A DNA stretch of 63,688 nt, filler included, from Basidiobolus meristosporus CBS 931.73 (Eukaryota > Fungi > Basidiobolomycota): NCBI GenBank assembly GCA_002104905.1. It is 3 parts of 3 records of this genome, joined end to end, with 100 filler letters (N's around TTAATTAATTAA, not from the genome) between each part and the next. Parts side by side here need not be neighbours in the genome. Positions count along the whole stretch, not along the records: positions 30,677 to 56,504 come from MCFE01000923.1; 2 more parts are not named here. The stretch is one strand, 5' to 3'. Shown piece after piece: positions 1-63,688 of this stretch. The notes under the pieces were generated by a model. The model did not search any database and was not told the origin of the DNA. It saw nothing but the letters and a program-made list of their open reading frames with translations. The translations under genes and the position numbers were made by a program. How positions within the stretch are numbered: position 1 is the stretch's first letter; every line of letters starts with the position of its first letter.

Positions 1-212
1 TTCTGGTCACCGTGGTCAAATCTGGCACAATAACGGGGATTGAGCATTGGACGACTTAACAATAGGCAAAACTCGAACGTTTTGGTAGCAATCATTCGCA
101 TACTAAACACATGGTAAACTGCGATAATGAACCTTCTATACTCGCGAGTGAATGGAGAGTAACCGCCGATTGCGGCAAGGTCTAGAGTCACTGCTACGGT
201 AAAAGAGCGCAT
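1..212 (-). pseudogene. Decayed paralog of the secreted protein at 2365-2862 (runs off the window start)
   Basis: 1-212 aligns by eye with about 2626-2862; ATG at 212; internal deletion and an early TAG. Confidence 0.6.
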
Positions 213-1123
213 GTGAAGTGAATAACGTATTTGTGGGCTGGTATATAGGCTTGGCTGGACAAATTGCTATTTCATATCTCACCTTTCGTTGACATATCAG
301 GTCATTACTCACACTATCGCTATGCTGTTGCGGGCACACTCCTAACGATTGTTTGGGCTCCATCAGTATTTATATATTTTTATTTGCATTCCCCTTACGC
401 ATGTCCATAGTTCTTATTTTTACTCATTTCCTTCATTGTTTTGTGGAACTCACCATGATTTTCTGGAGCATACTAGTGCTAATCCTAGTATCTTTAAAGC
501 GGCGTGGCTTCTTGTACTCTCCCGATTTATATCACCTTCTCGATCCCACTCTTGATTTAGCCTGGGTGCCTCACCGTTTGCTATTTCTTAAAAATGATCC
601 TTATGCCTAGCTGGTGATTCTCGTAAGTGAGACAGTGCATACACGAAATAGTAATCAGCATTTAATGTCAACCAGATGCTTTATAGTATAAAGCTAGAAG
701 TAGATACTGAAGAAAGGGAAAGGCGACGTTGGCGATAGTGATGCTTAGATGTTCTTGCCGCAACAGTCCGAGTCCTTGGTACGTGTCTGATATTCGGAGC
801 CACTACAACATGACTTAAGCGTTAGTAAGAGTGACCGAATGATACTTATATGCTGCCCTTGTATATTGTTGATGTAACAACGCTTTGTGCTGCATATCCA
901 ATACTATACGAGATAATCCCTACTCCACCATGCCACTAAATTCCTTGAAAGTTACTGTTTCCGCACTTGCTCCTCTCCCGCAGCAATCTTTGTTACAACC
1001 GCAAATATCATTGCCGCCTTTTTGCTGGGTAACCCCACAGACTAGGCTTAAGTTCTCCCGGCTTTTTCTGTCTTCTAAAAGCGATCCAGGGCGACAAAAA
1101 ATACGTCAATCCCATTAGTTGCA

Positions 1124-1459
1124 TCAAGAACACGCTTTGCCACGCTTCCACTCTGTGTACCTAGGCTTTGAGAAAGCTCCTGGATCATCCTCACGCATTC
1201 TGCGAACCTTACTTCGTGTCCAGAATGAAGATGGAAATTCTTCATTACACGCCTTTACGTTTTTATATAGCTCTACATACTCGGGGGTTGCCGTAGTATT
1301 GGGTTGGTTGCGTTCAAGAGGAGCGGCAAAAGAGGATGCAAGTATCAAAGCACTGGCTAAGAGGATATCTTGAGTAGACACTCCTCTACGGCCTTTATAT
1401 TCGTTATTATACCTTCTTGGTTTATAAGTCACACAACATGCAACTTTAATATTAACCAC
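1124..1459 (-). CDS. Possible small secreted protein; start codon uncertain
   Basis: Hydrophobic stretch ILLASALILASSFA followed by APLERN, typical of a signal/propeptide, but no ATG immediately upstream. Confidence 0.35.
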   Translation of the reverse strand: MVNIKVACCVTYKPRRYNNEYKGRRGVSTQDILLASALILASSFAAPLERNQPNTTATPEYVELYKNVKACNEEFPSSFWTRSKVRRMREDDPGAFSKPRYTEWKRGKACS

Positions 1460-1893
1460 GTTTGGGAAGAACCCAGAAATGATTTAAACAGTCTAGTTCA
1501 TCCGGTATAAAGTAGTACTTTTCTTGGTTTGGATTCATCACTAAGCCATATCTCTTACATTTGTGCATCGATAACAACAGTGTCTTGAACGACCATTACT
1601 CACTACTCAGTATCATCTAGACAATTGCTCCGATTTATTGATCATTGCGTAGGAAAAGATCTATGTTCCTCGACTTTGAGGCATCCACTGATTTCAGTTT
1701 AATTTAGTCTGCCAAACCCGGGATTTTGTATTTATTGATCGTAAATTCGATTGCCATATCTTCATTATGAAAAGACACTGATGGGTAACGACAAAACAAT
1801 AGGTAAAGATACTTTATGATGCTTGCTTCGAGTGATGGTAGTACTTCAAGAATATTTGCTTTCAAACTCTTTCGTATGATCCAAGTACAAGCT

Positions 1894-1975
1894 GGTGAGG
1901 TGGCCGAGTGGTCTAAGGCGCTGCGTTCAGGTCGCAGTCTCTTCGGAGGCGTGGGTTCGAACCCCACCCTCATCA
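1894..1975 (+). tRNA. tRNA-Leu(CAG)
   Basis: Acceptor stem GGTGAGG/CCTCATC, A box TGGCCGAGTGG, anticodon arm CTGCG-TTCAGGT-CGCAG, long variable arm, T arm GTGGG-TTCGAAC-CCCAC, no encoded CCA. Confidence 0.95.
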
Positions 1976-2364
1976 TCTATTTTACTCTTAGCTTGCACAA
2001 AAATGATAAGAGGAAATATCACAATGCTAACAGTCATTGGGCAGTCTGTCAATCTCGAATCTTTGTGTTACCAAAGTCAATCCGGTAACCCTGCCAGACA
2101 TTCTCTCTAATATCAACCTTTTCGGTGGAGGGCAGCATCACTAAAGACTGAGGGTGAGTATGTTAGTACGTAAGCGAATATCTAATATTAATGCCCGCAG
2201 TTCTGATAATGATACAGGTGTGTGCAAGTAAAAAGCACTGGAGACCCAGTTAATGATAACCACAAGTAACAACAAATATAAGAATGTCATTTCAATTTTA
2301 TTGATTGGAGATTTTCAGTAATAGTGTGGTGATGGCTGCCTACATTTGAAGCATTGTCACCGCA

Positions 2365-2862
2365 CTAATTGTATTGAACATTTTGCTCTGGGCAATCTTC
2401 TACGCATTGCATTTCTGCGACAGGGGCCGTGTATTGTACATCTTGAGTGGGCTGCATCAGAACGTAGGGAGAGAAAGAACTATCTTCCGAGTGTTCCGCT
2501 CCCTTTTGCTTGGCGTATTCTAATGCGTTGGCCCCACCCTCCAGTTCGAGACTGGGCCCTGCTTGATACTTGACATCGAAGCCTTTGTTGCTGTTGGCGT
2601 TAGCAATGTTCAGGTTATCGTGCTTTCTGGTCACCGTGGTGAAAACCTGGCGCAATAACGGGGATTGGACATTCGTCGTCTTAACGACAGGCAAAACTCG
2701 AGCGTTTTGGTAGCAATCGCTCGCATACTGTGCACATGGTAAGCTGCGATAATGCAGCCTTCTATACTCGCGAGTGCATGGAGAAGAACAGCCGATTGGG
2801 GCAGCAACGGCAACTTGAAGAGCGGCAAGGCCTAGAATCACTGTTATGGTAGTAGAGCGCAT
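2365..2862 (-). CDS. Small secreted protein, 165 aa, unknown function
   Basis: Signal peptide MRSTTITVILGLAALQVAVAAP; Cys pairs at both ends; paralog fragments at 1-212 and about 7034-7405. Confidence 0.65.
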   Translation of the reverse strand: MRSTTITVILGLAALQVAVAAPIGCSSPCTREYRRLHYRSLPCAQYASDCYQNARVLPVVKTTNVQSPLLRQVFTTVTRKHDNLNIANANSNKGFDVKYQAGPSLELEGGANALEYAKQKGAEHSEDSSFSPYVLMQPTQDVQYTAPVAEMQCVEDCPEQNVQYN

Positions 2863-3244
2863 GCTGAAGAATAGCTGAGAAATAAGTTAGTTGCATACGG
2901 CGCTATATAGCATGGAAGGCTATATAATAAGGTTAAGCTCGAGGGCATAAAGTGAGTCTTGTTAGATTGCGCATATTTTACATTCTGTTATGGACTTTAT
3001 GCAGAGGAAACCTGTAACATATAAAACACATGCGCTGGAATGACAGCCTCTGTATATATTATATAGGTTCTATCACCACTGACCCATAATTCTCTTCAAT
3101 ACTCAAATTATGCCACTATGTTACAACGATAAGTGAACGCCATTTCTGCGTGTGCATATCATCAAATTCTTGAATACATGTACATCATCAGTATGCCTAG
3201 TAATATATTGCTCATTTTATTTCGTAAATTTACTTTTACTGGAC

Positions 3245-3790
3245 TTAATGTCTGTTTCCACTGAAGTATCTCACTTTGAAGTGGCGACGAGCAGATCTCT
3301 TATACTTCTTGTACCCACCTCTAAGAGCACGCGCTGCTGGCTGAGTGATGATAATTTGTGGCTGTTGCTGCTTGGGCTGGTACAGGGTTTGATCAATGAC
3401 TTGCGCTTGGTCGAACTGGTTTGAGTTGGACAAGGCATTGGCTTTACTGGAGGAATGGCCATTGATTTTGTCCAGCAAGGCTTGGGATGGTTGAAGATTG
3501 GAAATATCGAACCCTTGCAACCCAGAGAATCCTGGCTGCTCACCCGAAGTCTCGCTTGTCTGCATTGGCTCACTCATCTCCGAATCATCCCCCTCCTCAG
3601 TTGACGGCTGGTATTCTTGACTGGGGGCCGAAGTGTCCTGATAACAAGCACCCTGTTGTTCGACGCATGGCTCATTGGTGAAGGCTACCTGGGAGTCACC
3701 GAGTGGGGTAGCGGAGATTGCTTGCAACGAAGCGATGGCGGAAACTAGCAAGAGGAAGGAAAGCTGCATGACTGGCTGGTGGAGTCTCAT
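3245..3790 (-). CDS. Small secreted Q/S/E-rich protein with basic C-terminus
   Basis: Signal-like MQLSFLLLVSAIASLQAISATP; low-complexity acidic middle; K/R-rich tail. Confidence 0.6.
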   Translation of the reverse strand: MRLHQPVMQLSFLLLVSAIASLQAISATPLGDSQVAFTNEPCVEQQGACYQDTSAPSQEYQPSTEEGDDSEMSEPMQTSETSGEQPGFSGLQGFDISNLQPSQALLDKINGHSSSKANALSNSNQFDQAQVIDQTLYQPKQQQPQIIITQPAARALRGGYKKYKRSARRHFKVRYFSGNRH

Positions 3791-5108
3791 GCGAATTTTG
3801 CCGATTTATATCACCTCGATCCCACTCAATTAGGCTTCGTTCATAGCACTAGCTTTATGCGAGCTAGATTGATTTAACCTTTGCTACTTTACCTCTTCGT
3901 ACCAAGGCTACACAGTATAGGTTGCACTTCAAAGTGTGAAGAATGAGGGAGATCTGGTCAATGATATCCTTAATATCGTTCAAAATTCTCTCAGTTTTTG
4001 CAATAACTATCCGTGTTAGTAAGGACTTCGGTAATTTTTTACTAATGAGCTTAAGTGTTACCGTCGAGAAAGTCCAAGGTCATTGCGGTCAATTTCAATG
4101 GGGTTTGGTACTCCTTTGTATCAGTGTAGTACTGTGAGCTTAACATGCACTTTTGGTATCTGTTATTCCATCTTTAAGGCAAGTATCTCTTACGATAGTC
4201 CTGTCATTGCCTGGAAGGTATTGTCCTTTGGTAGTGCTGTTTTCTTGCTATACACATGCTTAAATATATTGCTGATCTGACCCTGCCGCAACTGGAGAGC
4301 AGCCACCACAGTCAAGCTTTGGGGCAGGCTTATTAAATTAACCTGTTATTACAAGAACCTAGGGTTGTCGCTGATTGGTGAACAATACGACTGTCATGGG
4401 GTGTACAGCACAGTACAGGCGAGAATAAATTGATCAGCTGTTTGCCAAGAGTTGGGGATATTGAGTGGATAGTGCTTGGGATAGTTGAGGCTGCCTTGGA
4501 ATTTCTTGTTGTAGTACACGCGTTTTCAATTAGTTATTTGTCAAGAAACAAGCCAAATGTGACTGTTCACTTTATTTGTGTTACGTTTTATCTATGCTGC
4601 TACAATCAATAGCTTGGATGGCGATGCTTTCTTGCAAGACACATGCACTTATCTATTGCAAACTTTACCCTGCCACAGATGGAGTACAGCGTCGGATTAA
4701 GAGCTCAGCCACCGACTACCACGGTCATTCTTTTGGGCAGGTTGATTACATAACCTGTTATTTCAAGAACAGACTCATTGCTGATTGGTGCAAATCCTTG
4801 TCACCAATGACCGGCATGGTGCATAGAGACGGTGCCGGCAAGAAGGAAATATTCATGGATGTGTTTAGCTAGTACTGGTTTCCTCAGGTAATGTTGCAGA
4901 TTTGGCCTCAACTGTAACCATTCATGATTTCTGGATCATTTCTCCAAGCTTGGCCTAAGACTCAGCACTTTAGGTGGGAAGCCGCTATACTTAGTAGAAA
5001 AGGGCACATGAAGCAGCCAACACTAAGCCACCACCTGGATAAGGTGATATAAAGCAGCAGGTGTGGGCTTGTCAGTCTCAAGACTTATTGCACTCCACTT
5101 TCTCAGCC

Positions 5109-5327
5109 ATGGTATCCGATCAAGAAGCCCGTTTGTATTCTGCCGATGTCAGAGAAGAAATTGCCAGAGCCAAGAGAGCTAACAACGGGAACTACGCCTC
5201 AGTCACAGTCAAAGGGATTCGCTGGACTTGGAGAGGTCCCGGAACTGGCGAGCTGTCCTTCAAGCAGATCCTCGAAGGAAGAAAGGGGACCGCCTGCGTG
5301 GATAGCCAGACATGGGTAATTTCGTAG
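5109..5327 (+). CDS. Hypothetical 72-aa ORF (or first exon)
   Basis: ATG at 5109, TATAAA about 60 bp upstream, CpG-containing coding-like composition; no recognisable family. Confidence 0.3.
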   Translation: MVSDQEARLYSADVREEIARAKRANNGNYASVTVKGIRWTWRGPGTGELSFKQILEGRKGTACVDSQTWVIS

Positions 5328-7033
5328 GGTTTGGTTGGTGCCTATGTAGCCGGTGGACTCTTGGAGATGTTGCTGTTATGGATATTTAGCTGGAGCATTG
5401 TGAAATAAATGAGTTCGAATCCGCATTCCTTTGACCCAGCTGTATTATGCTCATTGCACTGTGAGCATCTAACATATGTGTGAACTGCTACTTTGATTGC
5501 AGAGTTTTTCATGCTTTTGATCAGATATACGTGTACAACTGCCATGTACAGGCATCCGTTCCAGCAATCAGTATTGTGTCACACGCTCCGTACTTCCTTT
5601 TCTGTTGCGGTCAATATGATGTGGCACCCCTGAGGTCTTTGCTTTTGCCTTAGTAGCGTTGGCTTCCTTTAGAAAAGGCATTGATCAATTTCTGCTACCA
5701 AACAACCTAGATCTCAACATATATCCTAAATAACCTTGAGACCGTTAAACATCTATCAGCCACTTTGAATCTGTAACAGCGCTGATCTATGTAAGTGCTG
5801 AAGAAATCAATGTGCTTCTAAGGAGGAACAATAGATTATCTAGAACTCTTATTTTGAGTACTCCTGCAGCCATATAGGTATTTTGCTAGATTTGATTTAC
5901 CCCTATATTACTCAAATACTGTCTATTGGCAGTTTATGTATTTGGGAGCTTGCCTGTAGGTTAAGTCATCCTAAAAATGGTCAAAAGATACAAATGATGT
6001 GTAGCATGTATGGTTAGAATACCTGAACATACACTGCCTCTCTGTACTCCCCCCCCCCACTGGCCCTATGCCCCAGCGCAGATAGCTATTGCCCGAAATC
6101 ATTAGGCAGGAGTGTCACCATACAGTCATTCCTGAGGTATGTGAGTGTGGTATGGATCTACTAAGGAACAGTAAAGGTAGCTTAAAGCGATGGTAATAAA
6201 TATTAAAGCATTACAATAAATAATCTCAATCCCATAACTTCTAGTTAGTCCAGCTTGATATTAGTGTCTTTGTTGGGAAACAAAGACTGGGAATGTACTA
6301 TATACATAATCCTGTAAAGTACAGTCGTAACGATACCAAACGACAGATGCTCCCTATTTATAGGAGAAAAATCGGGAAAAATTTTCTCTCATTTCGTGGA
6401 TAAATTCCATAATATTGAAATCGACGAAAATAACAGTATTATATATACTGCTCTGAACTGCAGACATTGACTACGAAATAACCAACTACGTAAGAACAGT
6501 GCCATTCCTGTGTGCACGCTTCAAGCCCTTGCTTGAGAAATCGTAGTATGAGTCGTTTTGCGTCTCACGAATAATACAATCGTATGTTGACTTAAACCAA
6601 AAATCACATTTACGGCATTTTGACCCCAAATATCGGTTCAATTATTTACAGTTCGATGGAATGAGTAGATAAACGTTGAAAATGGCGTTCAAACAGTTCT
6701 CCAAATGCGGTAGTTGATGCACTATTTCACCTTTGCCACCAACCAAATGTAAAGCGTCCCCGTTTTTCCGGTGTGTGTTGTTGTGAGGTATTGTAAAATG
6801 ACGATTCTTCTTGGACTGGTACACTGTGTCTACCGTGGATTGATAGTCTATGATACTGTGAGAATAGGGTAGTCGTGCAAAGAGGGCTGATTTTTTTGGA
6901 CCGGTACACTGTGTCTGCCATGGATTGATAATCGATGAGACTGTGAGAGTAAGGTAGTCGTGCAAAGAATGTTTATTTGTTTTGCCTACTCAATATTCTC
7001 AGTTTAGGTTGATTTATCTGTTAGGCGCAATTG

Positions 7034-7830
7034 TCAGCACAATGAGTGTATTGAATATCTTGTTCTTTCACGCAATGTCTCTATTACTGGGGTTGTGTAC
7101 TGTACATCTTGGGTGGGCTGCATCAGAACGTAGGGAGAGAAAGAACTATAGTCCTTTTGCAAGACTGGGCCCTGCTTGACTCTGAAGCCTTTGTTGCTGC
7201 TGGCATTAGCAATGTTCAGGCTATTGTGCTTTCTGGTCACGGTGGTGAAAGCCTGACGCAATAACGGGGATTGGACATTGGGCGTCTTAAAGACAGGCAA
7301 AACTTGGATTTTCAGTAATAATGTGGTGATGGCTGCCTACATTTGAAGCATTGTCACCGCACTAATTGTAATGAACATTTTGCTCTGGACAATCTTCTAC
7401 GCATCTACGCGAAGCTTTCCCGATTTATATCACCTTCTCAATCCCATTCAATTAGGCTTCGTTCATAGCAATAGCTTTATGCAAGATAGATTGATTTAAC
7501 CTTTGCTGCCTTATCTCTTTGTACCAAGGCTTCATAGTGCGAAGAATGAGGGCAATCAGGTCAATGATTTCCTTAATATCATTCAAACTCCTCTCAGTGT
7601 TTGCAAAAACTGTCAGTATTATTTGCTAATGAACTTGAAGTCATCACGGCCAATTTTGATGGGTATTTGTATCAATGTAGCTTGATACTTTGGCCTGTGA
7701 GCTTAATATGCACACGCTTTGGTATCTTTGCTCTTACTCATCTCCTGGAAGGTAGTGTTGCTAAGTCGGGTGTATCTTGCTTTCTTGCACTTGCATACCG
7801 CTGACGTAACCCTGCTGTAACTGGAGAACA
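7034..7830 (-). pseudogene. Rearranged duplicate of the 2310-2700 and 3800-4300 segments
   Basis: About 7075-7300 matches 2430-2700, 7305-7405 matches 2310-2405, 7417-7830 matches 3800-4300; order scrambled and the signal peptide is missing. Confidence 0.6.
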
Positions 7831-8768
7831 GCGCGAAAACCTGGAGGGCGTTCTATCAAACTACGTGATTCCCACAATTGATTTATCAGTGTAGCTTGCC
7901 TGAATGAAGGTTTGATATGCTAGCCCTTTGGTACCCATGTTCCATCTCTAATCAGGGAAGGCGCCACACTCTTTGCCTCTGGCAAGTCGTTGAATAAATG
8001 ACATAGCTTCTCCCCATGAAATAAGTTTATACGGCACAGGTAGCATATCCTCCTGATGCAGAGATATCAGCCTCATCCAAGATAGCTAGATTGAAGTCCT
8101 CCACTCTGTGGTTGAGACCTTCATTCTTGTCTTAGTTGGCGGCACTGAAAGTCAGGGTAATGAAGTCAATCTTGGCCCATTTCTTGATGTAAAAGCCCGC
8201 AGTGTAATCCTTCACTCCTTTTTCAGGATTGCATTTTAGACTGTCTTGGGGAGGCAAGGGCACTGCATTGGTACCACTTCACCAGGGTCTCTTGAGTTAA
8301 GTGAGCACTTAGAGGTCAACATTTGGCATTTACCATTACCATGATGAGGCAATGAACCTATTCAAAGATTTTTGACTCTGTTAAGCAGTTCTAACTATAT
8401 ATGAATAAATAAGTTTTGACAATGATAATGCTTTTCATTCAGGTACACAGCATTTTCTTCACCATCATCTCTCTGCCTCAACCAGAAATTTGCTAGATCA
8501 GGAGCTTGGGAGTGTATATAGTCCAGATTGGACTGAGCCAAAAGGCAATAGAAGAGAATAGGATATGGTAATATTAAGAACCAAATGGAGGGCTGGGTGT
8601 ACTATATAGGTACTTTTTGGTTGGATCACTGAAGCTGGGGTTATACTCCTGGCAAAGTATACTGGGCCCAGAGCTTGATGCATATAATTGTGTCTTCTAA
8701 TGTATGCTCATGACAATGAACTAGATATGTAAGCACACAAAACTATTGTTTACAGCAAATACATTACA

Positions 8769-9110
8769 TGGTGAATCTTGTAATTACACCTAAAGATTGA
8801 CCCAACATGATTACTTGGCTTATAGTCCACAGGCCTAAGAGAGCTCTGACCAAGTTCCTTGTGGGGTTTACTTGGAACAGCTCCACCCAAAAGTACAGGC
8901 ACTTAAGAAATGAAATATCTCAAAGTTGCCAATACAGCCCCAAACTTTGCACATATACTCCTGGGACATTCCTAAGCATATTCCATGTGCTTGTCTTGCA
9001 AAGAGTACACAAAAGTGCAATACTACTTTAACTTACAACATATCATTAAGTAAATGCCAAATACTCTACTACTCTTTCAGTAACTTCAATATCTCCAAGA
9101 CTCCTATGAC
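8769..9110 (+). mobile_element. Diverged solo LTR related to the Copia LTR at 36578-36926
   Basis: Shared collinear blocks acacctaaa, cagccccaaactttgcaca, aatactact, caatatctccaagactc; boundaries approximate. Confidence 0.5.
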
Positions 9111-11599
9111 AAACTGATAGCTTATATCAAAACTGCTCACATAAAGCTTAGCTGCCTTTATCCACAAAATAAGCCACTCCTTCAACACTTACCACAGATA
9201 TTGCCAATACATAGCAGCCTTTTATGATTACTCATAAAGGCTAGCCCATCCATACTAGGGTGAGTCCAATGTATCCTTGAGAATCTCAATGATGCACAAG
9301 GAATGCATACTCATGCAACCTGATGAGTTGGGCATATTGTACTCAGAGTGGCACTCCTTGATTGTAGATAACCTTACAATGAGTGATATTCTTTTTTTCA
9401 AGAGCATGTTGTAGATGCTCTTCTGCATATGCGTGTATGCTGACTACAAGTGATCTATGTGTATCATAAATAATACCATAATGATCAAACTATAAATAGT
9501 CACCAATATATACTAACTATTGTATAACTACATTGCTTGGTCATGAATCAATAGTTTCAATTTAAGATGCAAGTATTCAGTGCAGAGGAAAGCTACAATG
9601 CCACTATAGCTACATAATACCCTATCAGAAATTTGAGTGATGATCCCGTCAAAAGGCCATCACAAAATTAAGATCACGTGAGGGAGGGGTCATAATCCCA
9701 TAGGAATCCCACTAATATTCTGTTGGAAAAAAATTGCACCTCAATTTTGGTGAAAAACTTAGTCAAAATTTGACCATCTATTGCCCCTCAAGCCTTCATT
9801 GATTGGCTCTCATTCATTTCTCTTACTTCCCAATCCCACACTCTCATTATTCCCTTACCATTACTCTACATTCATTTGCTATCTCTCTTTTCTCACTCCC
9901 ATGCTTCTTGCACTCTCATTAATCCCTCACTATTCCTGTACACTCATTGGTTTATTTCTTTTCAAACTTCAGTTGTTTCTCAATACTTTCTTGTATGGAC
10001 TGGTACATAAGTCCAATGTACCTATCAAGCCCTTCCCCAACCTTACACTGTATTAGTAGCTCCATTAAAACCCACCATTCAAGAAGTATCTCTGGCTCAA
10101 CATCTTTCTTCCAATGGTTTGGTGGTGTCCCAACGGTCTTATGCTAGCTGGTGTTTACTCCTTCCCATACCTCCTGGTGCAGTGGAGACTTCCTTGTATT
10201 CAGCAGTACTTCTGCTAGTTCCTCTATTAACTCTTCACAATACTTGTTTGCATTTACTCTCTCATTTACATCAAAGACCCTCTGGAGTGATCTGGTGTGG
10301 TTTGTTGACTTGCAAAACTCTACTGGAGCCATTTGGATAAGTTTGCACCTTTTTAACAGTGCTGCTTTGTTGGTGGGTGGGATCTCTACACTACTGCCTG
10401 TAGTAGACTTGTTTGCTTTCTCCACAGGTTCTTCAGCATCACCAGACGGTTGTTCAATGGGCCCTGTCTCTGCACCTTCCAAGAGTACCCTTGATCTTCT
10501 AGGTATTTCTTTCTGTCTCTCTGGGGCTTTGGAGCTTTCTTGCCTCAGAGCATTGGCCGCTACAAAATGTAGTGTTTCTTGGATGGTTTGCTGCTTTCCT
10601 CTTTGAGGGACTTCCCTTGCTTTCTCTTTGCCTTTGCCTTTCCCTCTACTGTTACCACCATTGCTGCTATCACTCAGACTAGGCAAGTCTTGTGGTATAT
10701 GGCGTATTTCCTTTGTGAAGTATTAGTGTGGTAGTTTGGTGACTAACTGCTATTTACATGTTACCCTTCTGCCAGTTACCTGACGCCTTTCTGCTGCTTG
10801 TTGGGAACTTTCTGCCATACTTGAGTTGGGCTCTTGAGGAACTTGCCTTGTTCTTGTGTTCTGGTTCTTGGTTTTCTGCCTCTGATAGCTTATAATATTC
10901 TTGCTATATTTTCAAAATAGTCCAATACCAGCCCAGGACCCATTTGATGCTTGAATCCAGGATAGTGAGAATGGAACTCCCTATGAAAAATTAATTTACT
11001 TTTTGGGTGGATTGGATCCAGATCACTCCATCAAGATCCCGCAATGGTGCTGCATGAATCCCGTTGGCTTGGATTTCAGCCGATTTATTACACAGTCCTG
11101 ACTGCCTTATAATGGTACTACTAATTGTTTTTTTTAGCAATTTGCAACAGTTTCCCTCAAGTAACTTTACAGTCTCATAACGGCCATATGGAGGCCTTAT
11201 GATGGAATCCTTGCATTTTTCAACCACCACTACCATCAGAATTTCCACTTTTGGTAAAAAACTTAACAGTATCCTAACGGTTCCTCAATGGTCCCATAAC
11301 GGCCTTATAACAAGCTCCTGATATTTCTCAGCTGTCTATACCGCCGGAATTCCCATATTTGGTCAGAAACTTGACAGTATACTAACAGTTCTCTGATGGT
11401 CTTATTATAACCATACTACGGTCTTATATCAATGTTAGTTTACCACCTGACGGTCACTTTACGCTTTTAACCTAATAAATTGACCCAAAATGTTTTGCTT
11501 CCATAATACCCCCTTCAACCCATTGTACTGGTGGTACATTCTGGTATAAAATATTGCCTCTTTATTTTATCCATTCATACAATAGGTATTCCACATATA

Positions 11600-13633
11600 G
11601 TTTGAATCAAAAAATACTATTGCCTCTTCTCTATTTATCTCTACATATACACATACCTGCCGCAACTGGCACACTTCTATTACCTCCACTTGCCAGTATT
11701 TCAACTTGATGCTTGCAAAGTTCCCATATTCATTAAATGGTTGGTATCATATGCACTTGGCAAACATATGCTCTATGTTGGCCACCTTCACCATTATCAA
11801 CTCTTGGATATCCACAAAGTACCACTTGGTTTTCAGCCAATACATTCCTGCTCCTTGCTGGATTTTAGTTCCCCTCCTATTGGTTTTTCCTCCTTCCTTT
11901 TGGTGGATACCATTCCAAAAGGTATAGTATTATGCTTGTGCCCAGCAGATATCTGGCATACTGACCTGTAGTTTTCCTAGAAATAAATTAATCATTGGTA
12001 ACTTCAAATATAGCTTTGGCTGGCTCAACTTGTTGTCCATGCATTTGGCGGACTTGTCTTTGTTATCCCATATCCATATATTTAGGGTTAGAGGGAGGAA
12101 AGTCACCAAGTGATGAAATCTTTATTTACTTATGACAAGTATATATAGAAGCCAAGTTTGCAATTTAACCCTTCTTCCTATCTCCCCACACATGTGCTCC
12201 ATAGGAAGCTCCCAGAATGTGAAGCATGGCCCTATAGTCTTTACACACTTTGCCAGGTGTAACAGAGAATGGATACAATACCGGCAAAGATCCATACATT
12301 CTAGCTTGTGCCGGCAAAAGAGCCGTTCAAATCCAACTACAAACTCCTCACAGAGTAGTTGTAGATGCATCAAGTTGGCATTGGTGAGCTGCTTCCAGAG
12401 GAACATCCCTACAGTATCTACATATAACTCCCAATGCTTCCAGTGTGCTATTGGTAGAAACTGCTTTAGAAGGCCACTAGAATAAATACACATCCAGTTC
12501 TGCCAGTCCTTGCATTTATACTGTTGCATATGCGTATGAATATTGATTGGTGCCCGTGTAAAGTACATTGGACAATGGATGCACTGCAGTAGCTTGCCAA
12601 TCCTTTCAAATATCTCTGGGATTTCAAACGGTTCCTTGAGGCTATATTGTCCCTTGTAGAGCTTTGTCATTAGTATTGAAATGTTGTTGAATAGTAAATG
12701 CATGGTTCCTAATGGAAAGCTTTTACTCCAACTGATTTCCTCCATCCTCAGTATATCCAGTTTTTGGCTAATCCCATATTTTGACTCTTGGTTGTTCACT
12801 TGACAACTTTTGTGCATTCTCATGCCAACTTCTGTACGTTCTTTTTGAGGGAGGAGTACATTCTTAGTATTGGTATTTGGATAGTAATAGTGTGTATGTA
12901 TGGTGGAGTACACTCCCTGCATCTCACACATTTGACAGCAATACCGTCCATTGTGCCCAGAAAATCCAGCTATCTTGCTAATTGCTGGTGTGTCCCCAAT
13001 GCAGAGTACAATATGTGCTTTAACTTGACGGCCATCCACTATTATCCCTCTGGAAAGTATCTGGAATTCTGCCAATAATGGGTACAGATAGCTATCTAAA
13101 TTGGATGGTGATTTTGGGTCAGATATCAATGAGACTACCATCAGGTTTCTGCTCTGATACCGTAACACTGGTGGCAAATTCAAATTGATGAGAATTAGTG
13201 GTCAGCAAGATTTACTGGTAGTGTACTTGTTTAGTGAGAACCTATCAAGTGCCAAGGCAAAGGCATGATCAAAAATACCTTCAAGCAAGCCCTTACTCTT
13301 CAGTTCTTTGTAATATTCTCCATCATATATATCCTTGTATTCTTTGGTTGGCTCAAATTGATGGCGGTACTGTATAGCTTGACAGTATTCATTTAATTGC
13401 ATCAGCATCTTAAGATGGGGTATCACTGGAATATATCCAGAATTTGATTGGTATTTGCCACCATTGGTTGTTAGTTCCTTGCAAGTTGGACATTTTGTAA
13501 TGGTGTTATACATTGGTGAGAATGCCATACAGCTATTGATACATGACGGTATCAGTACTAGCTCTGGGTCATATGTAGCCTGTGGTAATGGAAAGTATTC
13601 CATTACTACAATATCTCTAAACCAATATTGCAC
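11600..13633 (-). pseudogene. CACTA/EnSpm (tnp2-family) transposase, disrupted
   Basis: Motifs SCINSCMAF..CPTC, DIYDGEYY, NLPPVLRY...DSYLYPLLAE, GDTPAISKIAGFSGHNGRYCCQMC, FWELPMEHMCGEI; stops and a SINE insert; lower boundary approximate. Confidence 0.85.
12082..12158 (-). mobile_element. 5'-truncated 3' end of telomeric SINE family B, inside the transposase
   Basis: TTAGGGTTAG-AGGGAGGAAAGTCACCAAGTGATGAAATCTTTATTTACTTATGACAAGTAT matches the B terminus at 51574. Confidence 0.85.
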
Positions 13634-14261
13634 TTATTTCTTTATTTTGCTTTTTGCTATTGTAACACACAAGAGAAAGATCAAGAATTTCCAACTTTGA
13701 AGAGCAAATGCTCCAGACCCTGACAAGCAATCCGCCCAGGAATATTATGTCATACAGAACACGTAGTAGCCAACACATGTTTCAAATTACAGCTCATTTG
13801 AAGCAGTACTTAAGGAGTTATGACCAAAAGAGTCCAACTATTATATATACTATGCCTTATTGCTAGGATTACTATGGTGACTTTGATCGTGTGTAACTTT
13901 TGAACCAGCCAATCAAATCACGTGCAATTTTCACAGGTGCTGCGCCTATGTCCGATCTGCGCCACTGCAAAATTATAGCTTTGTATCACGTGTATTGCTT
14001 GCGCAATTGCCCAAAAACTTTGATCCTTCAAAATTTTCATATATATGACTTCCCCAGCTGAAAAATAAAGGGAGAGCCTCTCTTTCCAGAATCTCCACAC
14101 TACAATTACAAGTTTAAAGGTTATAAGACTTCCCCTGCATCACTTGCACTGTTGAGTATTCTGACTTTGATCGGTACTACATCAGTAAAGAGACTGCAAA
14201 GCTCACAAGAATCCAATCTAAGTTCTACAAGAAACTACCACTTTTCTGTCGGAAAAGTCCC

Positions 14262-14500
14262 CTCTAAGAAACCCCTTTACTCTAAAGACACCCCTTTAGA
14301 CACCCCTTTAGTCTAAAGACCCCTTTAGAGACCCCTTTAAGAAGCCCCTTTACTCTAAAGAAGCCCCTTTAGGCACCCCTTTAGTGTAAAGTCCACTTTA
14401 GAGACCACTACAAGAAGCCCTTTACTCTAAAGACACCCCTTTAGACACCCCTTTAGGTCTAAAGACCCCTTTAGAGACTTCTACAACACACCCCTTTAGG
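14262..14500. repeat. Degenerate (CCCCTTTA)-rich tandem repeat
   Basis: More than a dozen ccc(c)ttta units interspersed with ctctaaagac/agac. Confidence 0.85.
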
Positions 14501-14925
14501 TTAAAGGGGAGTTCAGAATTTGCATATTAGGAAACATTTTCTCAGAAAGGAAAGTGACTTCCAAATAAGGAAAAGTTACCATAAAAGTAAATAAGCCCAT
14601 TAGTCAACAGAAGGTCAGAACACTGCTGTAGAAGTGATAAACACTGCCTACAGTATATTTTGAGCCCAAGATTGAGGAAATTAGTGAAAGTTATATCTTC
14701 TATTGGTATATCAAACTCTCAATAAACTATTTCAGTATTAGCATACTGGAAGTTGTTGTATATAGTTGATCAGCCTCTACATTGTAGAACAAGCCCCAAA
14801 CTAATCATAATACAACACAACAAGCCTGCTACTTTACACTTTTCCACCTATACCATGTAAGTGGTATCTTGCAATGTGGTATGATTTTGGCAAGTAGCTG
14901 CAGTAACTCCTCAAAACCCCTGTTA

Positions 14926-15453
14926 CTAATATTGGTAGAAATAAAGCATCACTTCCTTTACCAGTAATTGGATTAGTGGGCTCACTTGGCTACTTAGAAT
15001 ATCCATCATGGTATTTGTCCTTTCATATGCTGGGTTTTTGCCATCCTTGTGCTGGGTATTGTTGTTCTCCAAGATAGGTTCACAATTCATTTGTGAGTCC
15101 TCTTTGCCAATAGTATTACTAGGTGACTCCTCCTCAGAAGTTTGAGGAGAGCTACATAGTGTATCATACCCACTCTGCTCAGTTTGAGCCAAGGGAATTG
15201 TGGAGTCAGGTACTGTTAAAAGATTGTTTAGTGACTGGCTAAGTGCCATAGGAAGCTCTGTAGTTGGGGGCTTTTCAGATGGTGTTTGTGTGGCAAAACA
15301 ACAACCATATTCTTTGAAATACTTTCTGCGCTGTCTTTGTGCTTCATTGCTGAGAAGCTTCTTACAGTAATAGCAAGGTCTTTTCTCTCTTTGTTTATGC
15401 CATTTCATCAAGGCATTTGAGTTCATGAAGGAAAATTGATTGATGATCAGCAT
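14926..15453 (-). CDS. Probable N-terminal part of the CACTA transposase
   Basis: Same strand, upstream of the core; CYYC followed by a low-complexity S/T/E region; assignment is inference. Confidence 0.4.
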   Translation of the reverse strand: MLIINQFSFMNSNALMKWHKQREKRPCYYCKKLLSNEAQRQRRKYFKEYGCCFATQTPSEKPPTTELPMALSQSLNNLLTVPDSTIPLAQTEQSGYDTLCSSPQTSEEESPSNTIGKEDSQMNCEPILENNNTQHKDGKNPAYERTNTMMDILSSQVSPLIQLLVKEVMLYFYQY

Positions 15454-15649
15454 TTTAGTGCTAATATATCATTTTTTGACTGAATCTTCTGCAGGTTTGA
15501 CACAGTCTCATATATGCAACATTACTACTTTGTAAAAGCAAGATATATTGATTTGATGCCACAGTAAACAATATATATAAACTTGTATCACCTCACACCA
15601 AATCAAAAGTCACGCTACATTCCATTTGGTTTGACTCATTTCCACAAAT

Positions 15650-17311
15650 ATGCCACCAAAGAAAATTGCAAAACCCTCCCATCCCAAGCCAAGTACCATA
15701 ACCAGCACAAGTCAAAATCCAGCAGGTCAGCAGCTTGCTTTGGTATTCAGCCCAATAAGCAGCACTAGGACTGGAACAAGCTATGCTGAGGGTGTACCTA
15801 GTGTAAATATTGATTCACACCCACCAGGCTTACAGGGAAGACCACAAGGGAGGAGATATGAACAGGAACAAGAAGGTGGTAATGTGGAAGCATATGAAGT
15901 TATAGGAACCGCACCATATCCAACCAATGTCCGTCAAGTAACCCTGTCTGTACCATTACATTCCACTGAGACTATGATGGCAGGACATAACAACCAAATG
16001 ATGATGCAAATGAATGGAGTGTGTGATTGGTTAGATGCAATGGTCCAAAGTCAACAGGAAGCAAGAGAGAGACAAGATGAGCAAATATCATGCTTAGAAC
16101 AATCCCTTTACAATGTAGAGAATACAATATCATTAATGCAAAGAAGAAACACAAACAGTTTTATGACAGGGTCAAGTATAGACCCATATCCCAACATCTC
16201 AGTAGTTGAACACCGTAGGAATCTGGAAGCACAACAAAGGTATACCCAGATTAGACCTGGAGTACAACCAGAGATAGCATAGGAGAGTGAGAGCACAGTA
16301 TACATACGCAAGCCCAGATATCAGAAGACATTGAAAATACAAGATGCCATTGATTATGACAATGAAGAGTGGGCTAATATACAGGAGACCGTAAGAAATT
16401 TGGTACGGAATTGTCAAAAGATTGGCATAGATTGGGACCATCAACCCCCCAAAGAGAAACATATGGCACTTGATCAGTTCCATTCTCACTATCCTGGATT
16501 CAAGCGTGCAAATGGGTCCTGGGCTAATATTGGACTATTTCAAAAATATCTCAAGAATATTAGAAGCTTTCAGAGGCAGAAAACCAAGAACCAGAATACA
16601 AGGACAAGGCAAGTTCCTCAAGAGCCCAACTCAAGTATGGCAGAAAGTTCCCAACAAGCAGCAGAAAGGCGTCAGGTAACTGGCAGAAGGGTAACATGTA
16701 AATAGCAGTTAGTCACCAAACTACCACACTAATATTTCACAAAGGAAATACGCCATATACCACAAGACTTGTCTAGTCTGAGTGATAGCAGCAATGGTGG
16801 TAACAGTAGAGGGAAAGGCTAAGGCAAAGAGAAAGCAAGGGAAGTCCCTCAAAGAGGAAAGCAGCAAACCATCCAAGAAACACTACATTTTGTAGCGGCC
16901 AATGCTCTGAGGCAAGAAAGCTCCAAAGCCCCAGAGAGACAGAAAGAAATACCTAGAAGATCAAGGGTACTCTTGGAAGGTGCAGAGACAGGGCCCATTG
17001 AACAACTGTCTGGTGATGCTGAAGAACCTGTGGAGAAAGCAAACAAGTCTACTACAGGCAGTAGTGTAGAGATCCCACCCACCAACAAAGCAGCACCGTT
17101 AAAAAGGTGCAAACTTATCCAAATGGCTCCAGTAGAGTTTTGCAAGTCAACAAACCACACCAGATCACTCCAGAGGGTCTTTGATGTAAATGAGAGAGTA
17201 AATGCAAACAAGTATTGTGAAGAGTTAATAGAGGAACTAGCAGAAGTACTGCTGAATACAAGGAAGTCTCCACTGCACCAGGAGGTATGGGAAGGAGTAA
17301 ACACCAGCTAG
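15650..17311 (+). CDS. Transposon accessory gene (multi-exon or frameshifted; partly disrupted)
   Basis: ORF pieces 15650-16282, 16331-16705 and 16973-17311 in series, divergent from the transposase; its 3' half is duplicated in the left inverted arm. Confidence 0.5.
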
Positions 17312-18530
17312 CATAAGACCATTGGGACACCACCAAAACATTGGAAGAAAGATGTTGAGCCAGAGATATTTCTTGAATGGTGGGTTTTAATGGAGCTACT
17401 AATACAGTGTAAGGTTGGGGAAGGGCTTGATAGGTACATTGGACTTATGTACCAGTCCGTACAAGAAAGTATTGAGAAACAACTGAAGTTTGAAAAGAAA
17501 TAAACCAATGAGTGTACAGGAATAGTGAGGGATTAATGAGAGTGCAAGAAGCATGGGAGTGAGAAAAGAGAGATAGCAAATGAATGTAGAGTAATGGTAA
17601 GGGAATAATGAGAGTGTGGGATTGGGAAGTAAGAGAAATGAATGAGAGCCAATCAATGAAGGCTTGAGGGGCAATAGATGGTCAAATTTTGACTAAGTTT
17701 TTCACCAAAATTGAGGTGCAATTTTTTTCCAACAGAATATTAGTGGGATTCCTATGGGATTATGACCCCTCCCTCACGTGATCTTAATTTTGTGATGGCC
17801 TTTTGACGGGATCATCAGTCAAATTTCTGATAGGGAATGCTGACTTGGTTGATGAAGATGATTTGATAGGCCAAGGGTTTCAGTGGCAGCTCCCTTATCT
17901 CCATGCATCTGCACACACATTACCTTGAAGTCAATTATTTCATTACCCAGCATAACTGGACTCACCAACTCAAATAGTATAATTGAAGGGACAGGTACAT
18001 GAGTGGAGGTTGATTGAGGCTTCCACATTGTACATATGGTCACCAATCATGTGAAAAAGGTGTCCTTGGAGAGCTCCTGCAGAACAGCAATTCCATCAAT
18101 AGACCAAGTACAACAACACCTCCAGAACTCCAGTATTTGTTGAAGAGTAGCTAGAATGCTCTTGGTACTAGGTCAACTTCAGTATAACCTTCTTGAAGGC
18201 CTTACATTGGTGTGGATTACTGCTTAACTGGCAAGGTTTCTTCATATTTTCTCATCCTAAAAATGAGATAACAACTTGACAAGGTCTGCTCAACCACAAC
18301 TTGACAGGGTTTGCTCCAACACAACTCAACAAGCTCCACTCACTGCTGTGTTCATAAATTTGAAAGCTATATATAACCACAGTAAAAGGCCTCAGACAGA
18401 ATTGCCCTTTTTAATGACATTCCCTTAGAAGCCAGTCAGAATTCATGTTAAATGTGGCTTTACCCTTGAGGTGGAAGTCTTCAGACCCATACTCTACAGG
18501 GTCTAGCAGCTATACACTTAGGGATAGCGC

Positions 18531-19070
18531 TAGGGTTAGGGGGGAGGAAAGTCACCTAATGGTGAAATCTTTATTTACTTTTGACAAGTATCTAAAGAAG
18601 CCAAGTTCATTTGAAGTGGCTCCTAGAAAGCTAGGTCTGAAAGATATCTTCCTGGTAAGCCAGGTCTGAGAGTTAAGAGGCTGAGTGGTACTGTATTTCC
18701 TAGTTAGCTAGGTCTGAGAGGGGTTTTCTTGGAAAGCCAGGCCTGAAAAGTGAGAATCTAAGTAAATCTGAAGTAAGGTATACTAGTTTGTGGTAGCTGA
18801 TTTGTGGCCAGGTTGGCCAGTAGACTGGGGGAGCTCAGCGGAATATCTGGGCGATCACTGGCCAAGCATACTAGGTAAATTTGACCATTTGGCATGTCAC
18901 AAAATCTAGCCAATTAGAGCCTTTACTTTGCCCAATGGTTGATCAGGCCATCTCCCAATGAGCACACATCAATTTATTGATCACTTTTGTTGGATCCAGG
19001 ATTTGAACCAATACCATGTGTATGGAAGGGTTAGGGATAACCTCAAGGCTAAGTGTTTTTGGTTAGGGTT
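18531..19070 (-). mobile_element. Older full-length copy of telomeric tRNA-derived SINE (family B)
   Basis: Collinear with 51574-52100; starts TAGGGTTAGGGGGG, followed by GGTTAGGGTT; several CpGs of the young copies are TG/CA here. Confidence 0.9.
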
Positions 19071-19108
19071 GAACAGTTGAAGTAAAGGTTAGAAAAAATA
19101 AAGAAGTA

Positions 19109-19213
19109 GGGGTCTGGGGGATGGAGTCCCCTAGATATAAAAAGCAAGGGGTTTGGGGGATGGAGTCCCCTAGATATAAAAAGCAAGGGGTTTGGGGGAT
19201 GCAATACCCCATA
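19109..19213. repeat. 39-bp tandem repeat, about 2.5 copies
   Basis: GGGGT(C/T)TGGGGGATGGAGTCCCCTAGATATAAAAAGCAA repeated. Confidence 0.85.
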
Positions 19214-20189
19214 GCTCTCCCCAAACTTAAAAACAGCCCCAAAAAAACAACATTAAAAATCCATAAATATCACTGCAAAGGGTTAAGATTGCTCATCCCA
19301 ACCCTAAACACCCTAACCACAAATATTTTAGTCCTAGCATTATTATTATTTATGGGCTAATTTTAGTGTTTTTCTGCTTGTGTATTTATGAACTTGGCCA
19401 TGTTTGCAAGGAGATTTATATTCCAAATAGCCTAGCCACAATTATCCAATTTACCAAGTGCTATTAGTGCTCATTTAGTTACATATAGAATATTTTGCAG
19501 TCTATTGCTGACTGGCCTATGTATATAGTTTCCTGTGCTGTAGGTTACTCTAAAGATCTTTAATCCATCCACCATACCTGAAGACATTGTCATTATTTAA
19601 CAGTAGAGTATATAAACTTTTCAAGGTCTCCATTTCTTTTTAATTCCTTCAAAAATCAGAAATTGTCTGTATTACCTTCAGTATATAATATATCACAATA
19701 TTTGTATGCATATAAAATCTAATTACTCTTGGGCACCCTATAATATGGAAAATCAAACATGGACAATTTTGTAAGCTGCAGCTAGTGCTAATATTATCAC
19801 CTGGTACCCTATTAAACACAGATTAAAGGTGCATAAAAAAATTATATATCATATATTACAAATTGGATTTGACTGAATTATCAAATAAATGCCCCAATGT
19901 CCTGCTACAAGTTAATATATGATACAATTTCTGAGGTATTAGATCAATGTGGTGGATTTTTATCCAATAAAATAAATGTTTATTCAGCAAAGCTTCTTCT
20001 TGTACTATAATACTACCTGATACTAGGCAGAATCTGCAGCACAGCATAAAAGTGCTATATGATATTTCAAAACAAGATAACTGTGATTACATCTGCCAGC
20101 CTTGATTGTGTAGCTGATATATCCTGATCAGTATCAAAATTATCTCAAACCAATTCATCTAATAATTTAAGGTTCATGAGAAATAAGTT

Positions 20190-21718
20190 GACATTTTGGT
20201 TGGATTAGATCTGGATCACTCCATGAAGGTCTTGCAATGGTACCATGTGAGTCCCTTTAGCTTGGATTTCTGCCAACTTATTATGCAGTCTTGACAGCAC
20301 TATAATAGTACTATCATTTCATTTTCTGCAACAAATCAATGGCTCCAGTAGAGTTTTGCAAGTCAACAAACCAAACCAAATCACTCCAGTGGGTCTTGAA
20401 TGGAAATAATCACATAAATGCATACTAGTATTGTTGAGAATTAATGGGGGAACTGGCAGAAGTACCACTGAATACAAGGAAGTCTTCACTGCACCAAGAG
20501 GTAAAGGAAGGAGTAAACAACAGTTGGCATAAGACGGTTTGGACACTGTCAAACAATTGGAAGAAAGACATTGAGCCTGTTGTATCCAAGAGAAAACTGT
20601 AATAAAAGCTGTTGAATGGTCTTACTGAACTTAAAGGACAATTAAGTGCAGAATCTTAGAATTGTCAAGAAGTGGCGGAAATATTAGCAGAAAGGTTCTG
20701 GTCTAATATTGGTCTTGGATATAGCTGGGTTTGGCTATAAAGACAATGGAGTGGATTTGCTATGCAGGCTAGGCTTGGTGTTCTTGGGAGTGCTAGTTGT
20801 ACTAGGCTTGAATAGAAACTAGAGTGGAATTGTTGAACTCTTAATGTTGTTGAGATAAACTCTTGATTTTGTTGAGACACACACTAAACCAAAAGGTTCA
20901 GTAGACTTTATTTATACTTTTCTGATCAAAGTGAATTAGTAAGTACCAAGAAAATGGATTACTCATTGGAATCAAGTTTGGTGTTGATTGGTGGATAAGA
21001 TAAATTAAAATTGCATCACTAGTCAGCTGATGTCACCAGTGAAGACTTGGCAGATCAGTTGATAATGTGATAATCACATGAGAATAGATCAAGTGTGATA
21101 GCTAAAAATAGATTCTGAGATGGGATATAAATAAGTCATAAGTGAGATTGGTTATTTTTGGGTTAGGGAAAATCAGTTAAGGCACTAGATTTTCTGACTT
21201 AGTGAATTTGACAAAGTTTTAAATGTTGATGCACAACAGAGCCAGATACACTTCTCAAATGTTGGGCTTTAATGGAATTACTAGTAATACAGTTTAAGGT
21301 TGGTGAAGGGCTTGATAGGTAAATTGGACTTATGTATATCTCATACAAAAAAGTATTGAGAAATGGCTGAAGTTTGAAAAGAAATAAATCAATGAGCATG
21401 CAGGAATAGTGAGGGAGTAATGAGAGTGCAAGAAGCAGGAAAGTAAGCAACAGGAGATTGCCTATGATCATACAGTAATAGTGAGGGAATAATGAGAGTG
21501 CAGGATCAGGAAGTAAGGAAATGAACAGGAGCCAAACAATGAAGGCTTGAAGGGCAATAGATATTCAAAATTTGACTAAGTTCTTCACCAAAATTAAGGT
21601 ACAATTTTTTTCTAATGGAATACAGATGGGATTCCTATAGGATTATAACCCCTCCCTCACATTATCTTAATCTTGTAACAGCCTTCTGATTGGATCATCA
21701 CTCAAATTTCTGATAGGG
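20190..21718. mobile_element. Degenerate third copy of the CACTA-like element end, with an internal insertion
   Basis: About 20330-20580 and 21210-21718 match 17130-17835 ending CTGATAGGG; 20190-20330 matches 11000-11130. Confidence 0.7.
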
Positions 21719-24208
21719 TATAGCAATGAACAATTCAGTGGGGATTTTATGTACTGTTGGAGGTGGTAAAGGTATGTTAGCAGAGGTCATCTGTGCTAAT
21801 ACAGTGTGAGAATAAGGCAGTTGCCTGCTACTTGAATGGATTGCAAGATAGACTAGGCTTAATATTATTGAGAGGCAAGACTAATTGGGCATCTAAGGAG
21901 AAACTAAAAAATTTAATTTCTCTGTAAAGCTCTCTGAGAGGTTATTTTTCCTGAGACACACACCAAGCTGCAGTGCTCAGTACCATTATATAAAGTTTTA
22001 AAAGAAAAGGGAATTAGCCAGCACCAGGATTTGATTACTAACTCTGACTATGTTAGCTGTGCACTTTCATACAAGAAAAAAGATTCTTCAGGCCTAATTA
22101 CAAGATTATTTAATATATTCTTTGATCTTCTATTTGCTGGCCACCATGCATATAGTTCATGAGATCATGACATATCTGCAGGATCATCTAGGCTATTGTT
22201 GATTACTGACTAAATAGAGCAAATCCAACCATTGATGATTTAGCAAGATATTCTTTAATCAATTGACTCTCTGTTGTGACCAAGAAGATATACAAAACAC
22301 TTTTCCAAAGTGTAAAGTACTAAGAAGCAGTTAGGTGCAGAATCCTAAAACTCTCAGAAGCAGTGAAAGAATATCAGCAGAAGTGCATGGCACCAATATT
22401 GTACCAAAGTAAAGGTAGGGTTTGCAACCTAGATGGAATACAAGAAGCCCTAGGCTTGGTGTTATTGAGGTGCTAAGTTGACTAGATTTTGAAGGTGAAA
22501 CTGGAGGGATTAGTTTCTTTTGGAAAATACTTCCAAAGTTACTATTGTTGAGATGCCACTTAACTGAAAGATTCAGTACTCTTACTTCCATTAAAAAAAA
22601 TTAAAGCAAAGACAGTTAGTTAGCACCAAGAGAATGGATTACTAGCTCCAATTATTTGGGGTGATGATTGGCAATTGCAATGATCAGGTGGGAGCCAGTT
22701 GATCAGATGATTTCATGAAAATCATGAGTGACAGGCTTTATTCTGGTTAATTAATAACATGTGTCTCAGACAAATAGCTTCCAATGTATTCTCAAAGTAA
22801 TTAATCCCCCTAGCTTCTCCCACAAGCCTGCTGTCTAGCAAACCTTACCTCTACTATTTCAGTAGCAAATCCCTGCTACACTCCATTCTAATATTAGTCA
22901 TGGTCCACTCTGGTATTATCTTCTCAGCAGACCAACAGTTCTAAGATACTGAACTTAACTGTTCCCTGTTCAGTATGCTTTAGTACAAGAGTTTTTGTAA
23001 TTTTTCTTGGACACAACCGTAGCCAGTGAAAAAAATATATAGTATAAGTTGAAGTATCCTCTAGTCAGATGTGTTTGGGGCTGATAAAAAAGGGTTAGGA
23101 ATGCATATTATAAACCTGCTCTCGGAAATTGTTCATTAGGGAGTTTGTATGTTTTAGGTATTGGTACATAACAATAAGCTTGGCAACCCCATTTTCTAAT
23201 TCCCAAATATGATCCTTTGAGATTAGCTCATAGATCAACTGAGTGGGCTGGAGCACAAACTATGCGCAATAGAGTAGCTGGTAGCTTAAGAAATATAAAG
23301 TGGGTTGCAAAGATAGCAGACCTTTGTTACTGTTGTGGGAATGTACTCAGCACAAAATATTAAGTTGCAGTCTTTTTCAACTGTATGCCACCCTCCAGGA
23401 ATGCAACTAGACTACCTATCTCACTATAACCATATGTATCAGCCCATCTTATAGATATATATATTACACTATGCTGCTACCAATTGTTTGAATGATTGCA
23501 TGGCAAGACGTATCCCATCCATGAGCGACTAATAATGACAACAAATGAAGCAACAACAGCAGCTTAAGTGACTAATGGGTATTGTTGCCAGTATCTAGGG
23601 ACAGCGGATAGTGCACTTGGTGCTGTCTAACTAGAATAAGCGGATCAAATTTTCAGCAGGACTTTGTGTTGACTTTTGATAGACTGAGTAACACTTGGTG
23701 GTTGTCGCTCAACTAACGCTTCGAGACGATTGCTAGTGCAGTTGACCACTAGCGCAATTTCGACAAATTTTTGGCATACCCTTTTGTCTTCTGAAGAGTG
23801 GTTAATGGTGCCTAATACGGCAATGAGGTGCTTACGATACACAGATGCTACCCGTTGCCTAACGCACAGTCAGCTCAATAATACTATCAGGATAATACAT
23901 GAGAGCACTATGGCCTCATGAGGACCAAAATCAATGGCCGGGTACAACGTGGTACTAGGCTCTTCTCTGTTCTACCAGGTGTGAGAATTGGCCAGAAGTC
24001 CAATCCCTCTACTTAACGATGTTGCCCGGGTGAAACATGTGAGTGGCCATCGCGGGGCAGAAATCACAAACCTGAGTGGGTGCATCTCCTTGTCGAGCTA
24101 TTATCTGGTTATTATCGACGTTTTTTATGAATGCGACTCTTATTGAGCGCCTAGAACACTTCATTGGCTTTATTTCTTAAACTTGAAAGTCAGAATAGCT
24201 CCCCGCCA

Positions 24209-24960
24209 TCAGCTATTGGTTACTCTCGCCACATTAGCAATGGTCGCCTTTTTCTCAAATATATTGTAGAGTTGCTGAGCAAATGCTTTATCACCGGTCG
24301 CTAACTGACCGTACGTATGCAAGTATACATTCTTGTGCGGTAATCCAAAGGTGCTTGGTACCAAGCCGGTGTTACTACTGCCGAATGAAAACACATCCAG
24401 TGCTGCAAATGCCGCGATACTTCCGCCCTAGAATTTGATTGGTGTTACTTACAAATGGCCAAGGTGCGCCATGTAGTAGGAGCATACCAATGAGTGTCCT
24501 ACTACTGCTAGAGTGTAGAGCTTGGGGTCTTTGATTCGTGTAGTGAGAAGGTTTTTGAAAGACTGGCGCACTTGTGCTTGGAAACTGAGGTATGCCTGAT
24601 GGAATCCCTTGTGTACATTAACTTTCATAGAGGTCTCTGGAAATGTGTAGTATTCCGATACAGCGTTTGCATCATTAAGAAGATTTTTGAAGTTAACTGT
24701 TCTGGATACGATGCCAGCGCGTGAGTTGCGGTGTACCTGAATCTCAGAAATCCTCAAGCTTACCCGCGAAACGAAAGCATGGTTTTCTTCTCCTGTTCAT
24801 CCAGTCCAATGTACCCCGCACTATCTCGATTAGGATTGTGCAAGTACTCTGTGATTTCAATACGTTTTGACAGCCTCCCACAACTCCCACTCTTCAGTGT
24901 ATCTTCTGAGCAATACGCAGCAGTTGCATACCTCGAATGAAGCTGCAACCAACTTCGCAA
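24209..24960 (-). pseudogene. Class-3 lipase paralog, truncated
   Basis: AAYCS..SAGYIGLD..LSFRG, VHKGFHQAY, VGHSL, HTYGQ..RVTN then a stop; same intron positions as the 28361 gene. Confidence 0.8.
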
Positions 24961-25534
24961 GGAGGGGCTAACTTGAGCGCGTTACTGCTCCATTGGGGCC
25001 GAGAAAAGAACTAGCTGACAGGCCCACACGAGCTTCATTTGGTGTCAAGGGCAAGTACATAAGCGCACCAATTGAATTAGTTCTGGCGTATTACCCTGAA
25101 ACAACGCATTGTAGAAGTGGCTTGAGCCGGTTCAACTTACGATTTGCCCAGAAATGTTGTGGTGACGTGCAGTCTTCACAGCGAACATTAGTGCTAAATG
25201 TCAACATATTTTCGTAGTAAATCATTTGAGAAATCTTGCTGGGATGGATCTTTGTGTAACACATTACTATTCTGGTAGGGGCAAAACACTCGTAGCTTGC
25301 TTCCATCTGGTTTGAGGCAATACAAGACTTGCTGCGACAAAAATACCCAGATACAAACAGCAAGCCGCCTTGGAGCACACCAATTCAGTCTCACTAGTTG
25401 ACTGTCGATAAGAGCTACTTGGTCTACCGAATCACAACAGTGGATTGAATATTGCGATGATAAACACTTACTGTGGTAGATAATGGGAACATTTCTGAAA
25501 ATGAATTGGATTGTTTCCTCAAATCACTAGCCAC

Positions 25535-25735
25535 CTAAGCGTACAAGCAAGGGATGCAAGCTACGCGATGAATAATTTGTATAATGTACTGCGCACTCTC
25601 TCGTTTAGGATTTTGTAGGTACGCTGTGATTTCAATACGTTTTGACTGCCGCCCGCAACTTTCGCCCCTTAGTGTGTCCTCCGAGCAGTATGCCGCACTT
25701 GTATACCTTGAATGAAGCTGCAACTCACCCAGCAA
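25535..25735 (-). pseudogene. Lipase exon-1 fragment
   Basis: LQLHSRYTSAAYCSEDTL..KRIEITAYLQNP, near-copy of 24760-24960. Confidence 0.7.
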
Positions 25736-28360
25736 GAAGAGACAATTTCAGCGTGTTGCTGTTTGACCTTACTTAAGGAACGACGAAACATCTGAGTTGA
25801 CCGATCCTGATAAAAATCAAGCCACCTTGGCGCGCAAGAACTTGGCCAGTACCTTAATAAGATCTACCTAGTCAGCAGATCATGATCGATGCAGCTGGAT
25901 CTGATTATCGAGAGCTCGGAGGCATGCTATGTGGCTAGACTGTGGCCACAAAAGCCCATCCATTTGTGCACGTCTCCTCTGGAGTAAATGGTCCAAACGA
26001 TAGCGATATGCTCCCCTTGGTAATACGAAATGTATATCGACCAGTAGTTCAAACTGACATATGCTAAAATAGTCCAAGTTTAGCCATCATCTATCGTAAA
26101 ATTTGCAATAGCCTGCTGGTGGCTGTTTATGTCGATTTAGGGCAGTATTATCTAGATAGATTGTTGTGGAATGAATCAGGCATTGAATTCGGCAGTAGCA
26201 CGTACCACTTGTGGAACGTTGCGGTAAAACGTTTGCTCTTTGGATCTATCCTGTTTGAATCGATTCAGGACTTCAGGAATAGCGTAACGCAAGCAGACTT
26301 CAAAAGCAAGCCACCGGAGGCCCTAGGATTACCAGTTGTGCTAAGATCTACTTATTTGGGAGCGGGAGTGGGAATATTTCATTGCGGTCATACTCTGCTG
26401 AGTTACATAGCAAATACTTCTTCCGGGAAGACAATATAATTGTTTAATGTAAGGACAGCCAATAACAAGATCTGTTTGATTAAAGGTGCATGGATACTTG
26501 TATAGACGCGATCTGCCGCATCGAAAATATTGGGATATAGTAATCATATACTGTATATGACGACCATCTTGGCGCACAAGAGCTTAGCCACTACCTTAAT
26601 AAGATCTGCCCAACCATGGAAACTCGATATTGCTAGAACTAGTTATTAAGAGTACCTAAAGTACGTTATGTCACAAAAATGTGACCATATGAAATTGTGT
26701 GTTTCGCTTGCAGAACAAGCATTCTTAAGTGTTGGCCCGATTTACTTACCTGTATGAGATTCTTACCATGTAGCACACAGTCTAGATCGACCGGTGATTT
26801 AAACGGAGCATGGGCTAAAGCAGCCCAGGTTTGGCCACCAGCTATTCCCGAGCTTGGAAAAGCCGTCTTTACGTTGGTGTAGCTATGAATCCTGCTGCCG
26901 GCTCTCGAAGTTGTTTAAACCAGTAGATGTATTGTTGTGGAACACATCGAGTATTTCTACGTTGAAATCTCACGTAATACCTGGGGAACCTCGCGGCAAT
27001 ACGCTGGCCTTTGCCATTCATCCTGTTCGCAGCAATTCAGGAATGGCTTAACACAAACAAACTTGGAAGCAAGTCAGTGAAGGCCAATCTCACTGGGAAC
27101 ATTAGGTGACTGCTCTCAGAAATATCGGCAAGAACTACCTATCTGGGAGTGAGAATTCCACCATGGCCCTACTCATCAAAGATGCAGCAAGTATATACAC
27201 TATTGCTTTTGACAATTAGCACAATCTAGATTAGAGTTTGCGCTTGATTATTGTTATATCTGGCTTGGGGGAAGATATATATACATCAATCAATCATGCA
27301 AAGAATCCTGCGGGTGATGCTTTAGATGAATCGTTATGTTATGTTTCTGAGTTTGAGCCATTATGAAGCACTTATTATGTGGGAGCTAAGTTCTCGTGGC
27401 TTGCCAGCTGTATCTATTTGGTTTGAGGCAATACAAGGCTGGCTGCCAGAAAAATAGTCAAGCACAAACAGCAAGTCGCCTTAGAGTACCAATATTCATT
27501 TTCTACAGGAACCCTCAATAAGATCTGGTCAGTTTACGTTCTCCAGTAACCCTCAATAAAATCTACGGAATCAATTCAATGTTGCAACCAGATACTTGTT
27601 CTGACTAATACTGTTATGTTTCTGTACACGGATTAGATTTGCATGTGTTGTAAGGTTGGCGCGCAACCCAATGAGCTTATGAACACTTTTAGAGATGATA
27701 GCGTAGCTCAAGTCATTACAAAGCGCCCGTAGTAATAATAGTGGAGCTTACTTCCCAGAGTATTATAAGGTTGCGAATGATCATTGGCCATTATAATGGA
27801 AATGTCAGTACACTTCAGATGACAACGCAGCCTGTTGAAGATGCTTACCAATATACCATGTGGCTAGGTACAGTCAACCTTCCTTGTAACAGCTTACTGT
27901 CACAAAGACAGTGATCAAATAACTCACAAATCAGACCGCATTGTTTTGAAACAGCTTGAAGTAGGCAGACTGGAGCCACTTGGCAACCACATAAATCTTG
28001 ATCAAGACAACCTTAGAGTCGGGTAATGTATAAATTGTGCACATTGGTGTAGCATCTATGAGTTGAATTTACCATTGCTGACAAGTATGGCAGCTGTCGG
28101 CTTTTCGCGATATATTTCAATTTGTATCTACCTTTGATAGTGCACAACAATCCAGCTTCAGATACAGTTACACACCCCGTGAGTAGTAGAATGTTTGTGT
28201 AGCCCTTTTCTGGTGAATTATATGCTGTACCAATCAAAAGGCCTTTTATTACGTGGGTCAGAAGAACGGTACATCCACACAGCTCAATGCGAATGTACTA
28301 CTGAGCAGTATGCACTCATTTGTATATTAATAAGAGCTTGCTAGCACATAAACCATCGAA

Positions 28361-29604
28361 ATGAGGGGCCTCTTAGTTCTATCTGTTCATTTTTTAGCCT
28401 TGGCGTTCGCTATTGCTGCTGCTCCATTGAGCAAACCTCTTGTTCCTGTGGGCCCAGATGTGTTGAAGACTTTGAAGTTGCATGCAAATTACGCCCAAGC
28501 TGCTTACTGCTCGCGGTCCGATCTTCAATCAAATATCCAAGGCTGTAATAAAAAGCTAGAGAATGTGAAGCTTGTTTCTTATCTCTACAATCCAGACGCT
28601 GATTCCGCCGGGTTTGTTGGCATAGACCGAAAGGCCAAGAAAGTCATACTTTCCTTCCGAGGGTTAGTGAGATCCATTGGATAATGCTGAGTATTGAACT
28701 TGCTCAAATGCGGACTTCTAATTTCTAGATCGGTTTCCGGCCAAAACTGGGTCTCTAATGGAAATGGTAAGCTGGTCCCATTCCATCGTAATGCCGGGGG
28801 AGAGCAGCTGCTAGTTCATGAAGGATTCCTCAAAGTGTATCTAAGTTTGAAAGCCCAGATTCAACGTTCAATCAAAACTGTACTGGCTGACGCTACCATA
28901 GCCAAAGATCAGTACAAGCTTGTAGTTACTGGCCATTCCTTGGTATGCTTGCATTTCAATCACCTTTACAAGTGTTCTTAAATCGAATGTTCCAAATATA
29001 GGGCGGTGGCATTGCAACTTTGGCCGCTCTGGATCTGTTAATGTCAAAGCATGAAAGCCAGCGCTCGCACTTGCTTAGTAATAGGCTGTTCCTTCACACA
29101 TATGGGGAGCCAGCAATTGGGAATGCGGCTTTTGTTCAATTTCTTCTGGACACATTTCGGGCTAAATCCGCTGTCAGTAATATTGCACGCGTGACAAACA
29201 AATCCGATGGTGTGGTGCTATTATCTCCAGTGCTTCTTACAGATTCCGCCATAATACTAAAAGGCGCTAATACTGTATACAATTGGTATAAGAATGCCGT
29301 TAAGTGGGCAAAAGATCTTTTCAGCAAAAGTCCCGGTAACACTCCTGGACTGAATGAGTCAGGGAAAAATGTACATGTAGACCTATATATGCATCATCCC
29401 GGGGAAATTCATATAACGGAGAATGAAAGCACCGTTTACTGCAAGGACATTGCCAGTGGACATGCGACTTACGATCACAGGTGCAGCGGTTCACTATGGG
29501 GTAATTTATGTCGCGACCACCTGAAATATTGGGATATCAAGTTTGCTGACGTTAAGGTCCCATTGAATTTGCTATTCATCAATGATCGTTGTAAATCTCG
29601 TTGA
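28361..29604 (+). CDS. Secreted class-3 triacylglycerol lipase; exons 28361-28662, 28729-28942, 29002-29604
   Basis: Signal peptide; spliced product gives SFRGS and GHSLGGG; VHEGF, TYGEP, RVTNKSD, DHLKY; GT-AG introns restore the frame. Confidence 0.9.
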
Positions 29605-29746
29605 GTATCCTTTTGTCTGAGAGCTCCAATAAAGCTTATATATAATAAATATGATGTGGGCTAATTTGCATCATGGAGGGAGTTTACTAACTATGTTATT
29701 CCCCTGCCAGAAATCTGTGAAGTACTCCACGTAAGCTAGCTTTGGC

Positions 29747-30349
29747 TTAGGGGAGGGAAAGTCACCAAGGTAGGTGAAATCTTTATTTGATTTCAGACAA
29801 GTCTAACTACAAATAAAGAAGCCAGCTGGGAATAGAAGATTCCCAAAGTAAACACTAAGTTGAATATGAATAAATCTAAGCTAAAGTTAAGGCAGTATCC
29901 CAGAGTACACTGGAGTTCAGGTTCATGGGGGAGTGAAGTAGATAAGCTTGAGAGATATAATAATCTTTAAGGAAGTGGATAACAGCAGGTGAAGGGGAGT
30001 TTTTGATAAGTGAAGTGAATCTTGAGAGCAAAGATTCCTCTAATGAGAAGGTCTTGTAAACTGGAGAATCAGGAAACTCTTGAAAGGCATGGTCAGTAGG
30101 TTCCCAGTAAAACTGGTCAGAGACATTTTGAGAGAATTGTTTAGCAATACTTTTGTCAAGTACTACCTCCAGAGTGTGATGGTTGATAAATCTCATGTTA
30201 ACAATCTTGGACAAATTGTAACCTTGTTGCTTGAGATACATCCTATGCTCAGATATAGGAATAAACTCCACATTGGCAAAGTAGCAGACAGCCCAGTCAG
30301 TAGCAGGAGGTAAATCAGAAGTGGCAGGAAACTTTCTTTTAGTCTTGGG
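29747..30349 (-). mobile_element. Family D telomeric retroelement, ORF1-only, 5'-truncated
   Basis: Begins TTAGGGG-AGGGAAAGTCACC-AAGGTA-GGTGAAATCTTTATTT; frame LPPATDWAVCYFANVEFIPISEHR..LSKIVN..LEVVLDKSIA aligns with family A ORF1; stop at 29876, about 125 bp from the 3' module, no RT. Confidence 0.85.
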
Positions 30350-30385
30350 TTAGGGGGGAGACAGTCACCAACAGGTGAAATCTTT
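30350..30385 (-). mobile_element. Ultra-short 3' stub of family A
   Basis: TTAGGGGGG-AGACAGTCACCAACAGGTGAAATCTTT, identical to the A5 terminus, then telomere. Confidence 0.9.
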
Positions 30386-30576
30386 GTTAGGGTTAGGGTT
30401 AGGGTTAGGGTTAGGGTTAGGGTTAGGGGTTAGGGTTAGGGTTAGGGTTAGGGTTAGGGTTAGGGTTAGGGTTAGGGTTAGGGTTAGGGTTAGGGTTAGG
30501 GTTAGGGTTAGGGTTAGGGTTAGGGTTAGGGTTAGGGTTAGGGTTAGGGTTAGGGTTAGGGTTAGGGTTAGGGTTA
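30386..30576 (+). repeat. Telomere (TTAGGG)n, end of contig 1
   Basis: About 31 perfect repeats with one TTAGGGG variant; G-rich strand points to the contig end. Confidence 0.98.
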
Positions 30577-30676
30577 NNNNNNNNNNNNNNNNNNNNNNNN
30601 NNNNNNNNNNNNNNNNNNNNTTAATTAATTAANNNNNNNNNNNNNNNNNNNNNNNNNNNNNNNNNNNNNNNNNNNN
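30577..30676. other. Artificial contig spacer
   Basis: N-run, TTAATTAATTAA six-frame stop linker, N-run; 100 bp. Confidence 0.98.
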
Positions 30677-30826
30677 CCTTTGGTATGCATGATTTAGCAA
30701 GGAGCTATCAGATTCATATCCACCATTCCCAAATAGTCGAATTCATCTCATTTAAAATTATTTGACAGGGAAAATTTCTACTCCAACACAGCTTAAGAGG
30801 TTAAGCCACTTAGGTATACTTCAACC

Positions 30827-32542
30827 ATGTCCAAAAGCAATGCGTTCATGCGCAACCTGATAGAGCTATGTAAGCGCAGGGGTTTCCTTTTTCAGTCAGC
30901 CGAGATTCACGGCGGTCTTCGTGGGGCCTACGATTACGGACCGCTTGGTGTAGAGCTCAAACGGAACCTCTCGGAAGCTTGGTGGTCCGACATGGTATAC
31001 AAAAAAGATAATGTAGTTGGCGTGGACACCTCTATCATCACCCCACCTGGGGTTTTCAAAGCCTCCGGACATTTGGAATCCTTCACGGATGCTTTGGTGG
31101 ACTGTAAATTGACCAAGGAGAGATTTCGCGCCGACAAGGCCCCGCCGCTTACAGTCATCGAAAAAAACGGCAGAAAAGTGCTCCCTATTGCTGCACCCGA
31201 TAAGGCTGTTGCCAAAGATTGGGAGCAGATGATCCAGCAGCTTTTACCTGGTATTTCGATTTCTCGGCATGGCAAGGAGTTGGTGCTACCCATAGTCGAC
31301 TTCCAGAAGCCTGCCTCGGTGGAAACTGCCGAGACCAACCCTGGAAAAATCATCTTCGAAGGGAAGGAAGCCGCTGTCGAGTTGGCGTACCGCGGCTATG
31401 TGGAGCCAAATAGCAATTCCCCATTTTTGACTGACAGCCGACCATTTAATCTAATGTTCAAAACGTTCCTGGATCCCATCGATCCTATAGAGAGAGTCAT
31501 GACCACTACGTTGGCAGGTTCCCAAGAGACCGATGACATCAAAAAGCTTCGCCAGTCCGTGGACTCGGTGTTGGCTGGATCCACAGTTTTCCTCCGACCA
31601 GAGACCGCGCAGGGAGTCTTCGTCAACTTCCTTGCTTGCCAGCGCACCCAGAAGCTTCGTCCACCCTTCGGCATCGCTCAGATCGGCAAATCATTCCGTA
31701 ACGAGATTCGCCTCGAGCATGCAATCTTTCGTACGCCAGAGTTCGAACAGATGGAGTTGGAGTATTTTGTCCCTCCAGAAGACGATTCTAAATGGCTTTC
31801 ATATTGGACTGAAGAGCGCTTCAAGTGGTGGAAACGGTATGCCAACCATCCAGAGAATTTCCGCCAACGTCCCCACGAAGAGCATGAGCTTGCTCACTAC
31901 GCTAAAGGCTGCGTAGATGTTGAATACAAGTTCCCTTGGGGCTGGGGTGAAGTGGAGGGAGTAGCCAACAGAGGGGATTACGACCTAAAACAGCATTCCG
32001 AGCATTCCGGCGTAAGACTAGACTACAGCGAAGATTCCAAGGATTTGATCACCGAGAGCGGTGAACAAAGGACCGAAAAACGATCATACGTCCCCTATGT
32101 GATCGAATCCTCCTGCGGATTGAACCGCGCTCTTCTTGCTTATCTCGTCGACGCGTACAGCGAGGACAGCGTTATCGACCCCACTACCGGCAAGAGCGCG
32201 AAGAGACCATTGCTACGTCTTCACCCACAATTGGCACCCATCAAGGTTGCGGTCATGCCACTGATGCCTAAGCCGGAGCTGATGCCTCTCACCAAGCAAT
32301 TGGTTAAAGCGTTCCGACGGGAAAGAATCAATGTCCGCTTGGAAGATCAGAATCTCAAGATCGGGAAGCGGTACTATAGACACGACGAGATCGGTACCCC
32401 TTGGTGTGTCACAGTGGATTATCAATCTTTGGAGGACAACATGATCACAATTCGTGACAGAGATACAATGGAGCAAAAGCGTGTTGACATTGAGGGCGTT
32501 GTAAAGATGGTCAAAGAAAAGCTGACTGATGTAGACGAGTAA
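30827..32542 (+). CDS. glyS: Glycyl-tRNA synthetase, bacterial alpha2 (dimeric) type, intronless
   Basis: LCKRRGF..EIHGGL..YDYGPLGVELK, FLRPETAQG, GIAQIGKSFRNE, EFEQMELEYF, GWGEVEGVANRGDYDL, anticodon domain DEIGTPWCVTVD. Confidence 0.92.
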   Translation: MSKSNAFMRNLIELCKRRGFLFQSAEIHGGLRGAYDYGPLGVELKRNLSEAWWSDMVYKKDNVVGVDTSIITPPGVFKASGHLESFTDALVDCKLTKERFRADKAPPLTVIEKNGRKVLPIAAPDKAVAKDWEQMIQQLLPGISISRHGKELVLPIVDFQKPASVETAETNPGKIIFEGKEAAVELAYRGYVEPNSNSPFLTDSRPFNLMFKTFLDPIDPIERVMTTTLAGSQETDDIKKLRQSVDSVLAGSTVFLRPETAQGVFVNFLACQRTQKLRPPFGIAQIGKSFRNEIRLEHAIFRTPEFEQMELEYFVPPEDDSKWLSYWTEERFKWWKRYANHPENFRQRPHEEHELAHYAKGCVDVEYKFPWGWGEVEGVANRGDYDLKQHSEHSGVRLDYSEDSKDLITESGEQRTEKRSYVPYVIESSCGLNRALLAYLVDAYSEDSVIDPTTGKSAKRPLLRLHPQLAPIKVAVMPLMPKPELMPLTKQLVKAFRRERINVRLEDQNLKIGKRYYRHDEIGTPWCVTVDYQSLEDNMITIRDRDTMEQKRVDIEGVVKMVKEKLTDVDE

Positions 32543-33563
32543 GCCCGGTTTGCCTAATCCCGAGGCGAGGCAATCTCTTGCCAAGTAGCGGATACCATGC
32601 ATAAGTTTCTCATTTCGTTACACCACGTTGCATCATCATTCAAATCAGCCAAGCTGCGAATTAAATTCTTTTGGGAGAACATCTCCAGTGTCAATAAAAA
32701 GCGATTCTCATTCAATCGAGTGATTCGATTCTATTGGTAAATATTCGTGGCGGGAGTGCCAACCTCTGGATGCCAGATATCCTTTGATAGTTGGAGGATG
32801 CTAATTGTAATCCAAGAGGTGTGATGTCGACCCTTCCTTGCGTCAGGCCCAGTCATGGTTGATTACTCCATGCTATTGCGATGTTGTGAGCAGATAGCGA
32901 GGACACAGGGGGTGGTGGCAAAACCATCATCACGGTGGTATTCGATACGCGATATGGATTGGCTCTTCGCGAGATGCTAATTCGAATCCAGGATTTCCAC
33001 TGCTAGTCTCTGCAGGCGGTAGAGCAGCCTGATCTATCCGAATCCGCTAGCATGGTCCACCATCGAGATCTAGCTAGTGTACATCTTTCGTTTCTACAAC
33101 TCAATCTTGCAGCATAAACCTCGATCTGTGGGGGCATGGGTCTACCTCCAATGCCTTGCTGAATCATGTTCTAATTGATCCTTTAGATTGATAACTCTCT
33201 CCAATCAAATGTTGACTACCTGATTCTGTGACGAATTCGTTATTTCTTTATGATGTCTATTGAGCAGAATGATTGGAGAACGTCCGCCTAATTCTAATAA
33301 AGGAGCTCATTGCGAATATAGGAGTTGAATTCAATGGACTTCAAATAGGAGTTAATCTGACCCAACTGCATAAACCATCATTTGTTTACCAATTCTTGAA
33401 TAACGATTTAGCCACACCTTTGGACTCTTTCTTTCCAGTTCTCGCGCTTCAGTTAGACGCTACGTAACCGCCATCTACTTTGAGCCATATCTCCCATACC
33501 ATTGATTAATATCTGGTTTACTGCCTCTGCCGCTGTGCCACTTCCACCACCATAAGCAAGATA

Positions 33564-34902
33564 ATGCCTAAAGAGCCAAAGAAGCGCACTGGCTTCCTTA
33601 ATTCACTAGAGCCGGAGCAGAAAGTTGCTCTGGACGAACTATGGAAGGTGCTCATTGAGAAATTCGAAACGAACGAGGTAGAGGAAACAGAATCGCCCAC
33701 AGAGAACACCCATGAAAACAATAGAAAATCCGGCTTTGGTAAATTCTTCAATAGAAACAAAACGGAAAAAGAGGAGCCAAAACAAACGAAAGCCACTCCG
33801 GAGCCAGAGACCCCCGCCAATCAGCAAACCCTAAGAGAGAGTTTCTGGAGGTTTGTATTGGGCGACCATCCTGATTCGATCCTCCTACGTTACTTGAGGG
33901 CCCGTAAATTCAACGTGAGCAAGGCTTCGAAGATGTTGCTTGGCACTTTGAAGTGGCGTATCCAAAACGATGTATCGGGCATTATTGAGAAGGGAGAGAA
34001 GATCGTCAGCACCCATGTTCTTCAAATTGGGAAGGGTTATCTGTATGGAGTCGATAAAGAAGGAAGGCCTGTTAGGTAAGTGCTTCAATACAGCTTGTAG
34101 TAGTGCATGGCTGGCTATGCCGGGGTGAAGCCAAGTTAAAACCGAATCCTAACCGGCGTATTCGAAATAGCTTTTGTCATGTTCGACTTCACAACAAGGA
34201 CGATGAACCTATTGAAGAACTCGAGAAATTCACCATTTGGTTGATGGAGACCGCGCGTTTATTCCTGATCCCGCCTGCGGATTGTGTCTCTGTTGTCTTC
34301 GACATGAAAGACTTCTCGCTGAGTAACATGGACTATCCATTTGTTTCATTCATGAACAAGGTTTTGGAGAGTCACTACCCCGAAAGTTTGGGGGTGGCAT
34401 TGATATTGGGAGCACCTTGGGTATTCTCTGGTACTATTCATATTTCAACCTTGTCTGACGAAGCAAGTACTCATGTTTCATCTCAGGTGTTTGGAAAGTG
34501 GTCTCCCCTCTACTCGATCCAGTTGTTGCCAGTAAGGTGCAGTTCCTTGACAAATATGAGGATCTACAGAAGTTCATTGAGCCAAGTATGCTGTTAAAGC
34601 AGTTTGGTGGCCAGAACCCTTATGAGTTCAAGTTTGTCCCACCACAGCCTGGTGAAAATGACATAATGAATGATACCGAGGCCAAGAATCTAGCTTACGA
34701 GCAATGGTGGAAATCAGTTGACCAGTTCGAGAAAATCACTGCCACTCGACTTGCTTCCCCAAGCCCAGAGGTGGAGCAACAGCGGGAGGCTGCTGCCAAA
34801 CAGTTACGAGCGGACTATTTCAAATTGGATCCATACATCCGTGCTAGAACAGTCTATCACCGAGTTGGGATACTTCACAATGATGGCTCAGTGCACTGGT
34901 AA
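33564..34902 (+). CDS. Sec14/CRAL-TRIO phosphatidylinositol-transfer protein (CSR1/SFH2-like); exons about 33564-34075, 34171-34430, 34487-34902
   Basis: DHPDSILLRYLRARKFNV, VVFDMKDFSLSNMDY, HYPESLG, SPLLDPVVASKVQF; GT-AG introns restore the frame. Confidence 0.88.
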
Positions 34903-36577
34903 ACTCTCACTCCAACGAATTGAGCCTCGTTAGCGTGTTGCTAGTTACATGAAGTTGGTATTTAGTATGATGACTTGGCTTGACCTTTGTTCTAATTCCA
35001 CTCGTTCGAAGTGAACCATATTTGGAAATAAACTTAATTTGTCAGTACCGGTGATATGCTGACTGCTTCAATAGTTCATTTGTTACGGGTCCAGTTTAAT
35101 ATCATCGGATAGTCATCAATGCAACACGTAACCCTTCTGAGCCATCATGATTCCGTAGCACAGAAATCTTGGGTTGTCGATTTGCTTTTGCCATGAATTT
35201 ATGCCTTCATGATAGCAGATTGGTTTGGGCTTAGCCAACGTATGTAAAACGCACTTAAGCTAGCAGTTCATTTCGTTGCTTAAGGTTGAGTGGAGAGCGA
35301 TGGAGATAATCCCTTCAATGACGTCAACTGTGTCATATTATAAATGGAAATCGCCAGCCCATGAGTATATACGGGGCAGTAACGGAAATGGTAACAAATT
35401 TGTGCACCAATTCATACTTTCACAGCAATAGTTAGCAAATCTCCCAGATATGCACACAACTCTCCGCGTTATCATCTGTGGATTGTTGTAGGGAATAAGC
35501 CAGGAAGCATAGACCGACTACTCCTAGCAAATACCCGCGTACGAATGGAAACATTGGAGTATAAGATACTTCCAAGAACAATAAAATACAGGTCTTCATA
35601 TAAATATAACAGGTATCCAAAGACGGAGAGGGGCTAAATCCAAAATCAGTGTTCCAACTATTAAGAATTAGGCGGTTTGACCACAAGATCAATAGTATTT
35701 GAGTGTTGGTGCCCTGATGAAACTCCGGATTATCAATGATGGTGCCTGTATATAAAGGAGTTCTTGTAGATATATGATGAGATGGTATAAGATCTACCGC
35801 AATCATTCATCGACAAAGACGGAGATTAAAGCAAAGGTATAAGAGATGCTATATTTAAATTGACCCCAAAGCATGTACACTTGAATACATATAGAGGCTA
35901 ATCTCGAAGCTTTCTTGTGCCTTACTCAATACAACCGACTGTTGGCTTTACAAGAACTCTGACGATCGAATTAATATACTCCGCTCATCCTGATAATTCC
36001 TAACCTCATAAACTCATTATACAGGAAATGCACTACATTAGAGTCATGATGCCACTAAGTCATTCCTGCTACGCTGAAACATACTCATGTTCTTGCTCGC
36101 CATTTCTTGAAACGTACATAGAACCAATATTGCCAAAATGTAGAGATTGATGTAAGCTGATATCCTTATATATGAACTAATTATTCATGATCAAAAACCA
36201 TTGCTGGCACAGAATTAATCAAATAGAGGACTAAGATGTGAGGTAGGAACACATATCATGTAAAAGGCCTAATGGGTTTTTGGGAAGGTATTGCAAATCT
36301 GTTACTTTCAGGTGTATACAGCAATTGTATGTGATGATTTCTATATATGTAAGCAAGGAAAAGCATTTAACAACAATACCTATATAGTGGACATCTCCCA
36401 CAAGCGGACTTAAAAGAACTGCTAGGACTGGCAAGTAATATGCACATATTAGCTGTGAATAAAACAGATATATCTACCAAGCTATAGGTGCATAGTGGAG
36501 TACTTTCTATATATTTTCACTTCCAATGCCTCAACCATTCTTTGGCACCCTAAACCAGGCATATAATACGCTCATTC

Positions 36578-38082
36578 TGTTGTAAAAATTCGGAATTCCA
36601 CCTAAATATTCACCTGACTTGATCATTTTGATCATGACCTTCAAATCCTGGAGAATACTGACCACATTCCTTGTCAGGATTTACTTAGAATATCTTCACC
36701 AGAATACCAGGTACCCAGAACATGAAAATTAGATAAGTTGTCCAAACAGCCCCAAACTTTGCAAAAATGTTCCTGGGACCTTCCTTAACCTATTCTATGG
36801 GCTTGTTATGCCAAGACCATGTAAGAGTATAAATACTACTCTTACATTCAGTAAATCATTAAGTGAAAACCACTTAATCTACTTGTCCTCCCAATCACTT
36901 CCAATATCTCCAAGACTCTTACAGCAGGCTATGAGCCCCAAGCTGTCACTCTCTGCAATGTCTACTACTGCTATTACTGGAATATTTCCCTCTGCTGAAA
37001 AGTTGGATGGATCTAACTACCAAGTGTGGAAGGTGACAATGAAGATGCTGCTATAAGAAAGAGGCCTTTGGGATATTGTCATGGGAGAAGAATGCCCTCC
37101 TAAAAACATGGGAGAGGAAGCCTTAAAGTACCAGAAAAAAGAACAAAGTGCCTTTAACTGCATTTGCCTTAATGTCAAGGACAAATTGCTAATTCAACGC
37201 TCAAGAGCAAAAACAGCAAAGAATGCCTGGAAGGCATTAGAAGACACCTACCAGTCATGTTCAGCAGCTAAGAAGATGTATCTGAGACAAAAGTTCTTTA
37301 CCATGAAGATGCAGCCAGTAGAAGAAATGAAAAATTTAATTGACAGAATTACCCTGCTGGTAGATGAGATGGAATCTGTGGGCGTACCAACTACTGATGA
37401 GGATGTGATAGTTACCATCCTGAATAGCCTGACAGACAAGTTCCAGGGCCTTGTATCAGCCCTAGAGTCCAGAACTGAAGATTTGACCTTAAATTACGTA
37501 TATGGAAGGCTCCTGGATGAAGAATTAAGAAAATCAATTGCCAATAAGAGGGAAGAAGAAAATGCTTCAATAAGCAATGATAACCAACAAAGACAATACT
37601 CAAGACCTTTTAAATGCAATAGCAATCTCTTTTGCAACTACTGCAAAAGGACAGGACACATATCAGACCAGTGCTTCACAAAGAGAGATAGACAACAGTA
37701 AAAGCCTAAATATGGAAATGCTGCAACAACTGAAGATAGACTATTCATATCTGCACTAAATATGACCACAAACAAGGATTCTCAGATGTGATATATTGAC
37801 TCTGGAGCATCTCAACACTTTACACACCAAAAAGAACTTTTTACCCAATATCAAGATATTCCAATTAAGAAGGTTTTCATGGGTGAAAATAGAACACTTG
37901 ATGCAGTGGGAGAAGGAACCATCCAATTAAACCTTAGAAGCAGTGAAGTAAGCCATATACTGACCTTCAAAGAAGTACTCTATGTACCAGAAATAGCCAA
38001 GCACCTACTATCAGTAAGTAAGGCCACAGCAGAAGAATTTGGTTTCAGCTTTGACAATTCTGGGTGCAGGATCACTGATTAA
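36578..38082 (+). mobile_element. Ty1/Copia relic: 5' LTR 36578-36926, PBS, gag, protease, truncated
   Basis: LTR TGTTG...CAGCA; PBS GGCTATGAGCCC; KLDGSNYQVWK, AKNAWKAL, zinc knuckle CNYCKRTGHISDQC, IDSGASQH; in-frame stops. Confidence 0.9.
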
Positions 38083-39774
38083 TAGGTGCTCAAACTGTTT
38101 TGAGCACTCTACTGAAGGAGTGGCTGAAATTTCCTAAATGTCTGACAAAACTTCTTCACTAGCATCAGTAGTAGGATTATCTTGAGTAGCAGCAACAGCC
38201 TCAAGCTCACAAGGACCAGTTGAAGTAAAACATCTTGCAGGTGGGACTATCTCAAGAGGCTTGGGTGGGACTTTTGCTTCAAATTGTGAGGTGCTAGTAT
38301 CAAGAATTGGGACTGGGACTGAAGCTATGGTGTCTATTTCAGCAGCAGTTGCTGTAGAGCTACTGGGGCTCTGACTGGCAGGTTTTTTGATCTTTGCCTT
38401 CACTCCTGCTACCAACTGGTCAAGACCACAAATCTTTGATTATCCTTATTATTGCCTTCACAATGTGGTAGGGTAAATATACCTCCCACAAACAAGTTTA
38501 TTCATATAGCCATTATGATACACTTATCCATATTTTATCTTATCAGTATTATCCCCCATATGATGTTTACCTTGATTACATATTAGCATTAGTTATCCCA
38601 GATGTTATTCAGCTTTGTGATCATTATATGCATCTACATAAGGCAGGTACCCATGTCAGTACCTGTGACACATGACCTAGGTCTGTGTTATCATACCTAC
38701 CATTTCAATACCATATATGGTATTTCTATGTTACACAGGACTCAGACTACTGATCCCTGATTGGTTGGATGTGCTGTGCCTTTTAGAGCCTTCCAGGACA
38801 TATTTGGCATATTTTTAGCACATAGTGATGTCATCAAGAATTCCACTGATGCCTAGAATCTTCTAGAACCTTGTCATTAGTAATCACTTGGCAATCAGAA
38901 AAAGTATTTGAGGGAAAGCAATCCCTCATCAATAAATCACCCCTTCTATCAGTAACATCTCTCCCTTATTGATTAGCAGTTGATCACTGCACCTGCCTTC
39001 AACAGTACATTTCAGACCTGCCCTCAAGGAGCTTTTCAGGGTAGTGCACACAACACACAGAGGCCTTTGGAGACACTTGGAGCACCTAGGAAGCTAGAGA
39101 AGCAGGAGCTTTTACCATAGTGACATATTGACAAAGACACCAGCAGTTTAGACACAGAGGTTATTGCACCCATCAGACACCTCACACACCTTGAGTTGTG
39201 TAGCTTCTCCCAGGAGTACCTCTACACCACCACAACAACCATTGAGCTTCCATTTGCCTCTAACACCGCAAAGAGTGCAGTCAAGTTTTGAATACCATCT
39301 TCTGAAGAGAGTCAGATCCTCTTTTTCCTCACTGGTAAGAATCGCCTTACTCTGTGGAGGCATATTTCCAAATCACTAAAAAAAAACACCAAAAGTGAGT
39401 GGAGGAATCTTTGAGTTGTTGGATGTTAGTCTCTATATAAGAGGGAAGGGGTACTTATATGCCAAGTGACTTAAATTAGCTAGATCAGGCAGAGTACAGA
39501 TATAAATGTAAGAGTATATCTAGTGAATTCCCAATTTCAGAAACCCCCTTTGGATTAGTGTCCATAGCAATTGTTTCTTCAATTTGAACAATATTGGTGG
39601 TGATTGGTTAATTATTTATTGCAGAAGTAATCATATGGTCTTAAATGTGTAGGATATGGTTACAAATGGCATAAAAGAGGTTGGTAATCAAGGATGAATT
39701 TCTCTGCTGGGTTTTCTGATTAAAAAAAGGAGATAAATCTAGTATTCCTTGTACAATCACCAATGTTTATTGAT

Positions 39775-39960
39775 GGTGATGGTGAGTTTGGTGATTTGGA
39801 TGATTGGTATAGCAATGGCAATGATGGGTGACTTGATAGCAACAGTGGGCTCAGAGATTTGGATGATGGGTGATGGTGATGGTAGGTGATTTGATAGCAA
39901 CAGTGGGTTCAGTGATTTGGATGATGGGTGATGGTGATGGTGGGTGATTTGATAGTGACA
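39775..39960. repeat. About 58-bp G/T-rich minisatellite, 3 copies
   Basis: gtgatttggatgatgggtgatggtgatgg..tgatttgatagcaacagtggg repeated, abutting a family A junction. Confidence 0.8.
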
Positions 39961-39961
39961 C

Positions 39962-40287
39962 TTAGGGGGGGAGACAGTCACCAACAGGCAAAATCTTTAT
40001 TTCAGTTGAAACAAAGAAGCCAGCGCTACTATAGTAGCTTTGATACAAGAGTGTGTAGCTGAGGAGAGTTTGTAGGTCAGTTAATAAGAAGTGATGATAG
40101 TTCTTTAGTGCCCAAGACACTGTTCAGTAGGAAGGGGGGTAGCAATAGAGGTAAGAATGACTTGTGAACAACATTAATGAGGAGAATGTGATAAGGATTG
40201 ATATTCATCATAAAGGGAGTGTGCTGCTGCAGATATTGCTGCCAAAGGTCTGTCTAGTACTTCAGGTAGGCCAGCTTGGGTTGTTCT
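39962..40287 (-). mobile_element. Interstitial older 3' fragment of family A
   Basis: TTAGGGGGGG-AGACAGTCACC.. collinear with 52630-52955; ends at a Copia LTR. Confidence 0.9.
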
Positions 40288-41888
40288 TGTTGTAAAAGCT
40301 CATATTTCCCCCTAAATATTCACCTAACTTAGTCACTTAGATCATTACCTTCATATCCTAGAGAATACTGACCAAATTCCTTGTTGGGATTTACTAAGAA
40401 TATTTTCACCAAGTACTGTTGTAAAGTTTGTATTTCCACCTAAATATTCACCTAACTTTGTCACTTAGATCATTACCTTCAAATCCTAGAGCATACTGAC
40501 CAAATTCCTTGTTGGGATTTACTTAGAATATCTTCACCAAAATACCAGGTACCCAGATCATGAAAATTTGATAAGTTGTCCAAACAGCCTCAAACTTTGC
40601 ACATATGTTCTTGCAACCTTCCTTGACCTATTCTACGTGTTTGTTATGCCAAGACCATGTAAAAGTATAAATACTACTTTTACATTCAATAAATCATTAA
40701 GTGAAAACCACACAATCTACTTGTCCTCCCAATCACTTCCAATACCTCCAAGACTCTTACAACAGGTTATGAGCCCTGAGCTGTCACTCTCTGCAATGTC
40801 TACTACTGCTATTACTGGAGTTTTTCCCTCTGCTGAAAAGTTGGATTGATCTAACTACCAAGTGTGCAAAGTGAAAATGAAGACACAGCTATAAGAAAGA
40901 GACCTATGTGATGCTGTAATAGGACAAGAATGCTCTCCTAAAATTGCCAGAGAGGGAGCCTTAAAGTAGCAGAAGAAACAACAAAGTGCTTTTGACTGCA
41001 TTGGCCTTACTATTGAGATAAATTGCATATTCCATGCTCCACAGATATCAGCAAGTATTGCCTTGAGGATATTAGAAGACACCTACCAGTCATGTTAAGT
41101 GGCTAAGAAAATGTATCTTAAACAAAAATTGGTGACTGCAAAGATGCTTCCAGCAGAAGAAATGAAGAGTTTTATCAACTAAATTACCTTTTTGGTTGAT
41201 CAGATGGAAGTTGTAGTTGTCCAAACAGCCTCAAACTTTGCACACATGTTCTTGGGACCTTCCTTAATCTATTCTACGTGTTTGTTATGCCAAGACCATG
41301 TAAAAGTATAAATACTACTTTTACATTCAATAAATCATTAAGTGAAAACCACATAATCTACTTGTCCTCCCAATCACTTCCAATATCTCCAAGACTCTTA
41401 CAGCAGGCTATGAGCCCCAAGCTGTCACTCTCTGCAATTTCTACTACTGCTATTACTGGAATTTTTCCCTCTGCTGAAAAGTTGGATGGCTCTAACTACC
41501 AAGTGTGGAAGGTGAAGATGAAGATACTGCTACAAGAAAGAGGCCTTTGGGATATTGTCATGAGAGAAGAATGCCCTACTAAAAACATGGGAGAGGAAGC
41601 CTCAAAGTACCAGAAGAAAGAACAAAGTGCCTTTAACTGCATTTGCCTTAATGTCAAGGACAAATTGCTAATTCAATGCTCAAGAGCAAAAACGGCAAAG
41701 AATGCCTGGAAAGCATTAGAAGACACCTACCAGTCATGTTCAGCTGCCAAGAAAATGTATCTGAGATGAAAATTCTTTACTACAAAGATGCTGCCAGGAG
41801 AAGAAATGAAAAATCTAATTAACAGAATTACATTACTGGTAGATGAAATGGGTGAATATTTAGGTGGAAATACAAATTTTTACAATAG
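40288..41888 (+). mobile_element. Nested Copia LTR/gag relics
   Basis: Partial LTR 40288-40416, full LTR 40417-40764 (TGTTG..CAACA), PBS GGTTATGAGCCCTG, gag with stops; LTR 3' part 41215-41405 plus gag; inverted LTR start at 41851-41888. Confidence 0.85.
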
Positions 41889-44800
41889 TTGGTTCCAAGA
41901 TATTCCTAGACAATATGCTCAAAATCAATATTACCATCAATAGCTTGCTCTTTGATCACTAAACCACTAGCCCAATATGCGGTGGCCTTGGTTTTGTCTA
42001 GCTGTTGAGTAATGAAACCAGAGTACAGCCACAAGAGAGGCAAAAGTGAAATGTGATGAAGTAAGTGTATATGAAAGTAATATAAATCTACAGGACACAA
42101 GAGAACCACTAGTAGTTAAACAGCACTCACTGACACTCCACCAAGTAGAGCACCAACACAGACAATAAACAAGCCATGAGGGGAAAGCTTAATGACCACT
42201 ACTTGGGGATTAAGACCAACAAGAAAGCTGCCTCTACCATAGCAGTCCTTGCACTCCAAAGGAAGACCAAGAGTCTACTATAGACAGATTGCGGCAAGAA
42301 GAGAAGTACAATTATCAGTTCTGGTAGTGGTACCTTTGCAAGTCCGGGATTCCTGGAACAACTTGGAAAAAATTGGCAGATGACTCAGTTGTCCTGAGGA
42401 GATAACAAACCAATGCAATTGAGCAGTCCCAATACAAACTTCAGCTTAGTTCTTCTTTACCTCACTATCAAGTACTACAAGTGGCTTATTTGGATTATAA
42501 GCGTTTGAAGGAGAATCAGGCAGAGACTGATAAATTAAGTGATAGTCAATTGCATCACTTCTTAGATCAGGTAGAGAAACAGTTGCACAGCCAAGAGACA
42601 GAACAAGAATTGATGATTACAGAAACCAAATAATTTTGCCAATGTAGTTTTGCATTTTAATTAAATAAAAGGGTGTCAATAAGAACAGAATAAAGTTAAC
42701 TTATGTGTACATCAAATGATTCAAATACTGGCTAGATGGATGTTACATAGGAGCAAGAAGCTCAGTAACCTCAAAGGAAAGATATGATGAATGGGCCACC
42801 AACATCATCCAAATGAGTATAAAAGTGGAGAAAGTAGACATAATCCTTCATAAAAAACAAGAAGCATGGAAGCAGGCAGTAGCCAGGTAGATGCCAGGAG
42901 TGAAGGTAGAGTACAAAGAGAGCAAGGAAGGGGACAAGGACATGGAAGTGGATGTGAAACTGGGTGTGGAAGAGGAAGAGGGCAAGGAAGTGGCCAAATC
43001 CAAGAGGAGCGTGAAGGAGGTGTTGCAGCAAATGTGAATAATGCTGAGCAAGTTGCTGTAGTCACTACCAGGTGGCCAGTCAACCAAGTTTCCCAAGCAT
43101 TGTCAGAGGTTTGACAAGAGCTTCCAGAATATAAGACAACATTGCACCATGAGATATTGCAACATATGTGCCAGGAGATTAAACAGAGGAGGGGTGACAT
43201 TGTAAACCTAAATTGGAATATTGCTGGACTTCAAGCCCAGATTGATTTCAGTTTCCACCATTCTACTGAGGCATTAGTGCCACAAATGGTAAAATATTTT
43301 GCCCACATCAGGGCAAGCAGTGAGCAGGGTGCATCTTCAGACCCATGTGTACTTGCAAGCAACAGTATTGGAGGGGATACTACTTCCTCCCTGTAACCTA
43401 CCACAAGCCAAGAGACAAGAGCAGAATCCTCCACAACAATGAGAATGGCCCCACGCAGGTTGATATGGAGGTGTGCAAAGAAGACATGGAGAAGCAGAGT
43501 GGGGATACTATAGGCCAACCAGAAGCTGTAATGGAGGTGGAGAGACCAAGCCATATTGTCATCTTAAAAATACCACAGGTTAATTCATTGCTATCACTTC
43601 CCCCATCATCACTATCTGTGTCCCCATCACCACCACCACCCTCTGGCTAACTTGAGTAAATAAAGAATTTCCACCATCCCAAACCAATGAATTGGCAAGT
43701 AATAAGTTGAACTGATAGGATTAACAATTTACAGACTAATATATGTAAAGTATGTAGTACTTAAGAGCTTTCAAGTTGTGGTGTATTATCAAGTATTTGC
43801 TGTCACATAAATCACGCAGCAGTTGTTGTATCCCTATCCCAATGGCATTAGAAGCCAGCAGTTACAAGCAGCATTGGAAAAATTTTGGCATTTACCTGGC
43901 AATGGTGTGGTGGTGTACAAGTCCAAAGGGAAAAAATGCAGCCAACACTTTTCAAGTGTGAATGTGTGTGGGGTGTTCACTGGGTGCAATAACCTCTGGC
44001 AAAACTTGCTAGGAATACTGGGTCTTCTGTCTAATCAAATGTGATGGGGGATAAAGCCTCAAGCTTGTCAAGGGAAAACTATTGAACTACAATCCCCAAC
44101 TTAGTTGGCGTCTTAACATAAGTTTATAATGGCTTTGACGTCCTTTGAGATGACAATGTACTAAAGCTTCCAAAGTCAAAACAACTATAAACTCCACCAA
44201 CAGAGACTTGATAAGAATGCAGCTTTGACCAATAGTTACAAAAACTGAAAAGTATCTTTGCCTGTAGAAGAACAAACTTGGGAAAACAATCAAATATAAT
44301 AAAATATACCTACTGTGAGTATTCCTCACAAGTAGTGCCTCCAAGGTCAGTTGGCTGTCAGCATGGTTTCCTGGGAGTATTGTCAGGTCTGAGTCAGAAA
44401 ATAGTGGTAATAGGTAGCGGTGATCTCACTGATCAATAAGTTGGAATATTGGAAGAAGGATGATTTATTTTAAGGGATAGCCTCCCTTATATACTTTTTT
44501 GCTGCTCAAATTCTTGCTAGAAAATACTTTCCGGAAGTTTCCAGAAGGTAGTAGACAGCCAATCATATCATTGTGTACTAAAAATAGCGCAAATTCTTGG
44601 CAGATTGTTCTATGAGACATAGTAGCACCTAGCCAATCAGGTAGTGGTAATATGAAACCCCAGTATCATGTGGTTGCCTCTTATGGTAGTAGGATAGGAG
44701 GGTTATGAAACCAAGATGGTCACATGAAATGGGCACTGTTGGGAGTACTTGCCTTATATGGTAACTATCTTATCTTGGCATCTTGGAAAGGAATAGGAAT

Positions 44801-45025
44801 AGCTTGTGCAATGGGTTAATAGTGACAAATAGTTTGTCAGGTTGCATAGTAATAATCACATAGACAGAATAGAAAATATTGCAATTTGGGATGATACTAA
44901 TATAGGGGGGGGGTAATCCTTTTTAGGGAAGTGAACGTATGAAAATGAGTACATCTGCCTGTGGGTGTCACTGTGACCTCACTACATCCACCCCCCTCTC
45001 AGCTTTAAACTCAGGTCAAAGCAAA

Positions 45026-47995
45026 CTAAATGTGATGTGCAAAATTCCGGTGCTTGAATAGCTTAAGTCTGTTTCCTGCCACAGGTGCTCTTAGCGGTGT
45101 TTCATCAAGTTCAGACAAGTAGTAGCTTCCATTTCCAATCACCTTAGAGAAAATAAATGGGCCAGACCACTTATTGTCAAATTTGCGACTCCACTGCTTA
45201 TCTGAAGTGGAATCATAGAGCAGTATTGGATCTCCTTGCAGCAATGGCTTTGGTCTAAGGCTATGTGACTTGTCAAATGGTTCCTTGTTCTGAAGTCTTG
45301 TCTCTTTAAGTTTAGCAGCTGCTTGGGTAATATCAAGTTCATGGTGATCAAGCTGCTTGAAGCGTGTAGTCAGTAGTTCTTCTGTACTCATTGTAGTTCT
45401 CCACTCTAGCATGTTCCAGGATGTTGAGTCAAGCTCTATGGGAAGAACGCAATTGTGTCCATAAAGCAATTTGAGTGGAGATAGGCCTGTACTGCGTTTT
45501 GTAGTGATTCTATCTGCCCAGAGTGCTAGATGAAGTTGTCTAGGCCACTGTAGTGTCATGTTGTTGCAGCTCTTGACCAGGGAGCTAACCAACGGGCCAG
45601 GGCCCCTTTCAACCATTCCATTGGCCTGTGGGTGATAAGCGGTGGTGAAAGCAATATGAATCTTGTATTGTGAGCAGAGTTCCTGGATCAAATTTGAAGT
45701 CATTTCTCCTTGGTCAGCAACAAACTGGCTGATGCAGCCAAATCTGCACATTATATCTTCAAGAATAAATCTCTATATTGTGTGGCTTTTGTTATTGGAT
45801 AGAGCTCAAGCTTCTACCCACCCACTCAGATCATCTCTGGCAACAACTAGGTACTTCTTGTTTCCAGCAGCTGGCATGTGGACCAGGTCAATTCCAACCT
45901 TCTACCATAGGCAAGGTGTGTAGGTTGGATGGAGCAGCTCCTTATATCTCTTGGTTGACCTTCTTTGGCAAATGTCACAAGATTCAACAAAGTGTTGGAC
46001 ATCATGATACATATGCTCCCAGTAATACCTACTGGAAACAACATTGTAAGTGGCATCTCTGCCTCTATGACCACCAGGTCTTCCTTCATGAAGGCTTGAC
46101 ATAATAGTCAGTTGTTCCTGGGGCTCAACTATATCTCTCCTTGGTGTCTGTCCAGGCTTTACTTGTTTGAAGAGGAGGCCATCCTTTATGTAGAAATGAT
46201 GGGCCTTCTTCCTGAGCTTTCTGAAATCATGTGGGCTCATTCCTGGCGGCTTCTCTAAGGTTCTCAGATAGTCTTGAATGGTGTTCCACGTAGAGTTGCT
46301 GGGCTTCTTCACATGTAGTTGTCAAATTTCTGCATCAATTATGTCATCAAAGTCAGGGTCCATATCTTCAGACAACTCTAGTCCCTTCCTGGAGAGTGCA
46401 TTGGCCACAACATTTGTCTTGCCAGGGATATGTCTGACCTCAAAGTCAAACATTTTCAGCCATGCCATCCACCAATTTGTGGCATCATCAGGTAGATCAG
46501 GCTTGTTGATCATTCCTATAAGTGACTTAGCATCTGTCTCCAGGATAAAATGTGTCATGTAGAGTTGTGACTTCAGCTTTCTCAGCATCTTCATAACTCC
46601 TAGTAGCTCTCTCTTAATCTGTGAATATCTTTGTTCTCTAGGAGAGAAGAGGCAGCTCTCATATCTGCAGGCATAGCGGTTGCCATCTTCATCATCTTGG
46701 CCAAGTAGTGCTCCAGCTCCTATAGGGCTTGCATCCACTGTCAAGATAGGTGGGCATTCAGTGTTCTGATAGTCAAGAGATCTCAGAGCTGGTGGAGATA
46801 CTAAGGCCACTTTTAGTAATTGCATGGCTTCTTCTTGCTCTTCTCCCCAGTGAATTGGGGCATTTTTTCTCTGTAGTCAGTAGATTGGTTCTGCTATCTC
46901 AGAATATCTTGGGATCCAGATCCTAAAGAACCCACAAGCTGCCACAAACCCACAAGCTTGTGTTAGATTTGTGGGGGTAGGCCAGTTGCATATTTTTTGT
47001 GTCTTGGAGTCACCAGGTGAACGGACAAAGGTGTTGCATCTTTATCCTACAATGGATATCTCTGATACACCAAAGCTGCTTTTCTCTCCACTGATGGTGA
47101 GTCCAGCTTCTTCAATGGCTCCTAATATAGCATCATTGTCTGAAATATGGTCATAGACAAATTTTCTTACTCCAGGCATAACTTCACTTGTGTCCCGGAG
47201 TTTTGGTCCTTTGATGCCTATGTCATCAACAAAGACAGCAAGTTTCTCAGGTATATACTGGTAGAGCACATTTACCATGCATATCTGGAACTGAGCCACA
47301 GAGTTTGTTGCTCCTTGGCTGAGTCTTGTCATTCTTAACAGTCCAAATGGTGTCTGGAGTGCAAACATATCTCTTGATGTCTCATCTAGGGGGATCTGGT
47401 CATACCCTGAGTAGAAATCATATGTTGAGTAGATGGAGTGACCTCTAAAGCTCTCTGCAAAGTCATCAATATATGGAGCTATTGCAGCATCTCTAATAGT
47501 GACAGCATTGGTAGGTTGCATGTCTTGGATGAATTGGAGCTTCCCATTCTTCTTCTTGGTCACAAACCATCTGTTAGCGTAAGGTCCATGGCAAGGTTCT
47601 AGGATACCAGCTTCAATCTTCTTCTTAAGTAGGTCATTCACATCAGCTTGGAGTCCTCTTGGCAGTGGGTAAGGCTTAAATGACCAGGGTGTGTGGGGCA
47701 CTGTATGAATCTTGATAGGGTTTTCAACCAATGTCTTTAAGAGTCCCATCTCCTTGTCATTATATGAGAAAACCTTATCATGTCATTTCAGGGTTTCTTC
47801 AAATAATAAGATCTCCTCCAGTGTTAGGTTTCCATCACCAATGATAAGTTGCTTAAGTCTCTCAGGTGTAAGTTGTATATCTTCTGGTGTTCCTTCTGAT
47901 GGTCTGATGTAATCAGCAGGTTGAGATCCATCACTTAAAGGTGTAAGGGATGGTCTAATCTTCTGTTCTACTGTCTTGTATTTTGTGCAAACCAT
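45026..47995 (-). pseudogene. Gypsy pol (RT, RNase H, integrase) with stops and frameshifts
   Basis: YDFYSGYDQI, QGATNS, VFVDDI; TVDASP..KRELL..TDAKSL; H..GHRG..C..CQ; YHPQANGMVER. Confidence 0.92.
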
Positions 47996-48139
47996 AGCTG
48001 TCTGCTCCTGTATACCTAATGAGCAGCTCCAACTGTTGGGGTGTATATTGTCAGGCTCCTCCTCTTCTTTTATAACAAGATGTGTCTTCTGGCAAGCAGT
48101 ATGTGTTCTCTTATTGTTGGGTGTTACCCCACAGAATGT

Positions 48140-49879
48140 TTACTGTAGTCCTGGGTTTGATCCTTGTATAGTGTACCACACTGACCCATCAGAATAGTTG
48201 GTAGTTGTAGCCTTAGTACTGGTCTCCCATGGTCTGCCTAACAGAAGGTCAAAGTTTGCCTTCTGGCAGATAAAGAGGGGATGCCAGACCTTGATTCCTT
48301 GTACCTCAATAGGGAACTTGTGCACTACACCATTGAGTGGGCTAGATCCTGAGTTTGGATCAGTCATGTTCCATCCAATATCTCTATCAACAGGCAGTAG
48401 CTCCTTGCTTCTAAGCGTGTTCCAGAAGTCTAGCGGCATAACACAAATCTCTGAACCACTGTCAATATGGCAGTCAACAGGATCATCATAAATATACCCT
48501 TTCACCACAGCAGTTGCAACTGAGTAAAAAGTCTTATATTTGGTAGTGTTGTCATCCTTTTGGTGGTCTTCATGGTTTGTCTGGATTATATGGGTGTCTA
48601 TATGTTCAACAGCTTGTCTTCTTGTTCTAAGCTGCTCATCAAAGGTCTTCCTAACAGACGGTGATACACTGATGATTTCTCCAACCAACAAGGCAAGGTT
48701 CTGCTTGCGCAGCTTCTCAGTAATCAGTTGAGGGCTTGAGTAGCCTGCAATCTTTGAGGTAATCTGAAAGTGAGGCAATGGGTCTTGGGTGGGCAGTATT
48801 CCAGGCCTCTTGCCAATGATAACCTCAGGCTCTTCAAACCATGGTGTTCTAAGGATGGGCTTAACAGGTTCTTCAGGAAGGTGTCTCTTAGTAGCAAAGG
48901 CATCTACCTTATATTTTCTGTTGTCAGGGCTGCTTGGACCCACTGTATGAGTCTCAATAGGGGCATCAACAGTAATCTTTCTAGTTGCTGAGTCAGACTT
49001 CTGGAAAAGGGCTCTCATTCCGCCTCTTCTGAAATTAGTGGGAATCCTTTTTCCTTCCCTGTCAGCTAGCATTCCATCAGCATCAAACTGTACTGTTCCT
49101 TCTCTAAGTAGTTGACTAAGTTCTGAGCATTCTTGTCTGGCATGCTGGGTAGAGTCACACCAAATGCAGTGTCTGGGCAAAGGTCTTTGGCCCTCAGTAG
49201 CTACCTCAGCTGAGCCGTTAATCTTGAGGGCTAGCTTTTGTAGCTGTTCAGCAAGTTGGTCAATTCTGTCGGTAGTGTAGGTCTGATTGTCAGCAGCAGC
49301 ACTCTTTAGCTCCTTGGTTGGCTGGTCTGGCAGATTAGATATCAGGAGTCTCATAAAGGTAGAAGTTTGCTTTGCCTCTAGGAGTACACGTTTCATCTCT
49401 GCAAAGCAAGGAATGCCAGACTTGTCATCCTTGGCTGCATCTAAGTCAACTTTCCTTGCCAATTCCTGGGGAAGCCCTTGTGCCAGGTAAAGTGTCATGG
49501 TAAACTCAGTTATAGCCTGGGACTCTAGGAGTGGCTTGGCCATATCTTCATACTGTTGAATGAACTCTTCAAGTGTTAGCTTGGAGAGTCCTGTCCTTCC
49601 AAAGTGCCTGAGGTCTTCAATTCCATAGTATATCTGGGGTCTACCATACTTGGTCTGTAGGTAGGTCTTCTTTAAGGTCCAGTTAGTCAGAATGTCTCCT
49701 TGTCTGAGAAGCTTAGTGGTAATATCATTGGTGCAGTAGTAGGGGAAGTCTTCAGCCATTTCTTGTTGAGATAGGCTGCACATCTTGCAGAGCTTCTCCC
49801 ATTTGAATATGAAGCTTGCCATATTCTTTCCATCAGACTGTGGGGCTCCATGTGAGAGTGGTAACGGCATAGAGTTCAT
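48140..49879 (-). CDS. Gypsy gag-protease
   Basis: 579-aa ORF just after the PBS; CIWCDSTQH knuckle-like motif; aspartic protease IDSGSE..LLLGRPW. Confidence 0.85.
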   Translation of the reverse strand: MNSMPLPLSHGAPQSDGKNMASFIFKWEKLCKMCSLSQQEMAEDFPYYCTNDITTKLLRQGDILTNWTLKKTYLQTKYGRPQIYYGIEDLRHFGRTGLSKLTLEEFIQQYEDMAKPLLESQAITEFTMTLYLAQGLPQELARKVDLDAAKDDKSGIPCFAEMKRVLLEAKQTSTFMRLLISNLPDQPTKELKSAAADNQTYTTDRIDQLAEQLQKLALKINGSAEVATEGQRPLPRHCIWCDSTQHARQECSELSQLLREGTVQFDADGMLADREGKRIPTNFRRGGMRALFQKSDSATRKITVDAPIETHTVGPSSPDNRKYKVDAFATKRHLPEEPVKPILRTPWFEEPEVIIGKRPGILPTQDPLPHFQITSKIAGYSSPQLITEKLRKQNLALLVGEIISVSPSVRKTFDEQLRTRRQAVEHIDTHIIQTNHEDHQKDDNTTKYKTFYSVATAVVKGYIYDDPVDCHIDSGSEICVMPLDFWNTLRSKELLPVDRDIGWNMTDPNSGSSPLNGVVHKFPIEVQGIKVWHPLFICQKANFDLLLGRPWETSTKATTTNYSDGSVWYTIQGSNPGLQ

Positions 49880-50032
49880 TTTGGGTAGGTAGGTTGGTGC
49901 TATAGTCTTGATAATATTGGTAGTCTTGTTTCAATAAATGGGTAACAGCTCAAATCTTCAGGTAAGTCTTGTTGGGTCCTAGGGAGCTTGTATGAACCCC
50001 CCACATTGGGTGCCAAATATGTGGTGGTGTAT

Positions 50033-50489
50033 AGGTGGGGGGGAGACAGTCACCAACAGGTGAAATCTTTATTTCAGTAGAAACAAAGAAGCCAGCGCTT
50101 CTGTTGTAGCTTTGATACAAGAGTGTGTAGCTGAGGGGAATTTGTAGGTAAGTTGATAAGAAGTGATGATAGTAATTCAGTGCTCAAGACACTGTTCAGT
50201 GGGAAGGGGGGTAGCAAGAGAGGCAAGAATGACTTGTGAACAACATTAATGAGGGGAATGTGATAAGGATTGATATTCATCATAAAGGGAGTGTGCTGCT
50301 GCAGATAGGGGGGGAGACAGTCACCAACAGGTGAAATCTTTATTTCAGTTGAAACAAAGAAGCCAGTGCTACTGTTGTAGCTTTGATACAAGAGTGTGTA
50401 GCTGAGGGGAATTTGTAGGTAAGTTAATAAGAAGTGATGATAGTTCTTCAGTGCTCAAGACACTGTTCAGTGGGAATGGGGGTAGCAAG
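50033..50489 (-). mobile_element. Two tandem 5'-truncated family A copies (A1 50033-50305, A2 50306-50489)
   Basis: Each begins TAG(G)n-AGACAGTCACCAACAGGTGA and matches the A5 3' region. Confidence 0.92.
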
Positions 50490-50921
50490 GGTTAGGGGGG
50501 ATGATCATCACCAAAGGGTGAAATCTTGATTTAAATAATAAATAAAGAAGCCAAGTTTGAATATGAATATCTGAGATGCAGGAAGCCTATAAGATAAACT
50601 TTGACTTTGCTGTATCCCAAATATCCTCAATATCAAAGTCTAGAGGAGAGTGTAGCAAGACTGCTTGTTAACTGTAGTATTTCTTGAGGAAGTTTGTGAC
50701 TTGAAGGGAAGGAGAGTTTTTCAACAAGCTAGTAAATCTTTTGAGGAGTTCTTTTTCAGAGAGAATGGCACAAAGAGTGGAATGTCCAAATGATGTCTGA
50801 ATATATGTTCTGAGAGCTCCCAATCCAGCATATTTTTGACTTCTTCTGTAAAATCTTCAACAATATCTTTGTCAAGAATAACTTCCAAGAGATCCCTGGC
50901 AATGTACTGAATGTTAATAAT
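50490..50921 (-). mobile_element. Family C telomeric retroelement, ORF1-only, 5'-truncated
   Basis: GTTAGGGGGG-ATGATCATCACC-AAAG-GGTGAAATCTTGATTT; minus frame IINI..LLEVILDKDIVEDF..W and, after a 1-nt slip, LLKRFTSLLKNSPSLQVTNFLKKYYS*, aligning with D and A ORF1. Confidence 0.8.
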
Positions 50922-51573
50922 TTAGGGGGGAGACAGTCACCAACAGGTGAAATCTTTATTTCAGTTGAAACAAAGAAGCCAGCACTACTGTTGTAGCTTT
51001 GATACAAGAGTGAGGTAGGGTTAGGGCTCAGGTTAGGGTTAGGGGGGAGACAGTCACCAACAGGTGAAATCTTTATTTCAGTTGAAACAAAGAAGCCAGC
51101 GCTACTGTTGTAGCTTTGATACAAGAGTGTGTAGCTGAGGGGAATTTGTAGGTAAGTTAATAAGAAGTGATGATAGTTCTTCAGTGCTCAAGACACTGTT
51201 CAGTGGGAAGGGGGGTAGCAAGAGAGGTAAGAATGACTTGTGAACAACATTAATGAGGGGAATGTGATAAGGATTGATATTCATCATAAAGGGAGTGTGC
51301 TGCTGCAGATATTGCTGCCAAAGGTCTGTCAAGTACTTCAGGTAGGCCAGCTTGGGTTTTTCTGACTGCAGAATATAGTGAGCAAACTTCTTGACTTCAG
51401 GATCTCCAAGTATAGTTCTCCAGCAGGAGCCAGGTGTTGTGTGGTGTGTTCTCTTCCAGGCCTTAATCAGTGGGTTGTTGCAGTGGTGAAGTCTGAGGTA
51501 TAATCTGGTTCTAAGGTAGAGAAGTCTGATCTTATAGGGCATAAACCCAAAAGCACCAAGAATAGCATGTCTG
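50922..51573 (-). mobile_element. Two more truncated family A copies (A3 50922-51012, A4 51040-51573) with variant telomere repeats between
   Basis: Same 3' module; spacer AGGTAGGGTTAGGGCTCAGGTTAGGG. Confidence 0.9.
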
Positions 51574-52629
51574 TTAGGGGGAGGAAAGTCACCAAGTGGT
51601 GAAATCTTTATTTACTTATGACAAGTATCTAAAGAAGCCAAGTTAATCTGAAGTAATTCCTAGAAAGCTAGGTCTGAGAGATATCTTCCTGGTAAGCCAG
51701 GTCTGAGAGTTGAGAAGCTGAGTGGTACTATATTTCCTAGTTAGCTAGGTCTGAGAGAGGTTTCCTGGAAAGCCAGGCCTGAGAAGTGAGAATCTGAATA
51801 TATCTGAGCTAAGTTTTACTGGTTTGCGGTAGCTGAATTGTGGCCGGAATGGCCAGTAGACTAGGGGAACTGAGATGAATTTCTGGGCGATCACTGGCCA
51901 AATTTACTAGGCAAATCTGACCAATTAGCATTTCAAGGATTTCAGCCAATCAGAGCCTTTACTTTGCCCGATGGTTGATCAAGCCATCTCCCAATGAGCA
52001 CACATCAATTTATTGATCAAATTTTGCTGGATCCAGGATTTGAACCCACAACCATGGGTATGGAAGGGTTAGGGATAACCACAAGGCTAAGTGTTCTTGG
52101 TTAGGGGGGGGAGGAAAGTCACCAAGTGGTGAAATCTTTATTTACTTATGACAAGTATTAAAGAAGCCAAGTTAATCTGAAGTAATTCCTAGAAAGCTAG
52201 GTCTGAGAGATATCTTCCTGGTAAGCCAGGTCTGAGGGTTGAGAAGCTGAGTGGTACTATATTTCCTAGTTAGCTAGGCCTGAGTGAGGTTTCCTGGAAA
52301 GCCAGGCCTGAGAGGTGAGAATCTGAATATATCTGAGCTAAGTTATACTGGTTTGCGGTAGCTGAATTGTGGCCGGAATGGCCAGTAGACTGGGGGAACT
52401 GAGATGAATTTCTGGGCGATCACTGGCCAAATTTACTAGGCAAATCTGACCAATTAGCATTTCAAGGATTTCAGCCAATCAGAGCCTTTACTTTGCCCGA
52501 TGGTTGATCAAGCCATCTCCCAATGAGCACACATCAATTTATTGATCAAATTTTGCTGGATCCAGGATTTGAACCCACAACCATGGGTATGGAAGGGTTA
52601 GGGATAACCACAAGGCTAAGTGTTCTTGG
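51574..52629 (-). mobile_element. Two tandem full-length family B tRNA-derived SINEs (B1 51574-52100, B2 52101-52629)
   Basis: Near-identical ~529-bp units; minus-strand head GAACACT-TAGCCTTGTGG (A box) .. GGTTCAAATCC (B box); shared 3' module; no long ORF. Confidence 0.88.
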
Positions 52630-52693
52630 TTAGGGGGGGAGACAGTCACCAACAGGTGAAATCTTTATTTCAGTTGAAACAAAGAAGCCAGCG

Positions 52694-54748
52694 CTACTGT
52701 TGTAGCTTTGATACAAGAGTGTGTAGCTGAGGGGAATTTGTAGGTAAGTTAATAAGAAGTGATGATAGTTCTTCAGTGCTCAAGACACTGTTGAGTGGGA
52801 AGGGGGGTAGCAAGAGAGGTAAGAATGACTTGTGAACAACATTAATGAGGGGAATGTGATAAGGATTGATATTCATCATAAAGGGAGTGTGCTGCTGCAG
52901 ATATTGCTGCCAAAGGTCTGTCAAGTACTTCAGGTAGGCCAGCTTGGGTTTTTCTGACTGCAGAATAAATGCAGCAAACTTCTTGACTTCAGGATCTCCA
53001 AGTATAGTTCTCCAGCAGGAGCCAGGTGTTGTGTGGTGTGTTCTCTTCCAGGCCTTAATCAGTGGGTTATTGCAGTTGTGAAGTCTGAGGTATAATCTGG
53101 TTCTAAGGTAGAGAAGTCTGATCTTATAGGGCATAAACCCAAAAGCACCAAGAATAGCATGTCTGTAGGGGCATTCAGGCAAATGAGGCACCAAGGAGGT
53201 AATGCACCATACTGCAAACTTGTCAAGCTTAGTGCAGTCTCTAGAAGTAAGAGAGAGAAGTGGTAAGCCAAATTCCAGGACAGGGAAGACAAACTGCTTG
53301 AGTAGAAGGAGGCAGCTGGGAGCTGAAGTTGTAGGAGGAGTAACAGCCAGTAGCTTGTGGAGTGCCTGTCTTGCCAGGATAATTCTCTTCTTCAGGTGTG
53401 CTCCAGAGTCTAGTCCAGTAGGAAGGAAAGGAAAGCCAAGATATGTAGCAGAAACCTGAGCAGGTAGAGTGGAGTTCTCCAAGTTGATGGGAGAGCCCAA
53501 AGGTACTGTCTTTGCAATGGAAAGCTGGAGATTATTCTTCTGCAGATACTGGTGGATGGTCTGGGAGTCTTGTTGCACATTGGAGGAGGATATTCTGATG
53601 TCATCAGCAAAGAGAGTAACCAGGCAGTCAGCTGAGAGTCTTGGGAAATCATTCAGGAAGATGGCAAACAGTATAGGACCAAGCACAGAGCCTTGAACCA
53701 CTCCATTAGGAACTGAGAACACAGCTGATTGCTCACTTGGGTGCAGAATTCTTGCTTGTGGATCCACAAACAGAGACCTGACAAGGAGGGTGAGAGAGGT
53801 ACTGGAGAAGCATTGCAACTTGGACCAAAGCAGATTTCTGTCAACTGAATCAAAGGCCTTAGTAATATCAAACAGAACAGAGGGATACTTGCACTGGAGA
53901 GAGTGATCTTGGCTAAGTATGACTGCATATTCCAAGGAGAGGCCAGGAACAAAGCCAAACTGTGCAGGATGAAACTTGAGGGAGTCAGAGTAGAGCTCCT
54001 GAGCAAGCAGAAGCTCAAACACCTTTCTGCAGGTGGGCAGCAGAGATATTGGCCTGTAGGAGCTAGGATCCAGGTGCTTTCCTTTACCCTTGTACAGTGG
54101 CAGAACATTTGCAAAGGACCATTCCTCAGGAGTAGAAAGCTGGGCTGAGCATTGCTGAAACAGTGGAAGCAGAAGTGCAGACATGGCCTTGGTACTAGTC
54201 TTCAGAAGCTCATAAGAGATTGTGTCCACACCTGGAGCAGTAGAGTTGGGAAGCCTCTTGAGCACATTATGGATTCTCCTTTGATCAAGTGCAAGTGGGA
54301 TGGGCAGAGTCTTGAAGTCAGGATGAAAGCCAGGAGTTGAGTACTGCTTTGTAGAGAAGAAGATGTTAGCCAGCTGTTCTGTTGAAGGTAACTTCCTGGA
54401 AGAGGGCCTCATTGCCCTGTAGAGTCTTGATACTGTTCTTGTTATAGAGTTGGAAGATTGCAGAGGCAAGGAACTCATAATATGATCCCAGAGCTGAGTA
54501 TGCAGAGTGTGGTGAATTGCCTTGGAGTGGTGCATTGCTGTCAGGAGGAGTTTCTCTGTTTTTGGGTTAGGGAAACTCAGGTAGCTTTGTTGCAGGGCTG
54601 AAACAATGGATTCCCATTTTCTTGAGGTAACAGCAGTAGTCTTGCATGGCAGTGAGAGGGAGGCAGACACCAGAATCAGATGCTTCACAAAGAGCCAGGC
54701 ATAGTTGAGATCATCTGGCAGAGAAAGTAGCAAACTGGCAAGCTTCAA
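52694..54748 (-). CDS. Non-LTR reverse transcriptase (C-terminal part of ORF2)
   Basis: APGVDTI, YRPISLL, QFGFVPG, FDITKAFD, GVVQGSVLGP, LFADD, YLGFP; open for 684 codons. Confidence 0.95.
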   Translation of the reverse strand: MKLASLLLSLPDDLNYAWLFVKHLILVSASLSLPCKTTAVTSRKWESIVSALQQSYLSFPNPKTEKLLLTAMHHSKAIHHTLHTQLWDHIMSSLPLQSSNSITRTVSRLYRAMRPSSRKLPSTEQLANIFFSTKQYSTPGFHPDFKTLPIPLALDQRRIHNVLKRLPNSTAPGVDTISYELLKTSTKAMSALLLPLFQQCSAQLSTPEEWSFANVLPLYKGKGKHLDPSSYRPISLLPTCRKVFELLLAQELYSDSLKFHPAQFGFVPGLSLEYAVILSQDHSLQCKYPSVLFDITKAFDSVDRNLLWSKLQCFSSTSLTLLVRSLFVDPQARILHPSEQSAVFSVPNGVVQGSVLGPILFAIFLNDFPRLSADCLVTLFADDIRISSSNVQQDSQTIHQYLQKNNLQLSIAKTVPLGSPINLENSTLPAQVSATYLGFPFLPTGLDSGAHLKKRIILARQALHKLLAVTPPTTSAPSCLLLLKQFVFPVLEFGLPLLSLTSRDCTKLDKFAVWCITSLVPHLPECPYRHAILGAFGFMPYKIRLLYLRTRLYLRLHNCNNPLIKAWKRTHHTTPGSCWRTILGDPEVKKFAAFILQSEKPKLAYLKYLTDLWQQYLQQHTPFMMNINPYHIPLINVVHKSFLPLLLPPFPLNSVLSTEELSSLLINLPTNSPQLHTLVSKLQQ

Positions 54749-55465
54749 GTAGTTCCCAAAGTCATTTCTTCTGATTCTTGGTAGCTTTGTGGGTGAGCAC
54801 AGTAAGTTTTGGCAGCTTCTTCTTCACAACTGGTTGCATAGAAAGGGACCAGGCTGGGATGGTCAGAGGCTCTCAAGGATCCTAGCTCAGCTCCAGAGAA
54901 TTGCTTAACTTCATTCCACAAAGTAGAGGGCAGCAGCAGAAGGGCAGATCCAGTCAACACATCTTTTCTCAGATTGAGCACCTAGTGCTAGCAGATGGCT
55001 TTCTCTCAGGAAGTTCAGTAGGAATGTAGACCTTGGCTTCATTCTTGCAGTCAGAGTAGTCTTGTTCTCAGGATGGGGAATGTTGAGATCTCCAAGCAAG
55101 ATAACAGGTGTTGATATAGATTGTTGGTATTGCTGAACCTTCTGGCATATAACTTGCACTTCCTGAAGGGCTAGACTTGGAGGCAGATAGCAGAGCACCA
55201 GACTGATAGTTGGCAACTGGAGAGCAGCACAGTAAGGGGAGTAAAGAGGAACACAGAGCTGAGGAGTATTGATGGTAGAAGAGATGAAGCAGATAGAGGA
55301 GGTATTCTTTGTTCTAGGAGTAGAAAAGCAATATAGATTAGTCAAAAGTATAGAGGGTAGCTGGACATCAATCAAACACAGGAGGGAAAATCTTGAAAGA
55401 AGTCTCTCTAGAGTTGGTCTTGATGGCTGTATGCTGTTGCAGTTAAGCAACAGAACTTCAGGTAG
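54745..55465 (-). CDS. APE-type endonuclease domain (N-terminal ORF2), two apparent frameshifts
   Basis: LLNCNSI, YLPP, LLGDLN, VDWI in one frame; SDHP in another; RT returns to the first frame. Confidence 0.75.
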
Positions 55466-56230
55466 TCAGGCAGAGGTTGTAGCTTCTTCAGAGGCAGCAT
55501 TGATAATGTGACCTGCAGAGTCCCAGAGCTCTTCAAATGGTGCATCACTTAAGTCAGCAAGGAGGGAAATGGCATGATTCTTGAGGAAGTATGCCACATC
55601 ATAGGAGGGGGCTTGTCTCTTGATGGCAGCAAAGAAAGACAGAATGGCAACATGGGCTGGAGGCTTGTTGAACAGTAGAGAGTCAGAGGATTCAGATTCT
55701 TCAGGCACTATCTTGAAGTCAGTTTTCAGCCAGTTAAGGTTCTTCTCCACAAAGGTAACAAATGGGTCAGCAATGTTTTGGTCTAGGATAACCTCCAGAA
55801 TCTTCCCTTTTCTCCAGGCCAGGTTGACAATTCTTGAGAGCTGAATATTGCATGCCTTGAGTGCTTTCCTGATGTTGGAAATGGGAGTCCAGGGAACTTG
55901 CTTCAAGTACACCACAGTCCAGGTAGAAGCTGGTGGTAGGTTTGCTGGGGGCTTGTAAGTCCTTCTGTGTTGCAATGGAGCTGCAGTAGTCAGATTGGAG
56001 TCCACATTCTCAGTAGAAGGTTTTCTTGATGTGTCTTGCTGAATAGTACTGGAGCTGGATGTGCTGATAATTCTTGCTAGAACCTTGCCTGCATAAGTCT
56101 GAGGTATAGCTGAGGTGACTGTAGAGGTGGTGGCAGCTGGTGCAGGTGGAGAGGCAGAGACTAAAGCAGGAACTGAGGTCACCTGGGAGAAGGCAGTGGA
56201 AGCAGGTTTTCTGGGAGGAACAGAGTTCAC
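55466..56230 (-). CDS. ORF1 of family A, 254 aa
   Basis: S/T/P-rich N-half; C-half conserved with the family C and D ORFs; ends in TGA in frame with ORF2. Confidence 0.85.
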   Translation of the reverse strand: MNSVPPRKPASTAFSQVTSVPALVSASPPAPAATTSTVTSAIPQTYAGKVLARIISTSSSSTIQQDTSRKPSTENVDSNLTTAAPLQHRRTYKPPANLPPASTWTVVYLKQVPWTPISNIRKALKACNIQLSRIVNLAWRKGKILEVILDQNIADPFVTFVEKNLNWLKTDFKIVPEESESSDSLLFNKPPAHVAILSFFAAIKRQAPSYDVAYFLKNHAISLLADLSDAPFEELWDSAGHIINAASEEATTSA

Positions 56231-56360
56231 TATCCAGTTGTTCTGTAAAACACTGGAGTAGCTTTTCTGTGGAACAGGATCTTGCTCTTGAACAGGAACA
56301 GAAGCAGGAGGCTGGGGCTGAGCAGTAGTGGTAAGGCAGTGGCTAGGCTTCAGGATAGGG

Positions 56361-56504
56361 TTAGGTTAGGGTTAGGGTTAGGGTTAGGGTTAGGGTTAGG
56401 GTTAGGGTTAGGGTTAGGGTTAGGGTTAGGGTTAGGGTTAGGGTTAGGGTTAGGGTTAGGGTTAGGGTTAGGGTTAGGGTTAGGGTTAGGGTTAGGGTTA
56501 GGTT
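56361..56504 (+). repeat. Telomere (TTAGGG)n, end of contig 2
   Basis: About 23 repeats, preceded by variant units. Confidence 0.98.
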
Positions 56505-56604
56505 NNNNNNNNNNNNNNNNNNNNNNNNNNNNNNNNNNNNNNNNNNNNTTAATTAATTAANNNNNNNNNNNNNNNNNNNNNNNNNNNNNNNNNNNNNNNN
56601 NNNN
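56505..56604. other. Artificial contig spacer
   Basis: N-run, TTAATTAATTAA, N-run. Confidence 0.98.
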
Positions 56605-57593
56605 AGGGGGTGACCAGGTTAGGTCAGGTCAGGTCGCGTATGGTTTGGTATGGTTGGTTTCGAGGAGAATACTACGCTCACGCGGTCACTTACCAGGCTC
56701 CCACTGCGGCCGCATAGAAACTCCAAATGATCTTCCCGGTGCCTTGAGAATTCCTCGCGGTCAAGAAGAACTCGGCGTCCTTGTTGCGTTCCTGCATTTT
56801 CCGACTCCATACGAGGCAAATAGCCCGAAGCCTACGCAGACGGCGATGCTCGCCGCGTAGGAGCGGTCTGTAGGGTGGACATGCTGGTTGGTGTCGCGGG
56901 CAGCTGGCGGGGACGTATTTATCCAGGCGTGGCAGCCGGGTTCAGGGTTTTTTTTTCATCGCCGCCAGATCAGTGCGTCTTCCCAAAATAAACCTTATTC
57001 CCATCTGGCATGAGGGAAGAGTTTGCGGATCGGTTAAGGTATAGGCATTCCCCATTCCAGGCCAATTTGGGAGACTGGCCCGAAATGACCCTGTTTGCCA
57101 ACGTAAATTAAACCAAATCTCACTTAAGGATATTTCCTCATGATCCGTGGGGCCACTCATTGGCTGCATTCGAAAAATTTATCCAGTGTGACTTCTGTAC
57201 CAATCAATTCCATTTTTGGTAAACGACTGGCTTTGAACCGGCATGCGGTCGAATAGGCTATCAGTGACGCGGGAGAGATAAGTGGGTGATGGAGGGCATT
57301 CTCACCCGGTGGTGTCTAGATGGTGAACAGGTTGGTGTTGCGTGCAGTTCGGATCCATTCCTACCGGCGTATATAACCGGCATTGGTGTCGGACACCTGG
57401 GTGGCTTGCATTCTAGTTCTTCCTTCCCTTGATCCCCTCAGCTTGCCTTTGCTTTCCCCTCCCACCTACCCTTTACCCTGTTTACCAAAGGTAACCCGGC
57501 CCACGCACCACTGCCCAACTAACCGATATCTTGCTGGTCGCTAAATAGAGATATCTCCACCCGAGCCCCATCCAGGTTGAGTATTCGTTTGTT

Positions 57594-59366
57594 ATGCACT
57601 TGAACTACCCTCTACATCGACTTGTTTTTCAAAACGACTTCGCCGGGCTGGAAACCGCCTTGGGCGGCTCTTTGTACAACCAAATCAATGAGAGAGACCA
57701 TCATGGGAACACCCCGCTCCAACTATCCCTTTTGCTGGAGCATCTTGAGGTTGCCCATCTGTTGCTTGACCGTGGAGCAGACTGTATAGGCCGTAAGAGG
57801 GACCACAATGGAGTCCCTACGTGGAGCCCTCTCGAGGATGCCACCGCACTCCAGAACCGGGACCTGATCCGAAAGATCCTGCTCAAATCGGTGGAACAGC
57901 AGGCTCGAGATTGGTGTGCATCACCCATCAGTCTACTCACAGCGAAAGCCCATCAGCCCTCGGCCAATGAGAATCCAGTGAGCACGAACTCCCCTCCTGA
58001 GGGAGGGCCACTGGCGAAATTGAATCAAAGGTTGGGGGAGACGCTGGACATCACGTTGCATTGGAAGTTCACCAGTCGGCTATCGAACCTGTTGGCGAGA
58101 CATACGTTACCCAGAGATGCGATAAGAGTCCGGAAAAAAGGCTGCTACTTCAGGGTGGATTTCGGGGAGCCCACATTGCTCCTGGGCGGAAGAGTCCAAT
58201 CGCCAGACCAAACAGCGGCCGACGTCATTCAGAAGCGTAGACAAGCGTTGAAGAAATCCAACCAGAGTCGGTTCAGTTTGATTGTTCGAGCCGACGATCC
58301 GAATAGCGCGCAGGCATTCCCTCTACCCCCCACCGTCATCATAGTGGATCATGAGCGCGAGCTCACCCAAGAGGTTTACCCCTCTCTAACCGGCCCATTG
58401 ATCGATAACTTTGTCGGCAATACGATGCGTTCGCCGATGGTGAAATGGTGGTTGCCCTTACAAAACGTCACCATCAAGCCTTGTGAGCCCAGGAAGAAGC
58501 TTTCGCTGCTGAAAAAGAAGACCGGTCATAAGATATACAAGATCAAGAACGTCTCCATCTCCATTCTAGCCCGCGAGTTGGTCGATAACATGTGGACCAG
58601 TCCCAACGGCCGTACCGTTAGTGTTTCCTCAAGTGTGCTGATCAATAAGCTTCGCTCACTGGGATTCAACGGGTTGGACACCTTGCTCTCCCAAGAAAAA
58701 ACCGATGTTGCTGATGGGCCCAAAAATGGGACGCAAGGATCCATGGACTCGGACTCAGAGGTTGATTCGGACTCGGAGGACGACCTGGACTCGAATGGGA
58801 AATCCTCGGGGACCGGGCCCAAGTTTTTGAAACGTCAGGATAGATCGGATACTGCAAGCAAGCGACAGTCCTTAGCGTGGGACGAAGTGAGCATAGAGCA
58901 GTTTGGGAACGTGTACCGCAGTGAGCAGGATGCCATTCCCGTGGTGGTGGCGGAGGACCTCGACCATTACTTCAACGAGAATAACACCGGGGCCATCACC
59001 TTTTCCAAGGCGAAGGTCAGCACGCAGCTGTTCAAATTCGAGTGCAAGCAATCGATCAAAGTATGCTGGGCCCAGCCTCGCGGCCTCGACAAATCCGACG
59101 GGTTCCCCATCTCTCTGAGCCAGATCTCCCCAGTACTGGAGCAGCTACTTGGTGGCGGGATCTTGGATTGGTCAGGATTTGTCAGATTATGTAACATCGC
59201 ACATAAAGATGGAGAGACCCCAGCTGGGTTCCCGGTCAAGATAGATTTCCCTTTACATCCAGTACTGGGTGTGAGGATAAGCACGAAGGAGTGCGAAGTT
59301 GGCTCCGATATTTCAGAAGACATCTTTTGGCTCAAAGAGTACACGCCAGGGATAATTCTCAAGTGA
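57594..59366 (+). CDS. Ankyrin-repeat protein, ANKRD13-like
   Basis: YPLHRLVFQND, DHHGNTPLQL..LLLDRGA, WSPLEDA; C-terminal GFPVKIDFP as recalled for the ANKRD13 family. Confidence 0.75.
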   Translation: MHLNYPLHRLVFQNDFAGLETALGGSLYNQINERDHHGNTPLQLSLLLEHLEVAHLLLDRGADCIGRKRDHNGVPTWSPLEDATALQNRDLIRKILLKSVEQQARDWCASPISLLTAKAHQPSANENPVSTNSPPEGGPLAKLNQRLGETLDITLHWKFTSRLSNLLARHTLPRDAIRVRKKGCYFRVDFGEPTLLLGGRVQSPDQTAADVIQKRRQALKKSNQSRFSLIVRADDPNSAQAFPLPPTVIIVDHERELTQEVYPSLTGPLIDNFVGNTMRSPMVKWWLPLQNVTIKPCEPRKKLSLLKKKTGHKIYKIKNVSISILARELVDNMWTSPNGRTVSVSSSVLINKLRSLGFNGLDTLLSQEKTDVADGPKNGTQGSMDSDSEVDSDSEDDLDSNGKSSGTGPKFLKRQDRSDTASKRQSLAWDEVSIEQFGNVYRSEQDAIPVVVAEDLDHYFNENNTGAITFSKAKVSTQLFKFECKQSIKVCWAQPRGLDKSDGFPISLSQISPVLEQLLGGGILDWSGFVRLCNIAHKDGETPAGFPVKIDFPLHPVLGVRISTKECEVGSDISEDIFWLKEYTPGIILK

Positions 59367-60273
59367 ATTTCCCCAGCGCCCTCCAACCCAGATCCCTCTC
59401 TATAATCCCCTTCGATGCATCCCTCTTTGCCCTTCGATTAACATTAAACATATAATCCATTATATTCTTGAATATCCCATGGCCTCTGGTAGATGTAGAT
59501 CTATGCATCATCAACTCTAGCCTGATCCGAGATCTTGGGGAGATTGCCGGCGAATTCCAGGGAACATATATTAACCGAATGTGGCAACTCTTGGGTGACA
59601 TGATGTATCGGGATGAGCGGAAAAGATTGCTGGCAGACGTTTTAGATCAATCAAATCATAATCACCAGATGGCCAGTTAGGTCACTGTTTCCCCTTTCCA
59701 ATGTAGTCTAAGTACTTATCATATTTACACCATTGGGCTGAATGTTGCTCGTGGATAAAGCTGATGGTCAATTGCTGAATACTGGACTGAATATGGTAAG
59801 TAGCGTTCAAGTTTGTATATCGACAACATACTGGGTGAGCAAAAAGGGCAGTCCGTAATACTAATAGGTTGACTATTTGTTTGGGTTTTTTCAAGATATT
59901 CTCCGATTGTTCTGGTAGAGTATTAGTCACTTCAGTTATAGTCACGGATTATTTCAAGCATCGATCCAATCAACAACATGAATCGTTATAATTTCATAGC
60001 TATATATGGGTGTTCTTGTTCTATTCTGTTATCTGATCCCTCATTACTATCGAATCATTGCTCATCAGAAAATATACAATGAACACTGTGCGCCAACATC
60101 GCTTTAAACTTAGGTGTATATTGCGTGTCCCTACGCTATTCACCTAGATTACATTATCAGTACATTTTGAATATTCCATGTTGATAAGTTGGCATTTTGA
60201 ACCAGAAGGGATTTATTTCTATGTTCGTGGGTATAAATCTTTTACTCTGTCCTACAATCAGGGTACGAATCTA

Positions 60274-60719
60274 TCAATGCCAGATAAATGATACACTACT
60301 GCCGGTGTCGAAGTTTCCGTAAATTGTATTATAAAGCCCACCTTTGCAGTTGCATTCGAAGTTCCAGTTGCTTGTGTGCACAGTGCCATCACTGTTGATT
60401 CTCTCCACAACACCAACCTGCCCAGTGGCCCCACAACCCTGATACCCGGGCTGGATCACAATAATGGAGGGAACTCGTGGCTGACTGGACACTGTCCAAC
60501 CGCCAGCACTACGAGCATTGCTGGTCCAGGAGTTGTAACGATGGTCCAGTGAGCACGATGTGAGTCTGGTAATGCCATCAAGTTAACTTCCATGGTGTTC
60601 TGTTGGCTCGATTCGTAGGACGGAGCATTCGCGACTGGTGCAGGTAAAGCTACGACGGTGGACCCAGTTATGCTGATAGTACCAAGAAGAGCACAGGATA
60701 ATACTGCGATTTTGATCAT
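60274..60719 (-). pseudogene. CHAP amidase copy 1, catalytic-Cys segment deleted
   Basis: Aligns to 63100-63633 but jumps from HRYN to SWTSNA, losing GECTDW; also frameshifted. Confidence 0.85.
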
Positions 60720-61453
60720 TGATTGTGCTCCAAGATCCCGTTGATACCGGCTTATATACGAATTCCCAAGATCATCAGCATCATTCCAATCCAATCCACT
60801 TATTTCAAGGCTCAGCTAGATCCAACTGATCCGATAGCGTGCTCTTCGCCAATTTCATCCACCGCTTTTTTGGTAGTTGGCATAGAATCCAAGATGGATT
60901 GAAATTTCTTAGTTTTGTGTCCCATTGTGGAGATAATCCCATCACCTCAATTCATATTGACACCATCCAGGTTTTCAAAACATCATCGCTACTCCATGCG
61001 TGAATCGCTCACACATGAACGAATCGTGTTGAAGTCCTCTAGTTGCCCTACTCAGTGCGGACCGGAATTCAAGGATAGCATAACTTTACTTTGTCGAATC
61101 CTTCGATTAGATTCTATACCTGATAGGTCAAGTAAAGCTTTGGACCGCCAAAATCATTTGAATGCGTACCAATTTCCGATGAACTATGTGCCACTGATAA
61201 AGTAATACAAGGACGTGGAATACATATTTTGACCCTGATCTCAAAACTGCTCATCAAAATACGGATTGTAACCAATTGGATGTTTATATTACTCTCAAGA
61301 TGAGGAACTCTCGGTCAAAGCTACTAACCAGTGCTCATTAATGTGACAAGGTGCAGTTTATTGTCATACAACATACCAGGAAATGAAATTTACGAATATC
61401 ATCTCATGTCTCATCCAATTTCCAGAATCGCCTGATGTTATTTATGGCTCTAT

Positions 61454-61992
61454 CTAGCATTTCCTAACGCCAAATGAATGATACACCACTGCTGGTGTCG
61501 AAGTTACCATAGGATTCAGTGTAATTGTATTATAAAGCCCACCTTTGCAGTTGAATTCGAAGTTCCAGTTGCTTGTGTGCACAGTGCCATCACTGTTGAT
61601 TCTCTCCACAACACCAACATGCCCAGTGGCCCCACAACCCTGATACCCGGGCTGGATCACAATAATGGAGGGAACACGTGGCTAACTGGACACTGTCCAA
61701 CCGCCAGCACTACGAGCATTGCTGGTCCAGGAGCTCGCATCACTCATCCAAGTAGTGTGCCGGCAGGTGAGTTGATAGTATCGGTGCATTCACCGTTGTT
61801 ATAACGATGGACCAATGAGCATAAGGCGAGAATAGTAGTTCTATAGAGCTTGCTTCTAACTTCTGTAGTGTTCTACTGGTTGGATACTTGTGACGGAGTA
61901 TTGACGACTGGTGCTGGTAGAGTCATGGTGGTGAACTCGGTAAGACCGATGACACCAAGTACAGCCAAAGAAAACGCGGAGATTTTGAACAT
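61454..61992 (-). pseudogene. CHAP amidase copy 2
   Basis: Premature TAG after VSNQ, a 16-nt deletion after GECTD, and a small 3' insertion. Confidence 0.85.
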
Positions 61993-63099
61993 TTCTGTGT
62001 CGAAGAAGATTCGGGATCTTTGGTTTACGTAGCTTGGTTATGCATGCTACAATTCATATCCTGCTCCACTGATTCCTCGAATATACCTCAACCCAATCAA
62101 CTTGAGCAATACCACCTGGGCTACAAAGTTGGTTCTAGCCAAATTATACCAAAAGGCTCATTGGCCATTATCAATCAAAAGCTAGGGACAAACATCAGCG
62201 TCTGGGCTATCATGAATATGGCTTGTCAGAGTGCAACCCTGGTGCTTGCCAAATATTTTCAAAGTGACTCAGCTTCTCACTGTTCGTTGTATTCGCCGTT
62301 TAACTCAAAATTTGGGGAGGGTTAAGGGGACTTCAATCGACTAACTTGGCAATACATATCAGTCAGCTGCACGGCCTTTGGATAATCAGGCGGAGGGGGG
62401 GGGAGGATAAGGAATATTTGTATTTCATTTTTCCAAGCATTCCGTTTGCACCGTGGTGTTTCCCGGGCAATAAGAGATGGTTGAGGGGCCTATGGTTTAT
62501 TGGCAAAGGTTTACCCACTTTTATTAATGTTTGACTCAACAAATATACCACGTAGCAATGAGTATCGATAAGCATTTGAACAATATATACGCCTGTTGTG
62601 ACTTGTCTAACCATTCTACATATCATTTATAGAAATTTCCCGGCTTGCCAACCCCTATTGATCCTCTATTTTACAGTTATGGGAGTTCACACCAACCACG
62701 GCCGAGGCATGCTTATTATTAACAAATGAACCCATATTTCTCGCACTAGCGCTTTAGACTAGCAAATCCGGATTGGAATGAAAGATTTCTACTGGTACTT
62801 ACACCAAAATGATTCCCAATGACCTGAGCTGTTGGGATATAAAGAAGTAGACAATTCTTAGACCAGTATTGCAGGGCTTATTGGTAGATTTTTCGCAAGC
62901 CTATCTGGTCTTCGACGTCAGTCCGTTCGAAACTTGACAAAATACATTTCCGAGAGTCAGAATAATCCAGTTAATATGTCAATACGCATTTATGATTTAT
63001 TAAGGTTAAGAGGTATTTCCAATATGGAATGGTCTAGTCTGATCTATTGGTTGATTTCCAGAATCTTTGAATCTTGGTCATGCAAGCATCTGATATATA

Positions 63100-63633
63100 T
63101 TAATGCCAGATAAATGATACACCACTGCCGGTGTCGAAGTTGCCATAGGATGTAGTGTACAACCCGCCTTTCCCACTGAATTCGAAGTTCCAGTTGCTTG
63201 TGTACACACTGCCATCACTGTTGGTTCTCTCCACAACACCAACATGCCCAGTGGCCCCACAACCCTGATACCCGGGCTGGATCACAATAATGGAGGGAAC
63301 TCGTGGCTGACTGGACACTGTCCAACCACCAGCACTACGAGCATTGCTGGTCCAGGAGCTGGCATCACTCATCCAAGTAGTGTGCTGGCAGGTGAGTTGA
63401 TAGTAACGGGCATCCGCCCAATCGGTGCATTCACCGTTGTTGTAACGATGGTCCAGTGAGCACGATGCGAGGTTGATAAGTCCTTCTAGCTTAGTTCTAA
63501 CTTCTGTGGTGTTCTTTTGGTTTGATTCTTGAGACAGAATGTCCACTGATGGTGCGGGTAGAGCTGACGCGCTGAACTCTGTTAGACTGATGGTGCTCAG
63601 AAGAGCACAAGACAATGCTGCGACTTTGACCAT
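63100..63633 (-). CDS. Secreted CHAP-domain cysteine hydrolase, intact, 177 aa
   Basis: Signal peptide; GECTDWA (Cys), W..A..W...A, GHVGVVE (His), DGSVYTSNWN; no introns. Confidence 0.85.
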   Translation of the reverse strand: MVKVAALSCALLSTISLTEFSASALPAPSVDILSQESNQKNTTEVRTKLEGLINLASCSLDHRYNNGECTDWADARYYQLTCQHTTWMSDASSWTSNARSAGGWTVSSQPRVPSIIVIQPGYQGCGATGHVGVVERTNSDGSVYTSNWNFEFSGKGGLYTTSYGNFDTGSGVSFIWH

Positions 63634-63688
63634 TGTTATGTTGATTTAATTTGATGATATTGAGGAGGCTGGATTTTATATCAATTTT

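Follow-up and report, generated by a model that had tools for sequence, protein, structure and literature searches.

How does a chromosome end come to be made of retroelements? The question is raised by one end in the window (the whole 63,688-nucleotide stretch of Basidiobolus meristosporus CBS 931.73 DNA analysed here, filler included), in which eight co-oriented minus-strand retroelement copies, at 50037-56343, lie directly under (TTAGGG)n. The copies are stacked head-to-tail with their 3′ ends toward the centromere and make up the last 6.3 kb before the telomere. Going outward they are A1, A2, C, A3, A4, B1, B2 and A5; beyond them, some 25 TTAGGG repeats run to the edge of the piece. The features of this region are:

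39962..40287, minus strand: ninth A copy, interstitial and 5′-truncated; 95.4% identical to A5
45026..49879, minus strand: degenerate gypsy-like LTR retrotransposon (Pfam DUF4100/RVP_2, RVT_1, rve)
50037..50307, minus strand: A1, 5′-truncated A-family LINE, 3′ 271 nt; 97.4% identical to A5
50308..50489, minus strand: A2, 5′-truncated A copy, 184 nt; 98.4% identical to A5
50492..50921, minus strand: C, 5′-truncated copy of an ORF1-only non-autonomous family (blastx to ORF1 C-termini)
50922..51012, minus strand: A3, 91-nt 3′ fragment of A; 98.9% identical to A5
51013..51038, plus strand: short tract of irregular telomere-like repeats separating A3 from A4, read from the sequence
51039..51574, minus strand: A4, 5′-truncated A copy, about 540 nt; 98.3% identical to A5
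51574..52100, minus strand: B1, full-length non-coding SINE-like element, 527 nt; 98.7% identical to B2
52101..52629, minus strand: B2, full-length SINE-like element, 529 nt, with an E-type LINE tail
52630..56343, minus strand: A5, longest A-family LINE copy, 5′-truncated inside ORF1
52630-52672, minus strand: 3′ module of A5 (match to the shared module)
52694-54748, minus strand: RT open reading frame of A5 (Pfam RVT_1, 1.6e-25)
about 54750-55465, minus strand: APE of A5, with three 1-nt frame breaks in this copy and weak Pfam APE hits
55466-56343, minus strand: ORF1 remnant of A5, with a UGA stop at 55466-55468
56344..56504, plus strand: telomere, beginning with about 22 nt of irregular repeats and continuing as perfect (TTAGGG)n off the piece edge (perfect repeats at 56366-56497)

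All nine copies end in a common 3′ module of about 40 nt, consisting of AATAAAGATT, a short CACC/GGTG hairpin and a terminal C5-8 TAA. Read on the plus strand, its eight occurrences in the array match at 50037, 50308, 50492, 50922, 51039, 51574, 52101 and 52630. In RNA form the module reads AAUAAA, a CACC/GGUG hairpin of 4-5 bp, about 8 nt and C5-8UAA, this last stretch (the C-run-UAA) amounting to some 1.3 units of the complement of TTAGGG. Twenty-two module positions never vary between families, although identity between their ORF2 proteins is only 45-67%. Alignment of the hairpin gives four invariant pairs and one variable pair (one compensatory change, three breaks), and a covariation test of the hairpin, with its single covarying pair, yielded no statistical support. 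The RNA 3′ end, read here from DNA copies, may be polyadenylated after the UAA.

A first-pass annotation of this DNA had described a co-oriented stack attached to the telomere and devoid of poly(A) or TSDs, a description that stands. All eight array copies are on the minus strand with their 3′ ends centromere-proximal; none of them, nor the ninth copy, carries poly(A), and no TSD was found at any junction. Mixed orientation, named in that annotation as refuting evidence, was not seen: the nine copies in the piece are uniformly oriented, their cDNA strand being continuous with the G-strand, which runs 5′ to 3′ outward, and two further scaffolds (L004 and L005, see below) are uniform too. The accompanying statement that each copy starts with TTAG(G)5-8 holds for six of the eight array copies but not for A1 (...TAGGT+G7) or A2 (...CAGATA+G7). 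Likewise, 5′ truncation affects the A copies, including A5, and C, but not B1 and B2, which are full-length and share an identical 5′ end.

The junctions are of two kinds. Telomere-like tracts of 0-30 nt separate the elements, whereas the terminal tract measures at least 150 nt; such a tract is missing from about half of the junctions, which show 1-2 nt of microhomology instead. Where A2 meets A1 at its truncated 5′ end, for example, the microhomology is 2 nt (TA). The tract at 51013..51038, which leads into the start of A4 as TTAGGGTTAGGG (51033-51044), is the relic of a telomere once added onto the truncated A3. The 3′ ends all consist of the C-run and TAA, then zero to two CCCTAA units (many junctions carry one or two), and at about half of the 3′ junctions the copy meets unique DNA, or internal sequence of another element, with zero telomere repeat. 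Because the C-run and TAA are also present at non-telomeric flanks (39962, the C-to-A3 junction, and L005:6185, where the element joins unique DNA), the UAA is templated by the element.

On its proximal side the array abuts the gypsy-like element, which retains gag/PR, RT and RNase H-integrase fragments and is cut, on its 5′ side, 154 nt upstream of the gag ATG. A search for its LTR pair found none, and we infer its truncation from the 154-nt leader only. A1 is joined straight to the cut end, with no TTA, as expected of a healed eroded end. Gypsy and copia fragments adjoin the array. Within the array, the other A copies match A5 at 97-99% identity; identity tends to rise from the interstitial copy outward through A1, A2 and A3, with A4 marginally lower, a tendency that broadly fits sequential addition. 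The interstitial copy, oriented like the array and starting with TTAG+G7, is older than the array copies.

The annotation had also postulated an APE-type LINE, and A5 bears this out. ORF1 and ORF2 share one frame across a conserved UGA, and the A5 frame opens once three letters missing from most read contigs are taken out; relatives and the read consensus have an intact ORF2 of 922-924 codons. A read contig of the same strain runs past the end of A5 (56343) into further ORF1 sequence. The FADD active site of the RT is conserved (PF00078, E 1.6e-25; match to the L1 ORF2p RT, E 1e-15). At 98% identity to B. meristosporus CBS 931.73, the RT also identifies the host as Basidiobolus. Since sequence-only searches for the APE remained below threshold (sub-threshold Pfam hits; best PDB profile match E 0.4, to L1 endonuclease), its fold was shown by structure prediction: the AF2 model (pLDDT 82) matches APE1/ExoIII in Foldseek (E 1e-10) and the TRAS1 EN (TMt 0.67). 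Six sequences, the distant family F included, share the invariant motifs N, D, GDxN, D and SDH (N8, D33, Y94, D127/N129, D172 and D202/H203), and the usual APE Glu is replaced by Asp in the module-bearing clade. Structurally, the whole ORF2 matches APE+RT clusters (TM 0.67). On these models, the long copy is confirmed as an APE+RT LINE. In the 220 aa that follow the RT there is neither a CCHC or REL motif nor a Pfam match, and no Rfam hammerhead match was found over the array. ORF1 belongs to no Pfam family; the AF2 model of its C-terminal domain (pLDDT 75) has no significant PDB match, the weak RRM/ferredoxin-like rows having E>0.04. In a tree of database hits, the module-bearing clade is sister to fungal LINEs including one from Rhizopus arrhizus.

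The other two families are candidates for non-autonomous partners. B is short and non-coding, with a defined 5′ end and a tail nearly identical to the E/P7-type LINE tail. B2 has a box A-like motif at nt 12 and a box B-like one at nt 55 (10/11 each), and there is no TTTT run, as is the case for 6.5% of shuffles; the B head folds no better than shuffles (z-score 0.2). A tRNA identity was sought with ARAGORN, with Rfam at E<=1 over the array and with Rfam at E<=10 on the head alone, and all were negative. The SINE partner proposed in the annotation survives as a short non-coding element with a LINE-type tail; box A/B-like motifs alone would hint at a tRNA origin. The predicted ORF1-only partner is represented by C, which matches ORF1 C-termini only (blastx, E 3e-5), with the 3′ module beginning about 110 nt after the ORF1 end. 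C continues beyond 50921 in a read contig and is a fragment of an ORF1-only element; two ORF1-only elements similar to it are found in L005. The proposal that one LINE mobilises all the rest finds no support, given the existence of several autonomous lineages: relatives contain six or more LINE families with the module, and the B tail is closer to the E/P7-type tail than to that of A.

Arrays of the same kind are found at two CBS 931.73 scaffold ends (L004, L005) and in nine short public contigs (Logan, ENA assemblies). They contain at least five further LINE families and more ORF1-only elements, each of them carrying the shared 3′ module. L005 has four elements from the scaffold end inward and L004 has five, their polarity toward the end being as in the window. 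The L004 array sits 6.3 kb inside the scaffold, behind unrelated sequence (L004:1-6300, without similarity to the element proteins), and so is not terminal there. Because of this internal array and the interstitial copy at 39962-40287, the location of the elements is not strictly terminal. L004 also contains two 499-bp units with an identical truncation point: some of the growth of arrays is by duplication. The near-identity of the A copies and the recurrence of module and head-to-tail order in independent assemblies speak against chance.

Read evidence comes from short contigs of four runs, in pieces of 100-1750 nt on the array. They contain many more junctions between a truncated element and a 3′-module start, the two being separated by 0-6 nt or, rarely, by some 30 nt. 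Some features could be taken as signs that the assembler wrongly stitched a repeat-rich end: 17,986 contigs of run X1 match the stretch, reflecting highly multicopy elements, A5 differs from the read consensus at three 1-nt positions, and no spanning read exists among the contigs. Such an artefact is nevertheless scarcely credible, as truncation point and microhomology differ from junction to junction, and the same architecture occurs in an independent CBS 931.73 assembly and the nine Logan and ENA contigs. It is also quite improbable that an ordinary dispersed LINE/SINE set gathered in subtelomeres by recombination, segmental duplication or nested insertion, with no telomere targeting. Subtelomeres do gather TEs, as the adjoining gypsy and copia fragments illustrate, and the tandem 499-bp duplicates, the L004 array and the interstitial copy would be in keeping with this scenario. 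It leaves unexplained, however, the telomere-complementary 3′ ends, the missing poly(A) and TSDs, the uniform polarity (in the window, at both CBS 931.73 scaffold ends), the telomere-repeat relics exactly at junctions and the many distinct truncation-to-module junctions in reads.

The array is thus very probably the product of telomere-directed retrotransposition of some kind. We favour, with a probability of roughly 0.6, end-addition as the main route, the chromosome end being built by repeated retrotransposition onto the end itself. The players would be Basidiobolus APE+RT LINEs, non-autonomous ORF1-only elements and a SINE-like RNA, with the common 3′ module recognised by ORF2p. On a chromosome end that is short, eroded or broken, the C-run-UAA would pair with the 3′ terminus of the G-strand, whose 3′-OH, rather than a nick, would prime reverse transcription, making the plus (G) strand the cDNA. 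Once the second strand is made, the 5′ end of the element would become the new terminus, where it may erode or stay incomplete until capped by telomerase, with short irregular TTAGGG tracts left behind, or directly by the next element. B and C would be mobilised in trans, and the host might, if at all, benefit. A precedent exists in EN-minus Penelope-like elements, which attach to G-overhangs via reverse-complement telomere repeats (PMC8557442).

The conserved APE motifs argue for a nick made somewhere, and endonuclease-free end-priming is accordingly a proposal only. In the mode of SART1 (PMC7265360), the APE would nick the G-strand within duplex TTAGGG, the C-run-UAA would pair there and the element would be inserted inside the tract. 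The APE fold and catalytic motifs kept across families, the TRAS1 endonuclease among the structural matches and the CCCTAA units at many 3′ junctions all point this way, and a strand-specific nick would also give strict orientation. Yet TART and TAHRE retain an APE domain and add to chromosome ends all the same, which counts against this alternative. The repeat-less half of the 3′ junctions and the shortness of the inter-element tracts relative to the terminal one weigh against it further. Moreover, TRAS/SART elements need at least three repeats and a poly(A) tail (PMC7265360), neither of which is seen here. On balance, insertion within the tract appears unlikely.

Among known systems, the Basidiobolus elements come close to Drosophila HeT-A/TART/TAHRE, with which they share terminal head-to-tail arrays, 3′ ends toward the centromere, variable 5′ truncation, autonomous APE+RT elements mixed with a Gag/ORF1-only partner, and healing of repeat-less ends (here A1 and L005:6185 join unique DNA). 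The Drosophila elements have poly(A) ends and have replaced telomerase, whereas those of Basidiobolus end in C-run-UAA under a TTAGGG cap, include a SINE-like partner and live in a fungus. Bombyx TRAS/SART (R1 clade) are similarly APE-type LINEs of fixed orientation that coexist with telomerase-type repeats, but lie inside long tracts with repeats on both flanks, unlike the half of Basidiobolus junctions that are repeat-less and the poly(A)-less ends. The EN-deficient PLEs Athena and Coprina also form co-oriented terminal arrays, and their RNA 3′ end is likewise the reverse complement of the telomere repeat, attached to G-rich ends (PMC8557442). They differ in having a PLE RT, no endonuclease and hammerhead motifs, as opposed to a LINE RT, a conserved APE, an ORF1 and no Rfam hammerhead.

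Known fungal telomeric non-LTR elements are of the REL type, as the first-pass annotation stated for MoTeR: MoTeR, FoTeR and Cnl1 are CRE-clade elements with a restriction-like endonuclease (PMC12857005). These fungal non-LTR elements also form telomeric or subtelomeric head-to-tail arrays with short TTAGGG tracts in between and have non-autonomous partners (MoTeR2), but in Basidiobolus the APE lies at the N-terminus of ORF2, which lacks a REL/CCHC region. A literature search gave no earlier description of this telomere-attached Basidiobolus retroelement system, in line with the novelty claimed for it. Morrish et al. reportedly found in 2007 that L1 can insert independently of its endonuclease at dysfunctional telomeres, with a free chromosomal 3′ end as primer, microhomology and no TSD. 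For a dispersed LINE that route is said to be a side pathway, taken by accident when cells are deficient in repair, whereas in Basidiobolus it would be the main pathway, assisted by a dedicated 3′ end complementary to the telomere.

Among mobile elements that were co-opted for end maintenance or live on it as parasites, telomere-building retrotransposons are the textbook case. To our knowledge, non-insect cases are few and fungal ones have so far all used a restriction-like endonuclease. In the Basidiobolus system we seem to have a fungal counterpart to the telomere retrotransposons of Drosophila, operating alongside telomerase. It adds, from an early-diverging fungus, a clade of APE-type LINEs, a poly(A)-less telomere-complementary 3′ end common to at least six autonomous families, and Gag-only and SINE-like hitch-hikers; it also bears on the assembly and annotation of Basidiobolus subtelomeres. 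In a culturable fungus one can test whether a LINE reverse transcriptase primes from a natural chromosome end, what purpose a conserved endonuclease serves under end-priming, and how telomerase and retroelements share one end. More tentatively, Basidiobolus may possess dual end maintenance, in which telomerase is joined by a diverse guild (APE-LINEs, elements with ORF1 only and a SINE-like RNA made by Pol III), the C-run-UAA acting as a built-in telomerase-type template-alignment site that heals short or broken ends. If true, HeT-A/TART-style end-building would have arisen independently of insects, and Basidiobolus would show, in a living form, an intermediate between target-primed reverse transcription by LINEs and priming of the telomerase kind.

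The 30,677-56,504 part of the window closes with approximately 25 TTAGGG repeats whose G-strand runs 5′ to 3′ outward, which identifies it as a right chromosome end. Directly inside these repeats lie eight elements, all of them on the minus strand.

Elements of the terminal array (window coordinates)
50037-50307, minus strand: A1, copy of the A-family LINE
50308-50489, minus strand: A2, A-family copy
50492-50921, minus strand: C, fragment of an ORF1-only element
50922-51012, minus strand: A3, A-family copy
51039-51574, minus strand: A4, A-family copy
51574-52100, minus strand: B1, copy of the SINE-like element B
52101-52629, minus strand: B2, second copy of B
52630-56343, minus strand: A5, the longest A-family copy

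A poly(A) tail and a target-site duplication are absent from all eight (50037-56343), bearing out the claim of the first-pass annotation. Identity to A5 is 97-99% for the A copies of the array; B1 shares 98.7% identity with B2. GC skew is strongly positive (+0.2 to +0.33; window 49177-56176) over the array only, indicating that G is enriched on the strand that continues into the G-overhang, as reported for other telomeric retrotransposons (PMC10088271). Transposable element debris makes up most of the final 20 kb of the chromosome.

Features proximal to the array (window coordinates)
30827-32542: class II aminoacyl-tRNA synthetase, among the nearest ordinary genes to the array
33564-34597: CRAL/TRIO protein, likewise among the nearest ordinary genes
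36585-37701 and 40295-41870: repeated copia-type gag fragments (Retrotran_gag_2, DUF4219)
39962-40287: ninth A copy, interstitial, oriented as in the terminal array, 95% identical

The interstitial copy starts with TTAG followed by G7, shows no target-site duplication, and is preceded by a GT-rich minisatellite (39780-39960), with copia-like fragments on its other side. This older copy may be what remains of an earlier chromosome end or of a break that was repaired.

As read on the plus strand, every array element starts with the same 3′ module, which in the element sense reads AATAAAGATT, (T/A)CACC, a 4-6 nt loop, GGTG, about 8 nt, C5-8 and TAA. Twenty-two module positions are invariant across families sharing only 45-67% ORF2 identity. 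Of the five pairs in the presumptive hairpin, four are invariant and one varies, so that covariation speaks neither for nor against it. The UAA is part of the element RNA, since TTA is also present at non-telomeric flanks (39962, the C-A3 junction, and position 6185 of L005, a scaffold end of the same strain). An AAUAAA motif 33 nt upstream from the module end suggests that the RNA might be cleaved, and perhaps polyadenylated, close to the UAA, and that reverse transcription might begin precisely at that boundary. The reverse transcriptase would extend the 3′ end of the G-strand on an RNA whose terminal C-run and UAA are complementary to TTAGGG, the product expected being the plus strand of the array. 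The new 5′ end would then be capped by telomerase or by the next element. Slippage in register between a ...GGG primer and the C-run can explain the variable G-run (5-8).

The junctions bear on where such extension might begin. Zero nt, or 1-2 nt of microhomology, are found at A1-A2, C-A3 and A4-B1; two nt (GG) precede TTAG at A2-C, B1-B2 and B2-A5; and A3 and A4 are separated by roughly 26 nt of irregular, telomere-like repeat. On its proximal side, A1 abuts, with no intervening TTA, a degenerate gypsy-like LTR element that is cut only 154 nt upstream from its gag start. The distal limit of A5 (56343) falls inside ORF1 and is followed by about 22 nt of irregular repeats, then by perfect TTAGGG; in a read contig of this strain, ORF1 sequence extends past this point. 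The elements are highly multicopy in same-strain read contigs, which contain dozens more junctions made of a truncated element, 0-6 nt (rarely about 30 nt) and a module start. Judged from sequence, this pattern fits better with addition onto short, eroded or broken ends than with insertion into a long duplex repeat tract, because repeat tracts between elements are tiny or absent, junctions with unique DNA and element interiors use microhomology, the LTR element at the proximal edge is truncated, and copies follow a rough age gradient from proximal to distal. A nick within telomere repeats, as made by TRAS and SART elements, is a less probable alternative. The main ground for caution is the conserved APE domain; TART and TAHRE likewise retain one. 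Repeat-free junctions fit poorly with such nicking, and SART1 requires at least three repeats and a poly(A) tail (PMC7265360), a poor match to the array.

The RT ORF of A5 (52694-54748) matches PF00078 (1.6e-25). Its best database match comes from B. meristosporus CBS 931.73 itself (98% identity over 35% of the query); the next relatives show 80, 65, 61 and 50% identity, and all others about 30% (E 1e-30). In the database search, ORF1 homologues were confined to this group of relatives, B. ranarum among them, which places the host in Basidiobolus. In full-length relatives (L001, L006, L011, L012/L013), ORF2 spans 922-960 codons. Its N-terminal 240 residues are predicted to adopt an APE/ExoIII endonuclease fold (AF2 pLDDT 82; Foldseek E 1e-10 to APE1 and ExoA; TMt 0.67 to the TRAS1 endonuclease), and in the whole-ORF2 Atlas model residues 4 to 852 align with APE+RT clusters. 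The catalytic motifs N, GDxN, D and SDH do not vary, and Asp occupies a position held by Glu in most LINE endonucleases. The RT motif is FADD; inspection of ORF2 for an RNase H domain, a CCHC motif or a restriction-like endonuclease revealed none. Three frame breaks of 1 nt each interrupt the APE region of A5 (54764, 54859, 54916). These letters are missing from most same-strain read contigs, and their removal yields ORF1, a stop and an open 922-codon ORF2. The breaks are either mutations specific to this copy, the strain having an intact A-family ORF2, or assembly indel errors. ORF1 combines a Cys4-like motif at its N-terminus with a coiled coil and, at its C-terminus, a conserved domain of about 170 aa; the domain gave no significant structural match. 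In every family ORF1 and ORF2 share one frame, with one conserved stop between them, embedded in GC(C/A)-TGA-CTN.

Positions of the ORF1/ORF2 UGA stop
window 55466-55468
L001:2112-2114
L002:1449-1451
L005:3245-3247
L006:2669-2671
L011:905-907
L012:1666-1668

About 5 codons past the stop, the APE domain begins with a conserved LLLNCNS, and several families lack an AUG at this point. The arrangement suggests that ORF2 could be made as an ORF1-ORF2 fusion through programmed UGA readthrough. The 3′ end of the Logan contig L011 (3828-3852) is Illumina adapter (AGATCGGAAGAGC...), an assembly artefact.

Element B is non-coding, 529 bp long, with one 5′ end common to both copies, a box A-like motif at nt 12, a box B-like motif at nt 55 and no T4 run; tRNA models did not recognize it. 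The only match of C is to the C-terminal third of ORF1, about 110 nt ahead of its module, indicating that it is a fragment of an ORF1-only element. L005 contains two more ORF1-only elements. The initial proposal that one LINE mobilises all partners is not supported: several autonomous lineages carry the module, and the tail of B is nearer to the E/P7-type LINE tail than to that of A.

The same system is found at other loci. L005 is the end of CBS 931.73 scaffold MCFE01000090, which starts within an array: an ORF1-only element, an A fragment, another ORF1-only element and a full E-type LINE, all with 3′ ends pointing inward, then unique DNA. Just inside this array (L005:10790-18266) lie five tandem genes for CHAP-domain proteins of 181-231 aa. 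CHAP is a bacterial-type peptidoglycan hydrolase domain; the genes are a subtelomeric family, possibly acquired horizontally. Scaffold MCFE01000244 (L004) carries one full F-type LINE together with three fragments of A and one of E, with CCCTAA units between them, 6.3-15 kb from the scaffold end and with unrelated sequence distally. Two of its A fragments (L004:11492-13294) are truncated at exactly the same position and make up tandem units of 499 bp, indicating that unequal exchange or duplication also adds to array growth. Logan contigs and one ENA contig (L002, L006, L007, L012, L013) hold full-length elements from different families, joined head-to-tail via C-run-TAA(CCCTAA)0-2 or ending abruptly within CCCTAA repeats. 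In a FastTree analysis of RTs, seven module-bearing families form one clade with 100% support and a long stem; its sister group comprises family F and fungal LINEs, one of them from Rhizopus arrhizus.

Family F LINE
L004:5570-6140 and L004:6294-11478: ORF1 of 530 aa, ORF2 of 998 aa

Family F retains the canonical Glu in its APE domain and has a tandem array of about 150-bp repeats upstream of ORF1 and a differing 3′ UTR. It also ends directly on CCCTAACCCTAACCCT, beside a truncated A copy.

The fungal telomeric non-LTR elements known so far, MoTeR, FoTeR and Cnl1, belong to the CRE clade and use a restriction-like endonuclease (PMC12857005); MoTeR1 was the sole fungal entry in a 2023 survey of telomeric retrotransposons (PMC10088271). 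A literature search combining Basidiobolus with telomere, retrotransposon or non-LTR found nothing relevant. The 3′-end logic resembles that of the endonuclease-deficient Penelope-like elements Athena and Coprina (PMC8557442), although the enzyme here is a LINE APE+RT. Unlike the Drosophila HeT-A/TART/TAHRE elements, the Basidiobolus array keeps telomerase repeats and is free of poly(A), but its architecture would function in the same way.
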